Part shown: positions 1-64,000 of the stretch, piece after piece
Layout of the letters: every line of letters begins with the position of its first letter
Position numbering within the stretch: position 1 is the first letter of the stretch
NCBI GenBank assembly: GCA_037146775.1
Contig: JBAWWL010000005.1
Coordinates: forward strand, 33,848 to 97,847
DNA length: 64,000 nt
Direction: 5' to 3'
Source: Candidatus Omnitrophota bacterium
GTDB lineage: Bacteria > Omnitrophota > Gorgyraeia > Duberdicusellales > 4484-171
The notes under the pieces: model-generated
The model's input: only the letters and a program-made list of their open reading frames with translations
What the model was told of the DNA's origin: nothing
Databases searched by the model: none
Translations under genes and position numbers: made by a program

Positions 1-2
1 AC

Positions 3-299
3 GTGGTATCAACGGGAAAAAATAACTCTACACCGGTGGGTGTTTTTAAAATTATCAATAAAGAAATCAACCCTACCTGGTTTAAGACCGGTGCGGTTAT
101 CCCCTCCGGTAGTCCAGAGAATATTCTAGGTACGAGGTGGATGGGTATCGAGAAGAAAGGATACGGCATACACGGTACTACGGAACCAGAACAACTGGGT
201 AAACAGGTTACCCTCGGCTGCGTGCGCATGAAAAATGAAGAAGTTGAAGAGTTGTACGATATCGTTCCCACGGGAACGGAAGTTACAATTATTGATTAA
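3..299 (+). CDS. L,D-transpeptidase catalytic domain protein, C-terminal fragment (5' end outside window)
   Basis: 98-aa ORF open at the window edge. YkuD-type catalytic signature HGT...LGCVRM (His/Cys). Confidence 0.6.
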   Translation: MVSTGKNNSTPVGVFKIINKEINPTWFKTGAVIPSGSPENILGTRWMGIEKKGYGIHGTTEPEQLGKQVTLGCVRMKNEEVEELYDIVPTGTEVTIID

Positions 300-372
300 A
301 TAATAACGATTCCGGTGATTAGGAGAATGATTCCAGAGATTTCAAAAATCACTGTAATCAACTTAAAAAAAT

Positions 373-1323
373 ATGGAAAGCTGGGATTTCGAAAAACCGG
401 TTATTGAAATAGAAAAAAAGATCGGAGAGCTTAAAAAGTTTTCCGAAGAGAAAGACGTTGATTTGTCTTCGGAGATCAACAGTTTGGAGAAGAAACTAAA
501 AACACTTAAGAAAGGAATTTATTCTAATTTAGTTCCCTGGCAGAAAATTCAAATTGCCCGCCATCCTCACCGGCCAGCCACTCGTGATTATATCGATGCC
601 ATTATGAAAGATTTCGTCCTTTTGCACGGCGACCGTCTCTTTGGTGACGACAAGGCCATTATTTCAGGATTCGCCACATTAGACACTCAGAAAGTAGCGG
701 TCATCGGTCATCAAAAAGGCAGAGACACAAAAGAAAATATTGCCCGCAACTTCGGCTGCGCGAATCCCGAAGGTTATCGTAAAGCGATACGTATTATGCG
801 TTTGGCGGAACGTTTCGCCATGCCTGTTATTTGTTTCGTGGATACACCGGGCGCTTATCCCGGTATCGGCGCAGAAGAGCGGGGCCAGGCTTTAGCTATC
901 GCGGAAAATATCCGGGACATGTTTTATATAAAAACGCCTATCATAGTAGTGGTGATTGGGGAAGGCGGCAGCGGTGGAGCGCTGGGTATCGGCGTAGGAG
1001 ACAGGGTGATACTTATGGAGTACTCATACTATTCTGTCATTTCTCCCGAGGGCTGCGCCGCTATTCTTTGGAAAAATTCCGAACAAAAAAAAGAAGCCGC
1101 CAAAGTGTTAAAATTAACCGCTCCGGATTTATTAGCCTTGGGCGCGATTGATGAGATTATCCCCGAGCCGGAAGGCGGCGCTCATCGTAACCCTGCGGAA
1201 GCGGCAAAAAATTTAAAAGAAACTCTGCTTAGGAACTTGAATATATTAACCGGCATTAACCTTGATAAGCTTCTTGAACTGCGTTATATGAAGTTTAGGA
1301 AGATGGGGGTTTTTAAGGAGTGA
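373..1323 (+). CDS. accA: acetyl-CoA carboxylase carboxyltransferase alpha subunit
   Basis: 316 aa. AccA-like N-terminus (LDFEKPI.ELE.KI..L). Conserved carboxyltransferase core (FVDTPGAYPG, GEGGSGGAL). Confidence 0.85.
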   Translation: MESWDFEKPVIEIEKKIGELKKFSEEKDVDLSSEINSLEKKLKTLKKGIYSNLVPWQKIQIARHPHRPATRDYIDAIMKDFVLLHGDRLFGDDKAIISGFATLDTQKVAVIGHQKGRDTKENIARNFGCANPEGYRKAIRIMRLAERFAMPVICFVDTPGAYPGIGAEERGQALAIAENIRDMFYIKTPIIVVVIGEGGSGGALGIGVGDRVILMEYSYYSVISPEGCAAILWKNSEQKKEAAKVLKLTAPDLLALGAIDEIIPEPEGGAHRNPAEAAKNLKETLLRNLNILTGINLDKLLELRYMKFRKMGVFKE

Positions 1324-1838
1324 TAATTCAGAAACTTATCATTCTGGGGATTTTAAAAAAAGGGCCAAAACACGGATATCAGATAAAGAAAATTATTCAA
1401 AACGAATTAGGCCTTTTTTCCGAGCCGGAAACTCAATCTATTTATTATCCCCTCAAGCAGATGGAAAAGGGTGGCCTGATCAAAAAAGAAGTGGTTAAGG
1501 CCAAAGGCCGCCTGCCGCATTATACCTACACGATTACTCCCCACGGAAGTAAAGAGTTTACCAGACTGGCAATGCAAGCTTTACTTTCTCGCAAGCGCCC
1601 TTTTATTGATATCGACATCCCGTTATATTTTTTACCCTATCTGGACAAGAAGGAAGTTGTCGCCCGTCTGCGGCTGCGTAAACGTTTCCTGGAAAAAGTA
1701 AAAGAGTGGCTCGAGGCAAAGCTATGTACCCGCAAGGAATTTTCTTTTCAGCAACTGTTGTTGTTAAAGCACAATCTTAATCTGCTTACCGCCGAAGAAA
1801 AATTCTTGGAGGAAATGACCCAAGCTATACGGACATAG
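1320..1838 (+). CDS. PadR-family transcriptional regulator
   Basis: Winged-helix PadR signature (ILGIL..GPKHGYQI...YYPLKQMEKGGLI). GTG start overlaps the accA stop and the SD, so the start is uncertain. Confidence 0.55.
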   Translation: MIIQKLIILGILKKGPKHGYQIKKIIQNELGLFSEPETQSIYYPLKQMEKGGLIKKEVVKAKGRLPHYTYTITPHGSKEFTRLAMQALLSRKRPFIDIDIPLYFLPYLDKKEVVARLRLRKRFLEKVKEWLEAKLCTRKEFSFQQLLLLKHNLNLLTAEEKFLEEMTQAIRT

Positions 1839-1861
1839 GACAAAAAAGAGGTGATGCGCCA

Positions 1862-2242
1862 ATGGCAAAAAAAATTTTAATCGTCGAGGATGAACAAGAA
1901 ACATCAGCATTTCTGAAAAATAAGTTGAACCAACTTAACTTTCATACTGAAACTTCCGGAGATGGCGGTGACGCTATAAACAAGATGAAAACATTTATGC
2001 CGGATCTGGTTCTTTTGGATATTATGCTTCCCGTTATTGACGGTATAGAGGTCTTAAAATGGATAAAGACAAACCAGCCTCAGGTCCTGGTGATTATGAC
2101 TACCGCGAAAAAAGAGGTCTCGGACCTTAAAACAGGCTATTCTTTGGAAGCTGATTATTATATTACCAAGCCTTATACTTTTGAGGAAATTATAAAGGGT
2201 ATTAACGTCTTGATGTCGCTTAAGGGCGATGAAGTCAATTGA
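1862..2242 (+). CDS. stand-alone response-regulator receiver (CheY-like) domain protein
   Basis: 126 aa. ILIVEDE...DLVLLDIMLP..DG...ITKP receiver motifs with the phospho-acceptor Asp context. No output domain. Confidence 0.7.
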   Translation: MAKKILIVEDEQETSAFLKNKLNQLNFHTETSGDGGDAINKMKTFMPDLVLLDIMLPVIDGIEVLKWIKTNQPQVLVIMTTAKKEVSDLKTGYSLEADYYITKPYTFEEIIKGINVLMSLKGDEVN

Positions 2243-2323
2243 TTCCTTCGATTATATTTAGAGCTAGCCTCAAGCGTAGTCGAAGAGTTGACACCCCGTA
2301 TAAAAAGTGTTAATCTGTAATAA

Positions 2324-3664
2324 ATGAAGACAGAATTTTCTATTCATAGCCTTAGCGTAAAGAGAAAAATCTGGATTGCTATTTCGCTTGTTACCTGCAT
2401 CCCTTTCATTCTTCTGTTCCAGTATCTTAGCGGTTACCATATTTCTTTTTGGGCCGGCATGGCAGCGCTCGTGCTTGTTCTGTTAGGCTGGTGGATTGTT
2501 TTTGAGGTTTTTTCTTCAATCGCCAAACTCTATTCGCAATCAAGGAAGACGCTTGAAAAAATAGGCGAATACCCCCCGCTGATAACCAACGAAGTGGAAA
2601 GCCTTGATTCGGTCATTAATATTCTTTCTTCAAAAGTAAAAAGCAGCTTCGAGCAGCTCAAGGAATTTAGCCAGAAAACAGACGAGCTTAGCAAAGAAGT
2701 ATCGAAGAAAGTTTTTGTGTTATCAACCATACTGCAGGCAAACGATTTATTTTCCAAAGAAGTGCCTTGCGAGGAAATACTGCAATTTTTCATCCAGCGT
2801 TTATCCGAAACCTTGCGCATGAAAGTGGCCTTTTTCGCCTGCCGCAGCAATGAGGCAGGGAAATTGGTGGTGGTTACGTATATGGGAGTGGATGTTTCCA
2901 AAGTTGAGAATATTTTTGAAAAAGATCAAGCCCAGCTATCTAAAATAAAAAGGCCGGTAGTAGTTGATGCCAAAAACAAGTCCGGCGCCTATGCGGTGTT
3001 ACCCAAAGAATTGGGGACAGAAAATATTGTTCTTAACCCGGTAATATCAAAGGGTCAAATCATCGGCCTGTTGTGTGTCGGCAACAATGACGATAGTTTT
3101 GTGTTCAACGATGACGATCTGAACACCTTAAATCTTTTCTCGCAGAATGTTTCCCTTATCTGGGAACACGAGAAGCTCTCTGTCAAGGTAGATGAGCTTG
3201 AGGTGTTTGATTACTTGACCGGTTTGTATAACGAAAAGTTTTTAATAAAACGTCTGGATGAAGAGATCGGTAGGGCTTTAATTTATCAGCGGCCGTGCGG
3301 TTTCTTGTTGCTGGAAATATCGAATTACGATGATTACCAGAAAAACGTGGGGCTTTTGGAGGCCGAGAAGCTGGTTAAAAAAGCGGGAAAAATTTTTAGA
3401 GAAACTCTGCGGCCTATCGATATTCCCGCTAGGCTTGGGCCGAATCGCCTCGGCGCAATACTGATCGAAAAAAATAAACGGCAATCACAAACGGTTGCGC
3501 AGAGCGTCAAAGAAAGATTGATCTACGTGTTTAAAGAGCAAATCGACCTGACTTTTTCGGTGGCTGAGAACCCCATAGACGGCACTACCGCCCAAGAACT
3601 CATACAGTTCGCCCAAACTCACATTAGCCCGTCAGGAGCCAATGAACTCCCCCAAAAGGATTGA
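2324..3664 (+). CDS. membrane protein with a degenerate GGDEF domain (intact I-site RxxD, active site GGEEF replaced by GPNRL)
   Basis: N-terminal TM helices. GGDEF-fold start DYLTGLYNEKFL. RPID-IPAR-LGPNRL aligns to PleD RAID-LPCR-YGGEEF. Confidence 0.6.
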   Translation: MKTEFSIHSLSVKRKIWIAISLVTCIPFILLFQYLSGYHISFWAGMAALVLVLLGWWIVFEVFSSIAKLYSQSRKTLEKIGEYPPLITNEVESLDSVINILSSKVKSSFEQLKEFSQKTDELSKEVSKKVFVLSTILQANDLFSKEVPCEEILQFFIQRLSETLRMKVAFFACRSNEAGKLVVVTYMGVDVSKVENIFEKDQAQLSKIKRPVVVDAKNKSGAYAVLPKELGTENIVLNPVISKGQIIGLLCVGNNDDSFVFNDDDLNTLNLFSQNVSLIWEHEKLSVKVDELEVFDYLTGLYNEKFLIKRLDEEIGRALIYQRPCGFLLLEISNYDDYQKNVGLLEAEKLVKKAGKIFRETLRPIDIPARLGPNRLGAILIEKNKRQSQTVAQSVKERLIYVFKEQIDLTFSVAENPIDGTTAQELIQFAQTHISPSGANELPQKD

Positions 3665-4082
3665 GAAGCCTCTTGGCCAGATCTTGGTAGAAAGAGGTGT
3701 GATTAACCCCACACAACTCGAAAGGGCTCTTGATCTTCAGAAGAAAGAAGGCGGCCTTATCGGCGAGGTAATCGTAAAACTTGGTTTTGCTAAAGAGGAA
3801 GATATTGCCCATTGCCTTTCATTGCAATTCGGCTTTCCATACCTGCCCCTTGAAAACTACGAGGTATCCAGAGAGGTGGTTAGCCTTATCCCGAAAGGCG
3901 TCGCCAGCCACTACTGTTTGATTTCCCTCGATAAGATAGGCAATACCGTTACTATCGCTATGGCTAATCCGTTAAATCTTCAGGCAATAGAAGATTTGGA
4001 AGATTTAACCAAGAGTGATATTCAGGTATTTGTGAGCACGCCGACGGACATACGCAAATGTATAGAAAAATTCTATACCTAA
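3642..4082 (+). CDS. stand-alone T2SSE_N / MshEN-type domain protein (putative c-di-GMP receptor)
   Basis: 146 aa. Two 24-aa motifs PLGQILVERGVINPTQLERALDLQ and LIGEVIVKLGFAKEEDIAHCLSLQ separated by a 5-aa spacer (KKEGG). Both fit RLGxxLLxxGLLxxxxLxxxLxxQ. Confidence 0.65.
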   Translation: MNSPKRIEKPLGQILVERGVINPTQLERALDLQKKEGGLIGEVIVKLGFAKEEDIAHCLSLQFGFPYLPLENYEVSREVVSLIPKGVASHYCLISLDKIGNTVTIAMANPLNLQAIEDLEDLTKSDIQVFVSTPTDIRKCIEKFYT

Positions 4083-4120
4083 AAGTTTCAGTTTTGTGCC
4101 GTTCCCGCCGCTAGGATATT

Positions 4121-5851
4121 ATGCTGAAAGAAAAATTTACCGATTATTTGCTTGAGAAAAAATTAATTTCCAAAGAAGACCTGGAAAAGGTCCTTACTCT
4201 TCAGAAAGAGAAGGGCGGTTCCCTGGTCGAACTTTTCATAAAGCTTGGGTGCATGCAAGAGGCTCAACTTCTTAATATTCTTTCCGGCTACCTCTCTATT
4301 CCGCCGATGCGGGTGATCAATCTGGCTATCGCCCAGGAGACTATCAGCTTAATTTCCGAACGTTTTGCCCGCAGTTTCCACGTTATCCCCATCGGTAAAA
4401 TCGGTAACAGCATTACTCTGGCTATGGCAGACCCCCTGAATGTGGTGGTTATCGACGACTTAAAGAAAATTACCGGTTGTGAGATTAACCCGGTGATTGC
4501 GCCTTTGTCGGAAATAAAAGAAGCCATTATTGCCCATTACACCCGGCCGCCCACAGACTCTATCGAAGAGATCATCAAGGGCCAAAAAGCGGAAGCAATC
4601 GAAATTATTAAGCAGGAAAAAGTATTGCAGAACCAAACCCTGGAAACCATTGACGAGGCGCCGGTAATGAAATTTACCAACTCGCTGCTTAAACGGGCTG
4701 TGTCTGACCGGGCATCGGACATCCTGTTAGAGCCTTTAGAGAAATCAAGCAGGGTAAGATTCCGTATCGACGGGCTTCTGCGGGAGGTAGAGACATTTTC
4801 CAAAAAAATCCACCCTTTTGTGATATCGCGCATCAAGGTTATGTGTAATCTTAATATCGCGGAGCACCGCTTGCCTCAAGAAGGAAGGTTCCGTAGCTCA
4901 ATTTTAGAGCGTAGCGTAGACTTCCGAGTTTCGATTGTGCCTTCCAGCTTAGGGGAGAAAGTTGCTATGCGTATTTTAGATAAAAATACCGCGCTTTTGG
5001 ATTTGGAGCTGTTGGGCTTTGAGGCTGACGTGCTCAAACAGATGAGAGCAGACAGTAAAAGGCCTCACGGTTTAATGTTGGTGTGCGGCCCGACCGGCTC
5101 AGGTAAAACCACCAGCCTTTACTCGGTTATTTCCTATATTTATAGTCCGGAGCGTAACATTATCACTGTAGAAGACCCTATAGAGTATCAGTTAAAAGGT
5201 ATTAACCAGGTAAGCATTAATCCCGCCATCAACCTGACTTTTGCTTCGTGCTTGCGCTCAATCTTGCGCCAGGATCCGGATATTATCATGGTGGGTGAAA
5301 TCAGGGATTTTGAAACCGCAGATATTACCATCAAGGCGGCTCTCACCGGCCATTTGGTTTTTTCAACCCTGCATACCACAACCAGCGCCGGCTCTGTTAC
5401 CCGTCTTATCAATATGGGCATTGAACCATTCCTGCTTTCTTCTACTTTAATAAGCGTTCTCTCTCAGCGTTTAGTGAGAAAGCTATGCCCCAAATGCAAA
5501 GAAGAGGCAGTGATCCTTGAAAGTATCCGGGAAAAATATGGTATCGATAAAAAAACGAAACTATACAAGGCAGTAGGCTGTAACTCCTGCCAGCAGACAG
5601 GATATAGAGGCCGTATTGCTTTAAGCGAGTATTTACCGATTTCGCCAAAGATACGGTTTTTAGTGAATGCGGCCACTTCGGAGCACGTGATAAAAAAAGA
5701 AGCCCGTATGTTGGGTATGCGTACGCTGCGTGAAGACGGCATCCTGAAGCTCAACACCGGCCTCACTACTTTAGAGGAAGTGCTTAAGGTAACGGGGGCG
5801 GACGAACCATTGGGGTCAGAAGTCAGAGGTCAGAAGACAGAAGACAGATGA
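4121..5851 (+). CDS. pilB: type IV pilus assembly ATPase PilB/GspE family (paralog 1)
   Basis: 576 aa. N-terminal T2SSE_N domain. Walker A GPTGSGKTT, Asp box, His box. C-terminal tetracysteine (CPKC...CNSC). C-terminal tail GSEVRGQKTEDR is encoded by the heptamer-repeat array. Confidence 0.85.
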   Translation: MLKEKFTDYLLEKKLISKEDLEKVLTLQKEKGGSLVELFIKLGCMQEAQLLNILSGYLSIPPMRVINLAIAQETISLISERFARSFHVIPIGKIGNSITLAMADPLNVVVIDDLKKITGCEINPVIAPLSEIKEAIIAHYTRPPTDSIEEIIKGQKAEAIEIIKQEKVLQNQTLETIDEAPVMKFTNSLLKRAVSDRASDILLEPLEKSSRVRFRIDGLLREVETFSKKIHPFVISRIKVMCNLNIAEHRLPQEGRFRSSILERSVDFRVSIVPSSLGEKVAMRILDKNTALLDLELLGFEADVLKQMRADSKRPHGLMLVCGPTGSGKTTSLYSVISYIYSPERNIITVEDPIEYQLKGINQVSINPAINLTFASCLRSILRQDPDIIMVGEIRDFETADITIKAALTGHLVFSTLHTTTSAGSVTRLINMGIEPFLLSSTLISVLSQRLVRKLCPKCKEEAVILESIREKYGIDKKTKLYKAVGCNSCQQTGYRGRIALSEYLPISPKIRFLVNAATSEHVIKKEARMLGMRTLREDGILKLNTGLTTLEEVLKVTGADEPLGSEVRGQKTEDR

Positions 5852-5890
5852 CAGAGGACAGAGGACGGAAAGCAGAAGACAGGGGACAGG
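5814..5890. repeat. tandem heptanucleotide repeat array (GWCAGAR, about 11 units), locus A
   Basis: gtcagaa gtcagag gtcagaa gacagaa gacagat gacagag ... read directly from the sequence. Overlaps the pilB1 3' end. Confidence 0.8.
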
Positions 5891-6256
5891 GTGAAAATTA
5901 AAAGTGTAAAAGATTTGAAAGTATATAATATTGCTTACAGTTTAGCAATGGAAATATTTACAACAACAAAGAGTTTTCCCAAAGAAGAAATTTATTCATT
6001 AACAGACCAGATTAGGCGTTCTTCCCGTTCGGTGGCGATTAACATAAGGGAGGGTTTTGCAAAACGAAGATACGAGCAAGTATTTACACGTCATTTAAAT
6101 GATGCTTTTGGTTCTAGTGAAGAAACGAGAGGTTGGCTGAATTTTGCTAAAGATTGTCAATATATATCGCAGAAAATATACGAAAAATTAGATAAGCAAT
6201 ACGATGAGTTAAACGCAATGATATACGTTCTTATGAATAGTTGGCACGCTTTCTAG
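5891..6256 (+). CDS. four-helix-bundle protein (23S rRNA intervening-sequence protein family, PF05635-like)
   Basis: 121 aa. Family-typical N-terminus (IKSVKDLKVYNIAYSLAMEIF) and SSRSVAINIREG motif. GTG start. Confidence 0.6.
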   Translation: MKIKSVKDLKVYNIAYSLAMEIFTTTKSFPKEEIYSLTDQIRRSSRSVAINIREGFAKRRYEQVFTRHLNDAFGSSEETRGWLNFAKDCQYISQKIYEKLDKQYDELNAMIYVLMNSWHAF

Positions 6257-6284
6257 GTAAGAGCGATCAGGGGGGCAGATAATA

Positions 6285-6330
6285 TCTGACTTCCGACTTC
6301 TGACCTCTGTCTTCTGATCTCTGTTTTCTG
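6285..6330. repeat. tandem heptanucleotide repeat array, locus B (inverted orientation relative to locus A)
   Basis: tctgact tccgact tctgacc tctgtct tctgatc tctgttt is the reverse complement of GWCAGAR units. Confidence 0.8.
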
Positions 6331-6339
6331 GAGGAAAAC

Positions 6340-8019
6340 GTGAATGTAAAAGAGAAAATTTTAGACTACATCAAAACAACCAAGCCGATAGAGAAGGGGC
6401 TTTTGAAAAACATTGAAGGCACGGCAGATTATACTCATTTTAAACACATGCTTATTGAACACAATTTAATCAGCGAGGAGGAGTTGCTTCTTGTATTTTC
6501 CAAAGAATTCAAAATGCCTTTTTTAGACTTAAAAAAATACCGCATACCGCACAAAAGCAAAGATTTGATTCCCCGGGAAACCGCTTTTAAATACCGGGTT
6601 TTCCCTTTGTGTAAAATCGGCACTGTCCTGACTATCGCTACTTCTAATCCCCTGGATATTATTGCTTATGACGATATAAAAATAATTACCGGCGTTGAAA
6701 AGGTGGATTTGGTTCTTTGCCGCGAGGAAGATATTTTGAAAGCGCTCGATAACCTATACAAAATGGATGATATCAGCAAATTAGTAGATGAAGATTCTTC
6801 TATCGAGGTCGGTGAAGCTTTCGAAGCGAAAGAATCTTTAGAAACTTTAATCGAAGAAAGCAGCCGCCCGCCGATCGTGCGAGCGGTTGATTTGTTTATT
6901 TATAATGCGCTCAAAAAACGGGCGTCGGATATTCATATTGAACCGTATCAGGACAGGCTGCTGGTAAAATACAGGGTGGACGGAGTATTGTGCGAAGAGT
7001 TTAATTTTCCCAAAAAGAACCAGCAAGCTGTTTTAGCGCGCTTAAAAATAATTTCTTCACTGGATATTACCGAATCGCGCCTTCCCCAGGACGGCAGGTT
7101 CAAAGTTAAGTTTGAGGATCGGGAGATTGATTTTAGGGTATCCAGCCTGCCTACGAATTTCGGGGAAAAATTCGTATTGCGGGCGTTGGATAAAGAAAAC
7201 CTTTCTATTGGTTTAAGAAAATTAGGTTTTTCCGAAGAGCCGCTTAGACTCTTTGAGGGTGCGATTAAGGCGCCATTCGGCATTATTATAGTTACCGGTC
7301 CCACGGGGAGCGGGAAATCTACAACCCTGTATTCCATTGTCAGCCAAATAAATACGCCCGAGAAAAATATTGTCACTATCGAAGACCCCATAGAGTACCA
7401 ACTTGAAGGCATTACTCAATTGAGCGTGAGTACGGACATAGGGCTTACTTTTGCCGCCGGCTTGCGTTCAGTGTTACGCCAGTCACCGGATATTATCATG
7501 GTGGGGGAAATCAGAGATTCGGAAACCGCGGACATTGCTATTAAAGCCGCACTTACCGGAGAGATCATACTTTCTACTTTACATACGAATACGGCGGTAG
7601 GCGCGCTTACCCGGCTCATTGATATGGGTATAGAGCCGTTTTTACTTGCTTCCTCTCTGGTTGCTACCACGGCCCAACGTTTAATACGCAAGCTATGCCA
7701 GAAATGCCGGGAAAAATATCAGATAGAAGAAGAGGTCTTGAAAAAATTAAATGTCAACACTAAAACGAACGAATTTTACCGGCCTAAAGGCTGTCATTAT
7801 TGTAATGATACCGGTTATCATGGACGCATTGCGATCTTGGAAGTTTTGCTTTTAGATGATAGAATGAAAGAAATGATTGTTGAGCGCCGTTCAGAAGATG
7901 AGATTACCCAGTATGCCATCAAAGAGCGCGGATACAGGCCTTTGCGTGAAGATGGTATTTTGCGCTGCGTGGAGGGTGTTACTTCGCTTGAAGAAGTGTT
8001 GAGGGCGACGACGGAGTAG
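6340..8019 (+). CDS. pilB: type IV pilus assembly ATPase PilB/GspE family (paralog 2)
   Basis: 559 aa. GTG start with GGAGG SD. N-terminal T2SSE_N-like domain. Walker A GPTGSGKST. Tetracysteine CQKC...CHYC. Confidence 0.85.
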   Translation: MNVKEKILDYIKTTKPIEKGLLKNIEGTADYTHFKHMLIEHNLISEEELLLVFSKEFKMPFLDLKKYRIPHKSKDLIPRETAFKYRVFPLCKIGTVLTIATSNPLDIIAYDDIKIITGVEKVDLVLCREEDILKALDNLYKMDDISKLVDEDSSIEVGEAFEAKESLETLIEESSRPPIVRAVDLFIYNALKKRASDIHIEPYQDRLLVKYRVDGVLCEEFNFPKKNQQAVLARLKIISSLDITESRLPQDGRFKVKFEDREIDFRVSSLPTNFGEKFVLRALDKENLSIGLRKLGFSEEPLRLFEGAIKAPFGIIIVTGPTGSGKSTTLYSIVSQINTPEKNIVTIEDPIEYQLEGITQLSVSTDIGLTFAAGLRSVLRQSPDIIMVGEIRDSETADIAIKAALTGEIILSTLHTNTAVGALTRLIDMGIEPFLLASSLVATTAQRLIRKLCQKCREKYQIEEEVLKKLNVNTKTNEFYRPKGCHYCNDTGYHGRIAILEVLLLDDRMKEMIVERRSEDEITQYAIKERGYRPLREDGILRCVEGVTSLEEVLRATTE

Positions 8020-8065
8020 AACAGATGACAGACGTCAGAAGACAGAAGGCAGAGGGCAGAAGGTT
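8019..8065. repeat. tandem heptanucleotide repeat array, locus C
   Basis: aacagat gacagac gtcagaa gacagaa ggcagag ggcagaa, immediately after the pilB2 stop. Confidence 0.75.
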
Positions 8066-8083
8066 GGGGGATTAACGCGTTGC

Positions 8084-8131
8084 ACGATTAACGAATTGAG
8101 GTATTAAACAATTTTTTAATTCGTTAATTCT
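8084..8131. promoter_or_regulatory. inverted repeat (ttaacgaatt ... aattcgttaa) in a TTAAT-rich intergenic region upstream of pilC
   Basis: 10-bp arms separated by about 20 nt. Function not established. Confidence 0.3.
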
Positions 8132-8167
8132 TTAATCATTTAATGCATTAATTATTTAATAAAAACT

Positions 8168-9370
8168 ATGGCGAGTTTTTCTTATCATATCAAAAACAGG
8201 GAAGGCAAGGATGTCAAGGGTATTGCCGAAGCCGAGTCAAAAGAAAAACTAATAGAGTATTTTCAGAAGGAAGGTTTTGTCATTTTCGATATTTTCGAAA
8301 CCAAGCGGAAAACAAAAGTTTCCCGCTACGGAAAAATTTCCAGCGAAGACTTAGTGATTTTTTCCCGCCAACTTACCACCTTGATTGAAAGTAACATTTC
8401 CATCGTCGAAGCTTTAGAGATTCTTAAGTCCCAGGTGGAGAAGCCGTTTTTTAGAGAAGTATTAGGCATGGTGTTGAAAGATGTACGCGAAGGCTCTTCG
8501 CTTTCCAGCGCTTTTGCCAAGCACGCGCGGGTATTTCCGGAAATCTATATCAGCATGGTTGAAGCAGGTGAGGCCAGCGGAAATTTAGCATCCATTTTAG
8601 AGCGCGTGTCAGGGTATCTTGAGAAAAGCAGCGCTCTACGCAAAAAAGTAATTTCATCTTTATATTACCCCGTGATTATCGTTCTGATGGCAACTGCGAT
8701 TACCGGCTTCCTGCTTTTGAAGGTCATCCCGACTTTTAAGAGTGTTTTTGATTCGTTGGGAGGAAAGCTTCCTCTACCTACACAAATTTTAATATTAGTC
8801 TCCAACTTTTTACAGGCATATTTCGTTTATCTTGTTATCGGATTTGTTGCGGCTATTATTTTATTTTTGCGTTATATCAACACCAACAGAGGAAAACGGC
8901 AATACCACAAGTTACTTATCCGGCTGCCGATCGTAGGTGATTTAGTTAAAAAAATTGCCATTGCCCGTTTTTCCCGCACTTTTGCCACCTTAATCAAAAG
9001 CGGCGTATCGATTATCAAATGTTTGGACATTGTAGCTAATACTTCCGGCAACAAAATTATCGAGGACGCGGTGAAAAAATCAAAAAAACTTATCCAGGAA
9101 GGCCAAACCATTTCTACTCCCCTGGAAGAAAGTGGTATTTTTCCCCCTATGGTAGTTAAGATGGTGGCCATAGGCGAAAAAAGCGGTAAATTGGAGGAGA
9201 TGCTTTCCAAGATAGCGCAATTCTACGAAGAACAGACTGATGCCATGGTAGCCGGACTTTCCAGCCTGATTGAGCCGGTTATTATCGCCTTTTTAGGTGT
9301 GATTGTGGGTGGTATAGTTGTTTCTTTATTCCTACCGATTTTCCAGATTACTCAATATCTGAATAAATAA
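8168..9370 (+). CDS. pilC: type IV pilus inner-membrane platform protein PilC/GspF family
   Basis: 400 aa. Duplicated GspF domain. Three TM segments. Typical PilC N-terminal cytoplasmic domain. Confidence 0.85.
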   Translation: MASFSYHIKNREGKDVKGIAEAESKEKLIEYFQKEGFVIFDIFETKRKTKVSRYGKISSEDLVIFSRQLTTLIESNISIVEALEILKSQVEKPFFREVLGMVLKDVREGSSLSSAFAKHARVFPEIYISMVEAGEASGNLASILERVSGYLEKSSALRKKVISSLYYPVIIVLMATAITGFLLLKVIPTFKSVFDSLGGKLPLPTQILILVSNFLQAYFVYLVIGFVAAIILFLRYINTNRGKRQYHKLLIRLPIVGDLVKKIAIARFSRTFATLIKSGVSIIKCLDIVANTSGNKIIEDAVKKSKKLIQEGQTISTPLEESGIFPPMVVKMVAIGEKSGKLEEMLSKIAQFYEEQTDAMVAGLSSLIEPVIIAFLGVIVGGIVVSLFLPIFQITQYLNK

Positions 9371-9551
9371 CAATTTCAAGCTTAAATTTACTGCTTCCCA
9401 GCCCAGTTTGTCTATACTTCCTCTCTCTATCCCCCCACTCAATACTCACTACTATATACTCACGACTATGTTCGAGAACGCAATTTAGCTTCTTGAGCGC
9501 CAAAAGTTATAACTATTCAATGTTTATAAGGCTTTCTGGCTCCTGTCTAAA

Positions 9552-9580
9552 TTGACAAGTGAGGGGGGATGTGGTATATT
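9552..9580 (+). promoter_or_regulatory. sigma70-type promoter (TTGACA, 17-nt spacer, TATATT) about 300 nt upstream of pilA1
   Basis: Exact -35 hexamer. 4/6 -10 match (TATATT vs TATAAT). 17-nt spacing. Confidence 0.45.
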
Positions 9581-9887
9581 CAAATTGAGCCATAATGTTC
9601 TTTGAAAACAAAGAGATTCTTAAGATTAAGCGATTTTATTTAGTATAGGTAGAGGAAATAGTAATAAATTACTTGTGTTTATATATAATTCGTATTTAAA
9701 TACTGTTATATTCTATCCCGCTATTTCTATCATCTATATCTACTTTTAATCTTAAGAAATTATTACGAAATAAGCACAATTTATCTTTTTCTTCATACAT
9801 ATATTTTATATTGAGCAAAGCTCTGATGGAAGGAGGTGGATAAAGGGCAAAAGGGCTTTGAGTGATTAACCAAAAAAGGAGGATACA

Positions 9888-10310
9888 ATGAAAAAAGGTT
9901 TTACTCTTGTAGAAATTATGATCGTAGTCGCAATCATTGCCTTATTGGCGGCCTTAGCCATACCTAACCTGTTAAGGTCAAGATTAAATGCTTCGGAAGG
10001 GTATGCTCAAGCAACCTTAAGAGCTATTTCGACGGCTGCTGAAAGTTATGCTGCTGCCCATGAGGGGAAATATCCAGCGGTCAGTCTCACTGCAGATTTA
10101 TTTGGCGCTGACCCAAAATATATCAACAAAGATTACGTAGCGGATTGTACTGCTGGAAGTCCTTGTCAGGGGTATAGTTTTGCTTATACCGCTGCTGTTA
10201 CGGGTTACACTTCAACCGCCACACCGCAAGGAGCCCTTGTTGCTAAGGCAAAATCATACAGTATTACTACTGGTGGTGTTTTGACCGGCGCAGTTGCTGC
10301 GGCAGAATAG
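9888..10310 (+). CDS. pilA: type IVa major pilin (prepilin, N-methylation site G|FTLVE)
   Basis: MKKG|FTLVEIMIVVAIIALLAALAIPN class-III signal peptide. C-terminal Cys pair (DCTAGSPCQGY). AAGGAGG SD. Confidence 0.85.
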   Translation: MKKGFTLVEIMIVVAIIALLAALAIPNLLRSRLNASEGYAQATLRAISTAAESYAAAHEGKYPAVSLTADLFGADPKYINKDYVADCTAGSPCQGYSFAYTAAVTGYTSTATPQGALVAKAKSYSITTGGVLTGAVAAAE

Positions 10311-10330
10311 GACTTAGTTGTTTCGATTAT

Positions 10331-10366
10331 AACCGCCTCTTTAAAAAAGAGGCGGTTTCTTATTTT
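10331..10366 (+). terminator. rho-independent terminator after pilA1
   Basis: aaccgcctcttt-aaaa-aaagaggcggtt stem-loop followed by tcttatttt. Confidence 0.8.
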
Positions 10367-10478
10367 CTGGCAGATATTTTATGTAAATATCTGCTTTACG
10401 TTGATGCTCCATACGTATATAATAAAATATAATCTTCCTTGCATCGAATAGCAGGATTTTCCAAGGTTACGGTGAAGA

Positions 10479-10922
10479 ATGATGAAAAAATATAGCAAGA
10501 ACCATTCGATATTTAAGACATTTACTCTGGTGGAAATAATGATTGTGGTGGCCATCATAACAGTATTGGCGACATTACTCAGTCTTAACCTTTTAAGGGC
10601 AAAATTACACAGCGCTGAAGCCAATGCTCAAGCGACGTTACGGGCTATCTCTACTGCCTTAGAGTCCTATGCGAGCGCGAAAGCAGGGGCTTTCCCTGTG
10701 GGTAACAATCTTAGCCTGTTATATAACGAAGACCCAAAATATATCAACAAAGATTATGTAACTGACTGCACTGTTGGAAGCCCTTGCCAGGGATATGCTT
10801 ATAGCTGCAACTTGAGCTTAGCAGGTTATACCTGCAGCGCAACTCCTCAGGGTAACTATCATAACGCCAAAACATTTACCGTTGAAACCGGCGGCGTTTT
10901 GAAGGAATTTGCTAACCAATAG
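10479..10922 (+). CDS. pilin paralog with atypical leader (Thr instead of Gly at -1)
   Basis: MMKKYSKNHSIFKT|FTLVEIMIVVAII. C-terminal block DPKYINKDYVTDCTVGSPCQGY is nearly identical to pilA1. Confidence 0.7.
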   Translation: MMKKYSKNHSIFKTFTLVEIMIVVAIITVLATLLSLNLLRAKLHSAEANAQATLRAISTALESYASAKAGAFPVGNNLSLLYNEDPKYINKDYVTDCTVGSPCQGYAYSCNLSLAGYTCSATPQGNYHNAKTFTVETGGVLKEFANQ

Positions 10923-11093
10923 CCTTATTTCCCGCCAAACGTCATCATGTTTTTACCACTTTGGTAAAATATTCTAGCTTGCAGGCCAGGGACGGACAAC
11001 GCGATTGTCTCTTTTTATAAACCTTGAAAATAAAGCCTTTTTCACAAGAGATACGTTGACAATGCAATACCTGAGTAATAGAATAATACCAAA

Positions 11094-12089
11094 ATGCAAT
11101 TTCCATACACCAAATTTCTAAATTTTGGCGAGTTTTTCAATAAAAAGAACGAAGATTTTGTCGCTATTAATGTAGGCAATTATCACGTCAAGGGGTTGAT
11201 AGTAAAATCAGGCAAACCAACCGACTATTTTTTGAAAGAAAGAAAAGACATATCAACAACCCTCAAAGAAATCTGGCAAGAAAAAAAGATTACTACCGAT
11301 AACGTAGCAATTTCCGTTAAAGACCCCACCACATTGACCAGATATTTTCCTTTTCCGAAAATCGATAAGAAAAAACTGCGCCAGAGCCTGTTTTACGAAC
11401 TCAATAAACACATTCCTTTTTCTCCGGAAGAGGTATATTTTGATTTTGCTCTTTTAGGAGACGCAAGTCCAACGCAATCATGGTTATTGCTCGCCGTAGC
11501 TAAAAAAGAATTTATCAATAACATACTGGATATCTTCACTCGCGAAAAACTAAACGTCACGTATATCAGTTTAGACAGTATTTGCCTGGTGAATTTTTTT
11601 CTTCATTACTACGATCAGCACAAAAAAACAAATACTTGTCTTTTAGATGTCGGAAGCAGCTTTTCGACGCTGACGATATTGCGTTCTGGCGTACCGTTTT
11701 TAACCAGGGATATAAGCTTTAGCGCTAAGGATGTTTTTGGGGTTATTTCTCATATCAAAAATATTCCGTTACCTGAAATAGAAAAGCAGCTACTTTTGCC
11801 TAACAACCAGGAGCTGCTTGAGCTCGCGCAGGATAGCCTGACAAATTTGTGCAAAGAGGTGAAAAACTCCTTTGATTATTTTGAAGTGAACAAAGGCGAG
11901 CATATAGAACAAATGTATCTTTCCGGTGGCTTAACCTATCTGGCGGGTGTCGAAGCTATTTTTAAGGACTATTTAGGCATTGAGACCGCGTTATTGAGTA
12001 ATACGCAAGCCGCGGCAGCGGGATTTTCTGACGAGGCCTTTCAAAAGCTAAAGAGAAGTTTTACGGTTGCTTTCGGCCTTTTGGTATAA
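11094..12089 (+). CDS. pilM: type IV pilus assembly protein PilM (actin-like ATPase fold)
   Basis: 331 aa. Position upstream of pilNOPQ. Acetate/sugar-kinase-like fold motifs. Confidence 0.75.
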   Translation: MQFPYTKFLNFGEFFNKKNEDFVAINVGNYHVKGLIVKSGKPTDYFLKERKDISTTLKEIWQEKKITTDNVAISVKDPTTLTRYFPFPKIDKKKLRQSLFYELNKHIPFSPEEVYFDFALLGDASPTQSWLLLAVAKKEFINNILDIFTREKLNVTYISLDSICLVNFFLHYYDQHKKTNTCLLDVGSSFSTLTILRSGVPFLTRDISFSAKDVFGVISHIKNIPLPEIEKQLLLPNNQELLELAQDSLTNLCKEVKNSFDYFEVNKGEHIEQMYLSGGLTYLAGVEAIFKDYLGIETALLSNTQAAAAGFSDEAFQKLKRSFTVAFGLLV

Positions 12090-12094
12090 TAGCC

Positions 12095-12649
12095 ATGGAA
12101 AAAATAAGTATTAACTTAAATCCGCAAAAGCAACAACCCGTAAGCTCTTTCTTGGGGCAGGGCCTGCGCTATGCTTTACTTGCGGCGTTAGGTTTAGGCA
12201 TAGTGGTAATTATTGGTGGTATTTTTTTAATTATCCAAGCGGGCATACTTGGGTATTATGAAGGAAAATGGAAACAATGGGCAGATAAGTTTCAAACCAT
12301 TGATGTCATCAAGAAAGAAGTAGCCAACTTAGAAAGTGAGCGTAACGAATTCCAGAAAATAATCACTCCGCAAATCCAGATAGCAGTAATTTTTCAGGAC
12401 ATTTTTGTGTCTCTGCCCAAAAATACCTGGCTTGAACAGCTTAGTTTTAAGAAAGATTCGGTTAGCCTTCGGGGGTACGTGATTAAGATAGGAGAAGATT
12501 ACCTGGCAACATTAGATACGTTTGTCGACGCTCTTAAGGAAAAAAAATATTTTTCTTCAAAATTTAGCAAAATAACCATAAAAAGTTCGCAGACAAAAAA
12601 TTATAATGGAATGGAGGCAATGGAGTTTGTTATAGAATGCGTAAACTAA
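12095..12649 (+). CDS. pilN: PilN-like bitopic membrane protein
   Basis: 184 aa. Single N-terminal TM helix. Synteny between pilM and pilO. Confidence 0.6.
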   Translation: MEKISINLNPQKQQPVSSFLGQGLRYALLAALGLGIVVIIGGIFLIIQAGILGYYEGKWKQWADKFQTIDVIKKEVANLESERNEFQKIITPQIQIAVIFQDIFVSLPKNTWLEQLSFKKDSVSLRGYVIKIGEDYLATLDTFVDALKEKKYFSSKFSKITIKSSQTKNYNGMEAMEFVIECVN

Positions 12650-13182
12650 AAATCGAAAGAAACGTTATAATCTTTACCGCAATTATTGCAATCGCTGTCT
12701 TAGAGCTTTTGGTGTTATTGCCCCTGGAGGTGTCTCGAATTGTTGCTGTGCAGAAGAAGATTTCTGGCATAAAACGTAATCTTGTTACTATCGAAACAGA
12801 CTGGCCCAATAAAGATACCTATATCCGCAACCAAGAGGCAATTAGAGAGGCAATTGTGGGTACGCATGGAAAATTTGTCAGCCCACAAGAGGCATCCAAC
12901 CTGTTTTCTTTTATTTCTTCGGGAGGAAAAAAATTTAACGTAGAAATAAAAGTACTTAACCCTGCTGATTTGCAGGAATACGCTTCTACCAAGGCCGGAA
13001 AAATAAAATATTTGCCTATTACTATTTCTTTGCAAAGTTCGTTTCACAATCTTGCTCGCTTTTTGGAATATCTGCAGACCAGTCAATATTTCTTTGAGGT
13101 CAAGGAACTTAAAATTGGTTCTGGTTTTCCCACAAATGCGGTAGAAATGGTGTTATGTGGTTTAGTAAAAACAAAAGAATAG
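12637..13182 (+). CDS. pilO: PilO-like bitopic membrane protein
   Basis: 181 aa. Single TM helix. Synteny. Confidence 0.55.
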   Translation: MRKLKIERNVIIFTAIIAIAVLELLVLLPLEVSRIVAVQKKISGIKRNLVTIETDWPNKDTYIRNQEAIREAIVGTHGKFVSPQEASNLFSFISSGGKKFNVEIKVLNPADLQEYASTKAGKIKYLPITISLQSSFHNLARFLEYLQTSQYFFEVKELKIGSGFPTNAVEMVLCGLVKTKE

Positions 13183-13508
13183 TTATCGTGGCCGGCTTGG
13201 CGTTGCTGTGTGCCTGTACTCTTTTTGCCAAAGAAGAGAAATACCCTTTTGACCAGAATACTCGCGATCCTTTTTTACCTTTGGTCAGCAAGACAGGCCA
13301 ACTGCTTATACAAAAAGAAGCGACGCAGGGCGGTATGGTGCTTAAAGGTATCATCTATTCGTCTCGAGGGAGCTTAGCAATTATAAGTAATGAAGTATTT
13401 AAAAAAGATGATAAAATAAATGATTATAGTATAATGAAAATAGGCCGAAAGAAAGTTATTTTAAAAAAAGGTAAAGAAATACTTGTTTTAAAGTTGGAGG
13501 GAAAATGA
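13155..13508 (+). CDS. pilP: PilP-like lipoprotein
   Basis: 117 aa. Signal peptide with Cys. Conserved RDPF motif. Position immediately before the secretin. Confidence 0.5.
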   Translation: MWFSKNKRIVIVAGLALLCACTLFAKEEKYPFDQNTRDPFLPLVSKTGQLLIQKEATQGGMVLKGIIYSSRGSLAIISNEVFKKDDKINDYSIMKIGRKKVILKKGKEILVLKLEGK

Positions 13509-15133
13509 TCAAATATCGAATGTCTGATAATATGGGTCAGAAGTCAGAGGTCAGAAGTCAGAGGTCAGAAGTCAGAGGACAGATGTCAGAGGACAGACGA
13601 CAGAGGTCGGATGTCAGATTTTTCTGTTTTCTTCTTTGTGCCTTCTGTTTTCTGACAACAGCCTTCTACCCTCTGTTTTCTTTTGCCCAGGAGGAGATTA
13701 TTCCGGTTATTAAATTTAAAGACGCGGATATCAAGGTGGTGCTGCAATCTATAGCCCAGAAGGCTGTTAAGGACGGGCGGAAGGTAAATATTGTTATCAG
13801 CCCAAAGGTGGAGGGCTTGGTGACAGTTGATTTGGAAAGTGTTAACTGGCAGACTGCGCTCAAGGGTGTGCTCAATGCCTACGGTTATAGTTATCGTTGG
13901 GCAGGGGAGAACATTATTTTGGTAGCGACAATTGATGAAATTAAAGAGCGCGAGGTGCAAGATAAAGAAAGACAGGAAATCGAAGTTCCCAAGATCAAGA
14001 TTTTTAAATTAAAATATATTGATGCAAATGATGCGAAAAAAACTATTACTCCTTTGCTTTCTCCGGTTGGTAAAGTGTCTGTTTTGGAGGCTACTGGCCA
14101 AGCAGGATGGGAGTTTGGAGACGATTTTGCTAAGCGTAAGAGGGCAGAGCAGGGACAAATTTCCCGCACTAAATCATTAATAGTTTCCGATGTTTCAAAA
14201 AGCCTGGAAGAGATAGAGAAATTGCTGGTTGAGGTAGACATTATGCCCAAACAGGTGTTGATAAAAGTCAAGATTATGGAAGTTGACAAGGATGTGCTAG
14301 ATGACATTGGTTTTGAATGGGGAACAGGAAAAGGTGGAGCCGGAGGAGTGTCGTTTGATCAGTTAGACGTTAATGGTAAAAATACAAAAAATTTAGGTGG
14401 TCGCATGTGGACTGGAGTGGATCCTTCTGTTTTGACAGATGGTGGTTTAAATACGGCCAAAGAAGGATTGAAGATCGATTTTAAGAGTATTACCGGCTCA
14501 CAGTTTGAAGTGATTATGCATGCCTTGGAAAAAGACAAACGAGCAATCACCCTTTCCGCACCTTCTATTTTAACTCTGAACAATCAAGAGGCTTCGATAT
14601 TGGTGGGTTCGAAATTTCCCATAGTCAAAACCCAGGTAAGCGAACAAAGCAACCAGATTATTGGTGGTTCCTTAGAAAAATATCAGGATATCGGTATACA
14701 GTTAAATGTAGTACCGCAAATATGCGGCGAAGAGGAAAATTATGTAAATATGATTCTACACCCGGTAGTTTCAACCAAGACCGGGACTGTGGATATTAAA
14801 ACTACTGCTGACCCGCCGACAATACTTGCGCAATATCCGATGCTTGAGGTCAGAGAGGCGCAAACGCAGGCAGTCGTCAAGGATGGCGAAACCATTGTTT
14901 TAGGTGGTTTATTGAAAGACGCCAAATCAAAAGAATATAGAGGTATCCCGGTTTTAGATAAGCTTCCTTTTTTCGGTTCTCTTTTTAGGCGCGAGGGTGA
15001 TAATAGATCAAAAATAGATTTATTGATCTTTATCACCGCGCACGTGATACGGCAAGGAGAAGTTCTGCCGCAGGAAGCAATAAACATAACTCCGGTTACT
15101 TCCAAGTTCAAAAGAAAACAAAATGTATACTGA
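13505..15133 (+). CDS. pilQ: type IV pilus secretin PilQ
   Basis: C-terminal secretin signature (VLGGLL...RGIPVLDKLPFFGSLFR). The N-terminus is interrupted by heptamer repeats, so the true start may be the ATG at 13583. Confidence 0.85.
   Translation: MIKYRMSDNMGQKSEVRSQRSEVRGQMSEDRRQRSDVRFFCFLLCAFCFLTTAFYPLFSFAQEEIIPVIKFKDADIKVVLQSIAQKAVKDGRKVNIVISPKVEGLVTVDLESVNWQTALKGVLNAYGYSYRWAGENIILVATIDEIKEREVQDKERQEIEVPKIKIFKLKYIDANDAKKTITPLLSPVGKVSVLEATGQAGWEFGDDFAKRKRAEQGQISRTKSLIVSDVSKSLEEIEKLLVEVDIMPKQVLIKVKIMEVDKDVLDDIGFEWGTGKGGAGGVSFDQLDVNGKNTKNLGGRMWTGVDPSVLTDGGLNTAKEGLKIDFKSITGSQFEVIMHALEKDKRAITLSAPSILTLNNQEASILVGSKFPIVKTQVSEQSNQIIGGSLEKYQDIGIQLNVVPQICGEEENYVNMILHPVVSTKTGTVDIKTTADPPTILAQYPMLEVREAQTQAVVKDGETIVLGGLLKDAKSKEYRGIPVLDKLPFFGSLFRREGDNRSKIDLLIFITAHVIRQGEVLPQEAINITPVTSKFKRKQNVY
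13536..13618. repeat. tandem heptanucleotide repeat array, locus D (about 12 units) inside the annotated 5' end of pilQ
   Basis: gtcagaa gtcagag x3 then gacagat gtcagag gacagac ... Translates to SEVRSQRSEVRGQMSEDRRQRSDVR. Confidence 0.8.
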
Positions 15134-15920
15134 TTATTACGGCCTAAAAACTTCACCTTTTGATATTACCAGTAATCCGCACATTTTTTTCGAGAGCGGC
15201 TCGCACAAGGAAGCGCTTGCATGTCTTGTGTACGGTATCAGCGAGAAAAAAGGTATTATACTGATCACCGGCGAAGTGGGAACCGGTAAAACCACTCTTT
15301 GTAAAGCGCTGCTGACTAAATTGCCGCCGCAGGTCAAAACGTCGCTGACGCTCAACCCTTATTTTAGCGAGGTCCAGTTGTTACAGGCAATTGTTGAGGA
15401 TTTCGGTCTGACTCTGAAGAAGAAAAGCCGTTTAGATATTATAAAAACACTGAATGCTTTTTTGGTTGATATCAGCGCACAAGGTGGTAACGCAGTGGTG
15501 ATTATTGACGAGGCGCAGAATTTAACCAGCAGGCAGCTTGAACAGATTCGCCTACTGTCTAACCTGGAAACCTCAAATGAAAAGTTATTGCAGATAGTGC
15601 TTTCCGGCCAGCCGGAACTGCAAGAAAAACTTAATCAATTCAACTTGCGCCAGATCCGCCAGCGCATCTGCATTAAATATAATATTGCACCTTTGGGAGA
15701 AGAAGAAGTGAAAGACTATGTGCAGTTTCGGCTTAAACTTGCCGGACAAAATGATATTAGTATTGTACCGGAAAGTTTCAAGGTTATTTATGAATTTTCC
15801 CGAGGCGTTCCCCGCTTAATTAACGTGCTGTGCGACAGGGCCCTATTGTGCGGCTTTGTGAAGGAGCGCAAAGTTTTTGACGAAGAAATTTTCCGTACCT
15901 GCATCGAAGAATTAAAATAA
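15123..15920 (+). CDS. ExeA/GspA/MshM-like AAA+ ATPase
   Basis: 265 aa. Walker A GEVGTGKTT. ExeA-family N-terminus (YGL...PF). Lacks a long periplasmic C-terminal extension. Confidence 0.7.
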   Translation: MYTDYYGLKTSPFDITSNPHIFFESGSHKEALACLVYGISEKKGIILITGEVGTGKTTLCKALLTKLPPQVKTSLTLNPYFSEVQLLQAIVEDFGLTLKKKSRLDIIKTLNAFLVDISAQGGNAVVIIDEAQNLTSRQLEQIRLLSNLETSNEKLLQIVLSGQPELQEKLNQFNLRQIRQRICIKYNIAPLGEEEVKDYVQFRLKLAGQNDISIVPESFKVIYEFSRGVPRLINVLCDRALLCGFVKERKVFDEEIFRTCIEELK

Positions 15921-16004
15921 CTACGGTTTATATAGCGATAATATATAAAAAATTATTTCCCACCATTTTGACATTTGAGATTTGATTTTTGAATTTTACA
16001 ATAT

Positions 16005-16490
16005 ATGAGTATAATTTACGAAGCGCTACAGAAAGTTGAAAAGAAATCCGAGCTCGCGAGTATGCCTGTTATGCCGGAAAAAGAAATATTTTCTTCCCGG
16101 CCAAACACTTTTAACCTGCCGCTGGCGCTGCTTGCTTTGGTTGTCCTTCTTTCTTTGGGTTCAACCGGAGCGAAATTGATGACTGCAAAATCAGCTCGTA
16201 CCAGTAAAGTGGCTGTTATGCGCCCTCAGCCTCACAAACAAGTTGTAACGCCTTCGACTGATGTTTCTGTCGCACCCCAGGCTGATTTTGCTTCTGATAC
16301 TGTCGTTACGAATGTACCCTATAGCTTGCAAGGCATTATTTACGATAGCCAGCATCCTTTGGCGATTATCAACGGAAAACAGTTGGGCATAGGCCAAAGC
16401 ATTGAAGATGCTACGGTTATAGATATAACCCAAAAGGGAGTAGAACTGGCGGTGAAAGGAAATAAGATTTATATTTCTCTCGAAGAATAA
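16005..16490 (+). CDS. GspB/ExeB-like protein (partner of the ExeA-like ATPase)
   Basis: N-terminus MSIIYEALQKVEK resembles GspB MS.ILDALKK.E. One TM helix. C-terminal beta-rich domain. Confidence 0.45.
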   Translation: MSIIYEALQKVEKKSELASMPVMPEKEIFSSRPNTFNLPLALLALVVLLSLGSTGAKLMTAKSARTSKVAVMRPQPHKQVVTPSTDVSVAPQADFASDTVVTNVPYSLQGIIYDSQHPLAIINGKQLGIGQSIEDATVIDITQKGVELAVKGNKIYISLEE

Positions 16491-16496
16491 GAAAAC

Positions 16497-16694
16497 ATGA
16501 ACCAAGAATATAAAAGCTTTTTAATGGCCCTGGGAGCATTGCTGGCCACAGCCGTAATAACAATGAATCTGTTCTCCGCATCGCTTGATACGGGGCTTAT
16601 GTCTATGAGTTCCAACTATCTCTTTTCCGTAGGTAACGGACTTTTACTGATTAATATTGTTTTAATTCGCATTGCCTTAAAGGCTGAAAAGTAG
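16497..16694 (+). CDS. small hydrophobic hypothetical protein
   Basis: 65-aa ORF with two predicted TM segments. No recognisable motif. Confidence 0.15.
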   Translation: MNQEYKSFLMALGALLATAVITMNLFSASLDTGLMSMSSNYLFSVGNGLLLINIVLIRIALKAEK

Positions 16695-16764
16695 TTTTAC
16701 CCGTAAAACCCTTCCGCAACTATTTGGGTGTATAGCCTGCCATAGTACATACTTAAAAATACTT

Positions 16765-17820
16765 ATGGTAACTCCGGTAACCAGTAAACAAGACATAAAA
16801 TCTTTTCTGTTGGAAGAACTCGTAACGTATTTTGAGCAAAACGGCCTCGCGCGCTACATTGCCGGGCAGGTATTTAACTGGATATACGACAAGCGTTGCG
16901 AGGAGATTGAGGCAATGAGTAATCTTTCTAAAAGTACGCGGCAATTCTTGAAACATAATTTCTATTTCTCTACGCTTAAACTCATTGCCCGGCAGTCTTC
17001 TTGTGACGGCAGCGAGAAGCTTCTTTTTGGGCTCCCAGACAACTCGAGGATCGAAGCTGTTTTAATTCCTGAAAGAAACCGTTATACGCTTTGTGTTTCC
17101 AGCCAGGTAGGCTGCAAATATAATTGTACGTTTTGTCTAAGCGGCGCAAGCGGTTTTCGCCGTAACTTGAGCGTATCGGAAATAGTGAATCAGTATTTAG
17201 TAAGCGCAGCTATTGTTAAACCACAGGCCATCACTAATATTGTTTTTATGGGTATCGGTGAGCCGCTGGATAATTTTACCAATCTTGTCTCAGCCATAAA
17301 AATACTCATGTCTCCTGAAGGCTTGGGCTTGGGGAAAAGAAGAATTTGCGTTTCTACCTGCGGGCTCGTCCCGCAGATAAAAAAGCTGGCAGCGCTAAAG
17401 CTGGGCATAAAACTTTCTATATCGCTACATGCCCCTAGCGATGGCCTGCGCGATAAGATCATGCCGGTAAACAAGAAATACCCTCTAACCGAGCTTATAC
17501 AGGCAGTTAAAGAGTATAGCCGGATTGAGCAATACCCGGTTACTTTCGAATACGCTTTGCTTAGCCGAGTTAATACTTCCGGGGCCTGTGCGCTTGCTTT
17601 AGCGGCGCTTTTGCGAGGCCTGCGGTGTAAACTTAATCTTATTCCCTACAATAAGTCTTCTTTGGAATTTCATGCGCCAGATGCCCAGGAAATCGCCGAT
17701 TTTACGGCCACGTTAAAGAAAAAAGATATATTCTTTACTTTGCGAAAACCTCGGGGTACGGACATCAATGCCGCCTGCGGACAATTGCGCGCGATTTTTC
17801 CGGCCGAAAAGGAAGGCTAA
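16765..17820 (+). CDS. rlmN: 23S rRNA (adenine2503-C2)/tRNA methyltransferase RlmN (radical SAM)
   Basis: 351 aa. CKYNCTFC (CxxxCxxC). RlmN/Cfr conserved blocks GIGEPL and C-terminal Cys. Confidence 0.85.
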   Translation: MVTPVTSKQDIKSFLLEELVTYFEQNGLARYIAGQVFNWIYDKRCEEIEAMSNLSKSTRQFLKHNFYFSTLKLIARQSSCDGSEKLLFGLPDNSRIEAVLIPERNRYTLCVSSQVGCKYNCTFCLSGASGFRRNLSVSEIVNQYLVSAAIVKPQAITNIVFMGIGEPLDNFTNLVSAIKILMSPEGLGLGKRRICVSTCGLVPQIKKLAALKLGIKLSISLHAPSDGLRDKIMPVNKKYPLTELIQAVKEYSRIEQYPVTFEYALLSRVNTSGACALALAALLRGLRCKLNLIPYNKSSLEFHAPDAQEIADFTATLKKKDIFFTLRKPRGTDINAACGQLRAIFPAEKEG

Positions 17821-17821
17821 C

Positions 17822-18499
17822 ATGAAAAAATTTTTCTCTAAAGCATCAGTACGTTTTATTTTACTGCTGGCCATGGCCGGAATTTTTATCGCCTTGGGAA
17901 ATTATTTTTCTTTCGACCAGGCGAAGATTGATAAGTTTTTCAACAAAATTCCCCGGGTGTACTGGTCTGTCATCTTTATCGCGCTGTATGTTGTCTCGAA
18001 CTTCTTCATCTTTTGGGATATCAAAGATATCCTCAAGCTCATCGCTGCGATTCTGTTTGGAGCCTACACCAGCACGTTCCTTATTTATATTGCCGAGATC
18101 ATTAACGCCTATTTATTTTTCAATATCAGCAATATTCTGGGAAAAGAATTCGTAGAGAAATCATTGTCCGGAAAATTTAAGAATCTTTACGAGAAATTAG
18201 GGCATTTGCGGTTTAGCTGGGTGGTTTTATTACGGCTTATTCCGCTTATTCCGTACCGAGTGTTGGACATCAGTTTCGGCTTAAGCAAGATACCTTTTCG
18301 CACTTATCTTCTGGCGGTCATTCTGGCCTCGCTGCCGCGCATTTTTTTAATTCAATTTCCGCTCGCTGCCATCAAAGACTTTTCAAGCCAGAAAATGATG
18401 GTTTATTTTCAAAGCCACCCGTTCATTCTTTGGGCCTATTTCGCCTACTTTAGCATTTCCATAGTTATTGCCGTCAAAGCAAAAAAGAAACTCCAGTGA
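17822..18499 (+). CDS. DedA/TVP38/TMEM64-family membrane protein
   Basis: Multi-TM protein. DedA signature LRLIPLIPYRVLDISFGLSK. Start moved to the ATG at 17822, which has an AAGGAAGG SD. Confidence 0.7.
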   Translation: MKKFFSKASVRFILLLAMAGIFIALGNYFSFDQAKIDKFFNKIPRVYWSVIFIALYVVSNFFIFWDIKDILKLIAAILFGAYTSTFLIYIAEIINAYLFFNISNILGKEFVEKSLSGKFKNLYEKLGHLRFSWVVLLRLIPLIPYRVLDISFGLSKIPFRTYLLAVILASLPRIFLIQFPLAAIKDFSSQKMMVYFQSHPFILWAYFAYFSISIVIAVKAKKKLQ

Positions 18500-19395
18500 C
18501 AAGCTATCTTATCTGTCACCAGCAAGGAAAATTAGATACGATAAAACAGCGTTTATTAAACCGCTTGTCAAGCTGCACGCTTTGCCCCAGAGTTTGCCGG
18601 GTAGACAGGTCACAGCAGCCCATGGGATTTTGCCGTACCGGCCGCCACGCAAGAGTAAATAGTTTTTTTTCGCATTTTGAAGAAGAACCGGAATTGGTAG
18701 GCCCTGGCGGTTCCGGGACTATATTTTTTTCTTACTGTAATCTGGGCTGCCTCTATTGCCAAAATTATACGCTTTCCCATCAAGGAGAGGGAACGGAGGT
18801 GGATGCGGATAAGCTTGCGCAGATGATGTTGCGCCTACAGGAAGATGGAGCGGAGAATATCAATTTTGTAACGCCTACGCATGTTATCGCTCAAATCATC
18901 GAAGCATTACCGCTGGCCATCGAGAAAGGCTTGCATATACCTCTGGTGTATAACTGCGCAGGCTATGAAAGCGTGGAAGTAATCAAAGAGCTTGCCGGAA
19001 TATTTGACCTTTACATGCCGGATATAAAATATTGCGATGATACCTTGGCTGTACGGTATTCTCAAGCGCCGGATTACTGGAGTACGGTGCGGGCGGCAGT
19101 ATGCGAAATGCACCGGCAAGTGGGCGACTTAGTCATAGAAAACGGTATCGCAAAGGCTGGGCTTTTAATCAGGCATCTGGTATTACCCAATGGTTTAGCC
19201 GGTTCGTTCGCCGTGCTTGATTTTATCAGAGAGCTTTCCCCGCAAAGCTATGTTAATATCATGGACCAGTATCGTCCCCATTATCGGGCACACGAGTTCC
19301 CAGAGCTGTCGCGTCCCGCAAGCCGCGACGAATACGCGCGCGTTGTTGAGTACGCGAAAAAAATAGGATTGCACCGCGGTTTTTTAACTGTTTAA
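18496..19395 (+). CDS. radical SAM protein, PflX/pyruvate-formate-lyase-activase-like family
   Basis: CTLCPRVCRV N-terminal Cys motif plus CNLGCLYC (CxxxCxxC). 299 aa. GTG start. Confidence 0.65.
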   Translation: MTSYLICHQQGKLDTIKQRLLNRLSSCTLCPRVCRVDRSQQPMGFCRTGRHARVNSFFSHFEEEPELVGPGGSGTIFFSYCNLGCLYCQNYTLSHQGEGTEVDADKLAQMMLRLQEDGAENINFVTPTHVIAQIIEALPLAIEKGLHIPLVYNCAGYESVEVIKELAGIFDLYMPDIKYCDDTLAVRYSQAPDYWSTVRAAVCEMHRQVGDLVIENGIAKAGLLIRHLVLPNGLAGSFAVLDFIRELSPQSYVNIMDQYRPHYRAHEFPELSRPASRDEYARVVEYAKKIGLHRGFLTV

Positions 19396-19428
19396 AAATA
19401 ATATTTTTAGCTTATAATAGTTATTGTC

Positions 19429-19980
19429 ATGAAAGTAGAGATAGGGAAAGAGAAGGCCAGCCGGCTGATTAATTGCGGCCAGGTTATTTTGGTTACCAGC
19501 GCTTATCAGGATAAAAGAACTATCACTCCTTGCGCCTGGCATATGCCCATCTCTAAAGACCCGGCCCTGGTAGCGGTGGCTTTGGCCAAGAAACATTTTT
19601 CTTCGCAGCTGATTCAACAGAGTAAAGAATTTGTTATCAATATTCCTTCCTGGCAGATTCTGGATAAAGTGATGCTTTGCGGCTCAATGTCCGGCCGTAC
19701 CTGTGATAAATTCTCCCACGCCGGTCTTACTGCCGAAAAGCCACACAAGTTGGCCGTAGCTGTCCCGATTGCCGAATCTCTCGGCACACTTGAGTGTGGT
19801 TTACGCGAAAGCAAAGACGCGGGTGATCATTATATGTTTATTGGAGAAGTGCAATACGCCCAAGCCGACGACCGCTTTTTTATAAATGACATATGGGATA
19901 CCGAAACCGCCCAACTTATCTTTCATGTAGGCGGAAAATATTTCTTTCCATCTCAAAAAACCAGCGAGTTTAAAAAATGA
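19429..19980 (+). CDS. flavin reductase-like (FMN-binding split-barrel) domain protein
   Basis: 183 aa. Pattern typical of the flavin reductase-like domain (VILVTS...TITPCAWHMPIS). Confidence 0.55.
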   Translation: MKVEIGKEKASRLINCGQVILVTSAYQDKRTITPCAWHMPISKDPALVAVALAKKHFSSQLIQQSKEFVINIPSWQILDKVMLCGSMSGRTCDKFSHAGLTAEKPHKLAVAVPIAESLGTLECGLRESKDAGDHYMFIGEVQYAQADDRFFINDIWDTETAQLIFHVGGKYFFPSQKTSEFKK

Positions 19981-20927
19981 TAGAAGCAATTTATCGTTTA
20001 CCTCACGCTTTTTTACAGAAATTAGAGAAACTGTACCCGTCATATCACCAGCAGATTCTTAATACTTTTTTGACCAAAAAAGAAACAACGTTTCGCATCA
20101 ATTTTCTTAAAATAAACCTGGTAAGCTTGCGCAAGCGGCTGCTTGAGGAGCGAATCTATTTTCAGGAACTTTCGTTTCCTCCGGGAGCATTCATTTCCAG
20201 AAGCAGCTTAAAAGACCTGCAAGGTACCCGGCTTTATCAGGAAGGTTGTATCTATGTGCAGAATGTATCCAGTATGCTTCCGGTGTGCGTGCTTGGGCCA
20301 GAAAAAGGGGATAAAATCCTTGATTTATGCGCTGCTCCCGGCGCAAAGACAACTCAGATTGTATCGCTTGCTCCCGAGTCCGAGGTGGTAGCTTTCGAAA
20401 AGGATCACATCCGGCACTGCAAGCTGGTTTCCAATTTGAAAATACAAGGCGTTGACGCAAAAGTAAAAACATTCCAGCTGGACGGTTTCTGGGCGCGTAA
20501 AAAGTTCCCCGAATACTTCGATAAGGTTTTGGTCGATGTACCCTGTTCGGCCGAGGGGCTTTTCGATTTGCATAATCCGCGCAGTTACAAATATTGGAAC
20601 GAGCGAAAAGTAAGAGAAGTGAAACATAAACAACGATTTTTGCTGCAATCCGCGTTTTTCACGTTAAAAGAGCAGGGTACGCTGGTTTATTCAACCTGCA
20701 CTTTTTCTCCGGAGGAAAACGAAGAGGTGATTGACTGGTTTATCAATAAATTTAAAGACAAAGTCGAGGTTGTCCCCGTAGAAATTCCTTTAAAGGGCGT
20801 ATTTCAGGGGTTGACCCAGTGGCAAGGCCGGCCATTTTCTCCGTCGTGTAAATTAACCCGGCGCGTTATTCCCAATGAATTCATGGAAGCATTTTTTGTA
20901 GCGAAGCTACGAAAAATATCCGCATGA
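19977..20927 (+). CDS. RsmB/NOP2/Sun-family RNA (m5C) methyltransferase
   Basis: LDLCAAPGAKT SAM motif. DVPCSAEG and TCTFSPEENE catalytic Cys motifs. Confidence 0.7.
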   Translation: MIEAIYRLPHAFLQKLEKLYPSYHQQILNTFLTKKETTFRINFLKINLVSLRKRLLEERIYFQELSFPPGAFISRSSLKDLQGTRLYQEGCIYVQNVSSMLPVCVLGPEKGDKILDLCAAPGAKTTQIVSLAPESEVVAFEKDHIRHCKLVSNLKIQGVDAKVKTFQLDGFWARKKFPEYFDKVLVDVPCSAEGLFDLHNPRSYKYWNERKVREVKHKQRFLLQSAFFTLKEQGTLVYSTCTFSPEENEEVIDWFINKFKDKVEVVPVEIPLKGVFQGLTQWQGRPFSPSCKLTRRVIPNEFMEAFFVAKLRKISA

Positions 20928-22597
20928 GAATCCTGCTCATCGCCCCTCCTATCGAGGATTTTTACTTCACGCCTCAACGAGCATATCCGCTGGGAATATT
21001 ATATTTGGCCTCATCGTTAGCCGTCCGCGGGTTTACCGTTAAAGTTCTTAATGCTTTAGAAACTAACAAAAAAATAACGCTAAAAATACCCGATGATTTT
21101 ACCTATCTTAAGCGGTATTACCAGCCAAACAGGTCTCCTTTTTGTCTTTTTTCGAATTATTATCATTTTGGTTTGACCTATCCGGAAATCGAGGCGGTCG
21201 TCAGGCAGTTTCGGCCCGCTCTCGTGGGTATTTCTTCCAATTTCTCGCCTTATTTCGACACCAGCCGTCAAGTTGCCCGGATAGTAAAATATGTCGACGC
21301 CCGGATCCCGGTAGTGATGGGCGGAAGATTTCCCACCTCAAACCCCGAGCTTGTCTTGGGGGAAAAAAGTGTTGATTTTGTGATACGGGGGGAGGGAGAA
21401 GAAGCTTTTTGTGCACTCTGTTCGGCTGTTGCCGAAGGAAGAAGGATTTCTCGTATCAAAGGTTTATGCTATAAAGTAAACCAACGCCTCCACATCGCAT
21501 CCGCTCCCGTGTTGATTAAAAAACTTGATGCTTTACCGTTTCCTGATCGCCGTCTGATCGATTATCAGCGCTATGTTTTCGGCGGCACGGTCATGACTTC
21601 GCTTATTTCTTCCAGAGGTTGTGTGCTTGGTTGTAAGTTTTGTGCGATACAAGAGAAATTTCGTAGCCGCAGCGCGGACAATGTTTTTAAGGAGATAGTA
21701 TATTGTTATAGCTTAGGTATACGGCATTTTAATTTCGAGGATGACAATATCAACATTAACCCTCATTTTGGCAAGGTTTTAGACCACCTCATTGATAACT
21801 TTGCGGGGAAAATAACAGTGTCGTTTATGAACGGTTTATTGGCTCAAGGGCTGCACGCTGGCTTACGGAAGAAATTGCTTGCAGCCGGCCTTACCCATAT
21901 TGATTTGTCGCTGGTTACCAGCAACAGGAAAGTCCGGCTAAAAACCGAAAGGCCGTCCTGGCAGAAAAGCATTTTTGATCTTTCTAGTTTTATGGCCCGG
22001 CGCGGCATTGCGCCAACAGTTCATTTCATTATTGCTTTGCCTGGCCAGAGGTTTATCCAGGCACTGGCAGACGTGAAGTTGCTGGCAAAAAAAACAGTTA
22101 AGCTTGGCCCAAGCATATTTTATCCGGTTATCGAGAGCGGTTTTTTCCAAGAGCTAAAGGAAAGATTTGGTTTTAGCGCGCAGGGCTATAGGCTTTTTCG
22201 TTCTAGTTGCGCTTGTTTTGACCGGTACATGTCTCGCGATGAAATATTTACCATTTTCTATCTTTCCCGTGTGGTGAATTTTGTCAAAGATTTGATCGAT
22301 AACGGTGTTATTCAAGAAGACACCCTGTCTTCATTTTTGCTTACAGTCCCAGAAAAAACCAATAGTACCAATGACAATCTTGTTACTGTGCAAAGAATCG
22401 AGAGAGAGCGTTTGGGTGTAATTCTTTTAAAAAAGCTGATTGAAGAAAAGAGTGTTTATCGGGTAGAAGAAAAACAAAAAAACGGGCAATTTTATTACGC
22501 TTTTTTCCGGGATGATTTTATTTCCGCCCACCATATCCGGTTGGCGCTTGAAGGCCTTTCTGTACGGGGTTTATCCGGCAGGGCTATAAAAATATAA
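20924..22597 (+). CDS. B12-binding-domain radical SAM protein of unknown function
   Basis: 557 aa. N-terminal Rossmann-like B12-binding region (MRILLIAPP). SSRGCVLGCKFC CxxxCxxC. Confidence 0.7.
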   Translation: MRILLIAPPIEDFYFTPQRAYPLGILYLASSLAVRGFTVKVLNALETNKKITLKIPDDFTYLKRYYQPNRSPFCLFSNYYHFGLTYPEIEAVVRQFRPALVGISSNFSPYFDTSRQVARIVKYVDARIPVVMGGRFPTSNPELVLGEKSVDFVIRGEGEEAFCALCSAVAEGRRISRIKGLCYKVNQRLHIASAPVLIKKLDALPFPDRRLIDYQRYVFGGTVMTSLISSRGCVLGCKFCAIQEKFRSRSADNVFKEIVYCYSLGIRHFNFEDDNININPHFGKVLDHLIDNFAGKITVSFMNGLLAQGLHAGLRKKLLAAGLTHIDLSLVTSNRKVRLKTERPSWQKSIFDLSSFMARRGIAPTVHFIIALPGQRFIQALADVKLLAKKTVKLGPSIFYPVIESGFFQELKERFGFSAQGYRLFRSSCACFDRYMSRDEIFTIFYLSRVVNFVKDLIDNGVIQEDTLSSFLLTVPEKTNSTNDNLVTVQRIERERLGVILLKKLIEEKSVYRVEEKQKNGQFYYAFFRDDFISAHHIRLALEGLSVRGLSGRAIKI

Positions 22598-22628
22598 AAG
22601 GGGCATAGTATATATGCCCCTTTTATAT
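22596..22628. terminator. bidirectional rho-independent terminator between convergent genes
   Basis: aaaa-ggggcata-gta-tatgcccc-tttt: perfect 8-bp stem flanked by A-run and T-run. Confidence 0.8.
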
Positions 22629-22643
22629 TTGTTTTCAATTCAA

Positions 22644-22910
22644 TTATAGAATTGACTTAAGTTCTTTGGAAGCCTTGAAAGCGACTTTCTTTTTTGCCGG
22701 GATCTGAATCGCTTCGCCGGTTTTCGGGTTTCTTCCCATTCTGGCCTTGGTTTCTTTTACCTTGAAGGTTCCGAATCCGGAAATGGCGACTGGGTCTTTT
22801 TTCTTCAATGAACCCTTGATGGCATCAAAAACTGATTCCACTGCTGTCTGCGCTTCTTTCTTTGTGCATGTGCTCTTTGCGACTGTTTCGACCAACTCTG
22901 CCTTATTCAT
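22644..22910 (-). CDS. hup: HU-family DNA-binding protein
   Basis: 88 aa. MNKAELVE...GFGTF...R.GRNP.TGE..I signature. Confidence 0.85.
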   Translation of the reverse strand: MNKAELVETVAKSTCTKKEAQTAVESVFDAIKGSLKKKDPVAISGFGTFKVKETKARMGRNPKTGEAIQIPAKKKVAFKASKELKSIL

Positions 22911-23017
22911 CTAACACACCTCCTTTTACTAAAAACGTTAATATTCTCAACCACTTTCACTATTTTATAATCGAAGAAGGTATTGTCAAGAGATTTTGCA
23001 AGCTTTATAATGGCTGT

Positions 23018-23827
23018 ATGATTCTTACCCGTAAGGAGCTTGATTATATCATCTCGCACAAAAAAGAGCATGTATGTAATATTAAAGTCGATTTTGGCCT
23101 CGATCAAGCGTGCGTGAAGATCGAGGAGGATAAAGTTTTTTTTGAAAACGGCTGTGTGCTTGATTTGAACGAAGAAATAAAAGAAAATTTCTGTTACGAT
23201 TTAGATAAGCAGGGTTTGCATAAGGTTGCTTTCTTCGCCGAAGACACCAATAGATTCTATAAACTTACTCCTACTGCGGACTGGCCAACTTTTTCCGTAG
23301 GCTCGGTGCCGATGCATAAACTGCGTTCTCCCCGGCTGGATACGCAGCAAAAGATAGATTTTTTAAGGCCTTACGGCCTGGTACTTGATACCTGTACAGG
23401 TTTAGGATACACCGCTATAGCTTCTGCAAGCCGCGCCGAAAAGGTAATTACTTTTGAGAGAGATGAAAATGTGATTACTCTGGCAGGAGTAAATCCTTGT
23501 TCGCGGCAATTGTTTCTTCTAAGCAATATCGAGCGCAAAATACAGGATGTCACAGAAGGTATCAAAACCTTTCCCGATGAATACTTTAATTGTATTATTC
23601 ACGATCCACCTACTTTTAAGCTTTCTCCCGAGCTTTATTCTCCCGCTTTTTATGCCCAGTTGCTAAGGGTTTTAAAGCGGGCAGGTAAGCTTTTTCACTA
23701 TACTCCTTTATATAAGATCAGGCAGGGGGTTGATTTTCCTTTGAGAATAAAGCAGAAACTTATCAAAACAGGTTTTAAAGCGTTGGAATACTCTTTGGAA
23801 AAAGGAGGAATCCTGTGTCGAAAGTAG
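23018..23827 (+). CDS. putative SAM-dependent methyltransferase with DPPF motif (RNA m2G/N6-type)
   Basis: Motif I LDTCTGLG. Motif IV IIHDPPTF. Start set to the internal ATG at 23018 because the upstream ORF extension overlaps hup antisense. Confidence 0.5.
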   Translation: MILTRKELDYIISHKKEHVCNIKVDFGLDQACVKIEEDKVFFENGCVLDLNEEIKENFCYDLDKQGLHKVAFFAEDTNRFYKLTPTADWPTFSVGSVPMHKLRSPRLDTQQKIDFLRPYGLVLDTCTGLGYTAIASASRAEKVITFERDENVITLAGVNPCSRQLFLLSNIERKIQDVTEGIKTFPDEYFNCIIHDPPTFKLSPELYSPAFYAQLLRVLKRAGKLFHYTPLYKIRQGVDFPLRIKQKLIKTGFKALEYSLEKGGILCRK

Positions 23828-24408
23828 ATTTGGAGAGAGAGCGTAAGATATTAGACCGGGAGATAACCCTTTTCCATTTTAAAAAAGCTAAAAAAAGAAT
23901 CAACCGCTGCCTTGGCTTTGCCAACCAACAGCATGACCGGTTCTTTTTCTTCTATTTCTTGAGCCAGCACTTTATCTTGCGGGAAGATTCTCGTATGGCT
24001 CTGCGTTATCTAAACTCCTGTCTGAAGCTCAAGCCTTACGACGGCTGCAGCTATAATGATAAAGCGCTTTGTTTCGCCCAGCTCGGTAAACACAAGGAAG
24101 CCATGTGTTGTTTTGATGAGGGGATACGGGCTGAGAGGGATTGCGTTTCGCTCTATCACAACAAAGGCTGGCTGCTGCATTTGTTAGGCCGGTATCGGGA
24201 AGCAATACTCTATTTTAGAAAAGCCTTAGAATTAGAGGAGAACAGGGCCGAATCTCTGTATAGTTTAGCTGACGCTTATGAAAAATTAAATCAGCTCAAA
24301 GAAGCAAAACGCTATTTTCAGAAAGCTCTTGGACAGCTTAAAGGAAAAAGCTCTATTTTATATAAAGAAGCAACGCAGCGCTTACGTGCATTAGCAAAGA
24401 ATCAATAA
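23815..24408 (+). CDS. tetratricopeptide-repeat protein
   Basis: Several 34-aa TPR-like repeats (YNDKALCFAQLGKHKEA, LYHNKGWLLHLLGRYREA, LYSLADAYEKLNQLKEA). GTG start with AAAGGAGG SD. Confidence 0.6.
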   Translation: MSKVDLERERKILDREITLFHFKKAKKRINRCLGFANQQHDRFFFFYFLSQHFILREDSRMALRYLNSCLKLKPYDGCSYNDKALCFAQLGKHKEAMCCFDEGIRAERDCVSLYHNKGWLLHLLGRYREAILYFRKALELEENRAESLYSLADAYEKLNQLKEAKRYFQKALGQLKGKSSILYKEATQRLRALAKNQ

Positions 24409-24465
24409 TCGTATTTTCTATCAAGTTTTGCTGCGGTTACGGTGGTGGTTGATACGCGGGGGTGA

Positions 24466-26937
24466 TTATCGCAGTATTTTCTCGAGTATATTTTTGATTC
24501 CCTCGACGTTAGAGAGGAATACCGGCTTTACTTTGTAGGTTGGTTTTTGTACTGTACCGCCCAATTCGATAGCCAAACTACCCTGGCCTAATATGCCGCT
24601 AATGACTTTTTGAAGGCCGCTGGAAGCGGCAATTAAATTCTGGTTGAATTCCGTGATAAGAATAAAATTCAAGTCGCCCTTTAAGGAAATTCTTCCCGTT
24701 CCCTTCAGGATCATCTGGTATGATGTCAACTCAAGATTCTCAAAAACAACGTCCTGGCCTTTAAAGAATAGGTCGCTATAGCCATTCTCAAATTTAATTT
24801 CTCCAAACTCCGGGATAAAAATAAATTCTCCCAAACCTTTCAAAAAGTCTATTTCCCAGATATTGCCTTCTTTTATCGAAACCTTCCCCTGGCCCTGGAG
24901 TTTGTCCCACTGGGTCAGGCTTTCGTTTTGTACATCAGCCTCGAGCGACAAAATGCCCGATAAGTTTTTTTGTTTCAAATTAAGTTGCGCCCTTAGATAC
25001 CCCAGGTTAATGTCATTTATCAAGAGGTTCGTGGTTAGCCTGTTTTTTAGAGCATCGGCTCTGAAACGCCACTGGATTTTTCCTTGGGCGACGGTGGCGG
25101 TCAGCGGGCTGATAACCAGCTCATTTTTGTCGCGATAAAGCTCAATAGTAGCCTGCAGGGCCTCGACGCCATAGACTTTTATTTTATCGCTTGCTCCGGC
25201 AAGCTTTATTTCCCACTCGTTTATTTTATTACCGCCGGTTACGATAAATTTCACCTTGGCCGTTCCTTCGGGTTGAGCTTTTTTTAAAGCGGGAACTGGT
25301 ATGCTAAAAGCGTCAGCCAAAGCAATCATATCTTTCCCTTCAAGAGAGCCCGCGCCCTGTATCGTGGCTTGCACGTTGGGTGTGAGGCTAATGTTTCCTT
25401 GGGAGGTTATCTGCGAGTTCGCGCTTTTTAAGCTTAAGCTTTGAATGTCGATATTCTGGTGCGCGTATTCTGCCTGGACATCGGCCTTCAGTAAGTTGCT
25501 GGTAAGGTTTAGAGTTATGGTAGGAGAAGAGAAATGCTTTAGTTGCGCCTTGAGTTGAAAAGGGATCGCCTTATAACGGAAGCTGCTATCTTCTACGATG
25601 AGCAGGTCATTCTTTACAAAGCCTTTAGCTTCAATGTCTTTTACTTCTTTTAGCTGTGCGCCTTTTATTCCGTATTCTACATAATAATCCAGCGTTTTTT
25701 GTGTAAGGTTGCCTTTGCATATGGCTTTGAGTGCGATGTTCCCTCCCTCGCCATAGGCAAAACTAAACGGGACTGTTTTTTTGGCGGCGGCTATCGCATC
25801 CATAAGGGAAGAAGATGTTTCTGCTTCAAGATAAAATTCAGACGTCTCTAGATTCATCTCTCCTTTTCCTTTTAGGTGTAAAGTTTTTTTGGTTTTTTCT
25901 TGAGCGGACTCTTTTGAGAAAGGAAACAATGCTTTTACGGACGATAATTCGAGCTTTTTATTATCAAGGATGAATTGGCTCTGCATATCGGTGAGTGAAC
26001 CGACTGAAGGAAGATTATTAATGCCGCCCTTGGTAATGGTACCTGCGAGCCGATAGGAAAACCGTTCTTTAGAGAAGCCAGCCTGGCCGGTTATATTCAG
26101 GCCACCCTTAAATTCTATGTTGTTTTTTACGACAGTAAGATCAGCCAATGTCGTTGTTCCTTTGAGGACGTAAGTATCTTTTCCTTCGAATCTTAATCGT
26201 GCTTCTACAAGGGAACCACTCCGTGCGACGCAGCCTTTATAATAAGGATTAAAGTCGCTTACGTTGATGTCTTTAAGTGAGATATCGGCGTGTATACCGT
26301 TTTTTGGGTCATACGTGCCTTCCGCAGCCAACTTATTTTCCCAGTTGAGCGTGAAATTGACCACTGAAAGAGGGGCCCAGGAGGCCTTGAGGTCAACGTT
26401 AGAAAACTCTTTTTTGAAATGGAAAACTTTATCTTCGAAGTCAACTCGTAATCCTTTTATTTCTATATCTTTGACCAGGAAAAAAGGTTCTTTCTTTGTG
26501 GCTGTTTTTACTTTTTGAGAGGAGGGAGATGCCGGGAGTGGTTGATTTTGTTTTTGAGTAAAAGCTTCAACTATTTCGGAAAGATTAAGTTTTCCGTCTT
26601 CTTCTCTTTGTATGGGGATGCTTATGTTATATACCTTTACCGAGAGAATTAGTTTTTTTTGGAAAAGCAGCGAGGGATAAAATGGTATCACCTGGAGTTG
26701 TTTTATTGCCAAGATAGGGTGTGTTTTGTCGTTTTCATATATGGCTACATCATCAAGGGCGATGCCATTGATGATGCTGACGCGCACTCTGGAGATATCT
26801 GTATTTTTATCGGTAGTTTCTTTGATGAATTGCTGTGTCTGGGTGCGTATTTTTTCAGGCAAGAAAATATTAAGGCCGTAAGTTATAACAGCGTAGAGCC
26901 CGACGATAAATATTGCGAGAATTAAAAATTTTTTCAT
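24466..26937 (-). CDS. AsmA-family outer-membrane-biogenesis protein
   Basis: 823 aa. N-terminal TM/signal anchor. Long beta-rich repetitive body typical of the AsmA/TamB-like family. Confidence 0.55.
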   Translation of the reverse strand: MKKFLILAIFIVGLYAVITYGLNIFLPEKIRTQTQQFIKETTDKNTDISRVRVSIINGIALDDVAIYENDKTHPILAIKQLQVIPFYPSLLFQKKLILSVKVYNISIPIQREEDGKLNLSEIVEAFTQKQNQPLPASPSSQKVKTATKKEPFFLVKDIEIKGLRVDFEDKVFHFKKEFSNVDLKASWAPLSVVNFTLNWENKLAAEGTYDPKNGIHADISLKDINVSDFNPYYKGCVARSGSLVEARLRFEGKDTYVLKGTTTLADLTVVKNNIEFKGGLNITGQAGFSKERFSYRLAGTITKGGINNLPSVGSLTDMQSQFILDNKKLELSSVKALFPFSKESAQEKTKKTLHLKGKGEMNLETSEFYLEAETSSSLMDAIAAAKKTVPFSFAYGEGGNIALKAICKGNLTQKTLDYYVEYGIKGAQLKEVKDIEAKGFVKNDLLIVEDSSFRYKAIPFQLKAQLKHFSSPTITLNLTSNLLKADVQAEYAHQNIDIQSLSLKSANSQITSQGNISLTPNVQATIQGAGSLEGKDMIALADAFSIPVPALKKAQPEGTAKVKFIVTGGNKINEWEIKLAGASDKIKVYGVEALQATIELYRDKNELVISPLTATVAQGKIQWRFRADALKNRLTTNLLINDINLGYLRAQLNLKQKNLSGILSLEADVQNESLTQWDKLQGQGKVSIKEGNIWEIDFLKGLGEFIFIPEFGEIKFENGYSDLFFKGQDVVFENLELTSYQMILKGTGRISLKGDLNFILITEFNQNLIAASSGLQKVISGILGQGSLAIELGGTVQKPTYKVKPVFLSNVEGIKNILEKILR

Positions 26938-26966
26938 GGCCGCAAGGTTAAGAATGGGAAATGGTA

Positions 26967-29588
26967 TTAGTCCAAATATACGTGGACGAGGATCTCTTCA
27001 TTCGTGATACGTTCCAGCACTTCTTTACGTATGAGGCAGCGGTTAGTCCCCGTAGTAACGCTCTGGTCGTTGAGGCGCACATTTTTGATGAGATAAACGC
27101 CGGATTTTTTCTTGCCGCCTTCAAATATCACAGTGATAGCTTTGTTCTTGAGCCGGCAGCGCACCTCAATGGCGCGGCCGGAAAAGTTAGCGGCAATGAG
27201 TTTTGGCTCAATAACCAGGTCTCCGAAAACAAACTTGATGCCGACAATCTCCTCAAACAGCGTGTACATATACCAGCTGGCCGAACCGGTAAGATAACTA
27301 TAAAGCCCCCTCCCTTCGGTATTAAAGTATTCCGGAATACCCGGGTAAAGGCAGGCTTTCGGCGCTCGAGCCATGCGGTAGATAGAATTAATTACCTCAA
27401 AACCTTCTTTGATAAAGCCTCTTTTATAAAGCGCATATGCAAGCATCACCACCATGTGATTAAAACAGGCGCCGTTTTCCTTGTCGCCATAGGAAAAACC
27501 GAAAGCCCTGCCGAAATCCATATACGTTGATTTGATGTCGGTGTTAAGCCGGAATCCGCCTGTGCGAGTATCATAAAGATAGCGCTTTATCGCTCGCCAT
27601 ATCTGGCGGATATGTTCGTTTCCCGCGACACCGCTCATAATAGCAAATACCTGTGAAGGCAGGAGCATGGTTACTGTGCCGCGAGCCCGTCCCTCCACGC
27701 GGTTACCTTTATTGTCGTAGTAGCCGTTAAAGAACCCTTCGGCGAGCCACTCCTTTTCCTGCAGCCACTGGTTGAGATGGTTGGATTTCTCCCGTAGGTC
27801 ATGAATGAGTGCCTCGAGAGTTATTTCAATTTTTTCTCCGGAGATAATTTTTGTTTTTTCGAAATAACGTTCAAGCCGCGCCTGCTTTTCTTCGTAACGG
27901 CTATAATGTATTGGTTCGTTTGAGCAGTCCAGAAGAATTGCCAGTTCTTTTAAAAGAAAAACGCTTTTTGTTTCTTGTTTTAATTTTTCTAAAAGCAAAC
28001 ACAAGTCAGCCAAATTATGGGCATACATAAAGCTAAAGGCTACGCTTTCTCCCTTTTGGGCTGCCATATCCAGGCCGTCGTTCCAGTCAGCGTTTTCCAA
28101 CCGGATAATATTATGCTCGCCCACGTTAAAAAATTGCACCAGATTCTGGATAAGGACGTGTTCCAGTATACTGCCTGTATAGGTTCGGTTATCTTGTGTG
28201 CGCAGAAGAAAATCTTTTTGGGAAAAGCCCGTATCAATTTCCTTGGCTCGTTTTAACTGGTGGTCTCTAAAATATGTGGTCTCTTCAAGCAGCAAGTTTA
28301 TGTCCGCGTTTCGATGTATGTAAGAACATAGTGTGAGGTATGGCCATACGCCATGGTCCATCCAGACCCGGCTGATTTTATTTCTATCCGCGATAAAACC
28401 GCCTTCTTTGGTGATAATGGTAGCGTTTGAGCCGTCAAGCCGCACTCCCCGGAAGTTGCTGACGATTAGGTCTTTTGCTTTTTCCGGTTCGGTAAACGAT
28501 AGAGCCAGCGCGTCCTGCCAAAGGTCTCGCCAGCCTCTCCCACCCTTTCCGTAATCAAAATGGGGCAGGAAGGAACACCCGAAGAGCTTACGCAAGGTCG
28601 GCTGAAGTTTTACCCAGCGCAGCCAGTTTGTGAAGTTTTTATCTTTGAAGTCAAAATCAACCGCCGCTAAGCTTGTGTGCCAGTATTGTGTGGTTTCGGT
28701 AAGGCATTTTTCGATTTTCTCCGGAGTGTTCAACTGTTGAAAAATAGTTTCTATATTTTTTCGCTGTTCCTCAATGCCCATGATAAGGCAATAGGTTGCG
28801 GTAGAGTGAGGCGGCAGCGTCCTGTCTCTGAAACGAAATGCCGCGCACGCTTCTTTGCCGTCAAAACAAGGGAGTTTCTTGCGCGCACAAGAGATATTTT
28901 TAACCACTGCATCGGGCGAAAGGATATCACCTTCGCCGTAAAAATATTCTAAGGTTGGAAATTGCCCCTTAGGCGCGATCGTTTTGTCTTCGTAACCGAG
29001 TACAAAATAGAAAGAAGTATTTTCTTTGTGGCCTTGTTCATCGAAAATCATAGTGGGTTTAAGCACTATTCCATATTTTTCCAGCTCGACGCGGTTAAGC
29101 AGCGAGCTGACATGCCGGTGGTCTCTGAGGTTTTTCTCGGCTCTGCCATAAAGGGGAATAAATGAGGTTGGTCTGATCAGCATTGGTTTTTTACTTGTGT
29201 TGGTAACTTTCAGCTGCATTACCTCGCAGGGTATATCATGGGGAATAAAATTAGTAATTTCGATAACCAGGCCGGCGGCCTTTTTGGTGATGGTATGATA
29301 GAGGAGGCCGGCTGTTATGGTATCTTCGGCCGGCTCGGAAAGCCGCAATAATTTCTTATTAGTTTTAATAAAAAACTCTCTGCGACAGAGAAGATTGCTG
29401 CGGATATCTTCGATGCTTGCCGGGGGAGTGAGAAAATGTTCATTATCTTTTTTAATATCTCCGGCTAAATCAGGGCTGATTGAGCTCAATAGCTTTCCAT
29501 TTCTATCGGTAAGCGGGAAATAGAGGTTGTATGGTTGAGGGTGCTGTACCGTAAAAGTGCCTTTCTGGTCTATAAAACTATATTTCAT
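26967..29588 (-). CDS. GH94-like (alpha/alpha)6-barrel glycoside phosphorylase/hydrolase family protein
   Basis: 873 aa. ADWNDGLD motif resembles the GH94 catalytic-acid block (GDWNDG). The assignment is tentative. Confidence 0.45.
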   Translation of the reverse strand: MKYSFIDQKGTFTVQHPQPYNLYFPLTDRNGKLLSSISPDLAGDIKKDNEHFLTPPASIEDIRSNLLCRREFFIKTNKKLLRLSEPAEDTITAGLLYHTITKKAAGLVIEITNFIPHDIPCEVMQLKVTNTSKKPMLIRPTSFIPLYGRAEKNLRDHRHVSSLLNRVELEKYGIVLKPTMIFDEQGHKENTSFYFVLGYEDKTIAPKGQFPTLEYFYGEGDILSPDAVVKNISCARKKLPCFDGKEACAAFRFRDRTLPPHSTATYCLIMGIEEQRKNIETIFQQLNTPEKIEKCLTETTQYWHTSLAAVDFDFKDKNFTNWLRWVKLQPTLRKLFGCSFLPHFDYGKGGRGWRDLWQDALALSFTEPEKAKDLIVSNFRGVRLDGSNATIITKEGGFIADRNKISRVWMDHGVWPYLTLCSYIHRNADINLLLEETTYFRDHQLKRAKEIDTGFSQKDFLLRTQDNRTYTGSILEHVLIQNLVQFFNVGEHNIIRLENADWNDGLDMAAQKGESVAFSFMYAHNLADLCLLLEKLKQETKSVFLLKELAILLDCSNEPIHYSRYEEKQARLERYFEKTKIISGEKIEITLEALIHDLREKSNHLNQWLQEKEWLAEGFFNGYYDNKGNRVEGRARGTVTMLLPSQVFAIMSGVAGNEHIRQIWRAIKRYLYDTRTGGFRLNTDIKSTYMDFGRAFGFSYGDKENGACFNHMVVMLAYALYKRGFIKEGFEVINSIYRMARAPKACLYPGIPEYFNTEGRGLYSYLTGSASWYMYTLFEEIVGIKFVFGDLVIEPKLIAANFSGRAIEVRCRLKNKAITVIFEGGKKKSGVYLIKNVRLNDQSVTTGTNRCLIRKEVLERITNEEILVHVYLD

Positions 29589-30412
29589 GAGAGTTTTTCC
29601 TCGATAGATTTCAATGTGTCTTGAGGCGTAGAGGCGCCGCCGATAATCGCTATTGTTTTAAACCCGCGAAATTTCTCCTTTTTAATATTGTCCGCGACTA
29701 CCCAGAACGCGTTGTGATTGATTTTTTTGGCAACCTGATACAATCGTTTAGTGTTCGCGCTTTGTTTTGAGCCGACAACAATAACCGCCGCGCAAGTCTT
29801 CGCCAGCTTTTCTATCTCTTCCTGGCGCAGCCTTGTGGGGTGGCATATCGTATTAAGAAAACAGAGCTCTTCGGTATGCCTGGTTAAGCCGCCCACTATC
29901 TCAGAAACATTTTCTATATTCTGGGTAGATTGGCATACGACACAGACTTTTTTTTCTATAGCGCTTTTTAGCCCTTTTAAATGGTCTTTACTTTCTATCA
30001 CGAGCCCATTCTTTACATTGCCTAGTATCCCCCTGGTTTCTTCATGATTTTTATCGCCAACGATAATGACTTGATACCCCTTGGTTTCCATCTCTTTTGC
30101 TTTTTTATGTATATCTTTTACCATGGGGCAGGTAGCGTCGACAATGGTTATGTGTTTTTCTTCGGCTTCGCAGTACGTTTCGAAAGGCTCGCCGTGCGCT
30201 TTAATAATAAGCGTCGCACCGGAGGGAATGGCTTTAAGCGAATCAATTTTCTTTATACCTTTTTTTTCTACGGCTTCACAGACCAGCTCATTATGTACGA
30301 GCCCGCCTTTTATGTAGACATTAGTATAGTTTGCGGCAGTTTCGTGAGCAATTTTAATTGCCCGTTGTACACCGAAACAGAAACCACCGTGCTTGGCTAA
30401 ACATATTTTCAT
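29585..30412 (-). CDS. ispH: 4-hydroxy-3-methylbut-2-enyl diphosphate reductase
   Basis: GFCFGVQRAI, HNE, CPMV and IVGDKNHE motifs. Start taken at MKICLAKHGG. Confidence 0.85.
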   Translation of the reverse strand: MKICLAKHGGFCFGVQRAIKIAHETAANYTNVYIKGGLVHNELVCEAVEKKGIKKIDSLKAIPSGATLIIKAHGEPFETYCEAEEKHITIVDATCPMVKDIHKKAKEMETKGYQVIIVGDKNHEETRGILGNVKNGLVIESKDHLKGLKSAIEKKVCVVCQSTQNIENVSEIVGGLTRHTEELCFLNTICHPTRLRQEEIEKLAKTCAAVIVVGSKQSANTKRLYQVAKKINHNAFWVVADNIKKEKFRGFKTIAIIGGASTPQDTLKSIEEKLS

Positions 30413-30656
30413 AGGAGTATATTCTACAATAAAATCCTTATTTTTCATCATTTTTTTTGATTAACGGGTTATGTCGGATGAATAGAATAAAACTGCAATT
30501 TTGGACGTGTCTCTTTTTTATCCCTACCCCGTTCCAGCAACCTCGTTTTAATGTGGGAAGAACTCGAGTTGGAGGGGGGGAGACGGTATTTCTTACTGGC
30601 GTGTGATTTAAAACCGCTTGCGAAGGTTATAATTTTATGGATTTTTGACACCAACT

Positions 30657-30665
30657 TGGTATAAT
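30657..30665 (+). promoter_or_regulatory. extended -10 promoter element (TGgTATAAT) just upstream of the thioredoxin-CcdA gene
   Basis: TGGTATAAT at 30657-30665. Start codon at 30675, suggesting a near-leaderless transcript. Confidence 0.4.
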
Positions 30666-30674
30666 CTAACCATA

Positions 30675-31802
30675 ATGAAAAAATTAATCTTGTCTCTGGC
30701 GCTTCTTTTTTTGTCTTTTTCTGCTCTTGCGGCCGAAAAGCCGACAGTCACCTTCTTTTATTCCCCACAGTGTAAAAAATGTATGGACTTAAAGCAGGAA
30801 TTTTTACCTTCCTTAAAAGAAAAATACAAAGATAAGGTGGTTTGGAAAGATCTGAATACTCAGGAAAAGAATAATATCATTTTTTTAATGGCGGTTACGA
30901 CGCGTCTGAAGAAAACAGGTTCGTATGTTCCGTCTGTTTTAGTGGGGGATATATTCTTAATCGGGAAGAATGAAATCAAAGATAAACTGGAAAAAACTAT
31001 TTCTACAGTCCTCAATAAAAAAACCACTCCGCTCGATTTTTTAAAGGTAGACGTACTGCAAATATTCAATAAGCTTTCAGTTTTTACTATCATAACCAGC
31101 GGCCTCATCGACGGTATAAACCCCTGTGCTTTTGCCGTGATTGTATTTTTCGTTTCGTTCTTGGCGGTGTACGGATATCGTAAGCGCTCAATTTTGTACG
31201 TAGGCATATTTTATTGCCTTGCCGTATTTACCGCTTATTTACTTATCGGCCTGGGCGTGTTCAAGTTTCTTTATGCCATGAGTGGTTTTTATCGAGTGAT
31301 AAAGTATTTCTATTACTTCGTAGCTGGTTTTTGTTTTATTTTGGCCGCTTTCGCACTCTACGATTATTTCCGGTATAAAAGAACCAAGGAAACAGACGGT
31401 TTAGTGTTGCAGCTGCCTTCTTTTTTAAAAAAGCATATTACTGCGGTGATAGGCTCTCAGCTAAGAGAGAAGAAAGATGAGGGGGTGGCCAGTTTGGCTA
31501 TCAGTGCTTTTGTGGTGGGTTTTCTTGTTTCTTTGCTCGAAGCAGCCTGCACAGGCCAAATATATTTGCCCACTATTATATTTATTTTACGCAACACTTC
31601 TCTGCAGGCAAAAGCATTCGCTTACCTTGTTCTTTATAATCTTATGTTCGTGGCGCCTCTGATAGTGGTATTTGTGCTGTCACTTCTCGGTTTTAGTTCG
31701 CGGCGGTTTGATACATTCTTAAAAGAAAATATGGCGGGTATAAAATTTTTAATGTTTTTGCTTTTTATGTTATTAGGAGTGGTGATACTATGCGTAAGTT
31801 AA
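30675..31802 (+). CDS. thioredoxin-like domain fused to a CcdA/DsbD-type transmembrane thiol-disulfide transporter
   Basis: Signal peptide. FFYSPQCKKC thioredoxin-like CxxC. DGINPCAF CcdA motif. Second Cys in LLEAACTGQ. Confidence 0.65.
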   Translation: MKKLILSLALLFLSFSALAAEKPTVTFFYSPQCKKCMDLKQEFLPSLKEKYKDKVVWKDLNTQEKNNIIFLMAVTTRLKKTGSYVPSVLVGDIFLIGKNEIKDKLEKTISTVLNKKTTPLDFLKVDVLQIFNKLSVFTIITSGLIDGINPCAFAVIVFFVSFLAVYGYRKRSILYVGIFYCLAVFTAYLLIGLGVFKFLYAMSGFYRVIKYFYYFVAGFCFILAAFALYDYFRYKRTKETDGLVLQLPSFLKKHITAVIGSQLREKKDEGVASLAISAFVVGFLVSLLEAACTGQIYLPTIIFILRNTSLQAKAFAYLVLYNLMFVAPLIVVFVLSLLGFSSRRFDTFLKENMAGIKFLMFLLFMLLGVVILCVS

Positions 31803-32131
31803 TATTATTGATATTGTTAGTTTGCTCATCTTCTCTTGTCTACGCCAAAGGCATGGACCGGCTCATGGAATTTGATCTGGGAAAAATTCCTCCCCACAAA
31901 ACCGCCTCCTATCGTCACGAATTTCACGAGGAAATAGTAAATGTTACCAGTCTGTGCGAATGCATCAAGGCGCACGTATACAAAAAGTACGATCATAGCA
32001 CCGAACCCATCTATGTGGTTAGTATAGAGTTTGAGCCCAGCGGCTACAATGGAGAAGTAAGCCAGGACGTTCTGCTTTTAGACAGTAAAGGTAATCTGAT
32101 CACGTTACGGCTGAAAATGTTTGTCGAATAA
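31790..32131 (+). CDS. secreted DUF1573-domain protein
   Basis: Signal peptide MRKLILLILLVCSSSLVYA. FDLGKI and SLCECI match the DUF1573 FDFG / SCGCT motifs. Confidence 0.5.
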   Translation: MRKLILLILLVCSSSLVYAKGMDRLMEFDLGKIPPHKTASYRHEFHEEIVNVTSLCECIKAHVYKKYDHSTEPIYVVSIEFEPSGYNGEVSQDVLLLDSKGNLITLRLKMFVE

Positions 32132-32214
32132 ACCGGCTCCGTCACTATCGCCGCTCATCTCACGCATAAAGCCGCTTTTACTGCCAACGTTTGCTAAAAC
32201 TTTCTTGGTAAATC

Positions 32215-33504
32215 ATGATATCGACCTTGCCGTATCTTGCGTTCGCCGACAAAAAAGGAACTGTCTATAGCCATCCTTTTTTACGTATGGCTGTCTCTGA
32301 CTTAAGCCAATTTAAATTACCTACGCAGGAAGAATTGATCCGGTTGCCTAAGGGGAGCGCTATTTTTTATCTTCCCGGACGCACGCCAATCGGTTTTAAC
32401 CCTAATACCGGGAATTTCGAAGCGTTAACTACCTTTGAGGGTAAAGAAGTTTGCGCCGTCGCGGCATCGCTTATTCCCGCGTATGTGCGCTTATATCATC
32501 CTGCCGCAATATTAAAACAGCATTACCAGCTGCCGTTATGGGCATACACCGCGGCTGGATGTTGTGGGAAAAATGTTTATGTGACGAGCCGGCGTATTGA
32601 CATAAGAACCAGGCACAATCCTCATTTTTACGATACTCACGTTATAAGAGAAAAAATAAATATTTTAATCAAGCGTTATCCTCAAAATCGGCTGATCAAA
32701 CATTTTGCCTATTGCGCTCTTAATTATAATTGTCTTACGGCCAGACATCTTTTTTTAGCCAGGGGCGAAGCACCGGTCGTTGCTTCGCGTCATTGCAATG
32801 CGTCTTGCCTGGGTTGCCTTTCGCGCCGAGGGTCTGATTGTCTTTCCTCACACGCGCGAATAAATTTTATTCCCAACGAAAATGAAATTATCGAGGTAAT
32901 GAAACACCATTTACGCCTCGCAGCAGAACCTATTATTAGTTTTGGCCAGGGTTGCGAGGGTGAGCCGCTTTTAGAGGCGGAACGGATAGCTTCGGCAATA
33001 AAAAAAGTGCGCGAGCAAACCGCTCGGGGAACCATTAATATGAATACCAACGCCAGTTTACCGAAAAAAATAGAACTTCTTTGCCGTGCCGGTATAGATT
33101 CGTTTCGGGTGAGCTTAAACAGCCCGCGCCAGCATTTTTACCAGCTTTATTTTAGGCCCCGAAGATACTCTTTTAAGGATGTACTTTCTTCTATCGCGAT
33201 AGCGAAAAAATACCGCAAGTTTGTTTCGGTTAACTTGTTTGTTTTTCCGGGATTCTCCGACACCGCCGAGGAAATTAAAGCTTTGAAACTTTTTATAAAA
33301 AATACCGGCATCGACATGATCCAATGGCGCAATCTTAATATTGACCCCGCGTATTATGCGCAAAAGCTTTTTCCTCATTCTTCAAAGCCTCTGGGTGTGT
33401 CCCAGCTTTTAAAGACCATCACCGATACATTTCCGTATCTTAAGATGGGCTATTTCAATCTGCCAAAGGAACAGTTTGCAAGTTTTAGAAACGTGATAAA
33501 ATAA
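32215..33504 (+). CDS. radical SAM protein of unknown function with about 180-aa N-terminal domain
   Basis: HCNASCLGC (CxxxCxxC). GQGCEGEPLL SAM-binding glycine motif. Confidence 0.6.
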   Translation: MISTLPYLAFADKKGTVYSHPFLRMAVSDLSQFKLPTQEELIRLPKGSAIFYLPGRTPIGFNPNTGNFEALTTFEGKEVCAVAASLIPAYVRLYHPAAILKQHYQLPLWAYTAAGCCGKNVYVTSRRIDIRTRHNPHFYDTHVIREKINILIKRYPQNRLIKHFAYCALNYNCLTARHLFLARGEAPVVASRHCNASCLGCLSRRGSDCLSSHARINFIPNENEIIEVMKHHLRLAAEPIISFGQGCEGEPLLEAERIASAIKKVREQTARGTINMNTNASLPKKIELLCRAGIDSFRVSLNSPRQHFYQLYFRPRRYSFKDVLSSIAIAKKYRKFVSVNLFVFPGFSDTAEEIKALKLFIKNTGIDMIQWRNLNIDPAYYAQKLFPHSSKPLGVSQLLKTITDTFPYLKMGYFNLPKEQFASFRNVIK

Positions 33505-33522
33505 TTAAAAAGGAGGGTTATT

Positions 33523-33744
33523 ATGGCGACAAAAACTGTAGAACTAAATATGCCGGGAGATTTGAAAAAGGATCCTTTTTTCTACAATATTATTAAAAAC
33601 TTCGATGTCGTTCCCCGCATACTGGAGGCATCATTTTCTACCGAGATGGGCTGGGCAATCGTTGAATTCGAAGGAAAAGAAAAAGAATTAAACAGGCTTT
33701 TTACTTTTCTCAAAGAAAAAGGCGTAGAGCTAAACTTTCTATAA
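33523..33744 (+). CDS. small ferredoxin-fold (NIL/ACT-like) protein
   Basis: 73 aa. Good AGGAGGG SD. Beta-alpha-beta pattern. Adjacent to the radical SAM gene. Confidence 0.3.
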   Translation: MATKTVELNMPGDLKKDPFFYNIIKNFDVVPRILEASFSTEMGWAIVEFEGKEKELNRLFTFLKEKGVELNFL

Positions 33745-34001
33745 TAAACAATTATTTTTGACACCGTTTTTCATTTTTTCTGGCAGCCTCGTAAAATCAA
33801 TCATAATCCGAAGTCTCGCTGTGATGGTCGGATGAACAAAATCACTGCAAACTAAAAGACATCAAATTTATTAATAATTTTTCCATTAGCTAGTAAACCA
33901 CCGCGGTAAAGCACAGAACTGCGCTAAAATTTCTGTTAACTAACAACTAACAGACATACTATCGTCAAGGTAAATAATGTAATTATTGACGTAGAGTAAT
34001 T

Positions 34002-35117
34002 ATGAAAAAAAATATAATTATATTAATTTTCACGATACTTTTTGTAAGTTATTTTCATGTCGATATATTCTGTGCCGATGTGGGGAATAAAACTATATCC
34101 CATCCGGCGCGTTATTGGCAAAAAATAAACAATAAAATTGTCCAATGTCTTTTATGCCCGCGTAAATGTATCCTTGATGTGGGCCAGCGCGGAGTATGTA
34201 CTGTACGGATCAACCAAGATGGGCAACTGTATTCTCTCGGCTATGGCAATCCTGTTGCCATGCATATCGATCCCATAGAAAAAAAACCTTTTTTCCATGT
34301 ATTACCCGGTGAAACCGCATTTTCTATCGCTGTAGCCGGCTGTAATATGCGTTGTCTGTTTTGCCAAAACTGGCAGATATCACAATCTCGGCCCGATGAA
34401 GTAGATCATTATAATATGTCGCCGGAAAACATTGTTAATGAAGCCTCAAAGAATAGCTGTCCGTTTATTGTGTATACGTATACCGAGCCCACTGTATTTT
34501 ATGAGTATATGCTGGATATTTCAAAATCAGCTAAAAAAGTAGGTTTGAAAAATGGTATGCATACCTGTGGCTATATCAATCCCGAGCCGCTCAAAGAATT
34601 ATTGAAATATATGGATGCAATTAATGTGGATATAAAAAGTTTTAATACCGAATTTTACCGTAAAATGGGGATGATGGCCCAGTTACAGCCGGTTCTAGAC
34701 ACGATAAAGACTATCAAGCAAGAGGGCGTGTGGCTTGAATTAACCAATCTCATCATTCCCAATGAAAATGATAGCCAGGTCGAAATTGAAAAGATGTGTG
34801 TCTGGATTAAGGAAAATTTAGGCGACGAAGTGCCCGTACATTTTAGCCGCTTTGTACCGCAATTTCGGCTGCAGAATTTGCCGTCCACGCCAATCAGTAA
34901 ATTAGAAGAAGCAAGCAGGATAGCCAAAAGTGTAGGCTTGAAATATGTGTATATAGGTAATGTTCCCGGCCACCCCCAGGAAGACACCTATTGCCCTAAT
35001 TGTAAAAAACTATTGATAGATAGAATTGGCTATGAAATTCTCGAAAATCACGTCAAAGAAGGAAAATGTAAATTCTGCGGTTATAAGATTGCTGGCATAT
35101 GGCGTGATGCAAAATAA
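34002..35117 (+). CDS. AmmeMemoRadiSam-system-type radical SAM enzyme (orphan: no AMMECR1/Memo genes adjacent)
   Basis: CLLCPRKCIL...GVC...GCNMRCLFCQNWQISQS. Family-specific QNW after CxxxCxxC. DPIEKKPFFH block. Confidence 0.8.
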   Translation: MKKNIIILIFTILFVSYFHVDIFCADVGNKTISHPARYWQKINNKIVQCLLCPRKCILDVGQRGVCTVRINQDGQLYSLGYGNPVAMHIDPIEKKPFFHVLPGETAFSIAVAGCNMRCLFCQNWQISQSRPDEVDHYNMSPENIVNEASKNSCPFIVYTYTEPTVFYEYMLDISKSAKKVGLKNGMHTCGYINPEPLKELLKYMDAINVDIKSFNTEFYRKMGMMAQLQPVLDTIKTIKQEGVWLELTNLIIPNENDSQVEIEKMCVWIKENLGDEVPVHFSRFVPQFRLQNLPSTPISKLEEASRIAKSVGLKYVYIGNVPGHPQEDTYCPNCKKLLIDRIGYEILENHVKEGKCKFCGYKIAGIWRDAK

Positions 35118-35120
35118 TAG

Positions 35121-35792
35121 ATGCAAAACAGCTTTATTACCACCCTACAACTTTTTTTTATCGGCTTTAGTTTCGGTATTACCGGCCCATGTATTTTTAG
35201 CTGCACCCCGATTATCATAACCTATCTTTGCGCTACAAAAAAAGAACGGTTTTCTGCTTTTGTGGATATTTTTATTTTTTTGGCCGGCAGATTCCTAGCA
35301 TATTTAGTTTTGGGTTTTTTAACCGGCCTGGGGCTGGGTTTATTAAAGCAGTTCATTGATTCAGGGCTTACTCAATTTTTGCGTTTTGCCGGTGGGATTA
35401 TTACCGTGCTTATGGGATTGGCTATTTTATTTTTTAAAGAACGGAATAACTTTTGGTGTAAACTTATACAGGCAAAAGCTACCGGGCTTGGCAGTTTATG
35501 TATGTTGGGTTTTATTGTAGGCATAAGCCCATGCGTACCGCTGGTGACGCTTTTAACTGAGGTAGCTTTGATGTCAAAAAACATCTATGACAGTGTATGG
35601 TATACTTTTTCTTTTGCGTGCGGAATATTTCTTTCAACCTTTGTAGTATTAGCAAGCTTAGGGGGGATATGCACGTGGGTTCCTAAAAAAATCATAAAAT
35701 CAAAAATAAGCGAAATTATTTTTAAAATAATTTGTTCAATTCTGCTTATTATTCTTGGTATGGATATTGTGATGAAAAATCTTCCTCAGTAA
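35121..35792 (+). CDS. DsbD_2/CcdA-like membrane protein with two conserved PC motifs
   Basis: 6 TM segments. GPCIFSC and SPCVPL motifs. Confidence 0.4.
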   Translation: MQNSFITTLQLFFIGFSFGITGPCIFSCTPIIITYLCATKKERFSAFVDIFIFLAGRFLAYLVLGFLTGLGLGLLKQFIDSGLTQFLRFAGGIITVLMGLAILFFKERNNFWCKLIQAKATGLGSLCMLGFIVGISPCVPLVTLLTEVALMSKNIYDSVWYTFSFACGIFLSTFVVLASLGGICTWVPKKIIKSKISEIIFKIICSILLIILGMDIVMKNLPQ

Positions 35793-35793
35793 C

Positions 35794-38085
35794 ATGAAAA
35801 AAATAACATCATTTTCTTTTTTCCTTATAGGTTTTACTGCTATGAGCGCGCAAATCATCTTTGCGCGGGAACTATTGATTACCTTTTACGGTAACGAATT
35901 GTCTCTCGGCTTAATTTTATCATGTTGGCTCTTTTTTACGGCCACAGGCAGTATTGTTTTAGGTTTCTTCAGCGGCAGGATTAAAAACAAGTTGAATTTC
36001 TTTGCCTCTTGCCAGATTGTTGTTGGTATTTTTCTTGTTTCCATTCCTTTAGAAATTCGTGCGATCAAAAGTATCTTTCAGGTAGCTACCGGTGAAGTTA
36101 TGCCTTTAGGGATTATTTCTGTATCCAGCATTATTGTTACTGCACCATTCTGTGCATTGCTTGGTTTCATGTTTGCGCTCGCCTGCCGCATCAATGAGCG
36201 TAAGCCAACCTTAGAGGCTGTCGTAATTAACAGTGTGTATGTATTAGAAACGACAGGCGCAATATTCGGTGGCATAATTGCCAGCGTCATATTGATAAAT
36301 TTCTTAAATACCTTCTACGCCGTTAGTGTGCTGGCTTTAGTAAATTTTTTTGCCGCGCTGTTGTTGATATATTTTTCTCAAGAGAGATATATTAAGAAGT
36401 TTTTGACTACTTTAGTTTTATTATTAATAGTAGTTTTCGTTTCGGCTTATTTTTTAAAAGGCTGGACCAAGATTGATAACTACTCGCAGAGATTACAATG
36501 GAGGGGTTTTCATATCATTGCTTCAGAAAATTCTATTTACGGAAACATTACTTTAGCCAGCAAAAATGAAGAGATCAGCTTTTTTAATAATGGGCTATTG
36601 CTTTATACTATTCCCGATACGCAAACAGCCGAAGAGGCCGTACACTTTGCTTTACTCCAGCATAAGAACCCTAAAGATATACTTTTGGTCGGCGCGGGCA
36701 TAGCCGGATTAACCCAAGAAATTTTAAAATATCCTTCGACAAAGATAGACTACATAGAGCTTGACCCTTTGATCATTAAAATGGCCGACACATATGTCTT
36801 GAGAGAAACACAAATATATCGCGATAATGCAAGATTAACAATAAAGAATATCGATGGCAGGTTGTTTGTTAAAAGTAGTCAGAAAAAATACGACTGCATC
36901 ATTATACATTTAGGCGACCCTTTACTGGCACAACTAAATAGATATTATACTTTTGAATTCTTTAAGGAAGTAAAAAACATTTTGAAAAAAGACGGAGTTT
37001 TTTCTTTTACTGTCAGTTCTTCGGAAAATTATATCAATGCCGACCTAAAAAAAGTTTTGCAATCGTTTTATATAACGCTACAAAAAGTTTTTCCTGACGT
37101 AAAAGTCATACCCGGCGATACTGCTTGTTTTTTGGCTTCAACCAGCAAGAATGCGCTTACGTATGATTACGATATTCTCACTAAAAGGGCACATCAAAGA
37201 ATGGTCGATCTAAAATATATACGTGAATACTATCTTGCCTCAAAAATGTCCGCCCAAAGAGTGCATTATTTTGAAACAATACTCTCGAAAAAAAATCAAG
37301 CAGCGATTAATTATGACTTTTACCCGACAAGCTATTTTTATGAAACGATTTTTCATTTAAGCCTTTTTAGGGATTCACAATTTGCCAAGATACTTAGGTC
37401 CACAACTGCTGATAAGATTTGGGTTATTTTTAATATTCTTGTCGTCGCCATTTTAATTTGGTTTATTTCATTCAAAAATAAAGCAAACTACTCACACATC
37501 TTTATATTCGCAATAGGAGTGACTGGTTTCGGTCAGATGGCATTTCAGATGCTCATTTTACTCTCATTTCAGATAATATACGGCTACATGTTTTATAAAC
37601 TAGGGTTTATTTTAACTTCTTTTATGCTCGGGCTGGCATTAGGAGCATTATGGATCAATACGCATGCTTCCAAGCTAAAAAAAACAGTTAACAGCTTTCT
37701 TTATGCTCAATTAGCACTTACTGCGTATTCGGTTGTTTTACCCCTATTTTTTTGGTGGCAGAAAAGTCAGACAATTGATATGATGTATAAATTAGGAGCA
37801 GGAGTATTTTTCCCTTTATTATCCGGGATAGGCGGTTTTATCGGTGGTTGGCAATTTTCTTTGGCAAATATAATATGTCTAAAACATTATCGCAAACCTG
37901 CTATAATAGGGAACTTTATCTATGCCGCAGATTTATTCGGCGCATGTTTAGGAGCATTTTTAGTGAGTACTTTTCTTATCCCAGTTATCGGCATACCTAA
38001 TAGCTGTGCGATGCTGACAATGATAAATCTGATAGTGTGCGGCCTGCTTTTGGCCTCGGCTAAATCTAATAATATTGGCAATTAA
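35794..38085 (+). CDS. polytopic membrane protein fused to a spermidine-synthase-like (aminopropyltransferase-fold) domain
   Basis: 763 aa. About 8 N-terminal TM helices. Central LLVGAGIAGLTQEI...DYIELDP...IIIHLGDP Rossmann-type SpeE-like block. More TM helices C-terminally. Confidence 0.6.
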   Translation: MKKITSFSFFLIGFTAMSAQIIFARELLITFYGNELSLGLILSCWLFFTATGSIVLGFFSGRIKNKLNFFASCQIVVGIFLVSIPLEIRAIKSIFQVATGEVMPLGIISVSSIIVTAPFCALLGFMFALACRINERKPTLEAVVINSVYVLETTGAIFGGIIASVILINFLNTFYAVSVLALVNFFAALLLIYFSQERYIKKFLTTLVLLLIVVFVSAYFLKGWTKIDNYSQRLQWRGFHIIASENSIYGNITLASKNEEISFFNNGLLLYTIPDTQTAEEAVHFALLQHKNPKDILLVGAGIAGLTQEILKYPSTKIDYIELDPLIIKMADTYVLRETQIYRDNARLTIKNIDGRLFVKSSQKKYDCIIIHLGDPLLAQLNRYYTFEFFKEVKNILKKDGVFSFTVSSSENYINADLKKVLQSFYITLQKVFPDVKVIPGDTACFLASTSKNALTYDYDILTKRAHQRMVDLKYIREYYLASKMSAQRVHYFETILSKKNQAAINYDFYPTSYFYETIFHLSLFRDSQFAKILRSTTADKIWVIFNILVVAILIWFISFKNKANYSHIFIFAIGVTGFGQMAFQMLILLSFQIIYGYMFYKLGFILTSFMLGLALGALWINTHASKLKKTVNSFLYAQLALTAYSVVLPLFFWWQKSQTIDMMYKLGAGVFFPLLSGIGGFIGGWQFSLANIICLKHYRKPAIIGNFIYAADLFGACLGAFLVSTFLIPVIGIPNSCAMLTMINLIVCGLLLASAKSNNIGN

Positions 38086-38105
38086 TAAATTTGAGGAGGG
38101 AGTCT

Positions 38106-38267
38106 ATGTTCGATCTTAGTAAACTAGGCGATATGGCTAAAATTGCCCAGGAAGCAAAGCAAATTCAGGAAAAACAGGAACGTTTTCAGAAAGAGCAGAT
38201 TGACCTGCTGAAAAAAATATCCCAGCAGTTAGAGGAGCTAATACGGCTGGCAAAGGAAACGAAATAA
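38106..38267 (+). CDS. unannotated 53-aa coiled-coil protein (YbaB-N-terminus-like)
   Basis: Not in the ORF track (below 60 aa). GGAGGGAG SD 5 nt upstream. MFDLSKLGDMAKIAQEAKQIQEKQ resembles the YbaB/EbfC N-terminus. Confidence 0.35.
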   Translation: MFDLSKLGDMAKIAQEAKQIQEKQERFQKEQIDLLKKISQQLEELIRLAKETK

Positions 38268-38320
38268 TCTAAGCTATTGCGGTCATTTTCCTTCCGTTAT
38301 TATTCTTAACCTATATAAAG

Positions 38321-39331
38321 ATGAAAGCGTTAGCATTATTTTCCGGCGGATTGGACAGCACTCTCGCCGTAAAAGTAATTTTAAACCAAGGGGTGGAGGT
38401 GATCGCCTTACATTTTTTAACGCCCCTTTCCTGTACAGACGCAGTCCATCAAGAAGCTCTCAGGAAAAAAGTTCAGGAACAATTAGAGGTCGAGCTTAAA
38501 ATAATTAAACTTGCCGATGATTATCTGGAAATCCTCAAACATCCCGTGTTTGGTTACGGCAGAAATCTAAATCCCTGCATAGACTGTAAAATTTTAATGC
38601 TCAAACACGCAAAAGCGTTGTTGTCTGAAACAGGCGCTTCTTTTGTTGTTACCGGAGAAGTGCTTGGCCAGCGGCCAAAATCTCAACATAAAGATGCTCT
38701 TGGCTCGATAGAAAAGTGCTCGGGGCTGGAAGGGCTTCTGCTCAGGCCTTTGTCGGCAAAACTTCTGCCTCTTACTGTTGTGGAGGAGAAAGGTTGGATA
38801 AAAAGAGAGGATCTTTATGGTTTTCAAGGACGCAACCGTACCCCCCAGATTAACTTAGCGAAGCAGTTGGGGATTCAAGATTATGCTCAGCCGGCGGGAG
38901 GGTGTCTTTTGACCAACCCTTCATTTTGTCCCCGGGTAAAAGACTTTCTGGAAAAAGACGGAATAGATTTACATAGCTTGGAGCTCTTGAAATGGGGTAA
39001 GCATTTTCGTATAACTCCAACTTTTAAACTGGTGGTGGGCAGGGATGAAGCAGAGAACAAGCTGCTTATGGAACACATACAGAAAGGCGATATCATTTTT
39101 GAGCCGCAAGAATTACCCGGCCCCACCGCTATCGGCAGGGGAATCATCAACGACGAGATAAAAACTCTATGTAGCTGTATTGTCGCGCGTCACACTGTTT
39201 CCGATGGCCGGCAGGTAAAGATAACAATTACGGCGGATGATGGTGTGCGGCAGGTTGTCTTGGCGTCGGGCATTGACGAGATAAGACTAAAAGAGTTACT
39301 CATACAGCAAGAAGGGTATAATAGCCGATGA
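38321..39331 (+). CDS. PP-loop ATPase of the MnmA/ThiI-like tRNA sulfurtransferase superfamily
   Basis: LFSGGLDS PP-loop. NPCIDCKILMLK aligns to MnmA NPDILCNKEIKF (catalytic Cys). GGCLLTN second Cys block. Confidence 0.5.
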   Translation: MKALALFSGGLDSTLAVKVILNQGVEVIALHFLTPLSCTDAVHQEALRKKVQEQLEVELKIIKLADDYLEILKHPVFGYGRNLNPCIDCKILMLKHAKALLSETGASFVVTGEVLGQRPKSQHKDALGSIEKCSGLEGLLLRPLSAKLLPLTVVEEKGWIKREDLYGFQGRNRTPQINLAKQLGIQDYAQPAGGCLLTNPSFCPRVKDFLEKDGIDLHSLELLKWGKHFRITPTFKLVVGRDEAENKLLMEHIQKGDIIFEPQELPGPTAIGRGIINDEIKTLCSCIVARHTVSDGRQVKITITADDGVRQVVLASGIDEIRLKELLIQQEGYNSR

Positions 39332-41061
39332 AATTATTCTTTTTTGTAGTCTTCTTGCTTTTCCCGCTGCTCTGTGTGGCGCAAAGTATAACCTTAGAAC
39401 CAATTACTATAACCACGCAAAATTACGAAGATTCCACGCAAAGCGTAGATGAATTTTCACTTCCGGACATAGAAAACCTTCCCGCATCGTCACCGGAAGA
39501 GCTTCTGGATTATTCTTCCGATGTTAACTTAATAAAACGTGCGCCTTTTGGGCTACAACAGGATGTTTCGATTCGCGGTTCTATCTTTGAGGATGCTTCC
39601 GTGAGCTTGGCCGGCGTTAAGATCAATGATCCGCAGACCGGACATTTTAGCTTAGAAATACCTTTAACCAGCGCGGACTTGAATAAGGTGGCGATCTATA
39701 AGAATTCACAAAAGATAGAATTCACGCCTAAAAAACCAACAGATAAAGGTTTTCTTCTTAAAACTTCTTTTGGCCAGCACGCGCTTTGGGAGAATCTCGC
39801 CTCTGTAAATTTTCCTCTGGCAGGGACAAAAAACAGATTGTCCATAGAACATAAGGTTGCCAAGGGCGGCCGCCGTGACACCGACTTTGATATATATAAT
39901 TTTTCCTATCATTCTTTTTGGCAAGGAGAAGGAAGTGACGCGGAGTTTTTGTTTGGTTTAACCAAAAAGGATTTTGGCGCGGACAGTTTTTATTCTTCGA
40001 GTTTCACTCAAGAAGAGGAACATACCAACCAGAGGTTTTTATTGGCGCGCTTAGGGATAGAGGCAAATTCTTTTAAGCTCAATAACACGGTATATTGGCG
40101 CAGGCACCGCGATAAATTTATTTTAAACCGCGCCAACCCTTCTTTCTATACCAATTTTCACACTACTAACGTATATGGTTTAAAGCAGGAATTTAATTTT
40201 TATAATGATTTATTCGCCGCCTTGAATGTAGAGCAGGAAAAAATAGACAGCACTAATTTGAGCAAACATTATCGCCTGCGAAAGGGCTTAGGTTTGGGTT
40301 TAAAGGACAAACAGTTTGGTAAGTTCCTGCTGGGATTTTCCGGCGGCACCGATTATTACGATAAATGGCGTTACTTAGAGAACGCGCATCTGGGATTAGG
40401 ATATTTACTTAAAGATGAGCTAAAGTTACGTTTTTCTTTTGACCGTATCTGGCGCGTGCCGTCTTTTACGGAATTGTATTATTCTGATCCGGCAAATATA
40501 GGCAATGCCAATCTGGGTGTGCAAAAATCAAACAATTTTGAGGCTGGTTTTGACTATGCGCCTTTTGACTTTTTAAGTACCGCTTACGGATTTTTTTTTC
40601 GAGACCAATCCCACACTATCGATTGGGTAAAGAATAATTCCGCCGATGCCTGGCAGGCGCAGAATGTAGGCAATGTCGGCGCATATGGTTTTGACTTTAG
40701 CTCAAAAGTTAAATTTAAAAATCTTGTTTTAGAGGACGTCTCTTTTAATTATACCTATCTCAATCTCAATAAGAGCAGTCCATATAGTTATTCCAAATAT
40801 GTTTTTGATTATGATAAGCATAAGGTAGTTACCAACCTCGGTTTTAATTACAAAGGGGTCAAAGCCAACGTAATCAGCAATTTTTCAAAACCGGTAGACA
40901 GGGAAAAATACGTTACCTTTGATTTAAGGATAGAAAAACAAATCCGCAACCTTACCCTTGCCTTAGAAGGCACTAATATTTTTAACGCAAATTACGAAGA
41001 AATGAAAGATATTGACGCTACCGGCAGATGGTATAAGCTAAGTTTAGCCTACGCTTTCTAA
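39328..41061 (+). CDS. TonB-dependent-receptor-like outer-membrane beta-barrel protein
   Basis: Signal peptide. Plug-like N-terminal region (IRGS...AGVKINDPQTGH). Alternating beta pattern. C-terminal LSLAYAF with terminal Phe. Confidence 0.6.
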   Translation: MKLFFFVVFLLFPLLCVAQSITLEPITITTQNYEDSTQSVDEFSLPDIENLPASSPEELLDYSSDVNLIKRAPFGLQQDVSIRGSIFEDASVSLAGVKINDPQTGHFSLEIPLTSADLNKVAIYKNSQKIEFTPKKPTDKGFLLKTSFGQHALWENLASVNFPLAGTKNRLSIEHKVAKGGRRDTDFDIYNFSYHSFWQGEGSDAEFLFGLTKKDFGADSFYSSSFTQEEEHTNQRFLLARLGIEANSFKLNNTVYWRRHRDKFILNRANPSFYTNFHTTNVYGLKQEFNFYNDLFAALNVEQEKIDSTNLSKHYRLRKGLGLGLKDKQFGKFLLGFSGGTDYYDKWRYLENAHLGLGYLLKDELKLRFSFDRIWRVPSFTELYYSDPANIGNANLGVQKSNNFEAGFDYAPFDFLSTAYGFFFRDQSHTIDWVKNNSADAWQAQNVGNVGAYGFDFSSKVKFKNLVLEDVSFNYTYLNLNKSSPYSYSKYVFDYDKHKVVTNLGFNYKGVKANVISNFSKPVDREKYVTFDLRIEKQIRNLTLALEGTNIFNANYEEMKDIDATGRWYKLSLAYAF

Positions 41062-41085
41062 CAAAAATTACAAAGGTTTATTGCT

Positions 41086-41607
41086 TTGAGTGATATTGTA
41101 TATTCACAGATTCCTACCGACAACTTTTCTACCGTTAAACTGCCCGATGATTTTTATTTTTGGCTGTGGCGTCCGGCGCTTCTTAAAATAATCCCGCCAG
41201 GATTAAGTTCTAGAAGAATACTCCATTGGTTATGCCATTGGCTACATTTATTTTATAATAAAGATTATGCGGTGTTATATATCGTAAAAAATAATAAAAT
41301 TTTACATCGCTCATGCATAATTCCTTCTTCGATACGCTGCCTGTTTATGGATAAAAAAGACATTTGTGTTTCTATGGTCTGGACAGATCCGAAATACCGC
41401 CGGCAGGGTTTAGCAACATCAGCATTAAGGCAGGTAATGTTTTTGATGAAAAAGCCGGGAAGAGTGTTTTGGTACATTACTCAAGACAGTAACCATGCTT
41501 CTAGTTGGGCCTGCCTAAAAGCTGGATTTAAGCCTGTAGGCAAAGCAAAACGGGTGCGCATTAAGGGTTATTTCTTTGAGCAGTTAACCTTAGAGATATT
41601 TAAGTAA
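41086..41607 (+). CDS. GNAT-family N-acetyltransferase
   Basis: Motif A RRQGLATSAL. No in-frame ATG in the first 88 codons, so TTG start assumed. Confidence 0.45.
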   Translation: MSDIVYSQIPTDNFSTVKLPDDFYFWLWRPALLKIIPPGLSSRRILHWLCHWLHLFYNKDYAVLYIVKNNKILHRSCIIPSSIRCLFMDKKDICVSMVWTDPKYRRQGLATSALRQVMFLMKKPGRVFWYITQDSNHASSWACLKAGFKPVGKAKRVRIKGYFFEQLTLEIFK

Positions 41608-41639
41608 TATGCAGCTTACTTAAGGAATGTAATATTAAT

Positions 41640-41930
41640 TTGATTTATGCATTCACGGCGCTTCCCGATGATGTCGGGATTTCGCTTATTAGCGTATTAA
41701 GGTGCTCAAAAAACCGTGGTATTCACCCCGAGAAATTCCAAAGGAATTTCCGGGACTAAAGTCCTCGTAATCCTTCGGATTGCAGAGGGTACCGCGTGCG
41801 TCTGCCGGCAAGGCAGGGATTATGTGATGCGCCGTTCAGTATTAGCCCAGCAGGCGCCCGTAGGGCAGCCTGCTGGGTAGCCATACTGAAACCTTGGGCT
41901 TTCGCCCGAGGAGCTATGGAAGGCTTCATT
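41640..41930 (+). ncRNA. candidate structured non-coding RNA of unknown class
   Basis: GC-elevated, ORF-poor segment. At least 7 local hairpins, several capped by UUCG/GNRA-type loops. Confidence 0.3.
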
Positions 41931-42107
41931 TACCACTATTTTATAACAACTACAGATATTTTTAGTTTTTATACCGGTATTATCCATGCTCCCTACGTTT
42001 TTATTTTTTCATTGACATCTTTGGCTTAAGGTATACAATATTCCAATTTTTTCATTACACCGCGAAAAGTCTTGTTGTAGAGATTTTTTCATATATACCG
42101 TAATAAA

Positions 42108-43949
42108 ATGTTAAATTTATTCAATATCAGTATATCTTTTTTGCATGACCCACTTTCCTTATTTTTCGTATTTACTATCCTGCTCATCTCTCTGCCTTCG
42201 GTAATTTATTCCCTTGGGTATCTCAAGGGTGAATACTCTTTGAAGAAAAGGTTCTACGGCTTGACGCTTTTTACCATTTTTGTCATTTCGATGTGTTTAG
42301 TGGTAACCGTAGATAACGCGCTTATGTTCCTTATTTGCTGGGAGCTGATGTCGTTGGTTTCTTATTTCCTGGTTATCTTCGACCATGAGAACGAAAAATC
42401 TATACGTGCCGGAACGATTTATGTGGTGATGATGCATATCGGAACCGCCTTTATTGCCGCCGCTTTCCTTATTATGTATAAACATGCCGGCTCTTTTGAT
42501 TTCGCGGCCCTTAAGGCGGCTTGTCAAAGTATGCCTATTGCTACCAAAAACTTACTTTTTGTATTTTTCCTTCTTGGTTTCGGCACTAAAGCCGGGATTG
42601 TGCCTTTGCATATATGGCTTCCTTTGGCACATCCTCAGGCACCCAGTCATATTTCAAGTCTGATGTCGGGAGTGATGATTAAAACCGCTATTTACGGAAT
42701 AATCAGGTTTATTATTTTTGTTCTCGGGGTTAGCTCTTTGTGGTGGGGGAATTTAGTTTTAATCCTGGCCGCGTTTTCCTGCCTTATCGGAGTTATCTAC
42801 GCGCTGATGGAGCACGACATAAAAAAGCTTCTGGCTTATCATAGCGTAGAAAATATCGGAATAATTCTTTTAGGCGTGGGCGCTTGTATGGTATTTTTAC
42901 AATGCAATCTGCCCTATATGGCGGTGTTTTCTCTGGCCGCCGGCTTGTATCATTTGATTAATCACGCTATCTTTAAGAGCCTTCTGTTTCTCTGTGCAGG
43001 AAGCGTATATAAAGTAACCGGAACGCGTGACATGGAAAAGCTCGGAGGCCTCATTAAAAAAATGCCTTGGACTGCCGCCGCCTTTCTTATGGGAGCAATG
43101 GCAATCTCGGCATTACCTCCTCTAAACGGTTTTGTGAGCGAGTGGTTGATCCTGCAGACGTTTTTTTTAGGTATGTTAAAGGTCTCGGGCGGCCTTAAAG
43201 TCTTTTTCGCACTTTGTGCTGCCGCTTTAGCTTTGACCGGAGGCCTGGCGGCTGCCTGCTTCGTAAAAGCTTTCGGTATTACTTTCCTGGCGATGCCAAG
43301 AAGCAGTAAAGCGAAAGAGGCGAAAGAGGTGGTTTTTTCCATGAAGGCGGGTATGGTTTTTTTAAGCGCACTGACGCTTATTTTTGGCCTAGCTGCAGGG
43401 GTAATATTCAAGGTATTGGCGGCAATCGCTCAGAGTATAGTAGCTGCGGACGCTCCTGCGATGAATTTTAGTTTGAACAATTTTACGCTCGCAACCGTCT
43501 CGGACAACCCAACCTATCTTTCTCCTCTGGCGGTTGCTTTGGTGCTTGTCGCGGTGATGGCGGTAACGGCAATTCTGGTTTTTGTAGTGGCAGGCAAGGC
43601 GAGAGTGAAGAAATACGGCACCTGGGATTGCGGGTATTATAAGTTGACCGGCCGCAATGAATATACCTCAACGGCATTTTCCAAGCCTTTCAGGATAGCG
43701 TTTAGTTTCTTTCTGCGGCCTTACAGAAAAACAGAAAAAATTAGAGAATCTTTTTACCACGTCAAAGCTTTCAAGTACGAAACATTTACTACGCCGGTTT
43801 TTAAAAAGTATATATACGCGCCGATTTTGGCTATCACGTTCGGTTCAGCCCGCCTTATGCGCCGGATTCAGCCCGGAAGCATACACTTATATATTGCGTA
43901 TATTTTTGTAACCATAGTCACTTTAATTATTTTTATGAAGATATTTTAA
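42108..43949 (+). CDS. NuoL/HyfB/MnhA-like antiporter-type membrane subunit of an Ehr-type complex
   Basis: 613 aa. About 16 TM helices. PF00361 proton-pumping-subunit pattern (WLPLAHPQAPSHISSLM). Confidence 0.8.
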   Translation: MLNLFNISISFLHDPLSLFFVFTILLISLPSVIYSLGYLKGEYSLKKRFYGLTLFTIFVISMCLVVTVDNALMFLICWELMSLVSYFLVIFDHENEKSIRAGTIYVVMMHIGTAFIAAAFLIMYKHAGSFDFAALKAACQSMPIATKNLLFVFFLLGFGTKAGIVPLHIWLPLAHPQAPSHISSLMSGVMIKTAIYGIIRFIIFVLGVSSLWWGNLVLILAAFSCLIGVIYALMEHDIKKLLAYHSVENIGIILLGVGACMVFLQCNLPYMAVFSLAAGLYHLINHAIFKSLLFLCAGSVYKVTGTRDMEKLGGLIKKMPWTAAAFLMGAMAISALPPLNGFVSEWLILQTFFLGMLKVSGGLKVFFALCAAALALTGGLAAACFVKAFGITFLAMPRSSKAKEAKEVVFSMKAGMVFLSALTLIFGLAAGVIFKVLAAIAQSIVAADAPAMNFSLNNFTLATVSDNPTYLSPLAVALVLVAVMAVTAILVFVVAGKARVKKYGTWDCGYYKLTGRNEYTSTAFSKPFRIAFSFFLRPYRKTEKIRESFYHVKAFKYETFTTPVFKKYIYAPILAITFGSARLMRRIQPGSIHLYIAYIFVTIVTLIIFMKIF

Positions 43950-44017
43950 AAAAGGTAGTTTATTCAAAAAAACGCAAAAACAGTTTCTTTAAAAACAGAT
44001 TGTTAACCATATAACAC

Positions 44018-44935
44018 ATGAGAACAGTATTTAGTATTTTGCAAATCATTATGTTGATAGTCATTGCTCCTTTGGTGAGCGGATTGATTACTAAGATAAA
44101 GAACAATGTGCGTCTGCGCCGCGGGCAAAGTGTATTCCAACCCTACTATAATTTAGCTAAGTTATTTTCTAAAGAAGAGGTGATCTCCGAGCATACTTCT
44201 TGGATATTCAGCGTTACGCCTTACGTGGTGTTTGCTTCGACGGTTACCGCTTTATTCTTGGTGCCGACATTTATAGCGAAGAATCCGCAGGGGTGTATGG
44301 GTGATTTATTTTTATTAGTATTTATTTTATCTTTGGGCCGCTTTTTTCTGGCTTTGGCCGGCTTAGACAGCGGAAGCGCTTTTGGCGGTATGGGTTCTTC
44401 TCGAGAAATGTTTATTTCAAGCTTTGCCGAGCCGGCGGCTATATTGGTATTTTTTGCGGTTTCTTTAAGTGCGGGCAGCACAAATTTAGGTGCGGTAACC
44501 ACAGGTGGATTCAGGCTTTCTTGGTTGGTCGCGGCGGTTTCTCTTTTGCTGGTAGTTTTGGCGGAGACCTCGCGTATACCGGTGGACAATCAGGAAACGC
44601 ACTTAGAACTTACCATGGTCCACGAGGCGATGATTTTAGAATATTCCGGCCGTTCGCTCGCTTTAATCGAGCTTGCGTCTTACGTGAAACAAATTGTCTT
44701 TTTTTCTCTGCTTGGCGCGATTGTCTGGCCTTGTATGGCGGCCGCTTCGGCAGGTTATGCAGAAATCATCGCGGCGCTGGCCGCTTACCTTTTAAAGATA
44801 GCTGGCCTTGTGCTGGTAGTGGCGTTAGTCGAGGTGTCATTGGCGAAGATGCGGCTGTTTAGGGTAGTTGATTTTCTCTATTTCTCTTTTGTTATCGCAT
44901 TGGTAGCCGTAATCGCGGCGGTATTTGGAGTATAA
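44018..44935 (+). CDS. NuoH/HycD-like membrane subunit
   Basis: 305 aa. NuoH-family N-terminus (QPYYNLAKLFSKE) and SSREM motif. Confidence 0.75.
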   Translation: MRTVFSILQIIMLIVIAPLVSGLITKIKNNVRLRRGQSVFQPYYNLAKLFSKEEVISEHTSWIFSVTPYVVFASTVTALFLVPTFIAKNPQGCMGDLFLLVFILSLGRFFLALAGLDSGSAFGGMGSSREMFISSFAEPAAILVFFAVSLSAGSTNLGAVTTGGFRLSWLVAAVSLLLVVLAETSRIPVDNQETHLELTMVHEAMILEYSGRSLALIELASYVKQIVFFSLLGAIVWPCMAAASAGYAEIIAALAAYLLKIAGLVLVVALVEVSLAKMRLFRVVDFLYFSFVIALVAVIAAVFGV

Positions 44936-45575
44936 CATGCATACATATATTTTTCTTTTAGGGATATTGGTGATGACTTATTTTATGATGATGGTAAAGC
45001 GGTTGCCGGCTCTCATCAACGGTTTTCGCTGGCAGTCGTTATTTTTATTTTTGTTAACCCTTTTGCTGGCCAAGAGAGAAGCCGATGGTGCTCTTTATGT
45101 TGTCGCGGGCTTAATTTTTCTTCTAAAGGTTGTGTTGGTCCCGTATTTTTTGTTGCGTATCGTAAAGAGGATAAAAGTAAACGAGAATCTCGGCTTTTTT
45201 ATGAACCCGCAGCTTTCGCTTTTAAGTGGTTTGCTTTTGACATATCTTTCTTATTTGTTTACGTTCAAGGTGATGCTCCTGGCTGATAGGATGCAGAGCG
45301 TTTCTTTTGCGCTTTCTCTGTGCGTGACTTTGATGGGCCTTTTTATAATGATTTTCCGGATGAAGGCGGTAGTACAGATTGTAGGGCTTTTGGTGATGGA
45401 GAACGGCTTATTTCTTACCGCAGTGACTATGTGCGGCGGCATGCCTTTTATTGTTGAACTTTCTACTTTTTTAGATATCTTTATCAGCGTTATCATTTTA
45501 GGAGTTTTTGTTTACCGGATAAATACTCTCTTTACGCACATTGATGTGAATAAACTGGATAGTTTGAGGGGATAA
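44925..45575 (+). CDS. HyfE-like small membrane subunit
   Basis: 216 aa with 6-7 TM helices. Same length class as E. coli HyfE. Operon position. Confidence 0.5.
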   Translation: MEYNMHTYIFLLGILVMTYFMMMVKRLPALINGFRWQSLFLFLLTLLLAKREADGALYVVAGLIFLLKVVLVPYFLLRIVKRIKVNENLGFFMNPQLSLLSGLLLTYLSYLFTFKVMLLADRMQSVSFALSLCVTLMGLFIMIFRMKAVVQIVGLLVMENGLFLTAVTMCGGMPFIVELSTFLDIFISVIILGVFVYRINTLFTHIDVNKLDSLRG

Positions 45576-45607
45576 GTAAATTATGGGCTGTATACGTTCG
45601 AGGTAAG

Positions 45608-47059
45608 ATGCACATATTTTGTATTTTTGCTATTCCTTTGTTGATGATGCTGGGGGCGCTAGGGATTAATAACATTCGTGTCTTGGGGCGCCTAAACGCT
45701 TTTGGCTATGCGGTGATATTGGGATACGCTGCCTTTCTGGCATATACCCTCAAGCAGCCGTTAGTGCTCTTTAATTTTTTCTATATAGACGCTTTAAGCG
45801 CTTTTTTTCTCTTTGTCATAGCTTTGGTTACTTCCGCTGCGGCACTTTTTTCCATAGAGTATATTGCCAAAGATCTTGCCGCGGGCGCTTTTTCGCAAAA
45901 AAAAGCCAAAGGGTACTACCTGCTTTTTAATTTGTTTTCTCTTTCCATGTTTTTTGTACCGGTAGTAAATAACCTGGGAATGGTATGGGTCGGTATCGAG
46001 CTCACTACGCTTGCCTCGGCGTTCTTGGTCGGTTTTTACAATAATAAAGCATCGCTTGAGGCGGCATGGAAATACATTATTATCTGTTCCGTGGGAATAA
46101 TTTTTGCTTTGTTTGGAACGATCATTTTTTATTATACCGCTTCACATCACGCCGGTATCAATAGTCTTAATTGGACCGACATGGCCGCCGGAGCCAAGAA
46201 TTTAAACGCCAACATAGTAAAAATCGCCTTTTTGTTCATTCTGGTGGGTTATGGCACCAAGGCCGGCCTCGCACCCATGCATACCTGGCTTCCCGACGCT
46301 CACAGCCAGGCGATTTCTCCGGTAAGCGCGATGCTTTCCGGCGTGCTATTAAAAACCGCTCTTTACGCGATCTTACGTTTTAATGTGATTACCAATATTT
46401 GTGTTGGCAGCCAATATACCTCAAGGCTTTTTATTTTGTTTGGGCTTATTTCTTTGGGGGTAGCCTGCCTTTTCCTTTTAGTGCAAAAACACATAAAAAG
46501 ATTTTTTGCCTACAGCAGCATCGAACACGTAGGAATAATCAGCGTGGGTTTCGGTATAGGAGGAAGTTTAGGGTTTTATGCCGCATTGTTGCATATTTTT
46601 AACCATGCGGTGACCAAGTCGTTGTTGTTTTTTGCCGCGGCAGATGTGGTAAAAAAATATAAAAAAGATAATATGCATATTATCAAAGGCGTCGTAAATG
46701 CCTTACCGTTTACCGGAATAATGCTTGTCTTGGGCATGTTTGCCATAGCGGGTATGCCCCCGTTTTCCATATTTTTTAGCGAGCTTTTGATATTGATTGC
46801 AGGGTTTTCAAAGGGCGCATACGCGGTTTCAAGCCTGCTTTTACTGTTTATAGTAGTTATTTTCGGCGCGATAATCTTTCATTTGAGCCAGATACTTTTC
46901 GGAAAAAAGCCGCAGGATATGCCGGTAGGTAGAGAAGCGGCCAGCAGCAAGCTCGCTTTTATTATTTTAATGATCTGTATGTGTGTGGTAGGTTTTAGGG
47001 TGCCGGCATTTTTACACAGCTTAATTTCACTAGCTGCAGCAGTATTAATGAAGGTATAG
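45608..47059 (+). CDS. NuoM/NuoN/HyfF-like antiporter-type membrane subunit
   Basis: 483 aa. PF00361 signature (WLPDAHSQAISPVSAMLSG). Confidence 0.8.
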   Translation: MHIFCIFAIPLLMMLGALGINNIRVLGRLNAFGYAVILGYAAFLAYTLKQPLVLFNFFYIDALSAFFLFVIALVTSAAALFSIEYIAKDLAAGAFSQKKAKGYYLLFNLFSLSMFFVPVVNNLGMVWVGIELTTLASAFLVGFYNNKASLEAAWKYIIICSVGIIFALFGTIIFYYTASHHAGINSLNWTDMAAGAKNLNANIVKIAFLFILVGYGTKAGLAPMHTWLPDAHSQAISPVSAMLSGVLLKTALYAILRFNVITNICVGSQYTSRLFILFGLISLGVACLFLLVQKHIKRFFAYSSIEHVGIISVGFGIGGSLGFYAALLHIFNHAVTKSLLFFAAADVVKKYKKDNMHIIKGVVNALPFTGIMLVLGMFAIAGMPPFSIFFSELLILIAGFSKGAYAVSSLLLLFIVVIFGAIIFHLSQILFGKKPQDMPVGREAASSKLAFIILMICMCVVGFRVPAFLHSLISLAAAVLMKV

Positions 47060-47060
47060 T

Positions 47061-48644
47061 ATGGTTTACCAAGATTTATTAAAAGGCATAGGGGAAATTT
47101 GCGGGATACAGCTGCTGGACGTTAGTGAGCGTTACCATGACGAAGTATACGTAAGCGTTCAGAAAGAAGATTTTAAAAAAGCCTGTATAGCGCTGCATAA
47201 ATACCTGCGTTCTCCGGTCATGACGCAGTTTGCCTTAGACAACCGCCAGGAACAGAAAGTTTTTGTTCTGTATTGCGGTTTTATGAGTATAAGATACAAA
47301 AAATGGGTTTTTGTGGTTACTGAAATTCCGGCTGATACCGCGCAATTCGATTCTCTGTCTAAAGAACTCTATTCAGCTACTTTGTTTGAGCGCGAAATTA
47401 AAGAAATGTTTGGCATAGAGCCATGTAACAGTCCCGATACGCGCAGCTTGCGGTTGCATGACGAAGTCTGGCCGAGAGGCCAGTACCCTTTAAGAAAAGA
47501 TTTTAAGACAGGTTTGTCCCAAGCTAATTTATTGGGAGAATATGCTTTTGCTAAAGTTGAGGGTGAGGGCATTTTTGAGGTTCCGGTCGGCCCGGTCCAT
47601 GCGGGTATTATCGCGCCCGGGCATTTTCGTTTTAGCTCGGCAGGCGAGCCGATTATCAATTTGGAAATCAGGCTCGGTTTTACGCATAGAGGAGTAGAAA
47701 AACTTTTTGAAGGTAAAAATATTTTCGAAGCAATAAAGCTTTCGGAGTGTGTCGCGGGCGACGCCGCCTTCGGCCACAGTTGGTCATTTTGCCAGGCAAT
47801 TGAAAAAAACTGCGGCGTAACTGTGCCGAAAAATTCTTCGGCTGCCCGGGCAATCCTTTTAGAGCTGGAGCGGATGTATAATCACGTAAACGATATAGGC
47901 GGTATCGCCATTGATGTGGGGTTTAGTTTTCCTGCGGCTTACGCTTCTTTAATGAAAGAAACGATATTACAATTAAACGAGAAAATTACCGGCAGCCGCT
48001 ACCTAAAAGGAGCGAACACGATAGGCGGAGTAAACTTTGATTTAAACGAAGAAAAGAAAAGACTCATTAAAAGCTCTTTAGGTGCCTTTGCGAAAGATTT
48101 CGAAGAGCTTAAAAACATATTGTTTTCCAGTGTTTCTTTTATGGACAGGGTAGATGGCACCGGTATATTGAGGAAAAAAACCGCAGAGGATTTTGGCGTG
48201 GTAGGCCTTTGTGCCAGAGCCTCCGGGATAGCCGCGGATTTGAGAAAAGATTTTACCGGCATATATGATAAAGTTAAGTTTCATTCAGAGAAACAGGAAA
48301 CAGGGGATGTTTTGGCCAGACTGAATCTGCGGATTCTTGAATGCGAAGAATCTATGCGTTTAATAGAACAATTTTTGCGTATCGTAGGTGGGTCAGAGAA
48401 TAAAATCTTAATCAGGCCGCAACCCAAGGCAGGTTTTGCTTTGGGGTACATAGAAAGCTGGCGCGGCCCGGTGCTCTATTGGGTTAAGATCGATGCTCAA
48501 GGTTTTATTGAACGCTGTAAGATTGTCGACCCTTCATTTCATAACTGGCCGGCTCTTGCGTACGCGGTGTTAGGTAATATTATTCCCGATTTTCCTTTGT
48601 GTAACAAGAGTTTCGATCTGTCATATGCGGGTAACGACCTATAG
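47061..48644 (+). CDS. fused NuoC-NuoD-like / group-4 hydrogenase large-subunit-like protein lacking all four NiFe-ligating cysteines
   Basis: N-terminal 30-kDa-subunit-like domain. GPVHAGIIAPGHFRF block. L1 position reads SECVAGDAAFGH instead of ERxCGxCxxxH. C-terminus SFDLSYAGNDL instead of DPCxxCxxR. Confidence 0.75.
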   Translation: MVYQDLLKGIGEICGIQLLDVSERYHDEVYVSVQKEDFKKACIALHKYLRSPVMTQFALDNRQEQKVFVLYCGFMSIRYKKWVFVVTEIPADTAQFDSLSKELYSATLFEREIKEMFGIEPCNSPDTRSLRLHDEVWPRGQYPLRKDFKTGLSQANLLGEYAFAKVEGEGIFEVPVGPVHAGIIAPGHFRFSSAGEPIINLEIRLGFTHRGVEKLFEGKNIFEAIKLSECVAGDAAFGHSWSFCQAIEKNCGVTVPKNSSAARAILLELERMYNHVNDIGGIAIDVGFSFPAAYASLMKETILQLNEKITGSRYLKGANTIGGVNFDLNEEKKRLIKSSLGAFAKDFEELKNILFSSVSFMDRVDGTGILRKKTAEDFGVVGLCARASGIAADLRKDFTGIYDKVKFHSEKQETGDVLARLNLRILECEESMRLIEQFLRIVGGSENKILIRPQPKAGFALGYIESWRGPVLYWVKIDAQGFIERCKIVDPSFHNWPALAYAVLGNIIPDFPLCNKSFDLSYAGNDL

Positions 48645-48650
48645 AGAAAC

Positions 48651-48724
48651 GATTACACAGATTTTTAGGAATGATTACACAGATTGAGAAATCAGTGTAA
48701 TCTGCATTTAATCGGTGTAATCTT
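48651..48724. promoter_or_regulatory. array of four GATTACAC boxes (two direct, two inverted; 20-22 nt phasing) between the large- and small-subunit genes
   Basis: gattacacagatt at 48651 and 48673. cagtgtaatctg at 48693. cggtgtaatctt at 48713. Confidence 0.55.
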
Positions 48725-48735
48725 ATTTAAAAAAT

Positions 48736-49272
48736 ATGATTCAGATACTTAAAAACAGATTGATAAAAGGCATCGTATCGCAGCCGGTTGAGCTAAAATC
48801 TTTAGTCAAAGATAATCTTGCTGCCGTGGAGCTTGAATCTGTTGGTTCGGAGCTGCAAAAATTAATACGCAAAAAATTCGGCAGGTCTTTACATATCAGG
48901 GAAGTAGACACCGGTTCCTGCGGCGCCTGCGATTCGGAAATAATTTCTACTACTAATCCCCTGTATGATGTGCAGCGTTTCGGTGTCAATTTTGTCGCTT
49001 CGCCCCGTCATGCTGACGCGCTTATGGTTACCGGGCCGGTATCAAAAAATATGCTTGGCGCTTTAAAAAAAACCTATGGGGCTATGCCGGAGCCAAAGTT
49101 TGTAATTACTGTCGGAGATTGCGCTCTTGCCGGAGGGGTATTTAAAGATTCTTATTATACCGCCGGCGGCGTTAATGCGATTCTCCCGGTTGCTCTGCAT
49201 ATTCCGGGTTGTCCGCCAAAACCATTGGAAATAATCACTTCACTGCTTACATTTCTTTCCTGTTGTAAATAA
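48736..49272 (+). CDS. NuoB/HycG-like small subunit with intact [4Fe-4S] ligands
   Basis: GSCGACDSE, GDCALAGG and HIPGCPP motifs. Confidence 0.8.
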   Translation: MIQILKNRLIKGIVSQPVELKSLVKDNLAAVELESVGSELQKLIRKKFGRSLHIREVDTGSCGACDSEIISTTNPLYDVQRFGVNFVASPRHADALMVTGPVSKNMLGALKKTYGAMPEPKFVITVGDCALAGGVFKDSYYTAGGVNAILPVALHIPGCPPKPLEIITSLLTFLSCCK

Positions 49273-49324
49273 CAGCCTTGTGACTTGCTTATTTTTCTAC
49301 TGATGATATATTGGCGCTACGTAT

Positions 49325-50494
49325 ATGAAAAAACAACATATCCATCAATCTGAGCAAAAAAATAATAAGTTTCCTTTTAACGCAATCAAAATCGCTATGT
49401 TCTATGCTATTGTTTTTGTTCTTTTGGCCATTACGGTGTACCTGGCCTGGGTTAACCACAGTAATTTCGAAGATGCCATGATAACTCAGGCGCATAATCA
49501 ACTTTTCCTTATTGCTAAATCGCAGGCGCAGAGCATTGAAGAACATATGGGTGATATTTATGAAGAGTTATCAATAACATCGCAGCAGCCGGCAGTTCAC
49601 GATTTTCTTAAGCAAAAAACACAACGATCTTCCACGGCAGCCCGAGAGAGCTTATTAAGTGCTGCATATAAAGATATACAAAAATTAACCGACTCACTAT
49701 GTTTACTAAACGCAGAAGGAATTGTAGTAGACGCTATGCCGGTTGGTATTATTTCCGTCGGCGATGACTTATCTTCGTTGGCTGAGATAAAAAGTATTAC
49801 CATGCAGCCGCAGGCTGTTTTCAGCAATGTATTTAAGCTTACAAACGGAAAATTGGCAATTGCTTATACGTATCCCGTTATTGATCAAGGCCGGTTCATA
49901 GGCTCGCTCAGAACAGTTATTGTATTAGAGAGGATCCAGCGTCTGGTAGATCATATTAACCGGATCGGAAAAATAAAAGCCTTGGTTGTCGGTTCCGGCC
50001 AGACGCTTATTGTCTATCCTGACTCGCAGTATGTAGGAAAGAATTTTACTTCTGTAATAAAGGAAAGAGCCTTCCGTTCCGGTAGTTTTGATCCGGCTAT
50101 GCTTGCAGAAAAGATGAGCAAGGGCGAAGAAGGGAAGGGGGTTGTGTATTGTTTCTTCGATCAAGTTGCACATATTGAAAAAAACTTGATTGCGTTTATT
50201 CCTATCCATCTTGGCAAAGAGGTATGGTCGATAGCGGCCTTTATGCCATATCAGGAAATCGCCGGCCCCATTCATCGAAACGTGCTCGATAATATTCTTT
50301 TTGTCGGACTTATCTTGCTTATTTTTGTGATAGTCGGTACGGTGATATATATCATGCAGCAAAAAAAAGTAAAGCTCGAAGTCGAAACTCTGGCGCTCAA
50401 TATCATTAATCGCCAGTTACATTCGGATATTAGCGAGCGTAAACGCATAGAAGAAGAGTTCTATAAATCCTTCGGTCGGAAGCCGCGAAAATGA
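49325..50494 (+). CDS. membrane sensor-domain protein (dCache-like periplasmic domain, second TM helix, no output domain)
   Basis: TM1 residues about 25-43. About 260-aa extracytoplasmic domain. TM2 (ILFVGLILLIFVIVGTVIYIM). Ends after a short coiled coil. Confidence 0.5.
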   Translation: MKKQHIHQSEQKNNKFPFNAIKIAMFYAIVFVLLAITVYLAWVNHSNFEDAMITQAHNQLFLIAKSQAQSIEEHMGDIYEELSITSQQPAVHDFLKQKTQRSSTAARESLLSAAYKDIQKLTDSLCLLNAEGIVVDAMPVGIISVGDDLSSLAEIKSITMQPQAVFSNVFKLTNGKLAIAYTYPVIDQGRFIGSLRTVIVLERIQRLVDHINRIGKIKALVVGSGQTLIVYPDSQYVGKNFTSVIKERAFRSGSFDPAMLAEKMSKGEEGKGVVYCFFDQVAHIEKNLIAFIPIHLGKEVWSIAAFMPYQEIAGPIHRNVLDNILFVGLILLIFVIVGTVIYIMQQKKVKLEVETLALNIINRQLHSDISERKRIEEEFYKSFGRKPRK

Positions 50495-50543
50495 TTACGA
50501 TGACATCTTTTTTGTCATAGCCAAAAAACTTTAATTTTTTTTC

Positions 50544-50571
50544 TTGACAAATGATACTAATATGGTATCAT
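50544..50571 (+). promoter_or_regulatory. sigma70-type promoter (TTGACA-16-TATCAT) with embedded palindrome GATACtaatatgGTATC
   Basis: Exact -35. 5/6 -10. Palindrome 50553-50569 within the spacer. Confidence 0.45.
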
Positions 50572-50593
50572 TATAGTGAAAAGGAGGTGTGCC

Positions 50594-50677
50594 ATGAGGA
50601 TAACTATAAGGTATATGTTGCGTCCGGTAGCTCACTGTAAAGAAGGTTGTAGTACGTTGTCCCGGGCAAGACGTTAA
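50594..50677 (+). CDS. 27-aa upstream ORF (possible leader peptide) MRITIRYMLRPVAHCKEGCSTLSRARR
   Basis: AAGGAGG SD 6 nt upstream. Lies between the promoter and the rrf2 gene. Confidence 0.2.
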   Translation: MRITIRYMLRPVAHCKEGCSTLSRARR

Positions 50678-50730
50678 ACTGCCCACCCGTCTTAAAATAT
50701 TGCGATACTATAAAAACAGAAAAGGAAACA

Positions 50731-51129
50731 ATGAAACTAATTACTCGTAACACCGACTATGCTCTGAGATCTATATGTTTTATCGCCCGGCACGAAGAAA
50801 GAACGATTTCGGTTTCGGAATTGGTAAAAGAATTAAAAATACCCCGATCATTCTTAAGAAAGATTCTGCAGATATTGACCAAAAAAGAAATTCTTAAATC
50901 GGCGAGAGGTTTGGGGGGGGGATTTTTGTTGGCTGTACCAACACGCAAGATTCTACTGACAGATTTGATTAAAATATTTCAAGGCCAGTTGAATCTAAAC
51001 GAATGTTTTTTTAAAAAAATGCCATGCCCGAATATGGAAAAATGTATTTTAAGGAAAAAAATAAGTAAAATCGAGCGATATGTATTACGTGAATTGAAAA
51101 CTATTACCATAGCTTCTTTATTGGGATAA
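50731..51129 (+). CDS. Rrf2-family transcriptional regulator with three-Cys Fe-S ligation motif
   Basis: N-terminal wHTH (TDYALRSICFIA). C(103)-x5-C-x5-C pattern (NECFFKKMPCPNMEKC) like IscR/NsrR. Confidence 0.8.
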   Translation: MKLITRNTDYALRSICFIARHEERTISVSELVKELKIPRSFLRKILQILTKKEILKSARGLGGGFLLAVPTRKILLTDLIKIFQGQLNLNECFFKKMPCPNMEKCILRKKISKIERYVLRELKTITIASLLG

Positions 51130-51132
51130 AAC

Positions 51133-51951
51133 ATGGCAAAAAGAAAAATTATTAAAATTGATGAAAAAAAATGTAATGGCTGCGGCCTGTGTATACCGAA
51201 TTGTCCGGAAGGTGCTATCCAGGTTATCAATAATAAAGCGCGTTTAATCAGTGATATATGCTGCGATGGTTTAGGCGCCTGCATCGGTTACTGTCCGCTT
51301 GGTGCAATTACTATTGAAGAAAGAGAAGCCAAAGCTTACGATGAATGGCAGGTAATGGAACAAATGATAAAACAGGGAGAAGAGGTAATAAAAGCGCATC
51401 TCAAACATCTTAAAGAGCACAATCAGGAGAGTTACTTACAGCAAGCCTTAAATTTTTTAAAAGAAAAGAATATAACCGTGTCTATAGATGATAAAAACGA
51501 CAATAAAGCTTGTGCTTGTTCCGGAAGCCAAAGTAGAGATTTGAGTAAGCGGACAGCTTCGTTTTCCGGCACGGTTACTACAGGTTCACAATTAAGGCAA
51601 TGGCCTATTCAACTACATTTGATCAATCCGGCCGCGCATTATTTTAAAAATGCAGACTTACTTATTGCGGCAGATTGTACGCCGTTTACTTTTTCTAACT
51701 TCCATGAACGTTTTTTGAAAGGAAAGATACTTCTTATTTGTTGCCCGAAACTGGATCAAACAAAAGAGTTGTACATAGAAAAATTGACTCAGCTATTCAG
51801 AGATAACGCAATAAAATCAATAACTGTTGTGCACATGGAAGTTCCCTGTTGTTTTGGCTTGGTGAATATAGTTCAAGAGGCGGTGAATCAATCTCAAGAA
51901 AACATGCTTATTAAAGAATACAATATTTCTATCGGTGGAGAAATATTATGA
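51133..51951 (+). CDS. 2x[4Fe-4S] ferredoxin-domain protein with Cys-rich C-terminal domain
   Basis: CNGCGLCIPNCP and CCDGLGACIGYCP cluster motifs. C-terminal CC pairs (ICCPK, VPCCFG). Confidence 0.65.
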   Translation: MAKRKIIKIDEKKCNGCGLCIPNCPEGAIQVINNKARLISDICCDGLGACIGYCPLGAITIEEREAKAYDEWQVMEQMIKQGEEVIKAHLKHLKEHNQESYLQQALNFLKEKNITVSIDDKNDNKACACSGSQSRDLSKRTASFSGTVTTGSQLRQWPIQLHLINPAAHYFKNADLLIAADCTPFTFSNFHERFLKGKILLICCPKLDQTKELYIEKLTQLFRDNAIKSITVVHMEVPCCFGLVNIVQEAVNQSQENMLIKEYNISIGGEIL

Positions 51952-52132
51952 AAATATTTAAGGGGAGATTTTGAAAAATTATTTGATGTGTGGGGTTGCA
52001 AGGTTTATCTCGATGTATCTGAATACTCGGAAAATCTCTCCGATATTTTCCGAGAATACATCGAGATCAATTCAACTAAGTGTTTTTTAGGCAAGGCGCC
52101 GAAAAAACACAAGTTTCATTGAGGAGGTTGTT

Positions 52133-53800
52133 ATGGCAATGTTTTGTCGGCAATGTGAGCAGACTGCCCGGGGAACGGGTTGTAATGTGAAAGGTGTTTG
52201 CGGAAAAAACGAAGATGTAGCCAAACTGCAGGATGTACTTGTGCACAGCCTGAAAGCCATTGCCATATATGGCAATTTAGCGCGCCAGCTGGGAGTAAAA
52301 GACAGGACAGTAGATCATTTTATGATGCAAGGGCTGTTTACTACCGTAACCAATGTGAATTTTTCTCTTCAACGTATTGCCGAGATGATTTATAAATCTC
52401 AAGAAATAAAACAAAAGATAAAAAAGCTGTTTTTGGAAGAACACAAAAAGAAAAACAATAACAATTTTACAGAAACTTTGCCGGATCTAATAAGCTGGGA
52501 GCCGGCAAGTTTCTTGGACGGCCTGCTGCTTCAGGCTCAGCGGGTAGGAATTTCGTCTGGTGAAATAAGCGATGATCTGCGCAGCCTTCAGGAAATGCTC
52601 CTTTACGGGTTAAAGGGAATGGCTGCTTATGCGGATCACGCCTTTATATTAGGTAAAGAAAGTGAAGAAGTAAATGCATTCTTTTTCAAGGCTTTAGCTG
52701 CCCTCAGTAATAATCGGCTCGTCGCTGGAGACTACCTGGCATTATTAATGGAGTGCGGCACGGTAAATTTGAAATGTATGGAAATGCTCGATCAGGCACA
52801 TAATGAACATTTTGGAGCTCCTGTGCCGACTCAGGTTACATTAGGAGTAAGAAAGGGGCCCGCGATTATTGTTTCCGGGCATGATTTGTATGATTTAGAA
52901 CAACTTCTTGAGCAAACAAAGGATAAGGGAATTAATATATATACGCACGGAGAAATGCTTGCCGCTCACGGTTATCCCGGATTGAAAAAATATAAACATT
53001 TAGCCGGACATTTTGGTACTGCCTGGCAAAATCAGCAGAAAGAATTTGATAATATCGCGGCGGTAATATTGATGACAACCAATTGTATTCAGGAGCCGAA
53101 AGTATCCTACAAAGACAGGATATTTACCACTGGCTTAGTTGCCTGGCCGGATGTTATGCATATTGAAGAAAAAGCAGGGAATAAAGATTTCAGCCCGCTT
53201 ATTGTAAAAGCAACACAGCTTGGCGGTTTTATAAATGATTCAATAGAAAAAGAAATTACCGTAGGATTTGGGCATCATGCTGTCTTGGCCGCCGCTGATA
53301 AAATTATTAGCGCAGTCAATGCCGGCCAGATTAAACATTTTTTCTTAATCGGCGGTTGCGACGGCGCAAAGCCTGGAAGGAACTATTACACCGATTTTGC
53401 GCAAAAAGTTCCCAAGGATTGCATGATCCTGACCCTTGCGTGCGGAAAATTTCGTTTTAACCGGCTCGATTTTGGTACAATCGGAGTGTTTCCGAGGTTA
53501 TTGGATTGCGGTCAATGCAACGACGCATATTCTGCGATAAAAATAGCCGTGGCTTTAGCTAATGCATTCAAGTGCAGCGTTAATGAATTACCCCTTTCGC
53601 TAATTCTTTCCTGGTATGAACAAAAAGCAGTGGTTATATTGCTTACTCTATTATCCCTGGGTATAAAAAATATCCGTCTCGGTCCAAGCTTGCCGGCATT
53701 CGTTTCGGCTGGTATACTAAAAATACTGGTAGAACAGTTTGATATAAAACCAATTACTACCGCCGACAACGATCTCAAGGAGATATTGAAAGCGGTATGA
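52133..53800 (+). CDS. hcp: hybrid-cluster protein (hydroxylamine reductase)
   Basis: N-terminal MFCRQCEQT...GCNVKGVCGK Cys motif. 555 aa. Conserved Hcp blocks throughout. Confidence 0.9.
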   Translation: MAMFCRQCEQTARGTGCNVKGVCGKNEDVAKLQDVLVHSLKAIAIYGNLARQLGVKDRTVDHFMMQGLFTTVTNVNFSLQRIAEMIYKSQEIKQKIKKLFLEEHKKKNNNNFTETLPDLISWEPASFLDGLLLQAQRVGISSGEISDDLRSLQEMLLYGLKGMAAYADHAFILGKESEEVNAFFFKALAALSNNRLVAGDYLALLMECGTVNLKCMEMLDQAHNEHFGAPVPTQVTLGVRKGPAIIVSGHDLYDLEQLLEQTKDKGINIYTHGEMLAAHGYPGLKKYKHLAGHFGTAWQNQQKEFDNIAAVILMTTNCIQEPKVSYKDRIFTTGLVAWPDVMHIEEKAGNKDFSPLIVKATQLGGFINDSIEKEITVGFGHHAVLAAADKIISAVNAGQIKHFFLIGGCDGAKPGRNYYTDFAQKVPKDCMILTLACGKFRFNRLDFGTIGVFPRLLDCGQCNDAYSAIKIAVALANAFKCSVNELPLSLILSWYEQKAVVILLTLLSLGIKNIRLGPSLPAFVSAGILKILVEQFDIKPITTADNDLKEILKAV

Positions 53801-53840
53801 TGGTTGGAGGATCGTCACTATTATCTGAAGGAGGTATGCT

Positions 53841-54152
53841 ATGATGATGCCAATGGCAAAATTGCATGGTTTCGCTATGTTTGTTCCGGCTACTCTCTTG
53901 TTGACCGTGAGTTTTTTTGTGCTCGTACAGCTTCGTAAAATCGAAGAGCAAGGGCTAAAATTTTTTGGACATGCGGTCGTTGTACTCCTGTGGCTAAGCG
54001 CGGCGCTCATCTTTTCTACGGGCATGTATAATACATCGAAATGTTGTTCTATGATGTCCGAACGTCAGGGGATGATGGGGCACTCAATGAAATCTATGGG
54101 TAAATGTATGGACAAGACAGGAATGCCGGCAGAAATGAAAGTGCAACAATAA
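53841..54152 (+). CDS. small membrane protein with Met/His/Cys-rich C-terminal tail
   Basis: Two TM helices. Tail KCCSMMSERQGMMGHSMKSMGKCMDKTGMP. GAAGGAGG SD. Confidence 0.4.
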   Translation: MMMPMAKLHGFAMFVPATLLLTVSFFVLVQLRKIEEQGLKFFGHAVVVLLWLSAALIFSTGMYNTSKCCSMMSERQGMMGHSMKSMGKCMDKTGMPAEMKVQQ

Positions 54153-54285
54153 TGTTGTACTGCATGCGCATTTTTGAGAAGATTAACGGGAATAAGAAAA
54201 CCGGGACGACAGTGTTGACGAGTAATGCATGATAACCAATATTTGTTGTGGTTAAGAGATAAAAAACAGAAGCATAGGAGGGATT

Positions 54286-54864
54286 ATGGCTAAGGTACTT
54301 AAGGGCACCAAAACAGAGGCAAATTTGCTGAAGGCGTTCGCAGGGGAGTCTCAAGCGCGTAATAGATATACTTACTTTGCTTCCGCCGCTAAAAAAGAAG
54401 GCTATGAACAGATAGCCAATATTTTTCTTGAGACGGCCGAGAACGAAAAAGAACATGCCAAGGTATTTTTTAAACATCTCGAAGGCGGAGAGCTTGAGAT
54501 TACCGCGCGCTATCCGGCCGGAATTATCAAAGATACCAAATCCAATCTTCAAGAAGCCGCCAACGGAGAGAACGCGGAATGGACAGTTATTTATTCTGAC
54601 TTTGCCCAAGTAGCCAAGAAGGAAGGTTTTCCTGATGTGGTGCGTTCGTTTGAACAGATTGCTAAGGTAGAAAAATTTCATGAGTCACGCTATCGCAAGC
54701 TTATAAGCAACCTTACTGAAAAGGAAGTTTTTAAGAAAAAGCAGTCAGTTAAGTGGCACTGTATAAATTGCGGGTATGTTTTTGAAGGTACCGAAGCGCC
54801 AAAAGAATGTCCTGCGTGTAAGCATCCACAGGCATACTATGAAGTATTGGCGGAAAATTTCTAG
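54286..54864 (+). CDS. rbr: rubrerythrin
   Basis: Ferritin-like diiron domain (E..H repeats). C-terminal rubredoxin-like CINC...CPAC. Confidence 0.9.
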   Translation: MAKVLKGTKTEANLLKAFAGESQARNRYTYFASAAKKEGYEQIANIFLETAENEKEHAKVFFKHLEGGELEITARYPAGIIKDTKSNLQEAANGENAEWTVIYSDFAQVAKKEGFPDVVRSFEQIAKVEKFHESRYRKLISNLTEKEVFKKKQSVKWHCINCGYVFEGTEAPKECPACKHPQAYYEVLAENF

Positions 54865-54869
54865 AGCGT

Positions 54870-55295
54870 ATGAGTGCTGTTTCCGGTCAATCCGATAAAC
54901 AAAAATCGCTTTCTGCAAAGATGGCCCGCCTGGGTATACGGGAAGAAGATATTGTAGAAAAATTTGTCAACTCGTCTGGCCCGGGCGGACAGCATGTTAA
55001 TAAAACCGCCTCCTGTGTATACTTAAAACACATTCCTACAGATGTTGAGGTGAAATGCCAAACCCAGCGTTCCCAGGCCTTGAATCGTTTCTTGGCAAGG
55101 TCGCTTTTAGCGCAAAAAATCGAGCGAAAGGCGTTCTTGGCATTGGCAGGTAAACGCCAGCAGATCGAAAAAATCAAGCGGCAAAATCGCAGACGGTCTT
55201 TACGCGCTAAACGTAAGATTGCTCAAGAAAAACATGAGCGTTCCGAGAAGAAAGGTTTACGCCGCAAAATCCGCGACGTAAGTGCTCTGGAATAG
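54870..55295 (+). CDS. arfB: alternative ribosome-rescue factor ArfB (peptidyl-tRNA hydrolase, GGQ motif)
   Basis: SSGPGGQHVNKTAS. Basic C-terminal tail. Alternative start possible at 54921. Confidence 0.75.
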   Translation: MSAVSGQSDKQKSLSAKMARLGIREEDIVEKFVNSSGPGGQHVNKTASCVYLKHIPTDVEVKCQTQRSQALNRFLARSLLAQKIERKAFLALAGKRQQIEKIKRQNRRRSLRAKRKIAQEKHERSEKKGLRRKIRDVSALE

Positions 55296-55404
55296 AAATA
55301 AGGAAAAGATAGGCCAGGCAAGCATTTTTGTATCCTTGTAAAAGCAGCGCAAATATGTTATATACAAGGTGTAAAGTGTAAAAGTGACAATTTGGTATTT
55401 ACCC

Positions 55405-55490
55405 AGTGAAAAGGCAAACCAAGAGTAATCTTGGGACGCAAAGCTAAAGGTCCCGCGAGTAGCGGGAAGCCTGGCTGCCAAAGGGGAGGA
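55405..55490 (+). promoter_or_regulatory. c-di-GMP-I (GEMM) riboswitch aptamer
   Basis: GGCAAACC + 12-nt GNRA hairpin (aagaGUAAucuu) + GGGACGCAAAGC in the same order and spacing as the Vc2 aptamer. Followed by a P2-like hairpin cccgc-gagua-gcggg. Confidence 0.75.
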
Positions 55491-55491
55491 A

Positions 55492-55520
55492 AAACCTTGA
55501 GTCCGCCTCAAGGTTTTTTT
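55492..55520 (+). terminator. intrinsic terminator (riboswitch expression platform)
   Basis: aaccttgag-tccgc-ctcaaggtt followed by T7. Confidence 0.8.
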
Positions 55521-55530
55521 ATGTATAGAC

Positions 55531-55560
55531 AACCCTAAGCTTTGCTTAGGGTTTTTTTTT
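55531..55560 (+). terminator. second intrinsic terminator in tandem
   Basis: ccctaagc-tttg-gcttaggg followed by T9. Confidence 0.8.
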
Positions 55561-55587
55561 GACTATAACCCGTGGAGGGAGGCGACC

Positions 55588-55857
55588 ATGTATAGAGGTA
55601 ATGATATTCCTAGTAGATTGAGGCATCGCGTGATTACCATGCTAAACCGTGAAGAGCTGGATTTCTTGGATAAGTTGGGCAAAGACGCGCTTTTTACTAC
55701 CGGGCACAAGCTTTCTTACAATGAGATCTTAGTCGGCCTGGTTGAATTTGTCAAAGAAATCGGCCTTTCCGGAGAACGCATTGATTCGTACAATGCGCTT
55801 AAAGCAAGGATAGTTCAGCGGGTGCGCACTGTTGCGGGGAAAAACGAACATGAATAG
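55588..55857 (+). CDS. small protein with ribbon-helix-helix-like N-terminal pattern
   Basis: 89 aa. GGAGGGAGG SD. HRVITMLNREELDFLDKLGKD fits the beta-strand/helix-A pattern of CopG/RHH proteins (inference). Confidence 0.35.
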   Translation: MYRGNDIPSRLRHRVITMLNREELDFLDKLGKDALFTTGHKLSYNEILVGLVEFVKEIGLSGERIDSYNALKARIVQRVRTVAGKNEHE

Positions 55858-55894
55858 TATTGTGATATTGAATATGAACAAGAGGAGGTGCCCC

Positions 55895-56371
55895 ATGAAA
55901 AGGACAATCGTTTTCATCGCGTTAGAGCTTGTTTTGTTGTTGGTGGCAGTCAGTCTTTATGCGCAGGCTCCCGGTAAGGTCGATCCGCTTTTGTCGACGA
56001 TGCCCTCGCGAGAAGCGGGCGTGCAGCAGCCATCGATACGGATTGATGAGGAGAATATGAAGTTGATTAACAAAAATACCACTGCGTATACAGAGCCAGC
56101 AAATAAAATGGGCACCGGCATAGTCAATGTAGCTACCGGCTGGGCGGACGTGCCTAAGAAAATTTCCGACAGGTCTGCAGAACAAAATCCTTTGGCCGGG
56201 CTCACAATTGGTTTCGGAGAAGGAGTCGTAACCGGAGTGGCGCGTACTACTGCGGGCGCGCTTGACGTGGCTATGTTTAGTATACCCCCGTATGATGCGC
56301 CATTAATGGAGAGCGAATATAAAGTTAGCAATCCCAACGAGGGATTTAAGATAGATCTTTTAAGTTGGTAA
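55895..56371 (+). CDS. secreted hypothetical protein
   Basis: GAGGAGG SD. Signal peptide MKRTIVFIALELVLLLVAVSLYAQA. Gly/Thr-rich mature region. Confidence 0.4.
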   Translation: MKRTIVFIALELVLLLVAVSLYAQAPGKVDPLLSTMPSREAGVQQPSIRIDEENMKLINKNTTAYTEPANKMGTGIVNVATGWADVPKKISDRSAEQNPLAGLTIGFGEGVVTGVARTTAGALDVAMFSIPPYDAPLMESEYKVSNPNEGFKIDLLSW

Positions 56372-56380
56372 AGATATGAA

Positions 56381-56412
56381 TGGGGCTGTGATGCGACAGC
56401 CCCATTTTCTTT
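56381..56412 (+). terminator. rho-independent terminator
   Basis: tggggctgt-gatgcg-acagcccca followed by ttttctttg. Confidence 0.75.
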
Positions 56413-56500
56413 GCCATTTCCTAGCTTCCATTCCCAGTCCACTGTTTCTTATTATTTCCCTACACCTTTCCCCGGTGATATAATACTGTCATAATAAATT

Positions 56501-56896
56501 ATGGATATTGCTGTTAAAGTACAGGCTGCGGCGGAAGATAAATTTACCATTGAGTGTTCTTCCGGAGCGAAATTGCGTGTGGACAAAAGCAAAGAGGGTT
56601 CTATCCCCGAAGGCCCCAATCCGTTAGAGCTATTTCTTTCTTCTCTGGCTGCCTGTGTAGGCGTGTACGCGAAAAGATACCTAACCACGCACGCTATTTC
56701 CTTTAACGAATTAACGATTAACGCGCATGCATTGTTTTCTCAAGATTCTCCCAATCGTTTAGTGAACATACAGGTGCGCGTGCATACCGACGCTAAGCTT
56801 GACGATAAAAAAGAAGTATTCCTGCGCTTCATTCGGGGCTGTCCCGTCCACAACACAGTGATTCATACCAAAGAAGTCGACATAAATATAGCCTAA
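56501..56896 (+). CDS. OsmC/Ohr-family peroxiredoxin-like protein
   Basis: GPNPLELFLSSLAACVG and GCPVHNT motifs (two conserved Cys). Confidence 0.8.
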   Translation: MDIAVKVQAAAEDKFTIECSSGAKLRVDKSKEGSIPEGPNPLELFLSSLAACVGVYAKRYLTTHAISFNELTINAHALFSQDSPNRLVNIQVRVHTDAKLDDKKEVFLRFIRGCPVHNTVIHTKEVDINIA

Positions 56897-56912
56897 GGGC
56901 AAAGAAATTGTT

Positions 56913-58070
56913 ATGGCAGTTGACCCAATTTGTCACATGACGGTAGACGAGCACGCCGCGATAAAGGCCGTTAAGGACCAGAAAGAGTATTATTTTTGTA
57001 GCACTCATTGCCGCGACACTTTTATTAAAGAACAGCATAGTAGCCCCACAGGTTGCTGTAATAAGCAAACGTCATTTTTTAAAAATAAACTGTTTCTCGT
57101 ATCGAGCATCTCAATACTTCTCGTAGCTGCTTCTTATTTTTTTGTTGCTCTTTCGGCCTTTCGTGTCATTTTTCTGACCTATCTTAAAAGCATCTGGTGG
57201 GCGGTGCTGGCGGGATTTATTTTAGGCGGTATCATTGATTACTATGTGCCGCAGGAATATATTGTAAAAGTTCTTGCTCAAAGAAAACCACGCAGTATTG
57301 TTAATGCAGTGCTTCTGGGTTTCTTGATGAGTGCCTGTAGCCACGGTATCTTAGCTTTATCCATACAATTACATAAAAAAGGCGCATCAAATCCGGCAGT
57401 GGTAAGTTTTTTACTGGCTAGTCCTTGGGCAAATCTTACCATCACCATACTTTTGGTAAGTTTGTTTGGCATAAAGGGGTTGTTAATTATTGCCGCGACG
57501 CTTGTGGTGGCGATTAACACCGGTTTTATATTTTTATTTTTAGAAAAAGCCGGCCTTATCGAGCGGAACAAAAACACCATTGAAGTAGCCGAACATTTTT
57601 CTATTACCCGCGACATAAAAATACGCGCCAAGAATTATTCTTTTAGCAGGAAAACTCTTTTTTTCGATATACAAGGAATCTTGAGGGGCTCACGAGCTCT
57701 TTCTGATATGGTGCTGTGGTGGCTTCTCATCGGCATGTTGATTGCGAGTTTCGCCGGAGCGTATATACCCTCTCACGTCTTTCATCGGTTTATGGGGCCT
57801 ACGTTTTTAGGGCTTTTGGTTACTTTAGCTTTGGCTACCGTCATTGAGGTTTGTTCGGAAGGCTCTTCGCCGCTTGCCTTTGAAATTTATCGCAACACCG
57901 GCGCCCTGGGAAACAGTTTTGTTTTTCTTATGGCCGGGGTTGCCACTGATTATACCGAAATCGGGCTTCTGTGGACGAACGTAGGCAGGCGTACCGCGCT
58001 TTGGCTCCCGGTTGTTACTGTCCCGCAAATTATTGTTTTGGGCTATATATTCAATTTATTTATGAAATGA
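56913..58070 (+). CDS. YHS/TRASH metal-binding domain fused to a DUF318/ArsP-like permease
   Basis: DPICHMTVDE (YHS CHM motif). 8 TM helices. Cys motifs SACSHG and EVCSEGSSP. Confidence 0.55.
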   Translation: MAVDPICHMTVDEHAAIKAVKDQKEYYFCSTHCRDTFIKEQHSSPTGCCNKQTSFFKNKLFLVSSISILLVAASYFFVALSAFRVIFLTYLKSIWWAVLAGFILGGIIDYYVPQEYIVKVLAQRKPRSIVNAVLLGFLMSACSHGILALSIQLHKKGASNPAVVSFLLASPWANLTITILLVSLFGIKGLLIIAATLVVAINTGFIFLFLEKAGLIERNKNTIEVAEHFSITRDIKIRAKNYSFSRKTLFFDIQGILRGSRALSDMVLWWLLIGMLIASFAGAYIPSHVFHRFMGPTFLGLLVTLALATVIEVCSEGSSPLAFEIYRNTGALGNSFVFLMAGVATDYTEIGLLWTNVGRRTALWLPVVTVPQIIVLGYIFNLFMK

Positions 58071-58111
58071 ACCTCTCACAATATATTGCAAAATCGCTGT
58101 TAATTGTTTCA

Positions 58112-58140
58112 TTGACAAGGGTATAGAGACATGCTATACA
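58112..58140 (+). promoter_or_regulatory. sigma70-type promoter (TTGACA-17-TATACA) with embedded palindrome GTATAGagacatgcTATAC upstream of nifU
   Basis: Exact -35. 5/6 -10. 6-bp inverted arms inside the spacer. Confidence 0.4.
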
Positions 58141-58164
58141 CTTATAGAAAAGGTGGTGTAAACA

Positions 58165-59022
58165 ATGTGGGATTATTCAGAAAAGGTCAAAGAACTGTTC
58201 AAAAACCCGCGTAATGTAGGAGAAATTGAAAATCCTGAGGCAGTGGGTGAAGTGGGCAGTATTATCTGCGGAGATGCCCTTAAATTAACCCTGCGTGTCG
58301 ATAAAAAGACCGATACTATAAGCGATGCTAAATTTAAGACTTTTGGCTGCGCGAGCGCTATTGCTTCTTCGTCGGCACTTACTGAAATGATTAAGGGTAT
58401 GACTATCGAGCAGGCGGCGAAAATTACTAACCAGGATATTGCCCAATATTTGGGGGGGTTACCCGAAGAAAAAATGCATTGTTCGGTTATGGGTATGGAG
58501 GCGTTAGAGGTGGCTATTGCGAACTACCGCGGCCGAGCCATAAAGAAAGAAATGGTAGGCGAAGAAAAAATTATCTGTAAATGTTTCAGCGTAACCGATA
58601 AAAAAATAGTTAGGGCGATAAAAGAAAATAATTTACGAAGCGTCGAAGAAGTTACTAACTATACCAAGGCCGGAGGCGGGTGCGGTAAGTGTAAGCCGGA
58701 GATTGAAAAACTGCTCAAAGAATTCTGGGAGAAAGAGTCTACCAAACCGGTACCTAAAAAAATAGTTCAGAAACAAACCCTTACTAATTTGCAGAAGATT
58801 TCTCTCATTCAGGAAACTATAGAAAGAGAAATTCGTCCCAGTCTTAAAGCCGACGGTGGAGATATAGAGCTGGTGGATATAGACCACAATAAAGTATATG
58901 TAAGATTTTTGGGTACCTGCCTGGGTTGCCCGGCAACAGGAATTACTCTTAAAGCTTTAGTAGAATCAAAGCTGAAAGAATTCGTGAACGATAGTATTAT
59001 AGTAGAGGAGATGAAAAATTGA
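58165..59022 (+). CDS. nifU: NifU-type Fe-S cluster scaffold (IscU-like + BFD-like [2Fe-2S] + Nfu C-terminal domains)
   Basis: GDALKL...GCASAIASS...HCSVMG scaffold Cys. Central CKC...CGKC. C-terminal CLGCP. Confidence 0.85.
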   Translation: MWDYSEKVKELFKNPRNVGEIENPEAVGEVGSIICGDALKLTLRVDKKTDTISDAKFKTFGCASAIASSSALTEMIKGMTIEQAAKITNQDIAQYLGGLPEEKMHCSVMGMEALEVAIANYRGRAIKKEMVGEEKIICKCFSVTDKKIVRAIKENNLRSVEEVTNYTKAGGGCGKCKPEIEKLLKEFWEKESTKPVPKKIVQKQTLTNLQKISLIQETIEREIRPSLKADGGDIELVDIDHNKVYVRFLGTCLGCPATGITLKALVESKLKEFVNDSIIVEEMKN

Positions 59023-60176
59023 GGGTTACTTACGTAGACAATAACGCGACCACCGCGGTAGCGCCGGAAGTTTTTGAAGCGATGAAGCCATTCCTTACCA
59101 CACGTTATGGCAACCCCTCGAGTATGCATGCTTTCGGCGGAGAAGTGCATCATGATATCGAAGAAGCAAGGCAAAATATAGCTAATTTATTGGGAGTGTC
59201 CGACCTTTCGGAAATAATTTTCACAAGTTGCGGTACCGAAAGCGATAACACCGCTATCATGAGCACTTTAAGGTCCAACCCGGATAAGCGGCATATTATA
59301 ACCACCAAGGTGGAGCATCCGGCGATTTTAAGTTTATGCAGATATTTAGAAACTGCAGGATACCGCGTGACTTATCTAAACGTTGACGGTGAAGGGCTGA
59401 TAGATATAAATGAACTAAGATCAGCCATAGACCATGATACCGCGCTCGTTTCTGTTATGTATGCCAACAACGAAACCGGGGTAATTTTTCCCATCGAAGA
59501 GATTGCGGAAATCGCCAGAGTGCACAACGTAGTTTTTCATACCGATGCGGTACAGGCAGTAGGAAAAATTCCTTTTAAGTTAACCGAAATACCTGTAGAT
59601 TTGCTTTCTTTATCCGGCCACAAACTGCATGCGCCAAAAGGCGTGGGAGCTTTATATGTCCGGCGTGGGACAAAATTCAGCCCCTTCTTAATCGGCGGCC
59701 ATCAAGAAGGCGGCCGTAGGGGCGGAACAGAGAATGTTGCTTCAGTCGTAGGTTTAGGAAAAGCTTGCGCGTTGGCTCAGGCTCATATAATAGAAGAAAA
59801 TTCCCGGGTAAAAATTTTACGCGACAAACTGGAAAAAGAAATCTTACAAAAAATACCACATACGCGCGTAAACGGAAATAGAGAAAAAAGGCTTCCCAAT
59901 ACCACCAACATAAGCTTTGAGTTTATTGAGGGAGAGGCGATTCTGCTTATGCTTGATGAAAAGGGTATAGCCGCGTCCAGCGGTTCCGCTTGTACTTCCG
60001 GCTCGCTTACTCCTTCCCATGTGCTAAGGGGTATGGGGGTTCCCTTTACTTACCTGCAAGGGTCTATCCGTTTTAGTTTAAGCCGCTACAATACAGAAGA
60101 GGATATCGGGTATATTATGGAACATCTACCCCCAGTTATTAAGCGCTTAAGAGAAATCTCTCCTTACGGGAAATAA
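59019..60176 (+). CDS. nifS: cysteine desulfurase (class I, NifS/IscS-type)
   Basis: YVDNNATT N-terminus. SGHKLHAPKG PLP-Lys motif. SSGSACTS active-site Cys. TTG start overlapping the nifU stop. Confidence 0.85.
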   Translation: MRVTYVDNNATTAVAPEVFEAMKPFLTTRYGNPSSMHAFGGEVHHDIEEARQNIANLLGVSDLSEIIFTSCGTESDNTAIMSTLRSNPDKRHIITTKVEHPAILSLCRYLETAGYRVTYLNVDGEGLIDINELRSAIDHDTALVSVMYANNETGVIFPIEEIAEIARVHNVVFHTDAVQAVGKIPFKLTEIPVDLLSLSGHKLHAPKGVGALYVRRGTKFSPFLIGGHQEGGRRGGTENVASVVGLGKACALAQAHIIEENSRVKILRDKLEKEILQKIPHTRVNGNREKRLPNTTNISFEFIEGEAILLMLDEKGIAASSGSACTSGSLTPSHVLRGMGVPFTYLQGSIRFSLSRYNTEEDIGYIMEHLPPVIKRLREISPYGK

Positions 60177-60248
60177 ATATTCTTCCATCCTTGTTGTCTT
60201 GTCCCAGATAGTTTATTACACTAAAAAATTATTTCAAAAAAATTATAC

Positions 60249-60277
60249 TTGACAAAAAGCTTTTTAAATGTTATATC
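60249..60277 (+). promoter_or_regulatory. candidate sigma70 promoter (TTGACA-17-TATATC) upstream of second rrf2 gene
   Basis: Exact -35. Weak -10. Confidence 0.3.
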
Positions 60278-60325
60278 CTACTAAAACAATAGAAATAGTA
60301 GAGATTAAATATATGAGGAAATACA

Positions 60326-60763
60326 ATGAAATTATCCACTAAGGGTCGTTACGGAGTACGCTTGATGGCAGACTTGGCTCTTCATTTTGGTCAAAAACCG
60401 GTCTTACTAAAAGATATTGCCCAGCGGCAGGATATTTCGGAAAAATACCTTTGGCAGTTAATCCCACCGCTTAAAGTCGCTGGGCTTGTAAGCTCGACAC
60501 GTGGGGTGCATGGCGGATACAAACTTGCCAAATCCCCAGCCCAGATAACCCTGAAAGACATTGTGCTCGTATTGGAAAAGCCGATATGTTTTGCTGAATG
60601 TGTAAACGCCCCATCCCTCTGTAATCGTGCAAGTAACTGTACTTTTAGGGAGATATGGGAAGAAATAACACAAAGCACGCTTTCAATCTTGGAGTCATTT
60701 ACTTTGGAAAAAATAATCGATAAGCACCAGCGAAAAACTAAGGTTGCCACGTACCATATTTAA
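60326..60763 (+). CDS. Rrf2-family transcriptional regulator (CymR/IscR-like) with Cys cluster
   Basis: wHTH N-terminus (GRYGVRLMADLAL). PICFAECVNAPSLCNRASNC Cys motif. Confidence 0.75.
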   Translation: MKLSTKGRYGVRLMADLALHFGQKPVLLKDIAQRQDISEKYLWQLIPPLKVAGLVSSTRGVHGGYKLAKSPAQITLKDIVLVLEKPICFAECVNAPSLCNRASNCTFREIWEEITQSTLSILESFTLEKIIDKHQRKTKVATYHI

Positions 60764-60768
60764 GAACA

Positions 60769-60972
60769 ATGGAGAATAAAATGGCTTACCAAAAAGATAA
60801 AAAGAATATTGTAAACGATGCTATTGTCAAAGATATTAGCGATGCGATACATAATTTAAAATATGGAACAGTGACTATAATGGTACATAATTCGAGAATA
60901 GTCCAGGCTGAGGTTACGGAAAAAAAACGTTTTGACGATATTTGGTTGGTAGAGGGAGGGGGTGGTATATAG
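60769..60972 (+). CDS. DUF2292/YezD-family small protein
   Basis: LKYGTVTIMVHNSRIVQAEVTEKKRF matches the YezD core (GSV.I..HD.RVVQIE..EK.R). Confidence 0.5.
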   Translation: MENKMAYQKDKKNIVNDAIVKDISDAIHNLKYGTVTIMVHNSRIVQAEVTEKKRFDDIWLVEGGGGI

Positions 60973-61099
60973 CACTAAAGAAAGTCGAAAATGTTTCAAC
61001 CGGACCGACCGGACAGTTTTTATTATTAAAATATTAATAGCAAGTATTACCGGTTAACTGGATAGCCTTGCTCATGTGTTTGATCTAGGAGGCTATCCA

Positions 61100-61945
61100 A
61101 TGAAAAAAATTTTACTGACACTTTTAATTTCCGGTTATCTGATAAATAACCCAGCTCTTTCTTATGCAGGTGTACCTTTGAATAATCTTGAGGGCGTGGG
61201 AGGGATAGCTTTTAATCCTCTGGCGTATACTGCAGGAACTGATTTTGACACAGACCCCGCAGCCCAAGAGCAGAAGTTTTCACCCAAAAGCTTGATCAAA
61301 AAACCACAGTTTGGTGCTTGGTATGTTAATCTGGATAAGGTTGATGTTGACTGGACAAGCTTTGGTTTTGCCGACACTTTTTTCAAACGTTTAGAGCTTT
61401 CGTATGGTTACGAAACCATTGCGCCTAACGGCAAGAATATTCATAAAAACAATCTTGGTGCCAAACTATTGTTAATTAAAGAAAATTATCAAGATTTGAA
61501 GTTTATCCCGGCTCTTTCTGTTGGTGCTGTTTGGAAGAACGCCTCGAATGTGGCAGTTGGTATCCATGATTCCGGATCAGATTTCTATCTGGTTACGACG
61601 AAGTTAATAAACGAACTTCCCAAACCAGTACTGTTATCTGCCGGAATAATTTCTACCAAAGGCCGTGTAACAGGGGTGTATGGGTTTGACAAAGACAGGA
61701 ATGAAACATTCTTTGGTAACATCGATATATTACCACTTAAAAACGTTGCAGTTGGTTTTGAATATAAACAAGGAGCCCGCTTTAAAGATTTTAAGAATGA
61801 CAATTACTGGGATGCTCATGTTGCCTGGTTTGTTAATAAGAATATTTCTTTGGTGGCAGCTTATGTTGATGCCGGAAATCATAAATCTGTTAGCAAAACA
61901 GGCCTGGGCAACGGTTTTACCGTAAGTGCCCAGTATGCTTTTTGA
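61100..61945 (+). CDS. outer-membrane beta-barrel (porin-like) protein
   Basis: GGAGG SD + ATG at 61100. Signal peptide MKKILLTLLISGYLINNPALSYA. Alternating amphipathic strands. C-terminal AQYAF. Confidence 0.45.
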   Translation: MKKILLTLLISGYLINNPALSYAGVPLNNLEGVGGIAFNPLAYTAGTDFDTDPAAQEQKFSPKSLIKKPQFGAWYVNLDKVDVDWTSFGFADTFFKRLELSYGYETIAPNGKNIHKNNLGAKLLLIKENYQDLKFIPALSVGAVWKNASNVAVGIHDSGSDFYLVTTKLINELPKPVLLSAGIISTKGRVTGVYGFDKDRNETFFGNIDILPLKNVAVGFEYKQGARFKDFKNDNYWDAHVAWFVNKNISLVAAYVDAGNHKSVSKTGLGNGFTVSAQYAF

Positions 61946-61954
61946 TAACAATAT

Positions 61955-61990
61955 GGCTGGGCAATAAAATTATTGCCCAGCCCCGTCTTT
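61955..61990 (+). terminator. hairpin (possible weak terminator) after porin gene
   Basis: ggctgggcaata-aaat-tattgcccagcc followed by ccgtcttt (interrupted T-run). Confidence 0.35.
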
Positions 61991-61992
61991 AA

Positions 61993-63303
<1,311 letters not shown>

Positions 63304-63360
63304 GTCAGAAGACAGACGTCAGAAAACAGAAGTCAGATGACAGAAGTCAGACGTCAGAAA
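63304..63360. repeat. tandem heptanucleotide repeat array, locus E
   Basis: gtcagaa gacagac gtcagaa aacagaa gtcagat gacagaa gtcagac gtcagaa, between metY and cysK. Confidence 0.8.
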
Positions 63361-63410
63361 AATCTGATTTCTAATTCATAAGATTAGTATAATAAGAAGG
63401 AGAGGAATTT

Positions 63411-64000
63411 ATGAGTAGAATATTCAGCGATATTACAAAAACTATAGGGAATACTCCGTTAGTAAGATTGAATCGTATTGCACAAGGGTTAGAGGCAATA
63501 ATACTTGTGAAGTTAGAGTCTTTCAACCCCTTATCAAGCGTAAAAGATCGCATCGGCGTTGCTATGATTGAGGATGCCCAAAAGAAAGGAGTTCTAAAAA
63601 AGGATTCAGTGATCATTGAGCCAACTAGTGGCAATACCGGTATCGCCTTAGCATTTGTAGCAGCTTCCAGGGGGTATCGATTAATTTTGACCATGCCGGA
63701 AACCATGAGCATTGAAAGAAGGCAGCTACTTTCTATTTTTGGAGCGGAATTAGTTTTGACTCCTGGTACTGAGGGTATGCGAGGGGCAGTAGCGAAAGCC
63801 GAGGAGTTGGCTAAAACCATTCCCAATGCGGTTATCTTGCAACAGTTTGCCAATCCGGCGAATCCGGAAATCCATCGTAAAACTACCGCCGAAGAAATTT
63901 GGCGGGACACTGACGGTAAGCTCGACTTTTTTGTTGCCGGCATAGGTACCGGAGGCACTATCACTGGCGTAGCCGAAGTGCTCAAGAAAAAGAAAAAAGA
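63411..64000 (+). CDS. cysK: cysteine synthase A (O-acetylserine sulfhydrylase), 3' end outside window
   Basis: Not in the ORF track (no stop in window). SVKDRIG (PLP-Lys), [10 protein letters not shown] and [10 protein letters not shown] motifs. AAGGAGAGG SD. Confidence 0.85.

Follow-up and report, generated by a model that had tools for sequence, protein, structure and literature searches.

The four-box array that separates the NuoCD-like large-subunit gene from the NuoB-like small-subunit gene in an Ehr/Hyf-like cluster of Omnitrophota (NuoL-, NuoH-, NuoM/N-, NuoCD-, and NuoB-like genes) is probably not a regulator specific to this operon. The explanation that we favor, and consider likely, is that the array is a gene-less copy, similar to a MITE or a REP sequence, of a dispersed palindromic family that is linked to cassettes carrying GxxExxY genes. 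The gap in which the array lies is an insertion that some orthologous sites have and others lack; the family of the element is stereotyped, spans several phyla, and has a fixed order of boxes; and the boxes are physically associated with GxxExxY genes. As a kind, the array is a variant of the known MITE/REP-like intergenic palindromes of bacteria. The association of the box with GxxExxY genes and the lodging in operons across phyla appear to be undescribed in the literature searched, in which nothing was found on the flanks of GxxExxY genes, on the box sequences, or on a link between the two. Throughout, "the window" designates the whole 64-kb stretch of DNA that was analyzed.

Architecture of the Array and Its Second Copy

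The sequence-only reading from which this work started had described four boxes, two direct and two inverted, in the 91-nt gap between the NuoCD-like stop (48644) and the NuoB-like ATG (48736). These boxes are real (Table 1): each of them matches the consensus GATTACACnGATT at 12 of 12 specified positions, which makes this copy perfect at 48 of 48 box positions. The phased palindromic layout was likewise borne out, with box starts 22 nt apart in the direct arm, 20 nt apart in the inverted arm, and 17 nt apart from box 2 to box 3. When read off the sequence, GATT occurs in the array at 48651, 48660, 48673, and 48682, and AATC at 48690, 48699, 48710, and 48719; the underlying unit looks like a repeat of 9–11 nt, ACACnGATT, present roughly once per helical turn. 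In the window, GATTACAC is found five times against 1.17 ± 1.04 expected, a count that none of 100 shuffles reached, and four of these five occurrences fall inside 72 nt.

The same reading had noted that the inverted boxes can pair as RNA, and the fold of the array agrees with it. The predicted structure is a nested hairpin, in which box 1 pairs with box 4 and box 2 with box 3, with an energy of −25.4 kcal/mol compared with −13.8 ± 2.7 for shuffled sequences (z = −4.2); UUAUUU comes after it. The minus strand of the array folds too (z = −5.3). A tRNA scan found no tRNA.

The impression that the box was not obviously repeated elsewhere in the window has to be corrected, for a second, degenerate copy is located between a stop codon (297–299) and an accA-like ATG at 373. 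Both copies have "AAC" on the left and the tail "TTAAAAAA(A)T ATG" on the right, and one compensatory change distinguishes them (box 2 C8 to G, box 3 G to C).

Table 1. Features of the window, followed by box arrays found at related junctions and around GxxExxY genes
Feature	Positions	Strand	Description
Whole intercistronic insert	48645–48735	+	6-nt left flank, four-box palindromic element (48651–48722), 13-nt A-rich tail, then ATG
Box 1, direct	48651–48663	+	GATTACACAGATT
Box 2, direct	48673–48685	+	GATTACACAGATT; starts 22 nt after box 1
Box 3, inverted	48690–48702	−	GATTACACTGATT on the minus strand (AATCAGTGTAATC on the plus strand); pairs with box 2, 4-nt loop GAGA
Box 4, inverted	48710–48722	−	GATTACACCGATT on the minus strand (AATCGGTGTAATC on the plus strand); pairs with box 1
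NuoCD-like large-subunit gene, 527 aa	47061–48644	+	PF00346, PF00329, weak PF00374; stop codon 6 nt upstream of box 1
NuoB-like small-subunit gene, 178 aa	48736–49272	+	ATG 13 nt past box 4; no Shine-Dalgarno visible
Second, degenerate copy of the element	301–372	+	Two direct boxes and one inverted box
First box of the second copy	309–321		GATTCCGGTGATT
Second box of the second copy	329–341		GATTCCAGAGATT
Third box of the second copy	347–359		AATCACTGTAATC
CD–B insert of L002			Box type CGCGGAT
CD–B insert of L030			Box types CACGGAT, CACTGAT, CACCGAT
CD–B insert of L013			One CACCGATT/AATCGGCG pair and other modules
CD–B insert of L245			Box type AGTAGAG
GxxExxY locus L195			rpsK/rpsD; downstream box pair present, upstream pair lost
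GxxExxY locus L196 (Deltaproteobacteria MAG)			rpsK/rpsD; boxes on both sides
GxxExxY loci L197–L199			T4 gp19-like tube gene/next gene of a contractile-injection (eCIS) operon; boxes on both sides
GxxExxY loci L200–L202			pstB/phoU; boxes on both sides
GxxExxY gene of Bernardetia			CACAGAG upstream, CTCTGTG downstream
GxxExxY gene of Bacteroides finegoldii			Three CACAGAGGA-type units upstream, three CCTCTGTG-type units downstream, 9-nt period
GxxExxY gene of Treponema saccharophilum			ACACGGATT upstream, AATCCGTGT downstream
GxxExxY gene of Fusobacteria bacterium ZRK30			AATCGGTGAAAATC
GxxExxY gene of Gemmatirosa kalamazoonensis			Downstream of the gene, three CGCGGAT, loop, three ATCCGCG; box as in the CD–B insert of L002
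GxxExxY gene of Sphingomonas parapaucimobilis			CACGCGAAG-type units, upstream only

An Insertion into a Tight Gene Junction

The closest genomes are Omnitrophota MAGs, in which the CD protein is 67–69% identical to that of the window. In 59 of the 65 relatives for which both genes could be placed, the CD stop and the B start overlap or are separated by no more than 24 nt, as they are in about 60 of 70 related Omnitrophota-type operons. Across a broader set of 70 loci, the median CD–B gap is 3 nt, and gaps of at least 45 nt occur in only nine loci, eight of them distinct. Because the CD and B genes of relatives overlap or nearly abut, the 91-nt gap of the window is an insertion into an ancestrally tight junction, which presumably was translationally coupled. 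The sequence-only reading had named in advance the absence of the boxes from related genomes as an outcome that would speak against it, and the boxes are indeed missing from most orthologous junctions. The CD–B inserts of the other relatives differ among themselves, most of them being palindromes of short repeated boxes (Table 1).

The only ortholog of the window element that was found is in the closest relative by NuoB (L243/L244, 78% identity), which has a CD–B insert of 87 nt. In L243 this insert is colinear with the window element, at about 70% identity with the spacers included, which indicates that the element appears to be older than the split of the two species. Its boxes are decayed, and its RNA fold is no better than that of shuffled sequences (z = 0.05); the perfect consensus is kept in the window lineage alone. 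By comparison, four-fold degenerate sites in the flanking genes are 52–57% identical between the window and L243. In 1.03 Mb of related Ehr loci there is no GATT-N5-GATT double array besides the copy of the window itself, and the palindromic family is thus patchily distributed.

The idea that the CD–B junction is a unique insertion hot spot was considered and rejected, since the L–H junction is also often gapped, with large gaps in 5 of 22 loci; that of L002 holds another phased box palindrome, made of GGTTAAC boxes. The frequent inserts look like tolerance at particular junctions of repeat-rich genomes rather than one unique target.

A Dispersed Family of Phased Palindromes

An exact-pattern scan of metagenome contigs with GATTACACnGATT-N(3–16)-GATTACAC retrieved at least 120 loci, in which boxes were then counted with up to two mismatches per box. 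Family membership required two or more direct boxes and, after them, two or more inverted ones, with start-to-start spacings of 17–26 nt within an arm and 16–52 nt from box 2 to box 3. Among the matches listed, the order direct-direct-inverted-inverted was found in 44 elements from 42 loci and the reverse order in none, and three-box forms were distributed 115 to 1 in the same sense of order; the median start-to-start spacings of these listed matches are 22, 29, and 21.5 nt, compared with 22, 17, and 20 nt in the window. The window array agrees with the family in box order, in spacing, in its position in a stop-to-start spacer, and in its variable presence at orthologous sites.

The elements of this family lodge mainly between genes of the same direction. 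Among the matches listed, 20 of the 25 elements whose two flanks could be classified lie between a stop codon and a co-directional start, four of the others being between convergent genes and one between divergent genes. The median distances, again among the matches listed, are about 11 nt to the stop and about 19 nt to the start (6 and 13 nt in the window), and T+GA at the edge of box 1 serves as the stop codon of some upstream genes. Several contigs hold two to four copies, and many unrelated kinds of genes neighbor the same element. In one subfamily, additional hairpins at the ends make up a mosaic element of about 175 nt, and tandem arrays of the unit also exist, for example in L135.

Some of these contigs (L106, L133, and L191) have proteins that are 62–71% identical to Omnitrophota proteins. 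The first of them, L106, carries an element where the corresponding junction of the window is empty (29 nt), so that presence and absence at orthologous sites run in both directions. In a separate observation, viral contigs gave 32 pattern matches, mostly box pairs or 9-nt tandem runs, and no GxxExxY gene.

Sequence Recognition Versus RNA Pairing

The consensus contains a free position, N, and this position does not covary between hairpin partners, whose agreement is 0.45 observed against 0.46 expected in one comparison and 0.34 against 0.41 in the other. Adjacent direct boxes share N above expectation (0.64 against 0.45), as was also seen in a second comparison of neighboring boxes (0.57 against 0.41). 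All the other box positions are invariant, and covariation is therefore uninformative outside the free N. One arm has A-rich spacers and the other T-rich ones; spacer duplex energy is the same within elements (−0.36 kcal/mol) and between elements (−0.31 ± 0.20 kcal/mol), a comparison that is uninformative because all spacers are A-rich or T-rich.

With regard to the ends of the element, the palindrome is longer by one base (T...A) in 35 of 45 copies, and the inverted box pairs of the window element span 72 nt, within the size range of MITEs (about 50–500 nt). A search for target-site duplications in the 45 copies, at offsets 0–4 and with k = 2–5, gave no direct repeat above chance, with the limit that the ends are uncertain in subfamilies with extra modules; no defined insertion boundary was found. 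Judged from these sequences, the strict conservation of the box and the lack of covariation at its central N are consistent with protein recognition. More generally, the exclusive order, the invariant box, and the indifferent N fit a unit recognized by its sequence and fit less well a selection for any hairpin. The fixed order of the boxes would also follow if all copies descended from a single master.

The strongest rival explanation invokes selection on the array as an RNA element of the operon. It would be a cis-acting part of the Ehr mRNA, serving for processing by RNase III or RNase E, as a barrier to decay, or as a weak attenuator, and would uncouple the small subunit from the large one and tune their relative levels. 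In favor of it, the predicted hairpin is strong and has UUAUUU after it, inserts are found at exactly the CD–B junction in 9 of 70 loci and are mostly palindromic, and the two copies of the window differ by a compensatory change. In addition, the window and L243 are more similar in the element than at four-fold degenerate sites, which could reflect selection for local function and not homogenization; similarly, the repeated and diverse palindromic inserts at the CD–B and L–H junctions could reflect a benefit and not tolerance alone. Both of these points weigh against the explanation that we favor. However, the only ortholog folds no better than chance, most relatives have kept overlapping stop and start codons, and neither the free N nor the spacers bear a pairing constraint across the family. 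Moreover, a hairpin would not need an exclusive box order (44 to 0 among the matches listed), identical elements are found in unrelated operons, and the L–H junction has the same tolerance. A whole-window Rfam scan at the gathering threshold gave no relevant match at the array site, a permissive scan of 48500–48900 gave chance-level matches alone (E-values of 3.5 and 9.1), and no terminator was called. We therefore regard a selected RNA element as unlikely, and retain the gene-less copy of a dispersed family as the preferred explanation.

GxxExxY Genes Bracketed by the Boxes

In nine of the pattern-selected loci among the matches listed, the two arms are about 370 nt apart and enclose a gene of about 122 aa, which belongs to TIGR04256, "GxxExxY protein" (E-value of 4e-37), and to PF13366, PDDEXK_3 (E-value of 1e-34). 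All nine GxxExxY genes in these listed loci are flanked by boxes, and an HMM search of the pattern-selected loci, among the matches listed, detected no GxxExxY gene without them. The ATG of the gene is 0–18 nt past box 2, and its TAA stop often overlaps the AATC of box 3. The same HMM approach found no GxxExxY gene in the 64-kb window or in 73 related Ehr loci. Since the window element has a 4-nt loop (GAGA) and no gene between box 2 and box 3, and since the window contains no GxxExxY gene, this copy is a solo form and not a cassette.

An independent sample was obtained by fetching GxxExxY homologs by protein sequence alone, without the box pattern. The four loci obtained in this way all carry boxes, at three different operon positions, one of which, rpsK/rpsD, is occupied in two lineages (Table 1). 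The joint presence of gene and boxes at unrelated operon junctions indicates that they move as a unit. Homologs from cultured bacteria, at 31–42% identity and carried by plasmids and chromids, are co-directional with both annotated neighbors, as in radA–GxxExxY of Bacteroides finegoldii, fabD–GxxExxY–fabG of Sphingomonas, and ade–GxxExxY of Bernardetia. Related arrays (CACnGA/TCnGTG or CGCGGAT) are found on at least one side of the gene in six of eight of these homologs.

The order "direct boxes, sense gene, inverted boxes" was set aside as evidence because it is a mathematical necessity of the palindromic frame. As a separate observation, the informative feature of orientation is the co-orientation of the GxxExxY gene with its host neighbors, and nothing else. 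Operons that have been named for such cassettes are the ribosomal-protein, pst, fab, and contractile-injection operons.

The gene content of the family also bears on a second rival explanation, according to which the array is a classical REP/REPIN moved by a RAYT (IS200/IS605-like HUH) or a MITE derived from a DDE-transposase insertion sequence. The element is indeed short, palindromic, intergenic, and multi-copy, its presence varies at orthologous sites, and its structure is mosaic and modular. However, REP sequences are defined by a GTAG or CGTC tag next to a G+C-rich stem-loop of 20–40 nt (PMC3733652), and the array has neither this tag nor such a stem. Furthermore, no target-site duplication was found, and wherever the arms enclose a gene in the loci listed, it encodes a PD-(D/E)XK nuclease and no transposase. 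We consider this second origin improbable.

The least tenable rival, to which we give hardly any credit, holds that a dimeric transcription factor, such as the Rrf2 protein encoded 2 kb downstream (50731–51129), uses the array as a multi-site operator to control an internal promoter of the small-subunit gene: the boxes are palindromic and about two helical turns apart, and a weak, hand-read sigma-70-like pair (TTGAGA-17-TTTAAT) overlaps boxes 2 to 4, but its second hexamer fails the criterion of the promoter scan, a promoter and terminator scan (a weak test) made no consensus call inside 48645–48735, L247/L248 have the downstream Rrf2 and prismane genes with a CD–B junction of 6 nt and no boxes, most orthologous operons lack boxes, the same arrays lie beside unrelated genes and flank GxxExxY genes in other phyla, and the box is not known to resemble the published IscR or NsrR sites.

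The sequence-only reading had interpreted the array as an operator, an internal promoter or attenuator, or a structured RNA element. From this interpretation the phased palindrome and the strong hairpin survive, and the regulatory device of the Ehr operon does not. The relatives that keep the Rrf2 and prismane genes but have a box-free junction speak against the Rrf2 operator, and no promoter or terminator call in the gap supports the internal promoter or attenuator.

A Proposed Mechanism

The favored explanation, a solo copy of a nuclease-cassette repeat, would operate as follows. The family is built of helically phased CACnGATT units, here in the form of 13-nt GATTACACnGATT boxes (two direct, a short loop, and two inverted), and one copy has been inserted into the once tightly coupled junction of the large- and small-subunit genes. 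In several phyla, the same arrays bracket small GxxExxY genes, of the PD-(D/E)XK fold, which are co-directional within operons and have no visible promoters. The boxes would be putative recognition sites for the GxxExxY nuclease, and an interaction between nuclease and box is what we infer from their association. Breaks made by the nuclease and then repaired by recombination (homing or gene conversion) would allow the arrays, together with the gene, to spread or be refreshed. Gene-less copies would then be deletion derivatives or empty targets, maintained by break-induced gene conversion. Such an upkeep would account for the contrast between the perfect copy at the CD–B junction and two decayed ones, the ortholog of L243 and the copy at 301–372.

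GxxExxY is only a putative partner protein for this genome, because there is no such gene in the window or in the Ehr relatives. In addition, a restriction-like nuclease alone explains homing, and not transposition or the colonization of new sites.

In the Ehr operon itself, the local effect is likely to be a stable mRNA hairpin, the loss of stop/start coupling, and de novo initiation at the small subunit. The element would be co-transcribed and would form a nested hairpin in the polycistronic mRNA, and the NuoB-like gene, once uncoupled, would start independently on an A-rich leader. By analogy with REP, ERIC, or Correia elements, the hairpin may incidentally impede the decay of the mRNA or serve for its processing, and an effect of the array on mRNA stability is possible.

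A broader proposal can be made, toward which we are more hesitant than convinced. GxxExxY proteins would be sequence-specific nucleases for phased CACnGA(T/G) arrays, and the gene and its arrays would constitute a previously unrecognized selfish cassette that lodges in operons of at least six phyla and is spread or kept by break-induced homing or gene conversion. The Ehr array would then be an empty or solo site that this process keeps at consensus, whereas the ortholog of a sister species decays.

Significance

For the Ehr operon, this analysis removes a regulatory reading that was tempting but wrong. For the GxxExxY family, whose function is unknown and which has thousands of members across phyla, it provides a tie to a specific and conserved array of DNA motifs, as well as to a consistent behavior, namely promoterless insertion between co-directional genes, even at rpsK-rpsD. 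It also offers a testable hypothesis on what GxxExxY nucleases recognize, and raises the possibility of a novel class of small cassettes, mobile or homing, that have MITE-like solo derivatives. By breaking translational coupling and adding hairpins to operon mRNAs, such elements may be relevant to gene expression where genomes are compact, as in Omnitrophota and other uncultured phyla.

Comparison with Known Systems

The Correia elements of Neisseria (CREE/NEMIS) and the ERIC/IRU elements of enterobacteria are similar to the present family in that they measure about 70–150 nt, have inverted arms, and form RNA hairpins. Like it, they are located in intergenic spacers, are co-transcribed with the flanking genes, and are present or absent at orthologous sites. 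Some of them are processed by RNase III or RNase E and alter the stability of the mRNA. However, the arms of the present elements are helically phased arrays of short units instead of continuous terminal inverted repeats, and no duplication of TA or of any other target site was found here. Two further differences are that this family spans several phyla with a nearly invariant box, and that its gene-carrying form has a PD-(D/E)XK nuclease gene as cargo.

The intervening sequences of 23S rRNA ("four helix bundle/S23p") offer another parallel, as they consist of a small, selfish-looking ORF within inverted repeats in a highly transcribed unit, with a stem that could be cut by RNase III; the resemblance may extend to the present cassettes by analogy. 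The ORF family is different, the host units here are protein-coding operons and not rRNA, and the boxes are conserved in sequence and not in pairing alone.

REP, BIME, and REPIN sequences are extragenic palindromes as well, often intercistronic (malE-malF being the classical case) and composed of mosaic modules. Inverted doublets of REP sequences form larger hairpins (PMC3116915), a property that the present arrays have in common with them, along with a possible stabilization of mRNA. In contrast, single boxes are not palindromic in the present family, and the associated gene is GxxExxY and not RAYT.

With the free-standing and intron-encoded homing endonucleases of the PD-(D/E)XK fold (such as I-Ssp6803I and I-Bth0305I), the present system shares a small restriction-fold gene that splits a sequence which is contiguous, as a palindrome with a short loop, in gene-less copies, and a cassette located at different conserved operon junctions, implying movement of the unit. 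Here, however, there is no intron or intein context, the putative target is a dispersed repeat and not a unique conserved gene, and the activity and specificity of the nuclease are putative.

Finally, integron attC cassettes are also small, promoterless, and co-oriented, with imperfect palindromes of 57–141 nt that are recognized as folded DNA. The present elements have no GTTRRRY core and neither a cassette array nor an integrase nearby. The arrangement of the palindrome is also distinct: an attC site is a whole palindrome that follows the gene, whereas in the present cassettes the two halves of one palindrome flank it.

Insertion in a ribosomal operon

Outside the Ehr operon, arrays of the 13-nt CACnGATT-type boxes bracket GxxExxY genes (PD-(D/E)XK nuclease family). 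In several metagenome lineages, such a gene is inserted between rpsK and rpsD, within the ribosomal-protein alpha operon. Because the GxxExxY proteins encoded there are 79-89% identical, this cassette looks like an old insertion that was vertically kept in a highly conserved operon. The box-pair pattern is also present on 32 viral-class contigs (IMG/VR, L203-L234), where the matches are mostly box pairs or 9-nt tandem runs, and a search of these contigs for a GxxExxY gene found none.

Box edges and neighboring genes

The boxes share nucleotides with the adjacent reading frames. T+GA of box 1 forms the stop codon of an 871-aa host gene, the TAA that terminates GxxExxY genes often shares bases with the AATC of box 3, and the last ATT of box 2 is replaced by ATG in L137 and L200. 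Stop codons supplied by box edges were observed in L106 (1454-1544), L137 (~459), and both L196 and L200 (~10369).

In the window, the genes just upstream of the two elements carry nGATT close to their stop codons as part of their native 3' ends. CD (NuoCD-like) genes end in this way also in the related Ehr-type loci L003, L030, L007, and L002. These native motifs might act as a seed or attractant for box arrays; they could also be chance occurrences.

Variation of the element

The degenerate second element of the window lies between a stop codon and the ATG of an accA-like gene, and shares the tail 'TTAAAAAA(A)T ATG' with the Ehr copy. It contains a single compensatory change (n = 1), in which C8 of box 2 becomes G and a G of box 3 becomes C; its folding is weak (z -1.6). 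Elsewhere, tandem arrays with every unit in the same orientation show that the boxes can multiply as direct repeats. One subfamily has a conserved internal loop module; in its L085 member, four boxes are direct and four inverted.

The window also contains a c-di-GMP-I riboswitch aptamer, downstream of which small ORFs were noted at 55588-55857 and 55832-56371.

Coordinates of box elements and other features (L002, L245: related Ehr-type loci; L195, L196, and, in the text, L200: loci fetched by GxxExxY similarity; other loci, including L106 in the text: metagenome pattern scan)
Feature	Location	Strand	Details
Degenerate element	window 301-372	+	two direct boxes, one inverted
nGATT near stop codon, ahead of accA copy	window 285-310		TTGATTAA
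nGATT near stop codon, CD gene end	window 48630-48650		AACGATTTATAA; similar sequences in relatives
c-di-GMP-I aptamer	window 55403-55482	+	RF01051; 63.7 bits vs gathering score 35; E 3.9e-10
Box-flanked GxxExxY gene	L097 213-673		between rpsK (S11) and rpsD (S4)
Box-flanked GxxExxY gene	L137 61-493		between rpsK (S11) and rpsD (S4)
Box-flanked GxxExxY gene	L195 and L196, near 10001-10369		between rpsK (S11) and rpsD (S4)
Tandem array	L135 1667-1886		22-24-nt unit, ten copies, single orientation
Tandem array	L144 5672-5799		22-24-nt unit, six copies, single orientation
Loop-module subfamily	L085 2412-2700; L153 346-450		GTTTCAAAAATACAATTTATGTTGA
GGTTAAC-box phased palindrome	L002 ~700-925		NuoL-like/NuoH-like junction; period ~10-11 nt
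AGTAGAG/CTCTAC box palindrome	L245		CD/B (NuoCD-like/NuoB-like) junction

Comparison with other phased palindromes

Related loci contain further box palindromes, and that of L002 is built from a box type different from the CACnGATT element. In the L002 and L245 genomes, several families follow the design of phased short boxes in inverted arrays.

Follow-up and report, generated by a model that had tools for sequence, protein, structure and literature searches.

The 64-kb stretch of Omnitrophota DNA analysed here (the window) carries a c-di-GMP-I riboswitch and, judged from the sequences that we compared, the constant partner of this riboswitch is the small gene that follows it, ORF1, with a secreted cargo that varies from locus to locus. 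The explanation that we favour for the locus as a whole, with a probability of roughly 0.6, is an OFF riboswitch in control of a two-gene operon whose first product, ORF1, would act as a DNA-binding regulator. In this proposal, a sigma-70-type promoter near 55336-55364 would drive a leader in which the aptamer is followed by two tandem terminators, T1 and T2, which do not overlap the aptamer and could form together with it. Binding of c-di-GMP would lock the aptamer, both terminators would form and transcription would halt before ORF1. At low c-di-GMP, the GGCAAAC and GCAAAGC blocks of the unliganded aptamer, together with the G-run of P1 and the linker, would serve as an antiterminator by pairing with the loops and arms of the terminators, and read-through would then yield both products, ORF1 as a small protein of predicted ribbon-helix-helix (RHH) fold and ORF2 as a secreted member of TIGR04073. 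The ORF1 product may in turn regulate its own operon through tandem TGACAA-like boxes that lie between the -10 element and the aptamer. The features on which this proposal draws, all on the plus strand, are as follows.

55336-55364, +, sigma-70-type promoter (inferred, read from the sequence; layout conserved in relatives)
55368-55398, +, tandem boxes at 7-8-nt spacing, a possible operator bound by the ORF1 product, or else a leader-RNA element (motif enrichment)
55403-55482, +, c-di-GMP-I (GEMM-I) aptamer (RF01051, 63.7 bits; lineage model, 79.4 bits)
55490-55520, +, terminator T1, AAAAACCUUGAG-UCCGC-CUCAAGGUUUUU and a U-run (minimum-energy hairpin of -13.6 kcal/mol; found by a separate terminator scan)
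55531-55560, +, terminator T2, AACCCUAAGC-UUU-GCUUAGGGUU and nine U (terminator scan; -14.2 kcal/mol)
55588-55857, +, ORF1, 89 aa, Omnitrophota family without annotation, predicted ribbon-helix-helix-like fold
55895-56371, +, ORF2, 158 aa, secreted TIGR04073 (exosortase system-associated) protein (NCBIfam, 70.8 bits)
56379-56412, +, operon-closing terminator, AAUGGGGCUGU-GAUGCG-ACAGCCCCAUU and UUCUUU (read from the sequence)

The aptamer, its leader and the operon

A cmscan search with Rfam 15 matched RF01051 (c-di-GMP-I) on the plus strand at 55403-55482, over the full model (positions 1-87) and with an E-value of 3.9e-10, and this was the sole Rfam match across the window. The first-pass annotation, made from the letters alone, had called a GEMM-I element here and had named a search with this model as a check; the call is borne out, the score of 63.7 bits lying well above the gathering score of 35. 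The two conserved blocks, GGCAAACC and GGGACGCAAAGC, occupy 55413-55420 and 55433-55444, respectively. The GNRA-capped hairpin that had been described between them is there with its cap, as 6 bp closed by a GUAA tetraloop, and its length is 16 nt in total, the 12 nt given earlier corresponding only to its inner part. The second, P2-like hairpin that had been pointed out is likewise present 3' of the two blocks.

Comparison with 56 aligned related aptamers adds support for the helices from covariation. The GNRA-capped hairpin is 100% paired, with compensatory changes on both sides in 6/6 pairs, and the short junction helix is also 100% paired. Overall, 81.6% of the aptamer pairs are formed, versus 70.4% in shuffles, and the covariation score of the whole structure was attained by none of 500 shuffles, in a count for which the MAFFT alignment left the inner P2 pairs poorly resolved. 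The test by compensatory changes, on which the earlier call had been made to depend, thus came out in its favour. That the match might be a chance hit or a decayed element with no regulatory role is highly improbable, given its score and E-value, its being the only Rfam match in 64 kb, and the conservation of its position, with compensatory changes, across about 78 genomes.

The aptamer nucleotides G55414, A55440 and C55478 are what we take, from the Rfam alignment and the known crystal structures, to be the equivalents of G20, A47 and C92 of Vc2. All three columns are invariant among the 56 aptamers, and such invariant ligand-contact columns speak for c-di-GMP, and not cGAMP, being the ligand; the window aptamer would be expected to bind c-di-GMP. 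For many of the related loci, the top-scoring model was RF03167, the c-di-GMP-I-GGC variant, in which the first A of GCAAAG gives way to a G (GCGAAG), whereas the window and its aligned relatives keep GCAAAG. With the diagnostic G absent and GCAAAGC canonical in the window and in all relatives examined, we rejected the variant for these relatives and read the RF03167 labels as the outcome of two models competing. As far as sequence can tell, the window RNA agrees with the c-di-GMP-I class in every testable respect and is an ordinary addition to a known riboswitch class.

Downstream of the aptamer, T1 has a 12-bp stem (55490-55501 with 55507-55518) and 7 U, the U-run reaching 55520, and T2 has a 10-bp stem (55531-55540 with 55544-55553) and nine U up to 55560. 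Both read as Rho-independent terminators, that is, as G+C-containing stem-loops followed directly by a U-run. The two tandem terminators of the first-pass annotation were therefore placed correctly to within 2 nt, and the succession of aptamer, T1 and T2 upholds the transcription-attenuation architecture that it had proposed. The 181-nt leader has a z-score of -4.2 against dinucleotide shuffles, and its minimum-energy fold consists of the aptamer and both terminators. At least one terminator lies between aptamer and gene in 65/75 related loci and at least two do so in 20/75, so that the tandem terminators of the window are a recurrent design.

The promoter proposed for this leader combines a -35 element TTGTAA (55336-55341) with an extended -10 element TGtTATATA (TG at 55356-55357, hexamer at 55359-55364) across a spacer of 17 nt, with a predicted transcription start near 55371. 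A promoter scan of the window did not list it. Its layout is kept in two close relatives (L081 and L082), and most of 73 related loci have CTTGAAA or CTTGACA, then 17-18 nt, then TGnTATACT.

ORF1 and ORF2 are as they had been described earlier, at 89 aa and at 158 aa with a signal peptide, and there is indeed no pilin, GGDEF/EAL or chemotaxis gene inside the controlled operon. Each gene has a strong Shine-Dalgarno sequence, GGAGGGAGG at 55574-55582 for ORF1 and GAGGAGG at 55882-55888 for ORF2. The hairpin at 56379-56412 was listed on the minus strand by the scan; its reading on the plus strand, where it has a U-rich tail and would close the operon, comes from direct inspection. The flanking genes are unrelated, with an RF-1-domain protein encoded upstream and OsmC and a YHS-permease downstream. 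Three near-identical metagenomic contigs (L081-L083) have the same order of RF-1, riboswitch, ORF1, ORF2 and OsmC, and their leaders are about 90% identical. In L081 and L082 almost every base of the arrangement is preserved, with T1 differing only within its loop and T2 identical.

The direction of the switch

We consider an OFF switch to be the probable logic of the window riboswitch. T1 and T2 lie wholly outside the aptamer, its P1 stem included, and AGCUUUGC in T2 (55538-55545) is perfectly complementary to GCAAAGCU in the aptamer (55438-55445), an 8-nt match that was attained by 1.5% of shuffles. For T1, the shuffle test in the window found no significant complement to the aptamer, and there is only a weak pairing of the G-rich linker GGGGAGG with the T1 loop CCGCCUC.

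The relatives make the pattern clearer, as their terminator sequences are conserved and fall into two types. Type one is ACCCUAAAG-(G)UUUGCC-UUUAGGGU or AACCUUGA-GUUUGCC-UCAAGGUU, whose loop and 3' arm together are reverse-complementary to the aptamer block UAAAGGCAAAC, and type two is CCCUAAGC-UUU-GCUUAGGG, whose loop region is reverse-complementary to the aptamer segment GCAAAGCU. A perfect complement of at least 8 nt (8-12 nt) to the aptamer of the same locus is found in 32/88 terminators, where shuffles would lead one to expect 1.9 and a reversed-sequence control gave 1, and 30 of these 32 complements fall on the two ligand-binding blocks. In most loci, blocking the 5' arm of the terminator leaves the 3' arm paired with aptamer positions of about -2 to 11. 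The preference for an OFF switch follows from these two observations, namely that terminators and aptamer have no nucleotides in common and that the complements hit exactly those nucleotides that are buried in the ligand-bound fold.

The opposite logic would be an ON switch, in which binding of c-di-GMP lets RNA polymerase pass T1 and T2, and high c-di-GMP would induce ORF1 and ORF2. Without ligand, equilibrium folding gives the terminators a median probability of 0.93 (0.95-0.96 in the window), which is the resting state that an ON switch would be expected to have. Physiology also speaks for it and against OFF, since c-di-GMP usually induces surface- and matrix-associated proteins and might be expected to induce rather than repress a matrix- or exosortase-associated family such as that of ORF2. 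However, with no nucleotides shared between the terminators and the aptamer or P1, a bound aptamer would have no evident way to block the hairpins, and the conserved complements target nucleotides sequestered by the ligand, which makes sense only if the unbound aptamer is the antiterminator. We therefore regard an ON switch as rather unlikely. Equilibrium folding was itself tried as a way to tell ON from OFF and cannot decide, as the terminators are kept either way. For the OFF switch that we prefer, the persistence of the terminators at equilibrium without ligand is a serious caveat and means that the proposed antiterminator would have to win kinetically.

Two well-known c-di-GMP-I riboswitches offer a comparison. 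Since the work of Sudarsan and colleagues in 2008, and in later work, the Vc2 riboswitch of Vibrio cholerae reportedly lies upstream of tfoY and controls TfoY. It shares with the window element the aptamer class, the ligand-contact nucleotides and a small regulatory protein as its target, in place of an enzyme or pilin. Vc2 is not known to work through an evident intrinsic terminator, whereas the window element has two in tandem; its target is of the TfoX family and not RHH-like, and the phylum is different. The Cd1 riboswitch of Clostridioides difficile controls the flgB operon, including sigD, and its OFF logic has been shown experimentally. Here the likeness lies in an intrinsic terminator placed after a c-di-GMP-I aptamer, in an OFF switch (experimental for Cd1, inferred for the window) and in a downstream regulator within the operon (SigD); Cd1 has a single terminator, and its genes are flagellar.

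At the protein level, CdbA of Myxococcus xanthus is a nucleoid-associated RHH protein that binds c-di-GMP directly (PMC7156744; PDB 6sbw). It has no detectable sequence similarity to ORF1 and it binds c-di-GMP itself, whereas the ORF1 family is proposed to receive the signal through the riboswitch or through a fused PilZ domain. The first-pass annotation had suggested a c-di-GMP cascade acting through an RHH repressor and had added that such a cascade had not been described. With riboswitch-to-regulator cascades of the Vc2-TfoY and Cd1-flgB/sigD kind and CdbA already known, that claim was too broad. In the literature searched, no paper turned up that describes control of an RHH-like protein by a c-di-GMP riboswitch, the ORF1 family or riboswitches of Omnitrophota, and there was nothing relevant on TIGR04073 or on a c-di-GMP riboswitch together with exosortase; the riboswitch-controlled RHH-like family appears to be new.

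The ORF1 family and its candidate operator

Thirty-eight ORF1 homologues were aligned (alignment A1), and 80 loci were taken from GTDB species representatives. Rfam scans at gathering thresholds place an aptamer of clan CL00126 upstream of the ORF1 homologue, on the same strand, in 75/80 of these loci. Of the five loci without an Rfam match, two lie at contig ends, and the other three (L009, L010 and L046) were detected by our lineage model R1 at 28-37 bits, and with their recovery the linkage between riboswitch and ORF1 is essentially universal. The family is small, with 273 clusters at 90% identity and 199 representatives at E ≤1e-3 among 1.8 billion proteins, and all of its named members come from Omnitrophota. 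Its invariant core reads HRVITML-R-E-DFLDKLGKDALF-TGHKLSYNEIL. In about 27 loci, a conserved basic micro-ORF of 34-40 aa lies between the terminator and ORF1; the window has no such micro-ORF.

Domain fusions provide a second connection to the signal. Among 127 representatives, 26 have a C-terminal PilZ domain and two have an N-terminal receiver domain, the ORF1 domain of the latter occupying the output position. In one locus an RHH-PilZ fusion lies behind the riboswitch (L050), in another a separate PilZ gene adjoins the ORF1 homologue (L064), and a third has a gene of GAF-HD-GYP type downstream (L005). ORF1 of the window has no PilZ match, PilZ being found only in its fused relatives. The PilZ fusions tie the ORF1 domain to c-di-GMP independently of the riboswitch, and they leave the idea of a cascade much better supported than it was from the window alone.

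The first-pass annotation had seen an RHH pattern in the N-terminus of ORF1, and this finds support in the predicted fold, which is RHH-like, and not in sequence profiles. ORF1 has no match in Pfam or NCBIfam, the Pfam RHH families gave none for 38 members at E ≤10 or for 127 members at E ≤0.01, and HMM and sequence-profile searches of the PDB with ORF1 returned no RHH match. Comparison by hhalign with single RHH sequences put NikR and CopG in register, with a best probability of 5% (NikR) and controls that were equally low. We therefore rejected RHH membership at the sequence level. A first AF2 model from a shallow alignment was all-helical, with a pLDDT of 61, and was set aside. A second AlphaFold model, built from 127 diverse representatives, reached a pLDDT of 82.6 and has an extended N-terminus, helices at 21-38 and 44-57, and an extra helix at 68-85. 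A Foldseek search of the PDB with the ORF1 model returned nothing below E = 2.

ORF1 would most likely act as a dimeric DNA-binding regulator; fusion to receiver and PilZ domains is what one would expect of an output module that binds DNA. A possible site for it lies within the leader region itself. Between the -10 element and the aptamer, the window has TGTAAA at 55370, TGTAAA at 55377, TGACAA at 55385 and a degenerate TGGTAT at 55393, and most loci have three to six tandem TGACAA-like boxes at 7-8-nt spacing in the same interval (for example, TTTGACAATTTGACAATTTGACAATTTGG in locus L031). The motif TG[AT][CA]A[AT] occurs 2.9 times per 100 nt upstream of the aptamers versus 0.21 elsewhere in the loci, a 14-fold enrichment, and spacings of 7-8 nt predominate (58/148 intervals). 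More distant loci have similar boxes (TGTAAATTTATCAATTG) upstream of the -35 element, where they are untranscribed, which favours a site at the DNA level.

The RHH proteins MetJ and omega bind tandem arrays of 8-bp and 7-bp repeats, respectively, and by this analogy autoregulation by ORF1 would be a reasonable idea. What the metboxes of MetJ and the heptads of omega have in common with the present arrays is three to six tandem boxes at 7-8-bp spacing by the promoter of the gene for the RHH-fold protein itself, a fold that is predicted in the case of ORF1; the candidate boxes here differ in being TGACAA-like in sequence and mostly downstream of -10. A role for them as operator is speculative at this stage.

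It should be noted that the motif of the boxes is similar to TTGACA, the -35 consensus. Elsewhere in the window, matches to the box arrays equal chance expectation, and TRF found no array. Because of this resemblance, and with no other occurrence in the window above chance, no regulon can be named. A metagenome scan for the exact three-box pattern TGACAWWTTGACAWWTTGACA returned 80 unrelated loci, none with an aptamer; the pattern is not specific, and the scan says nothing on a regulon.

ORF1 might instead be a small helical adaptor, a chaperone or an antitoxin-like partner with no DNA-binding role, in which case the boxes would be unrelated to it and would represent an RNA leader element or -35-like decoys. 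Several observations make this doubtful. The fusions, at the receiver output position and N-terminal to PilZ, are typical of DNA-binding output domains; the similar boxes of distant loci, lying upstream of -35, would not be part of an RNA leader; and tandem boxes of 7-8 bp match the binding mode of MetJ and omega. As for an antitoxin-like role, ORF2 is a secreted TIGR04073 protein and not a toxin, and we rejected a toxin-antitoxin reading of ORF1 and ORF2 on that ground. We thus continue to prefer ORF1 as a regulator that would bind DNA.

Secreted cargo and a candidate c-di-GMP output in Omnitrophota

The second gene of the operon had been taken earlier for a secreted protein of unknown function, which needs correcting: ORF2 belongs to TIGR04073, an exosortase system-associated family, with 70.8 bits against an NCBIfam cut-off of 50, and a 100% identical protein from a Candidatus Omnitrophota MAG bears the TIGR04073 name at NCBI. 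Its N-terminal signal peptide, MKRTIVFIALELVLLLVAVSLYAQA, was read from the sequence. No exosortase was found among the window ORFs that were scanned. With a profile derived from ORF2, the gene directly after the ORF1 homologue was recognised as TIGR04073-like in 42/80 loci, and the downstream genes of the three relatives scanned against NCBIfam (L013, L022 and L065) match TIGR04073 at 62.8-77.8 bits. In more distant loci, another small secreted family takes the place of ORF2, with the motif SCTIPAIPGVNAP and a C-terminal TIYSR, for which the searches gave no database match. In many loci with this family, the next gene encodes a BNR/Asp-box propeller of about 520-540 aa, with BNR/Sortilin-type repeats in all five of the propeller genes that were scanned; the window has no propeller. 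Within the window, tblastn detected no paralogues, whether of ORF1, the micro-ORF or the alternative secreted family.

The window also encodes a GAF-GGDEF protein (2324-3664), a stand-alone MshEN domain (3642-4082), two MshEN-T2SSE ATPases and a type IV pilus cluster. The GAF-GGDEF and MshEN proteins indicate that the organism makes and reads c-di-GMP, and the protein-level c-di-GMP receptors that the first-pass annotation had placed elsewhere in the window are found among the c-di-GMP proteins at 2.3-8 kb (GAF-GGDEF, MshEN and MshEN-T2SSE).

The aptamer RNA by itself adds little, being a textbook c-di-GMP-I element that any Rfam-based annotation would flag. The tandem terminators with complements to the ligand-binding blocks are a natural set for studying how c-di-GMP-I OFF switches are constructed. 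The main value of the locus is as a pointer to the ORF1 family. Members of the Omnitrophota are ultra-small bacteria that have not been cultured and may be predatory or attached to hosts; to our knowledge, their signalling is essentially uncharted. Its absence from Pfam, the riboswitch in essentially every genome examined, the fusions to PilZ and receiver domains and the RHH-like predicted fold together make the ORF1 family a strong candidate for the core c-di-GMP output of this phylum.

We can present, tentatively and as possible rather than probable, a broader proposal in which ORF1 represents an unrecognised family of RHH-type transcription factors dedicated to c-di-GMP. The signal would reach it at two levels, through a near-universal riboswitch and, in about one-fifth of members, through a fused PilZ domain; the family would regulate itself through TGACAA-type boxes and would serve as the main switch for a set of small proteins of the envelope or the secreted fraction, namely TIGR04073 proteins, the SCTIPAIPGVNAP...TIYSR family and BNR propellers.

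Start of ORF1 and the leader boxes

In the public gene calls of the closest relatives (L081:452-667 and L082:898-1113), ORF1, the predicted RHH-like protein, is only 71 aa long, with its start placed at an internal Met, and the HRVIT segment, which is invariant, is lost from these calls. Both relatives keep the upstream ATG together with its Shine-Dalgarno sequence, and, on the strength of this sequence conservation, the 89-aa form is likelier to be the true product than the 71-aa form.

The tandem TGACAA-like boxes that lie between the -10 element and the c-di-GMP-I aptamer may additionally act at the RNA level, since the last, degenerate box in the window can pair with the 3' end of the aptamer and since AATTTGG recurs, being found in 29 related leaders as well. 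The two complementary segments, which form an outer helix in the minimum-energy fold, are:
55391-55396, UUUGGU, last leader box
55477-55482, GCCAAA, 3' end of the aptamer

Genes around the ORF1 homologues

Roughly 27 related loci carry a conserved and very basic micro-ORF of 34-40 aa, preceded by a Shine-Dalgarno sequence of its own, downstream of the riboswitch terminator and ahead of the ORF1 homologue (typical sequence MKRILHKALARAKKQHKKHMNFLKALRLFEGMPLFGIRR); a tblastn search found no copy of it in the window. Examples are:
L022:2788-2907, micro-ORF
L026:2790-2909, micro-ORF
L014:822-926, micro-ORF

Directly after the ORF1 homologue, the more distant loci (L051-L080) encode a small secreted family of 85-125 aa that is not TIGR04073, the family of the secreted ORF2 protein. 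The motifs of this family are SCTIPAIPGVNAP and, at the C-terminus, (K)TIYSR, and searches of Pfam and NCBIfam returned no match. Examples are:
L056:3307-3609, small secreted protein
L078:3303-3650, small secreted protein
L061:1277-1612, small secreted protein

All five of the third genes of the operon that were scanned encode propellers of the BNR/Asp-box type (Sortilin/Ycf48-like), about 500-545 aa long, and the other large third-position genes in relatives are mostly close to these in length. The third position is taken by OsmC in the window. The propeller genes are:
L013:3782-5368, BNR/Asp-box propeller
L022:3718-5346, BNR/Asp-box propeller
L029:3779-5368, BNR/Asp-box propeller
L040:3698-5203, BNR/Asp-box propeller
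L047:3798-5357, BNR/Asp-box propeller

Additional riboswitches and aptamer insertions in relatives

Some loci hold two c-di-GMP-I-like aptamers. The two in L033, found with the lineage-specific model, are apparently tandem, and the second one in L050 lies about 2.4 kb upstream. A high-scoring second aptamer in L020 (72.8 bits) has a promoter and terminators of its own; it is convergent with the TIGR04073 gene, into whose 3' end it is aimed, and is followed by no ORF. It may be an orphan riboswitch or act in antisense.
L020:3784-3879 (-), second c-di-GMP-I aptamer
L033:2518-2575 and 2634-2702, aptamer pair
L050:391-517 and 2826-2906, aptamer pair

Several aptamers (L005, L061, L063, L066, L072 and L077) contain large additional hairpins, inserted behind the GGGGC that belongs to the second conserved block, and their Rfam scores fall to 35-50 bits, near the threshold. 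In five loci (L022, L032, L041, L042 and L047), apparently with a common local gene order, the c-di-GMP-I riboswitch is preceded at a distance of about 1 kb by a TPP riboswitch (RF00059).

The c-di-GMP and pilus or secretion genes of the window

Elsewhere in the window lies a cluster of genes for a type IV pilus or for secretion, within which there are three domains of the MshEN c-di-GMP-receptor type:
2324-15133, cluster members: GAF-GGDEF protein, stand-alone MshEN domain protein, two MshEN-T2SSE ATPases, T2SSF protein, prepilin-type N-terminal methylation-motif protein, PilM, secretin
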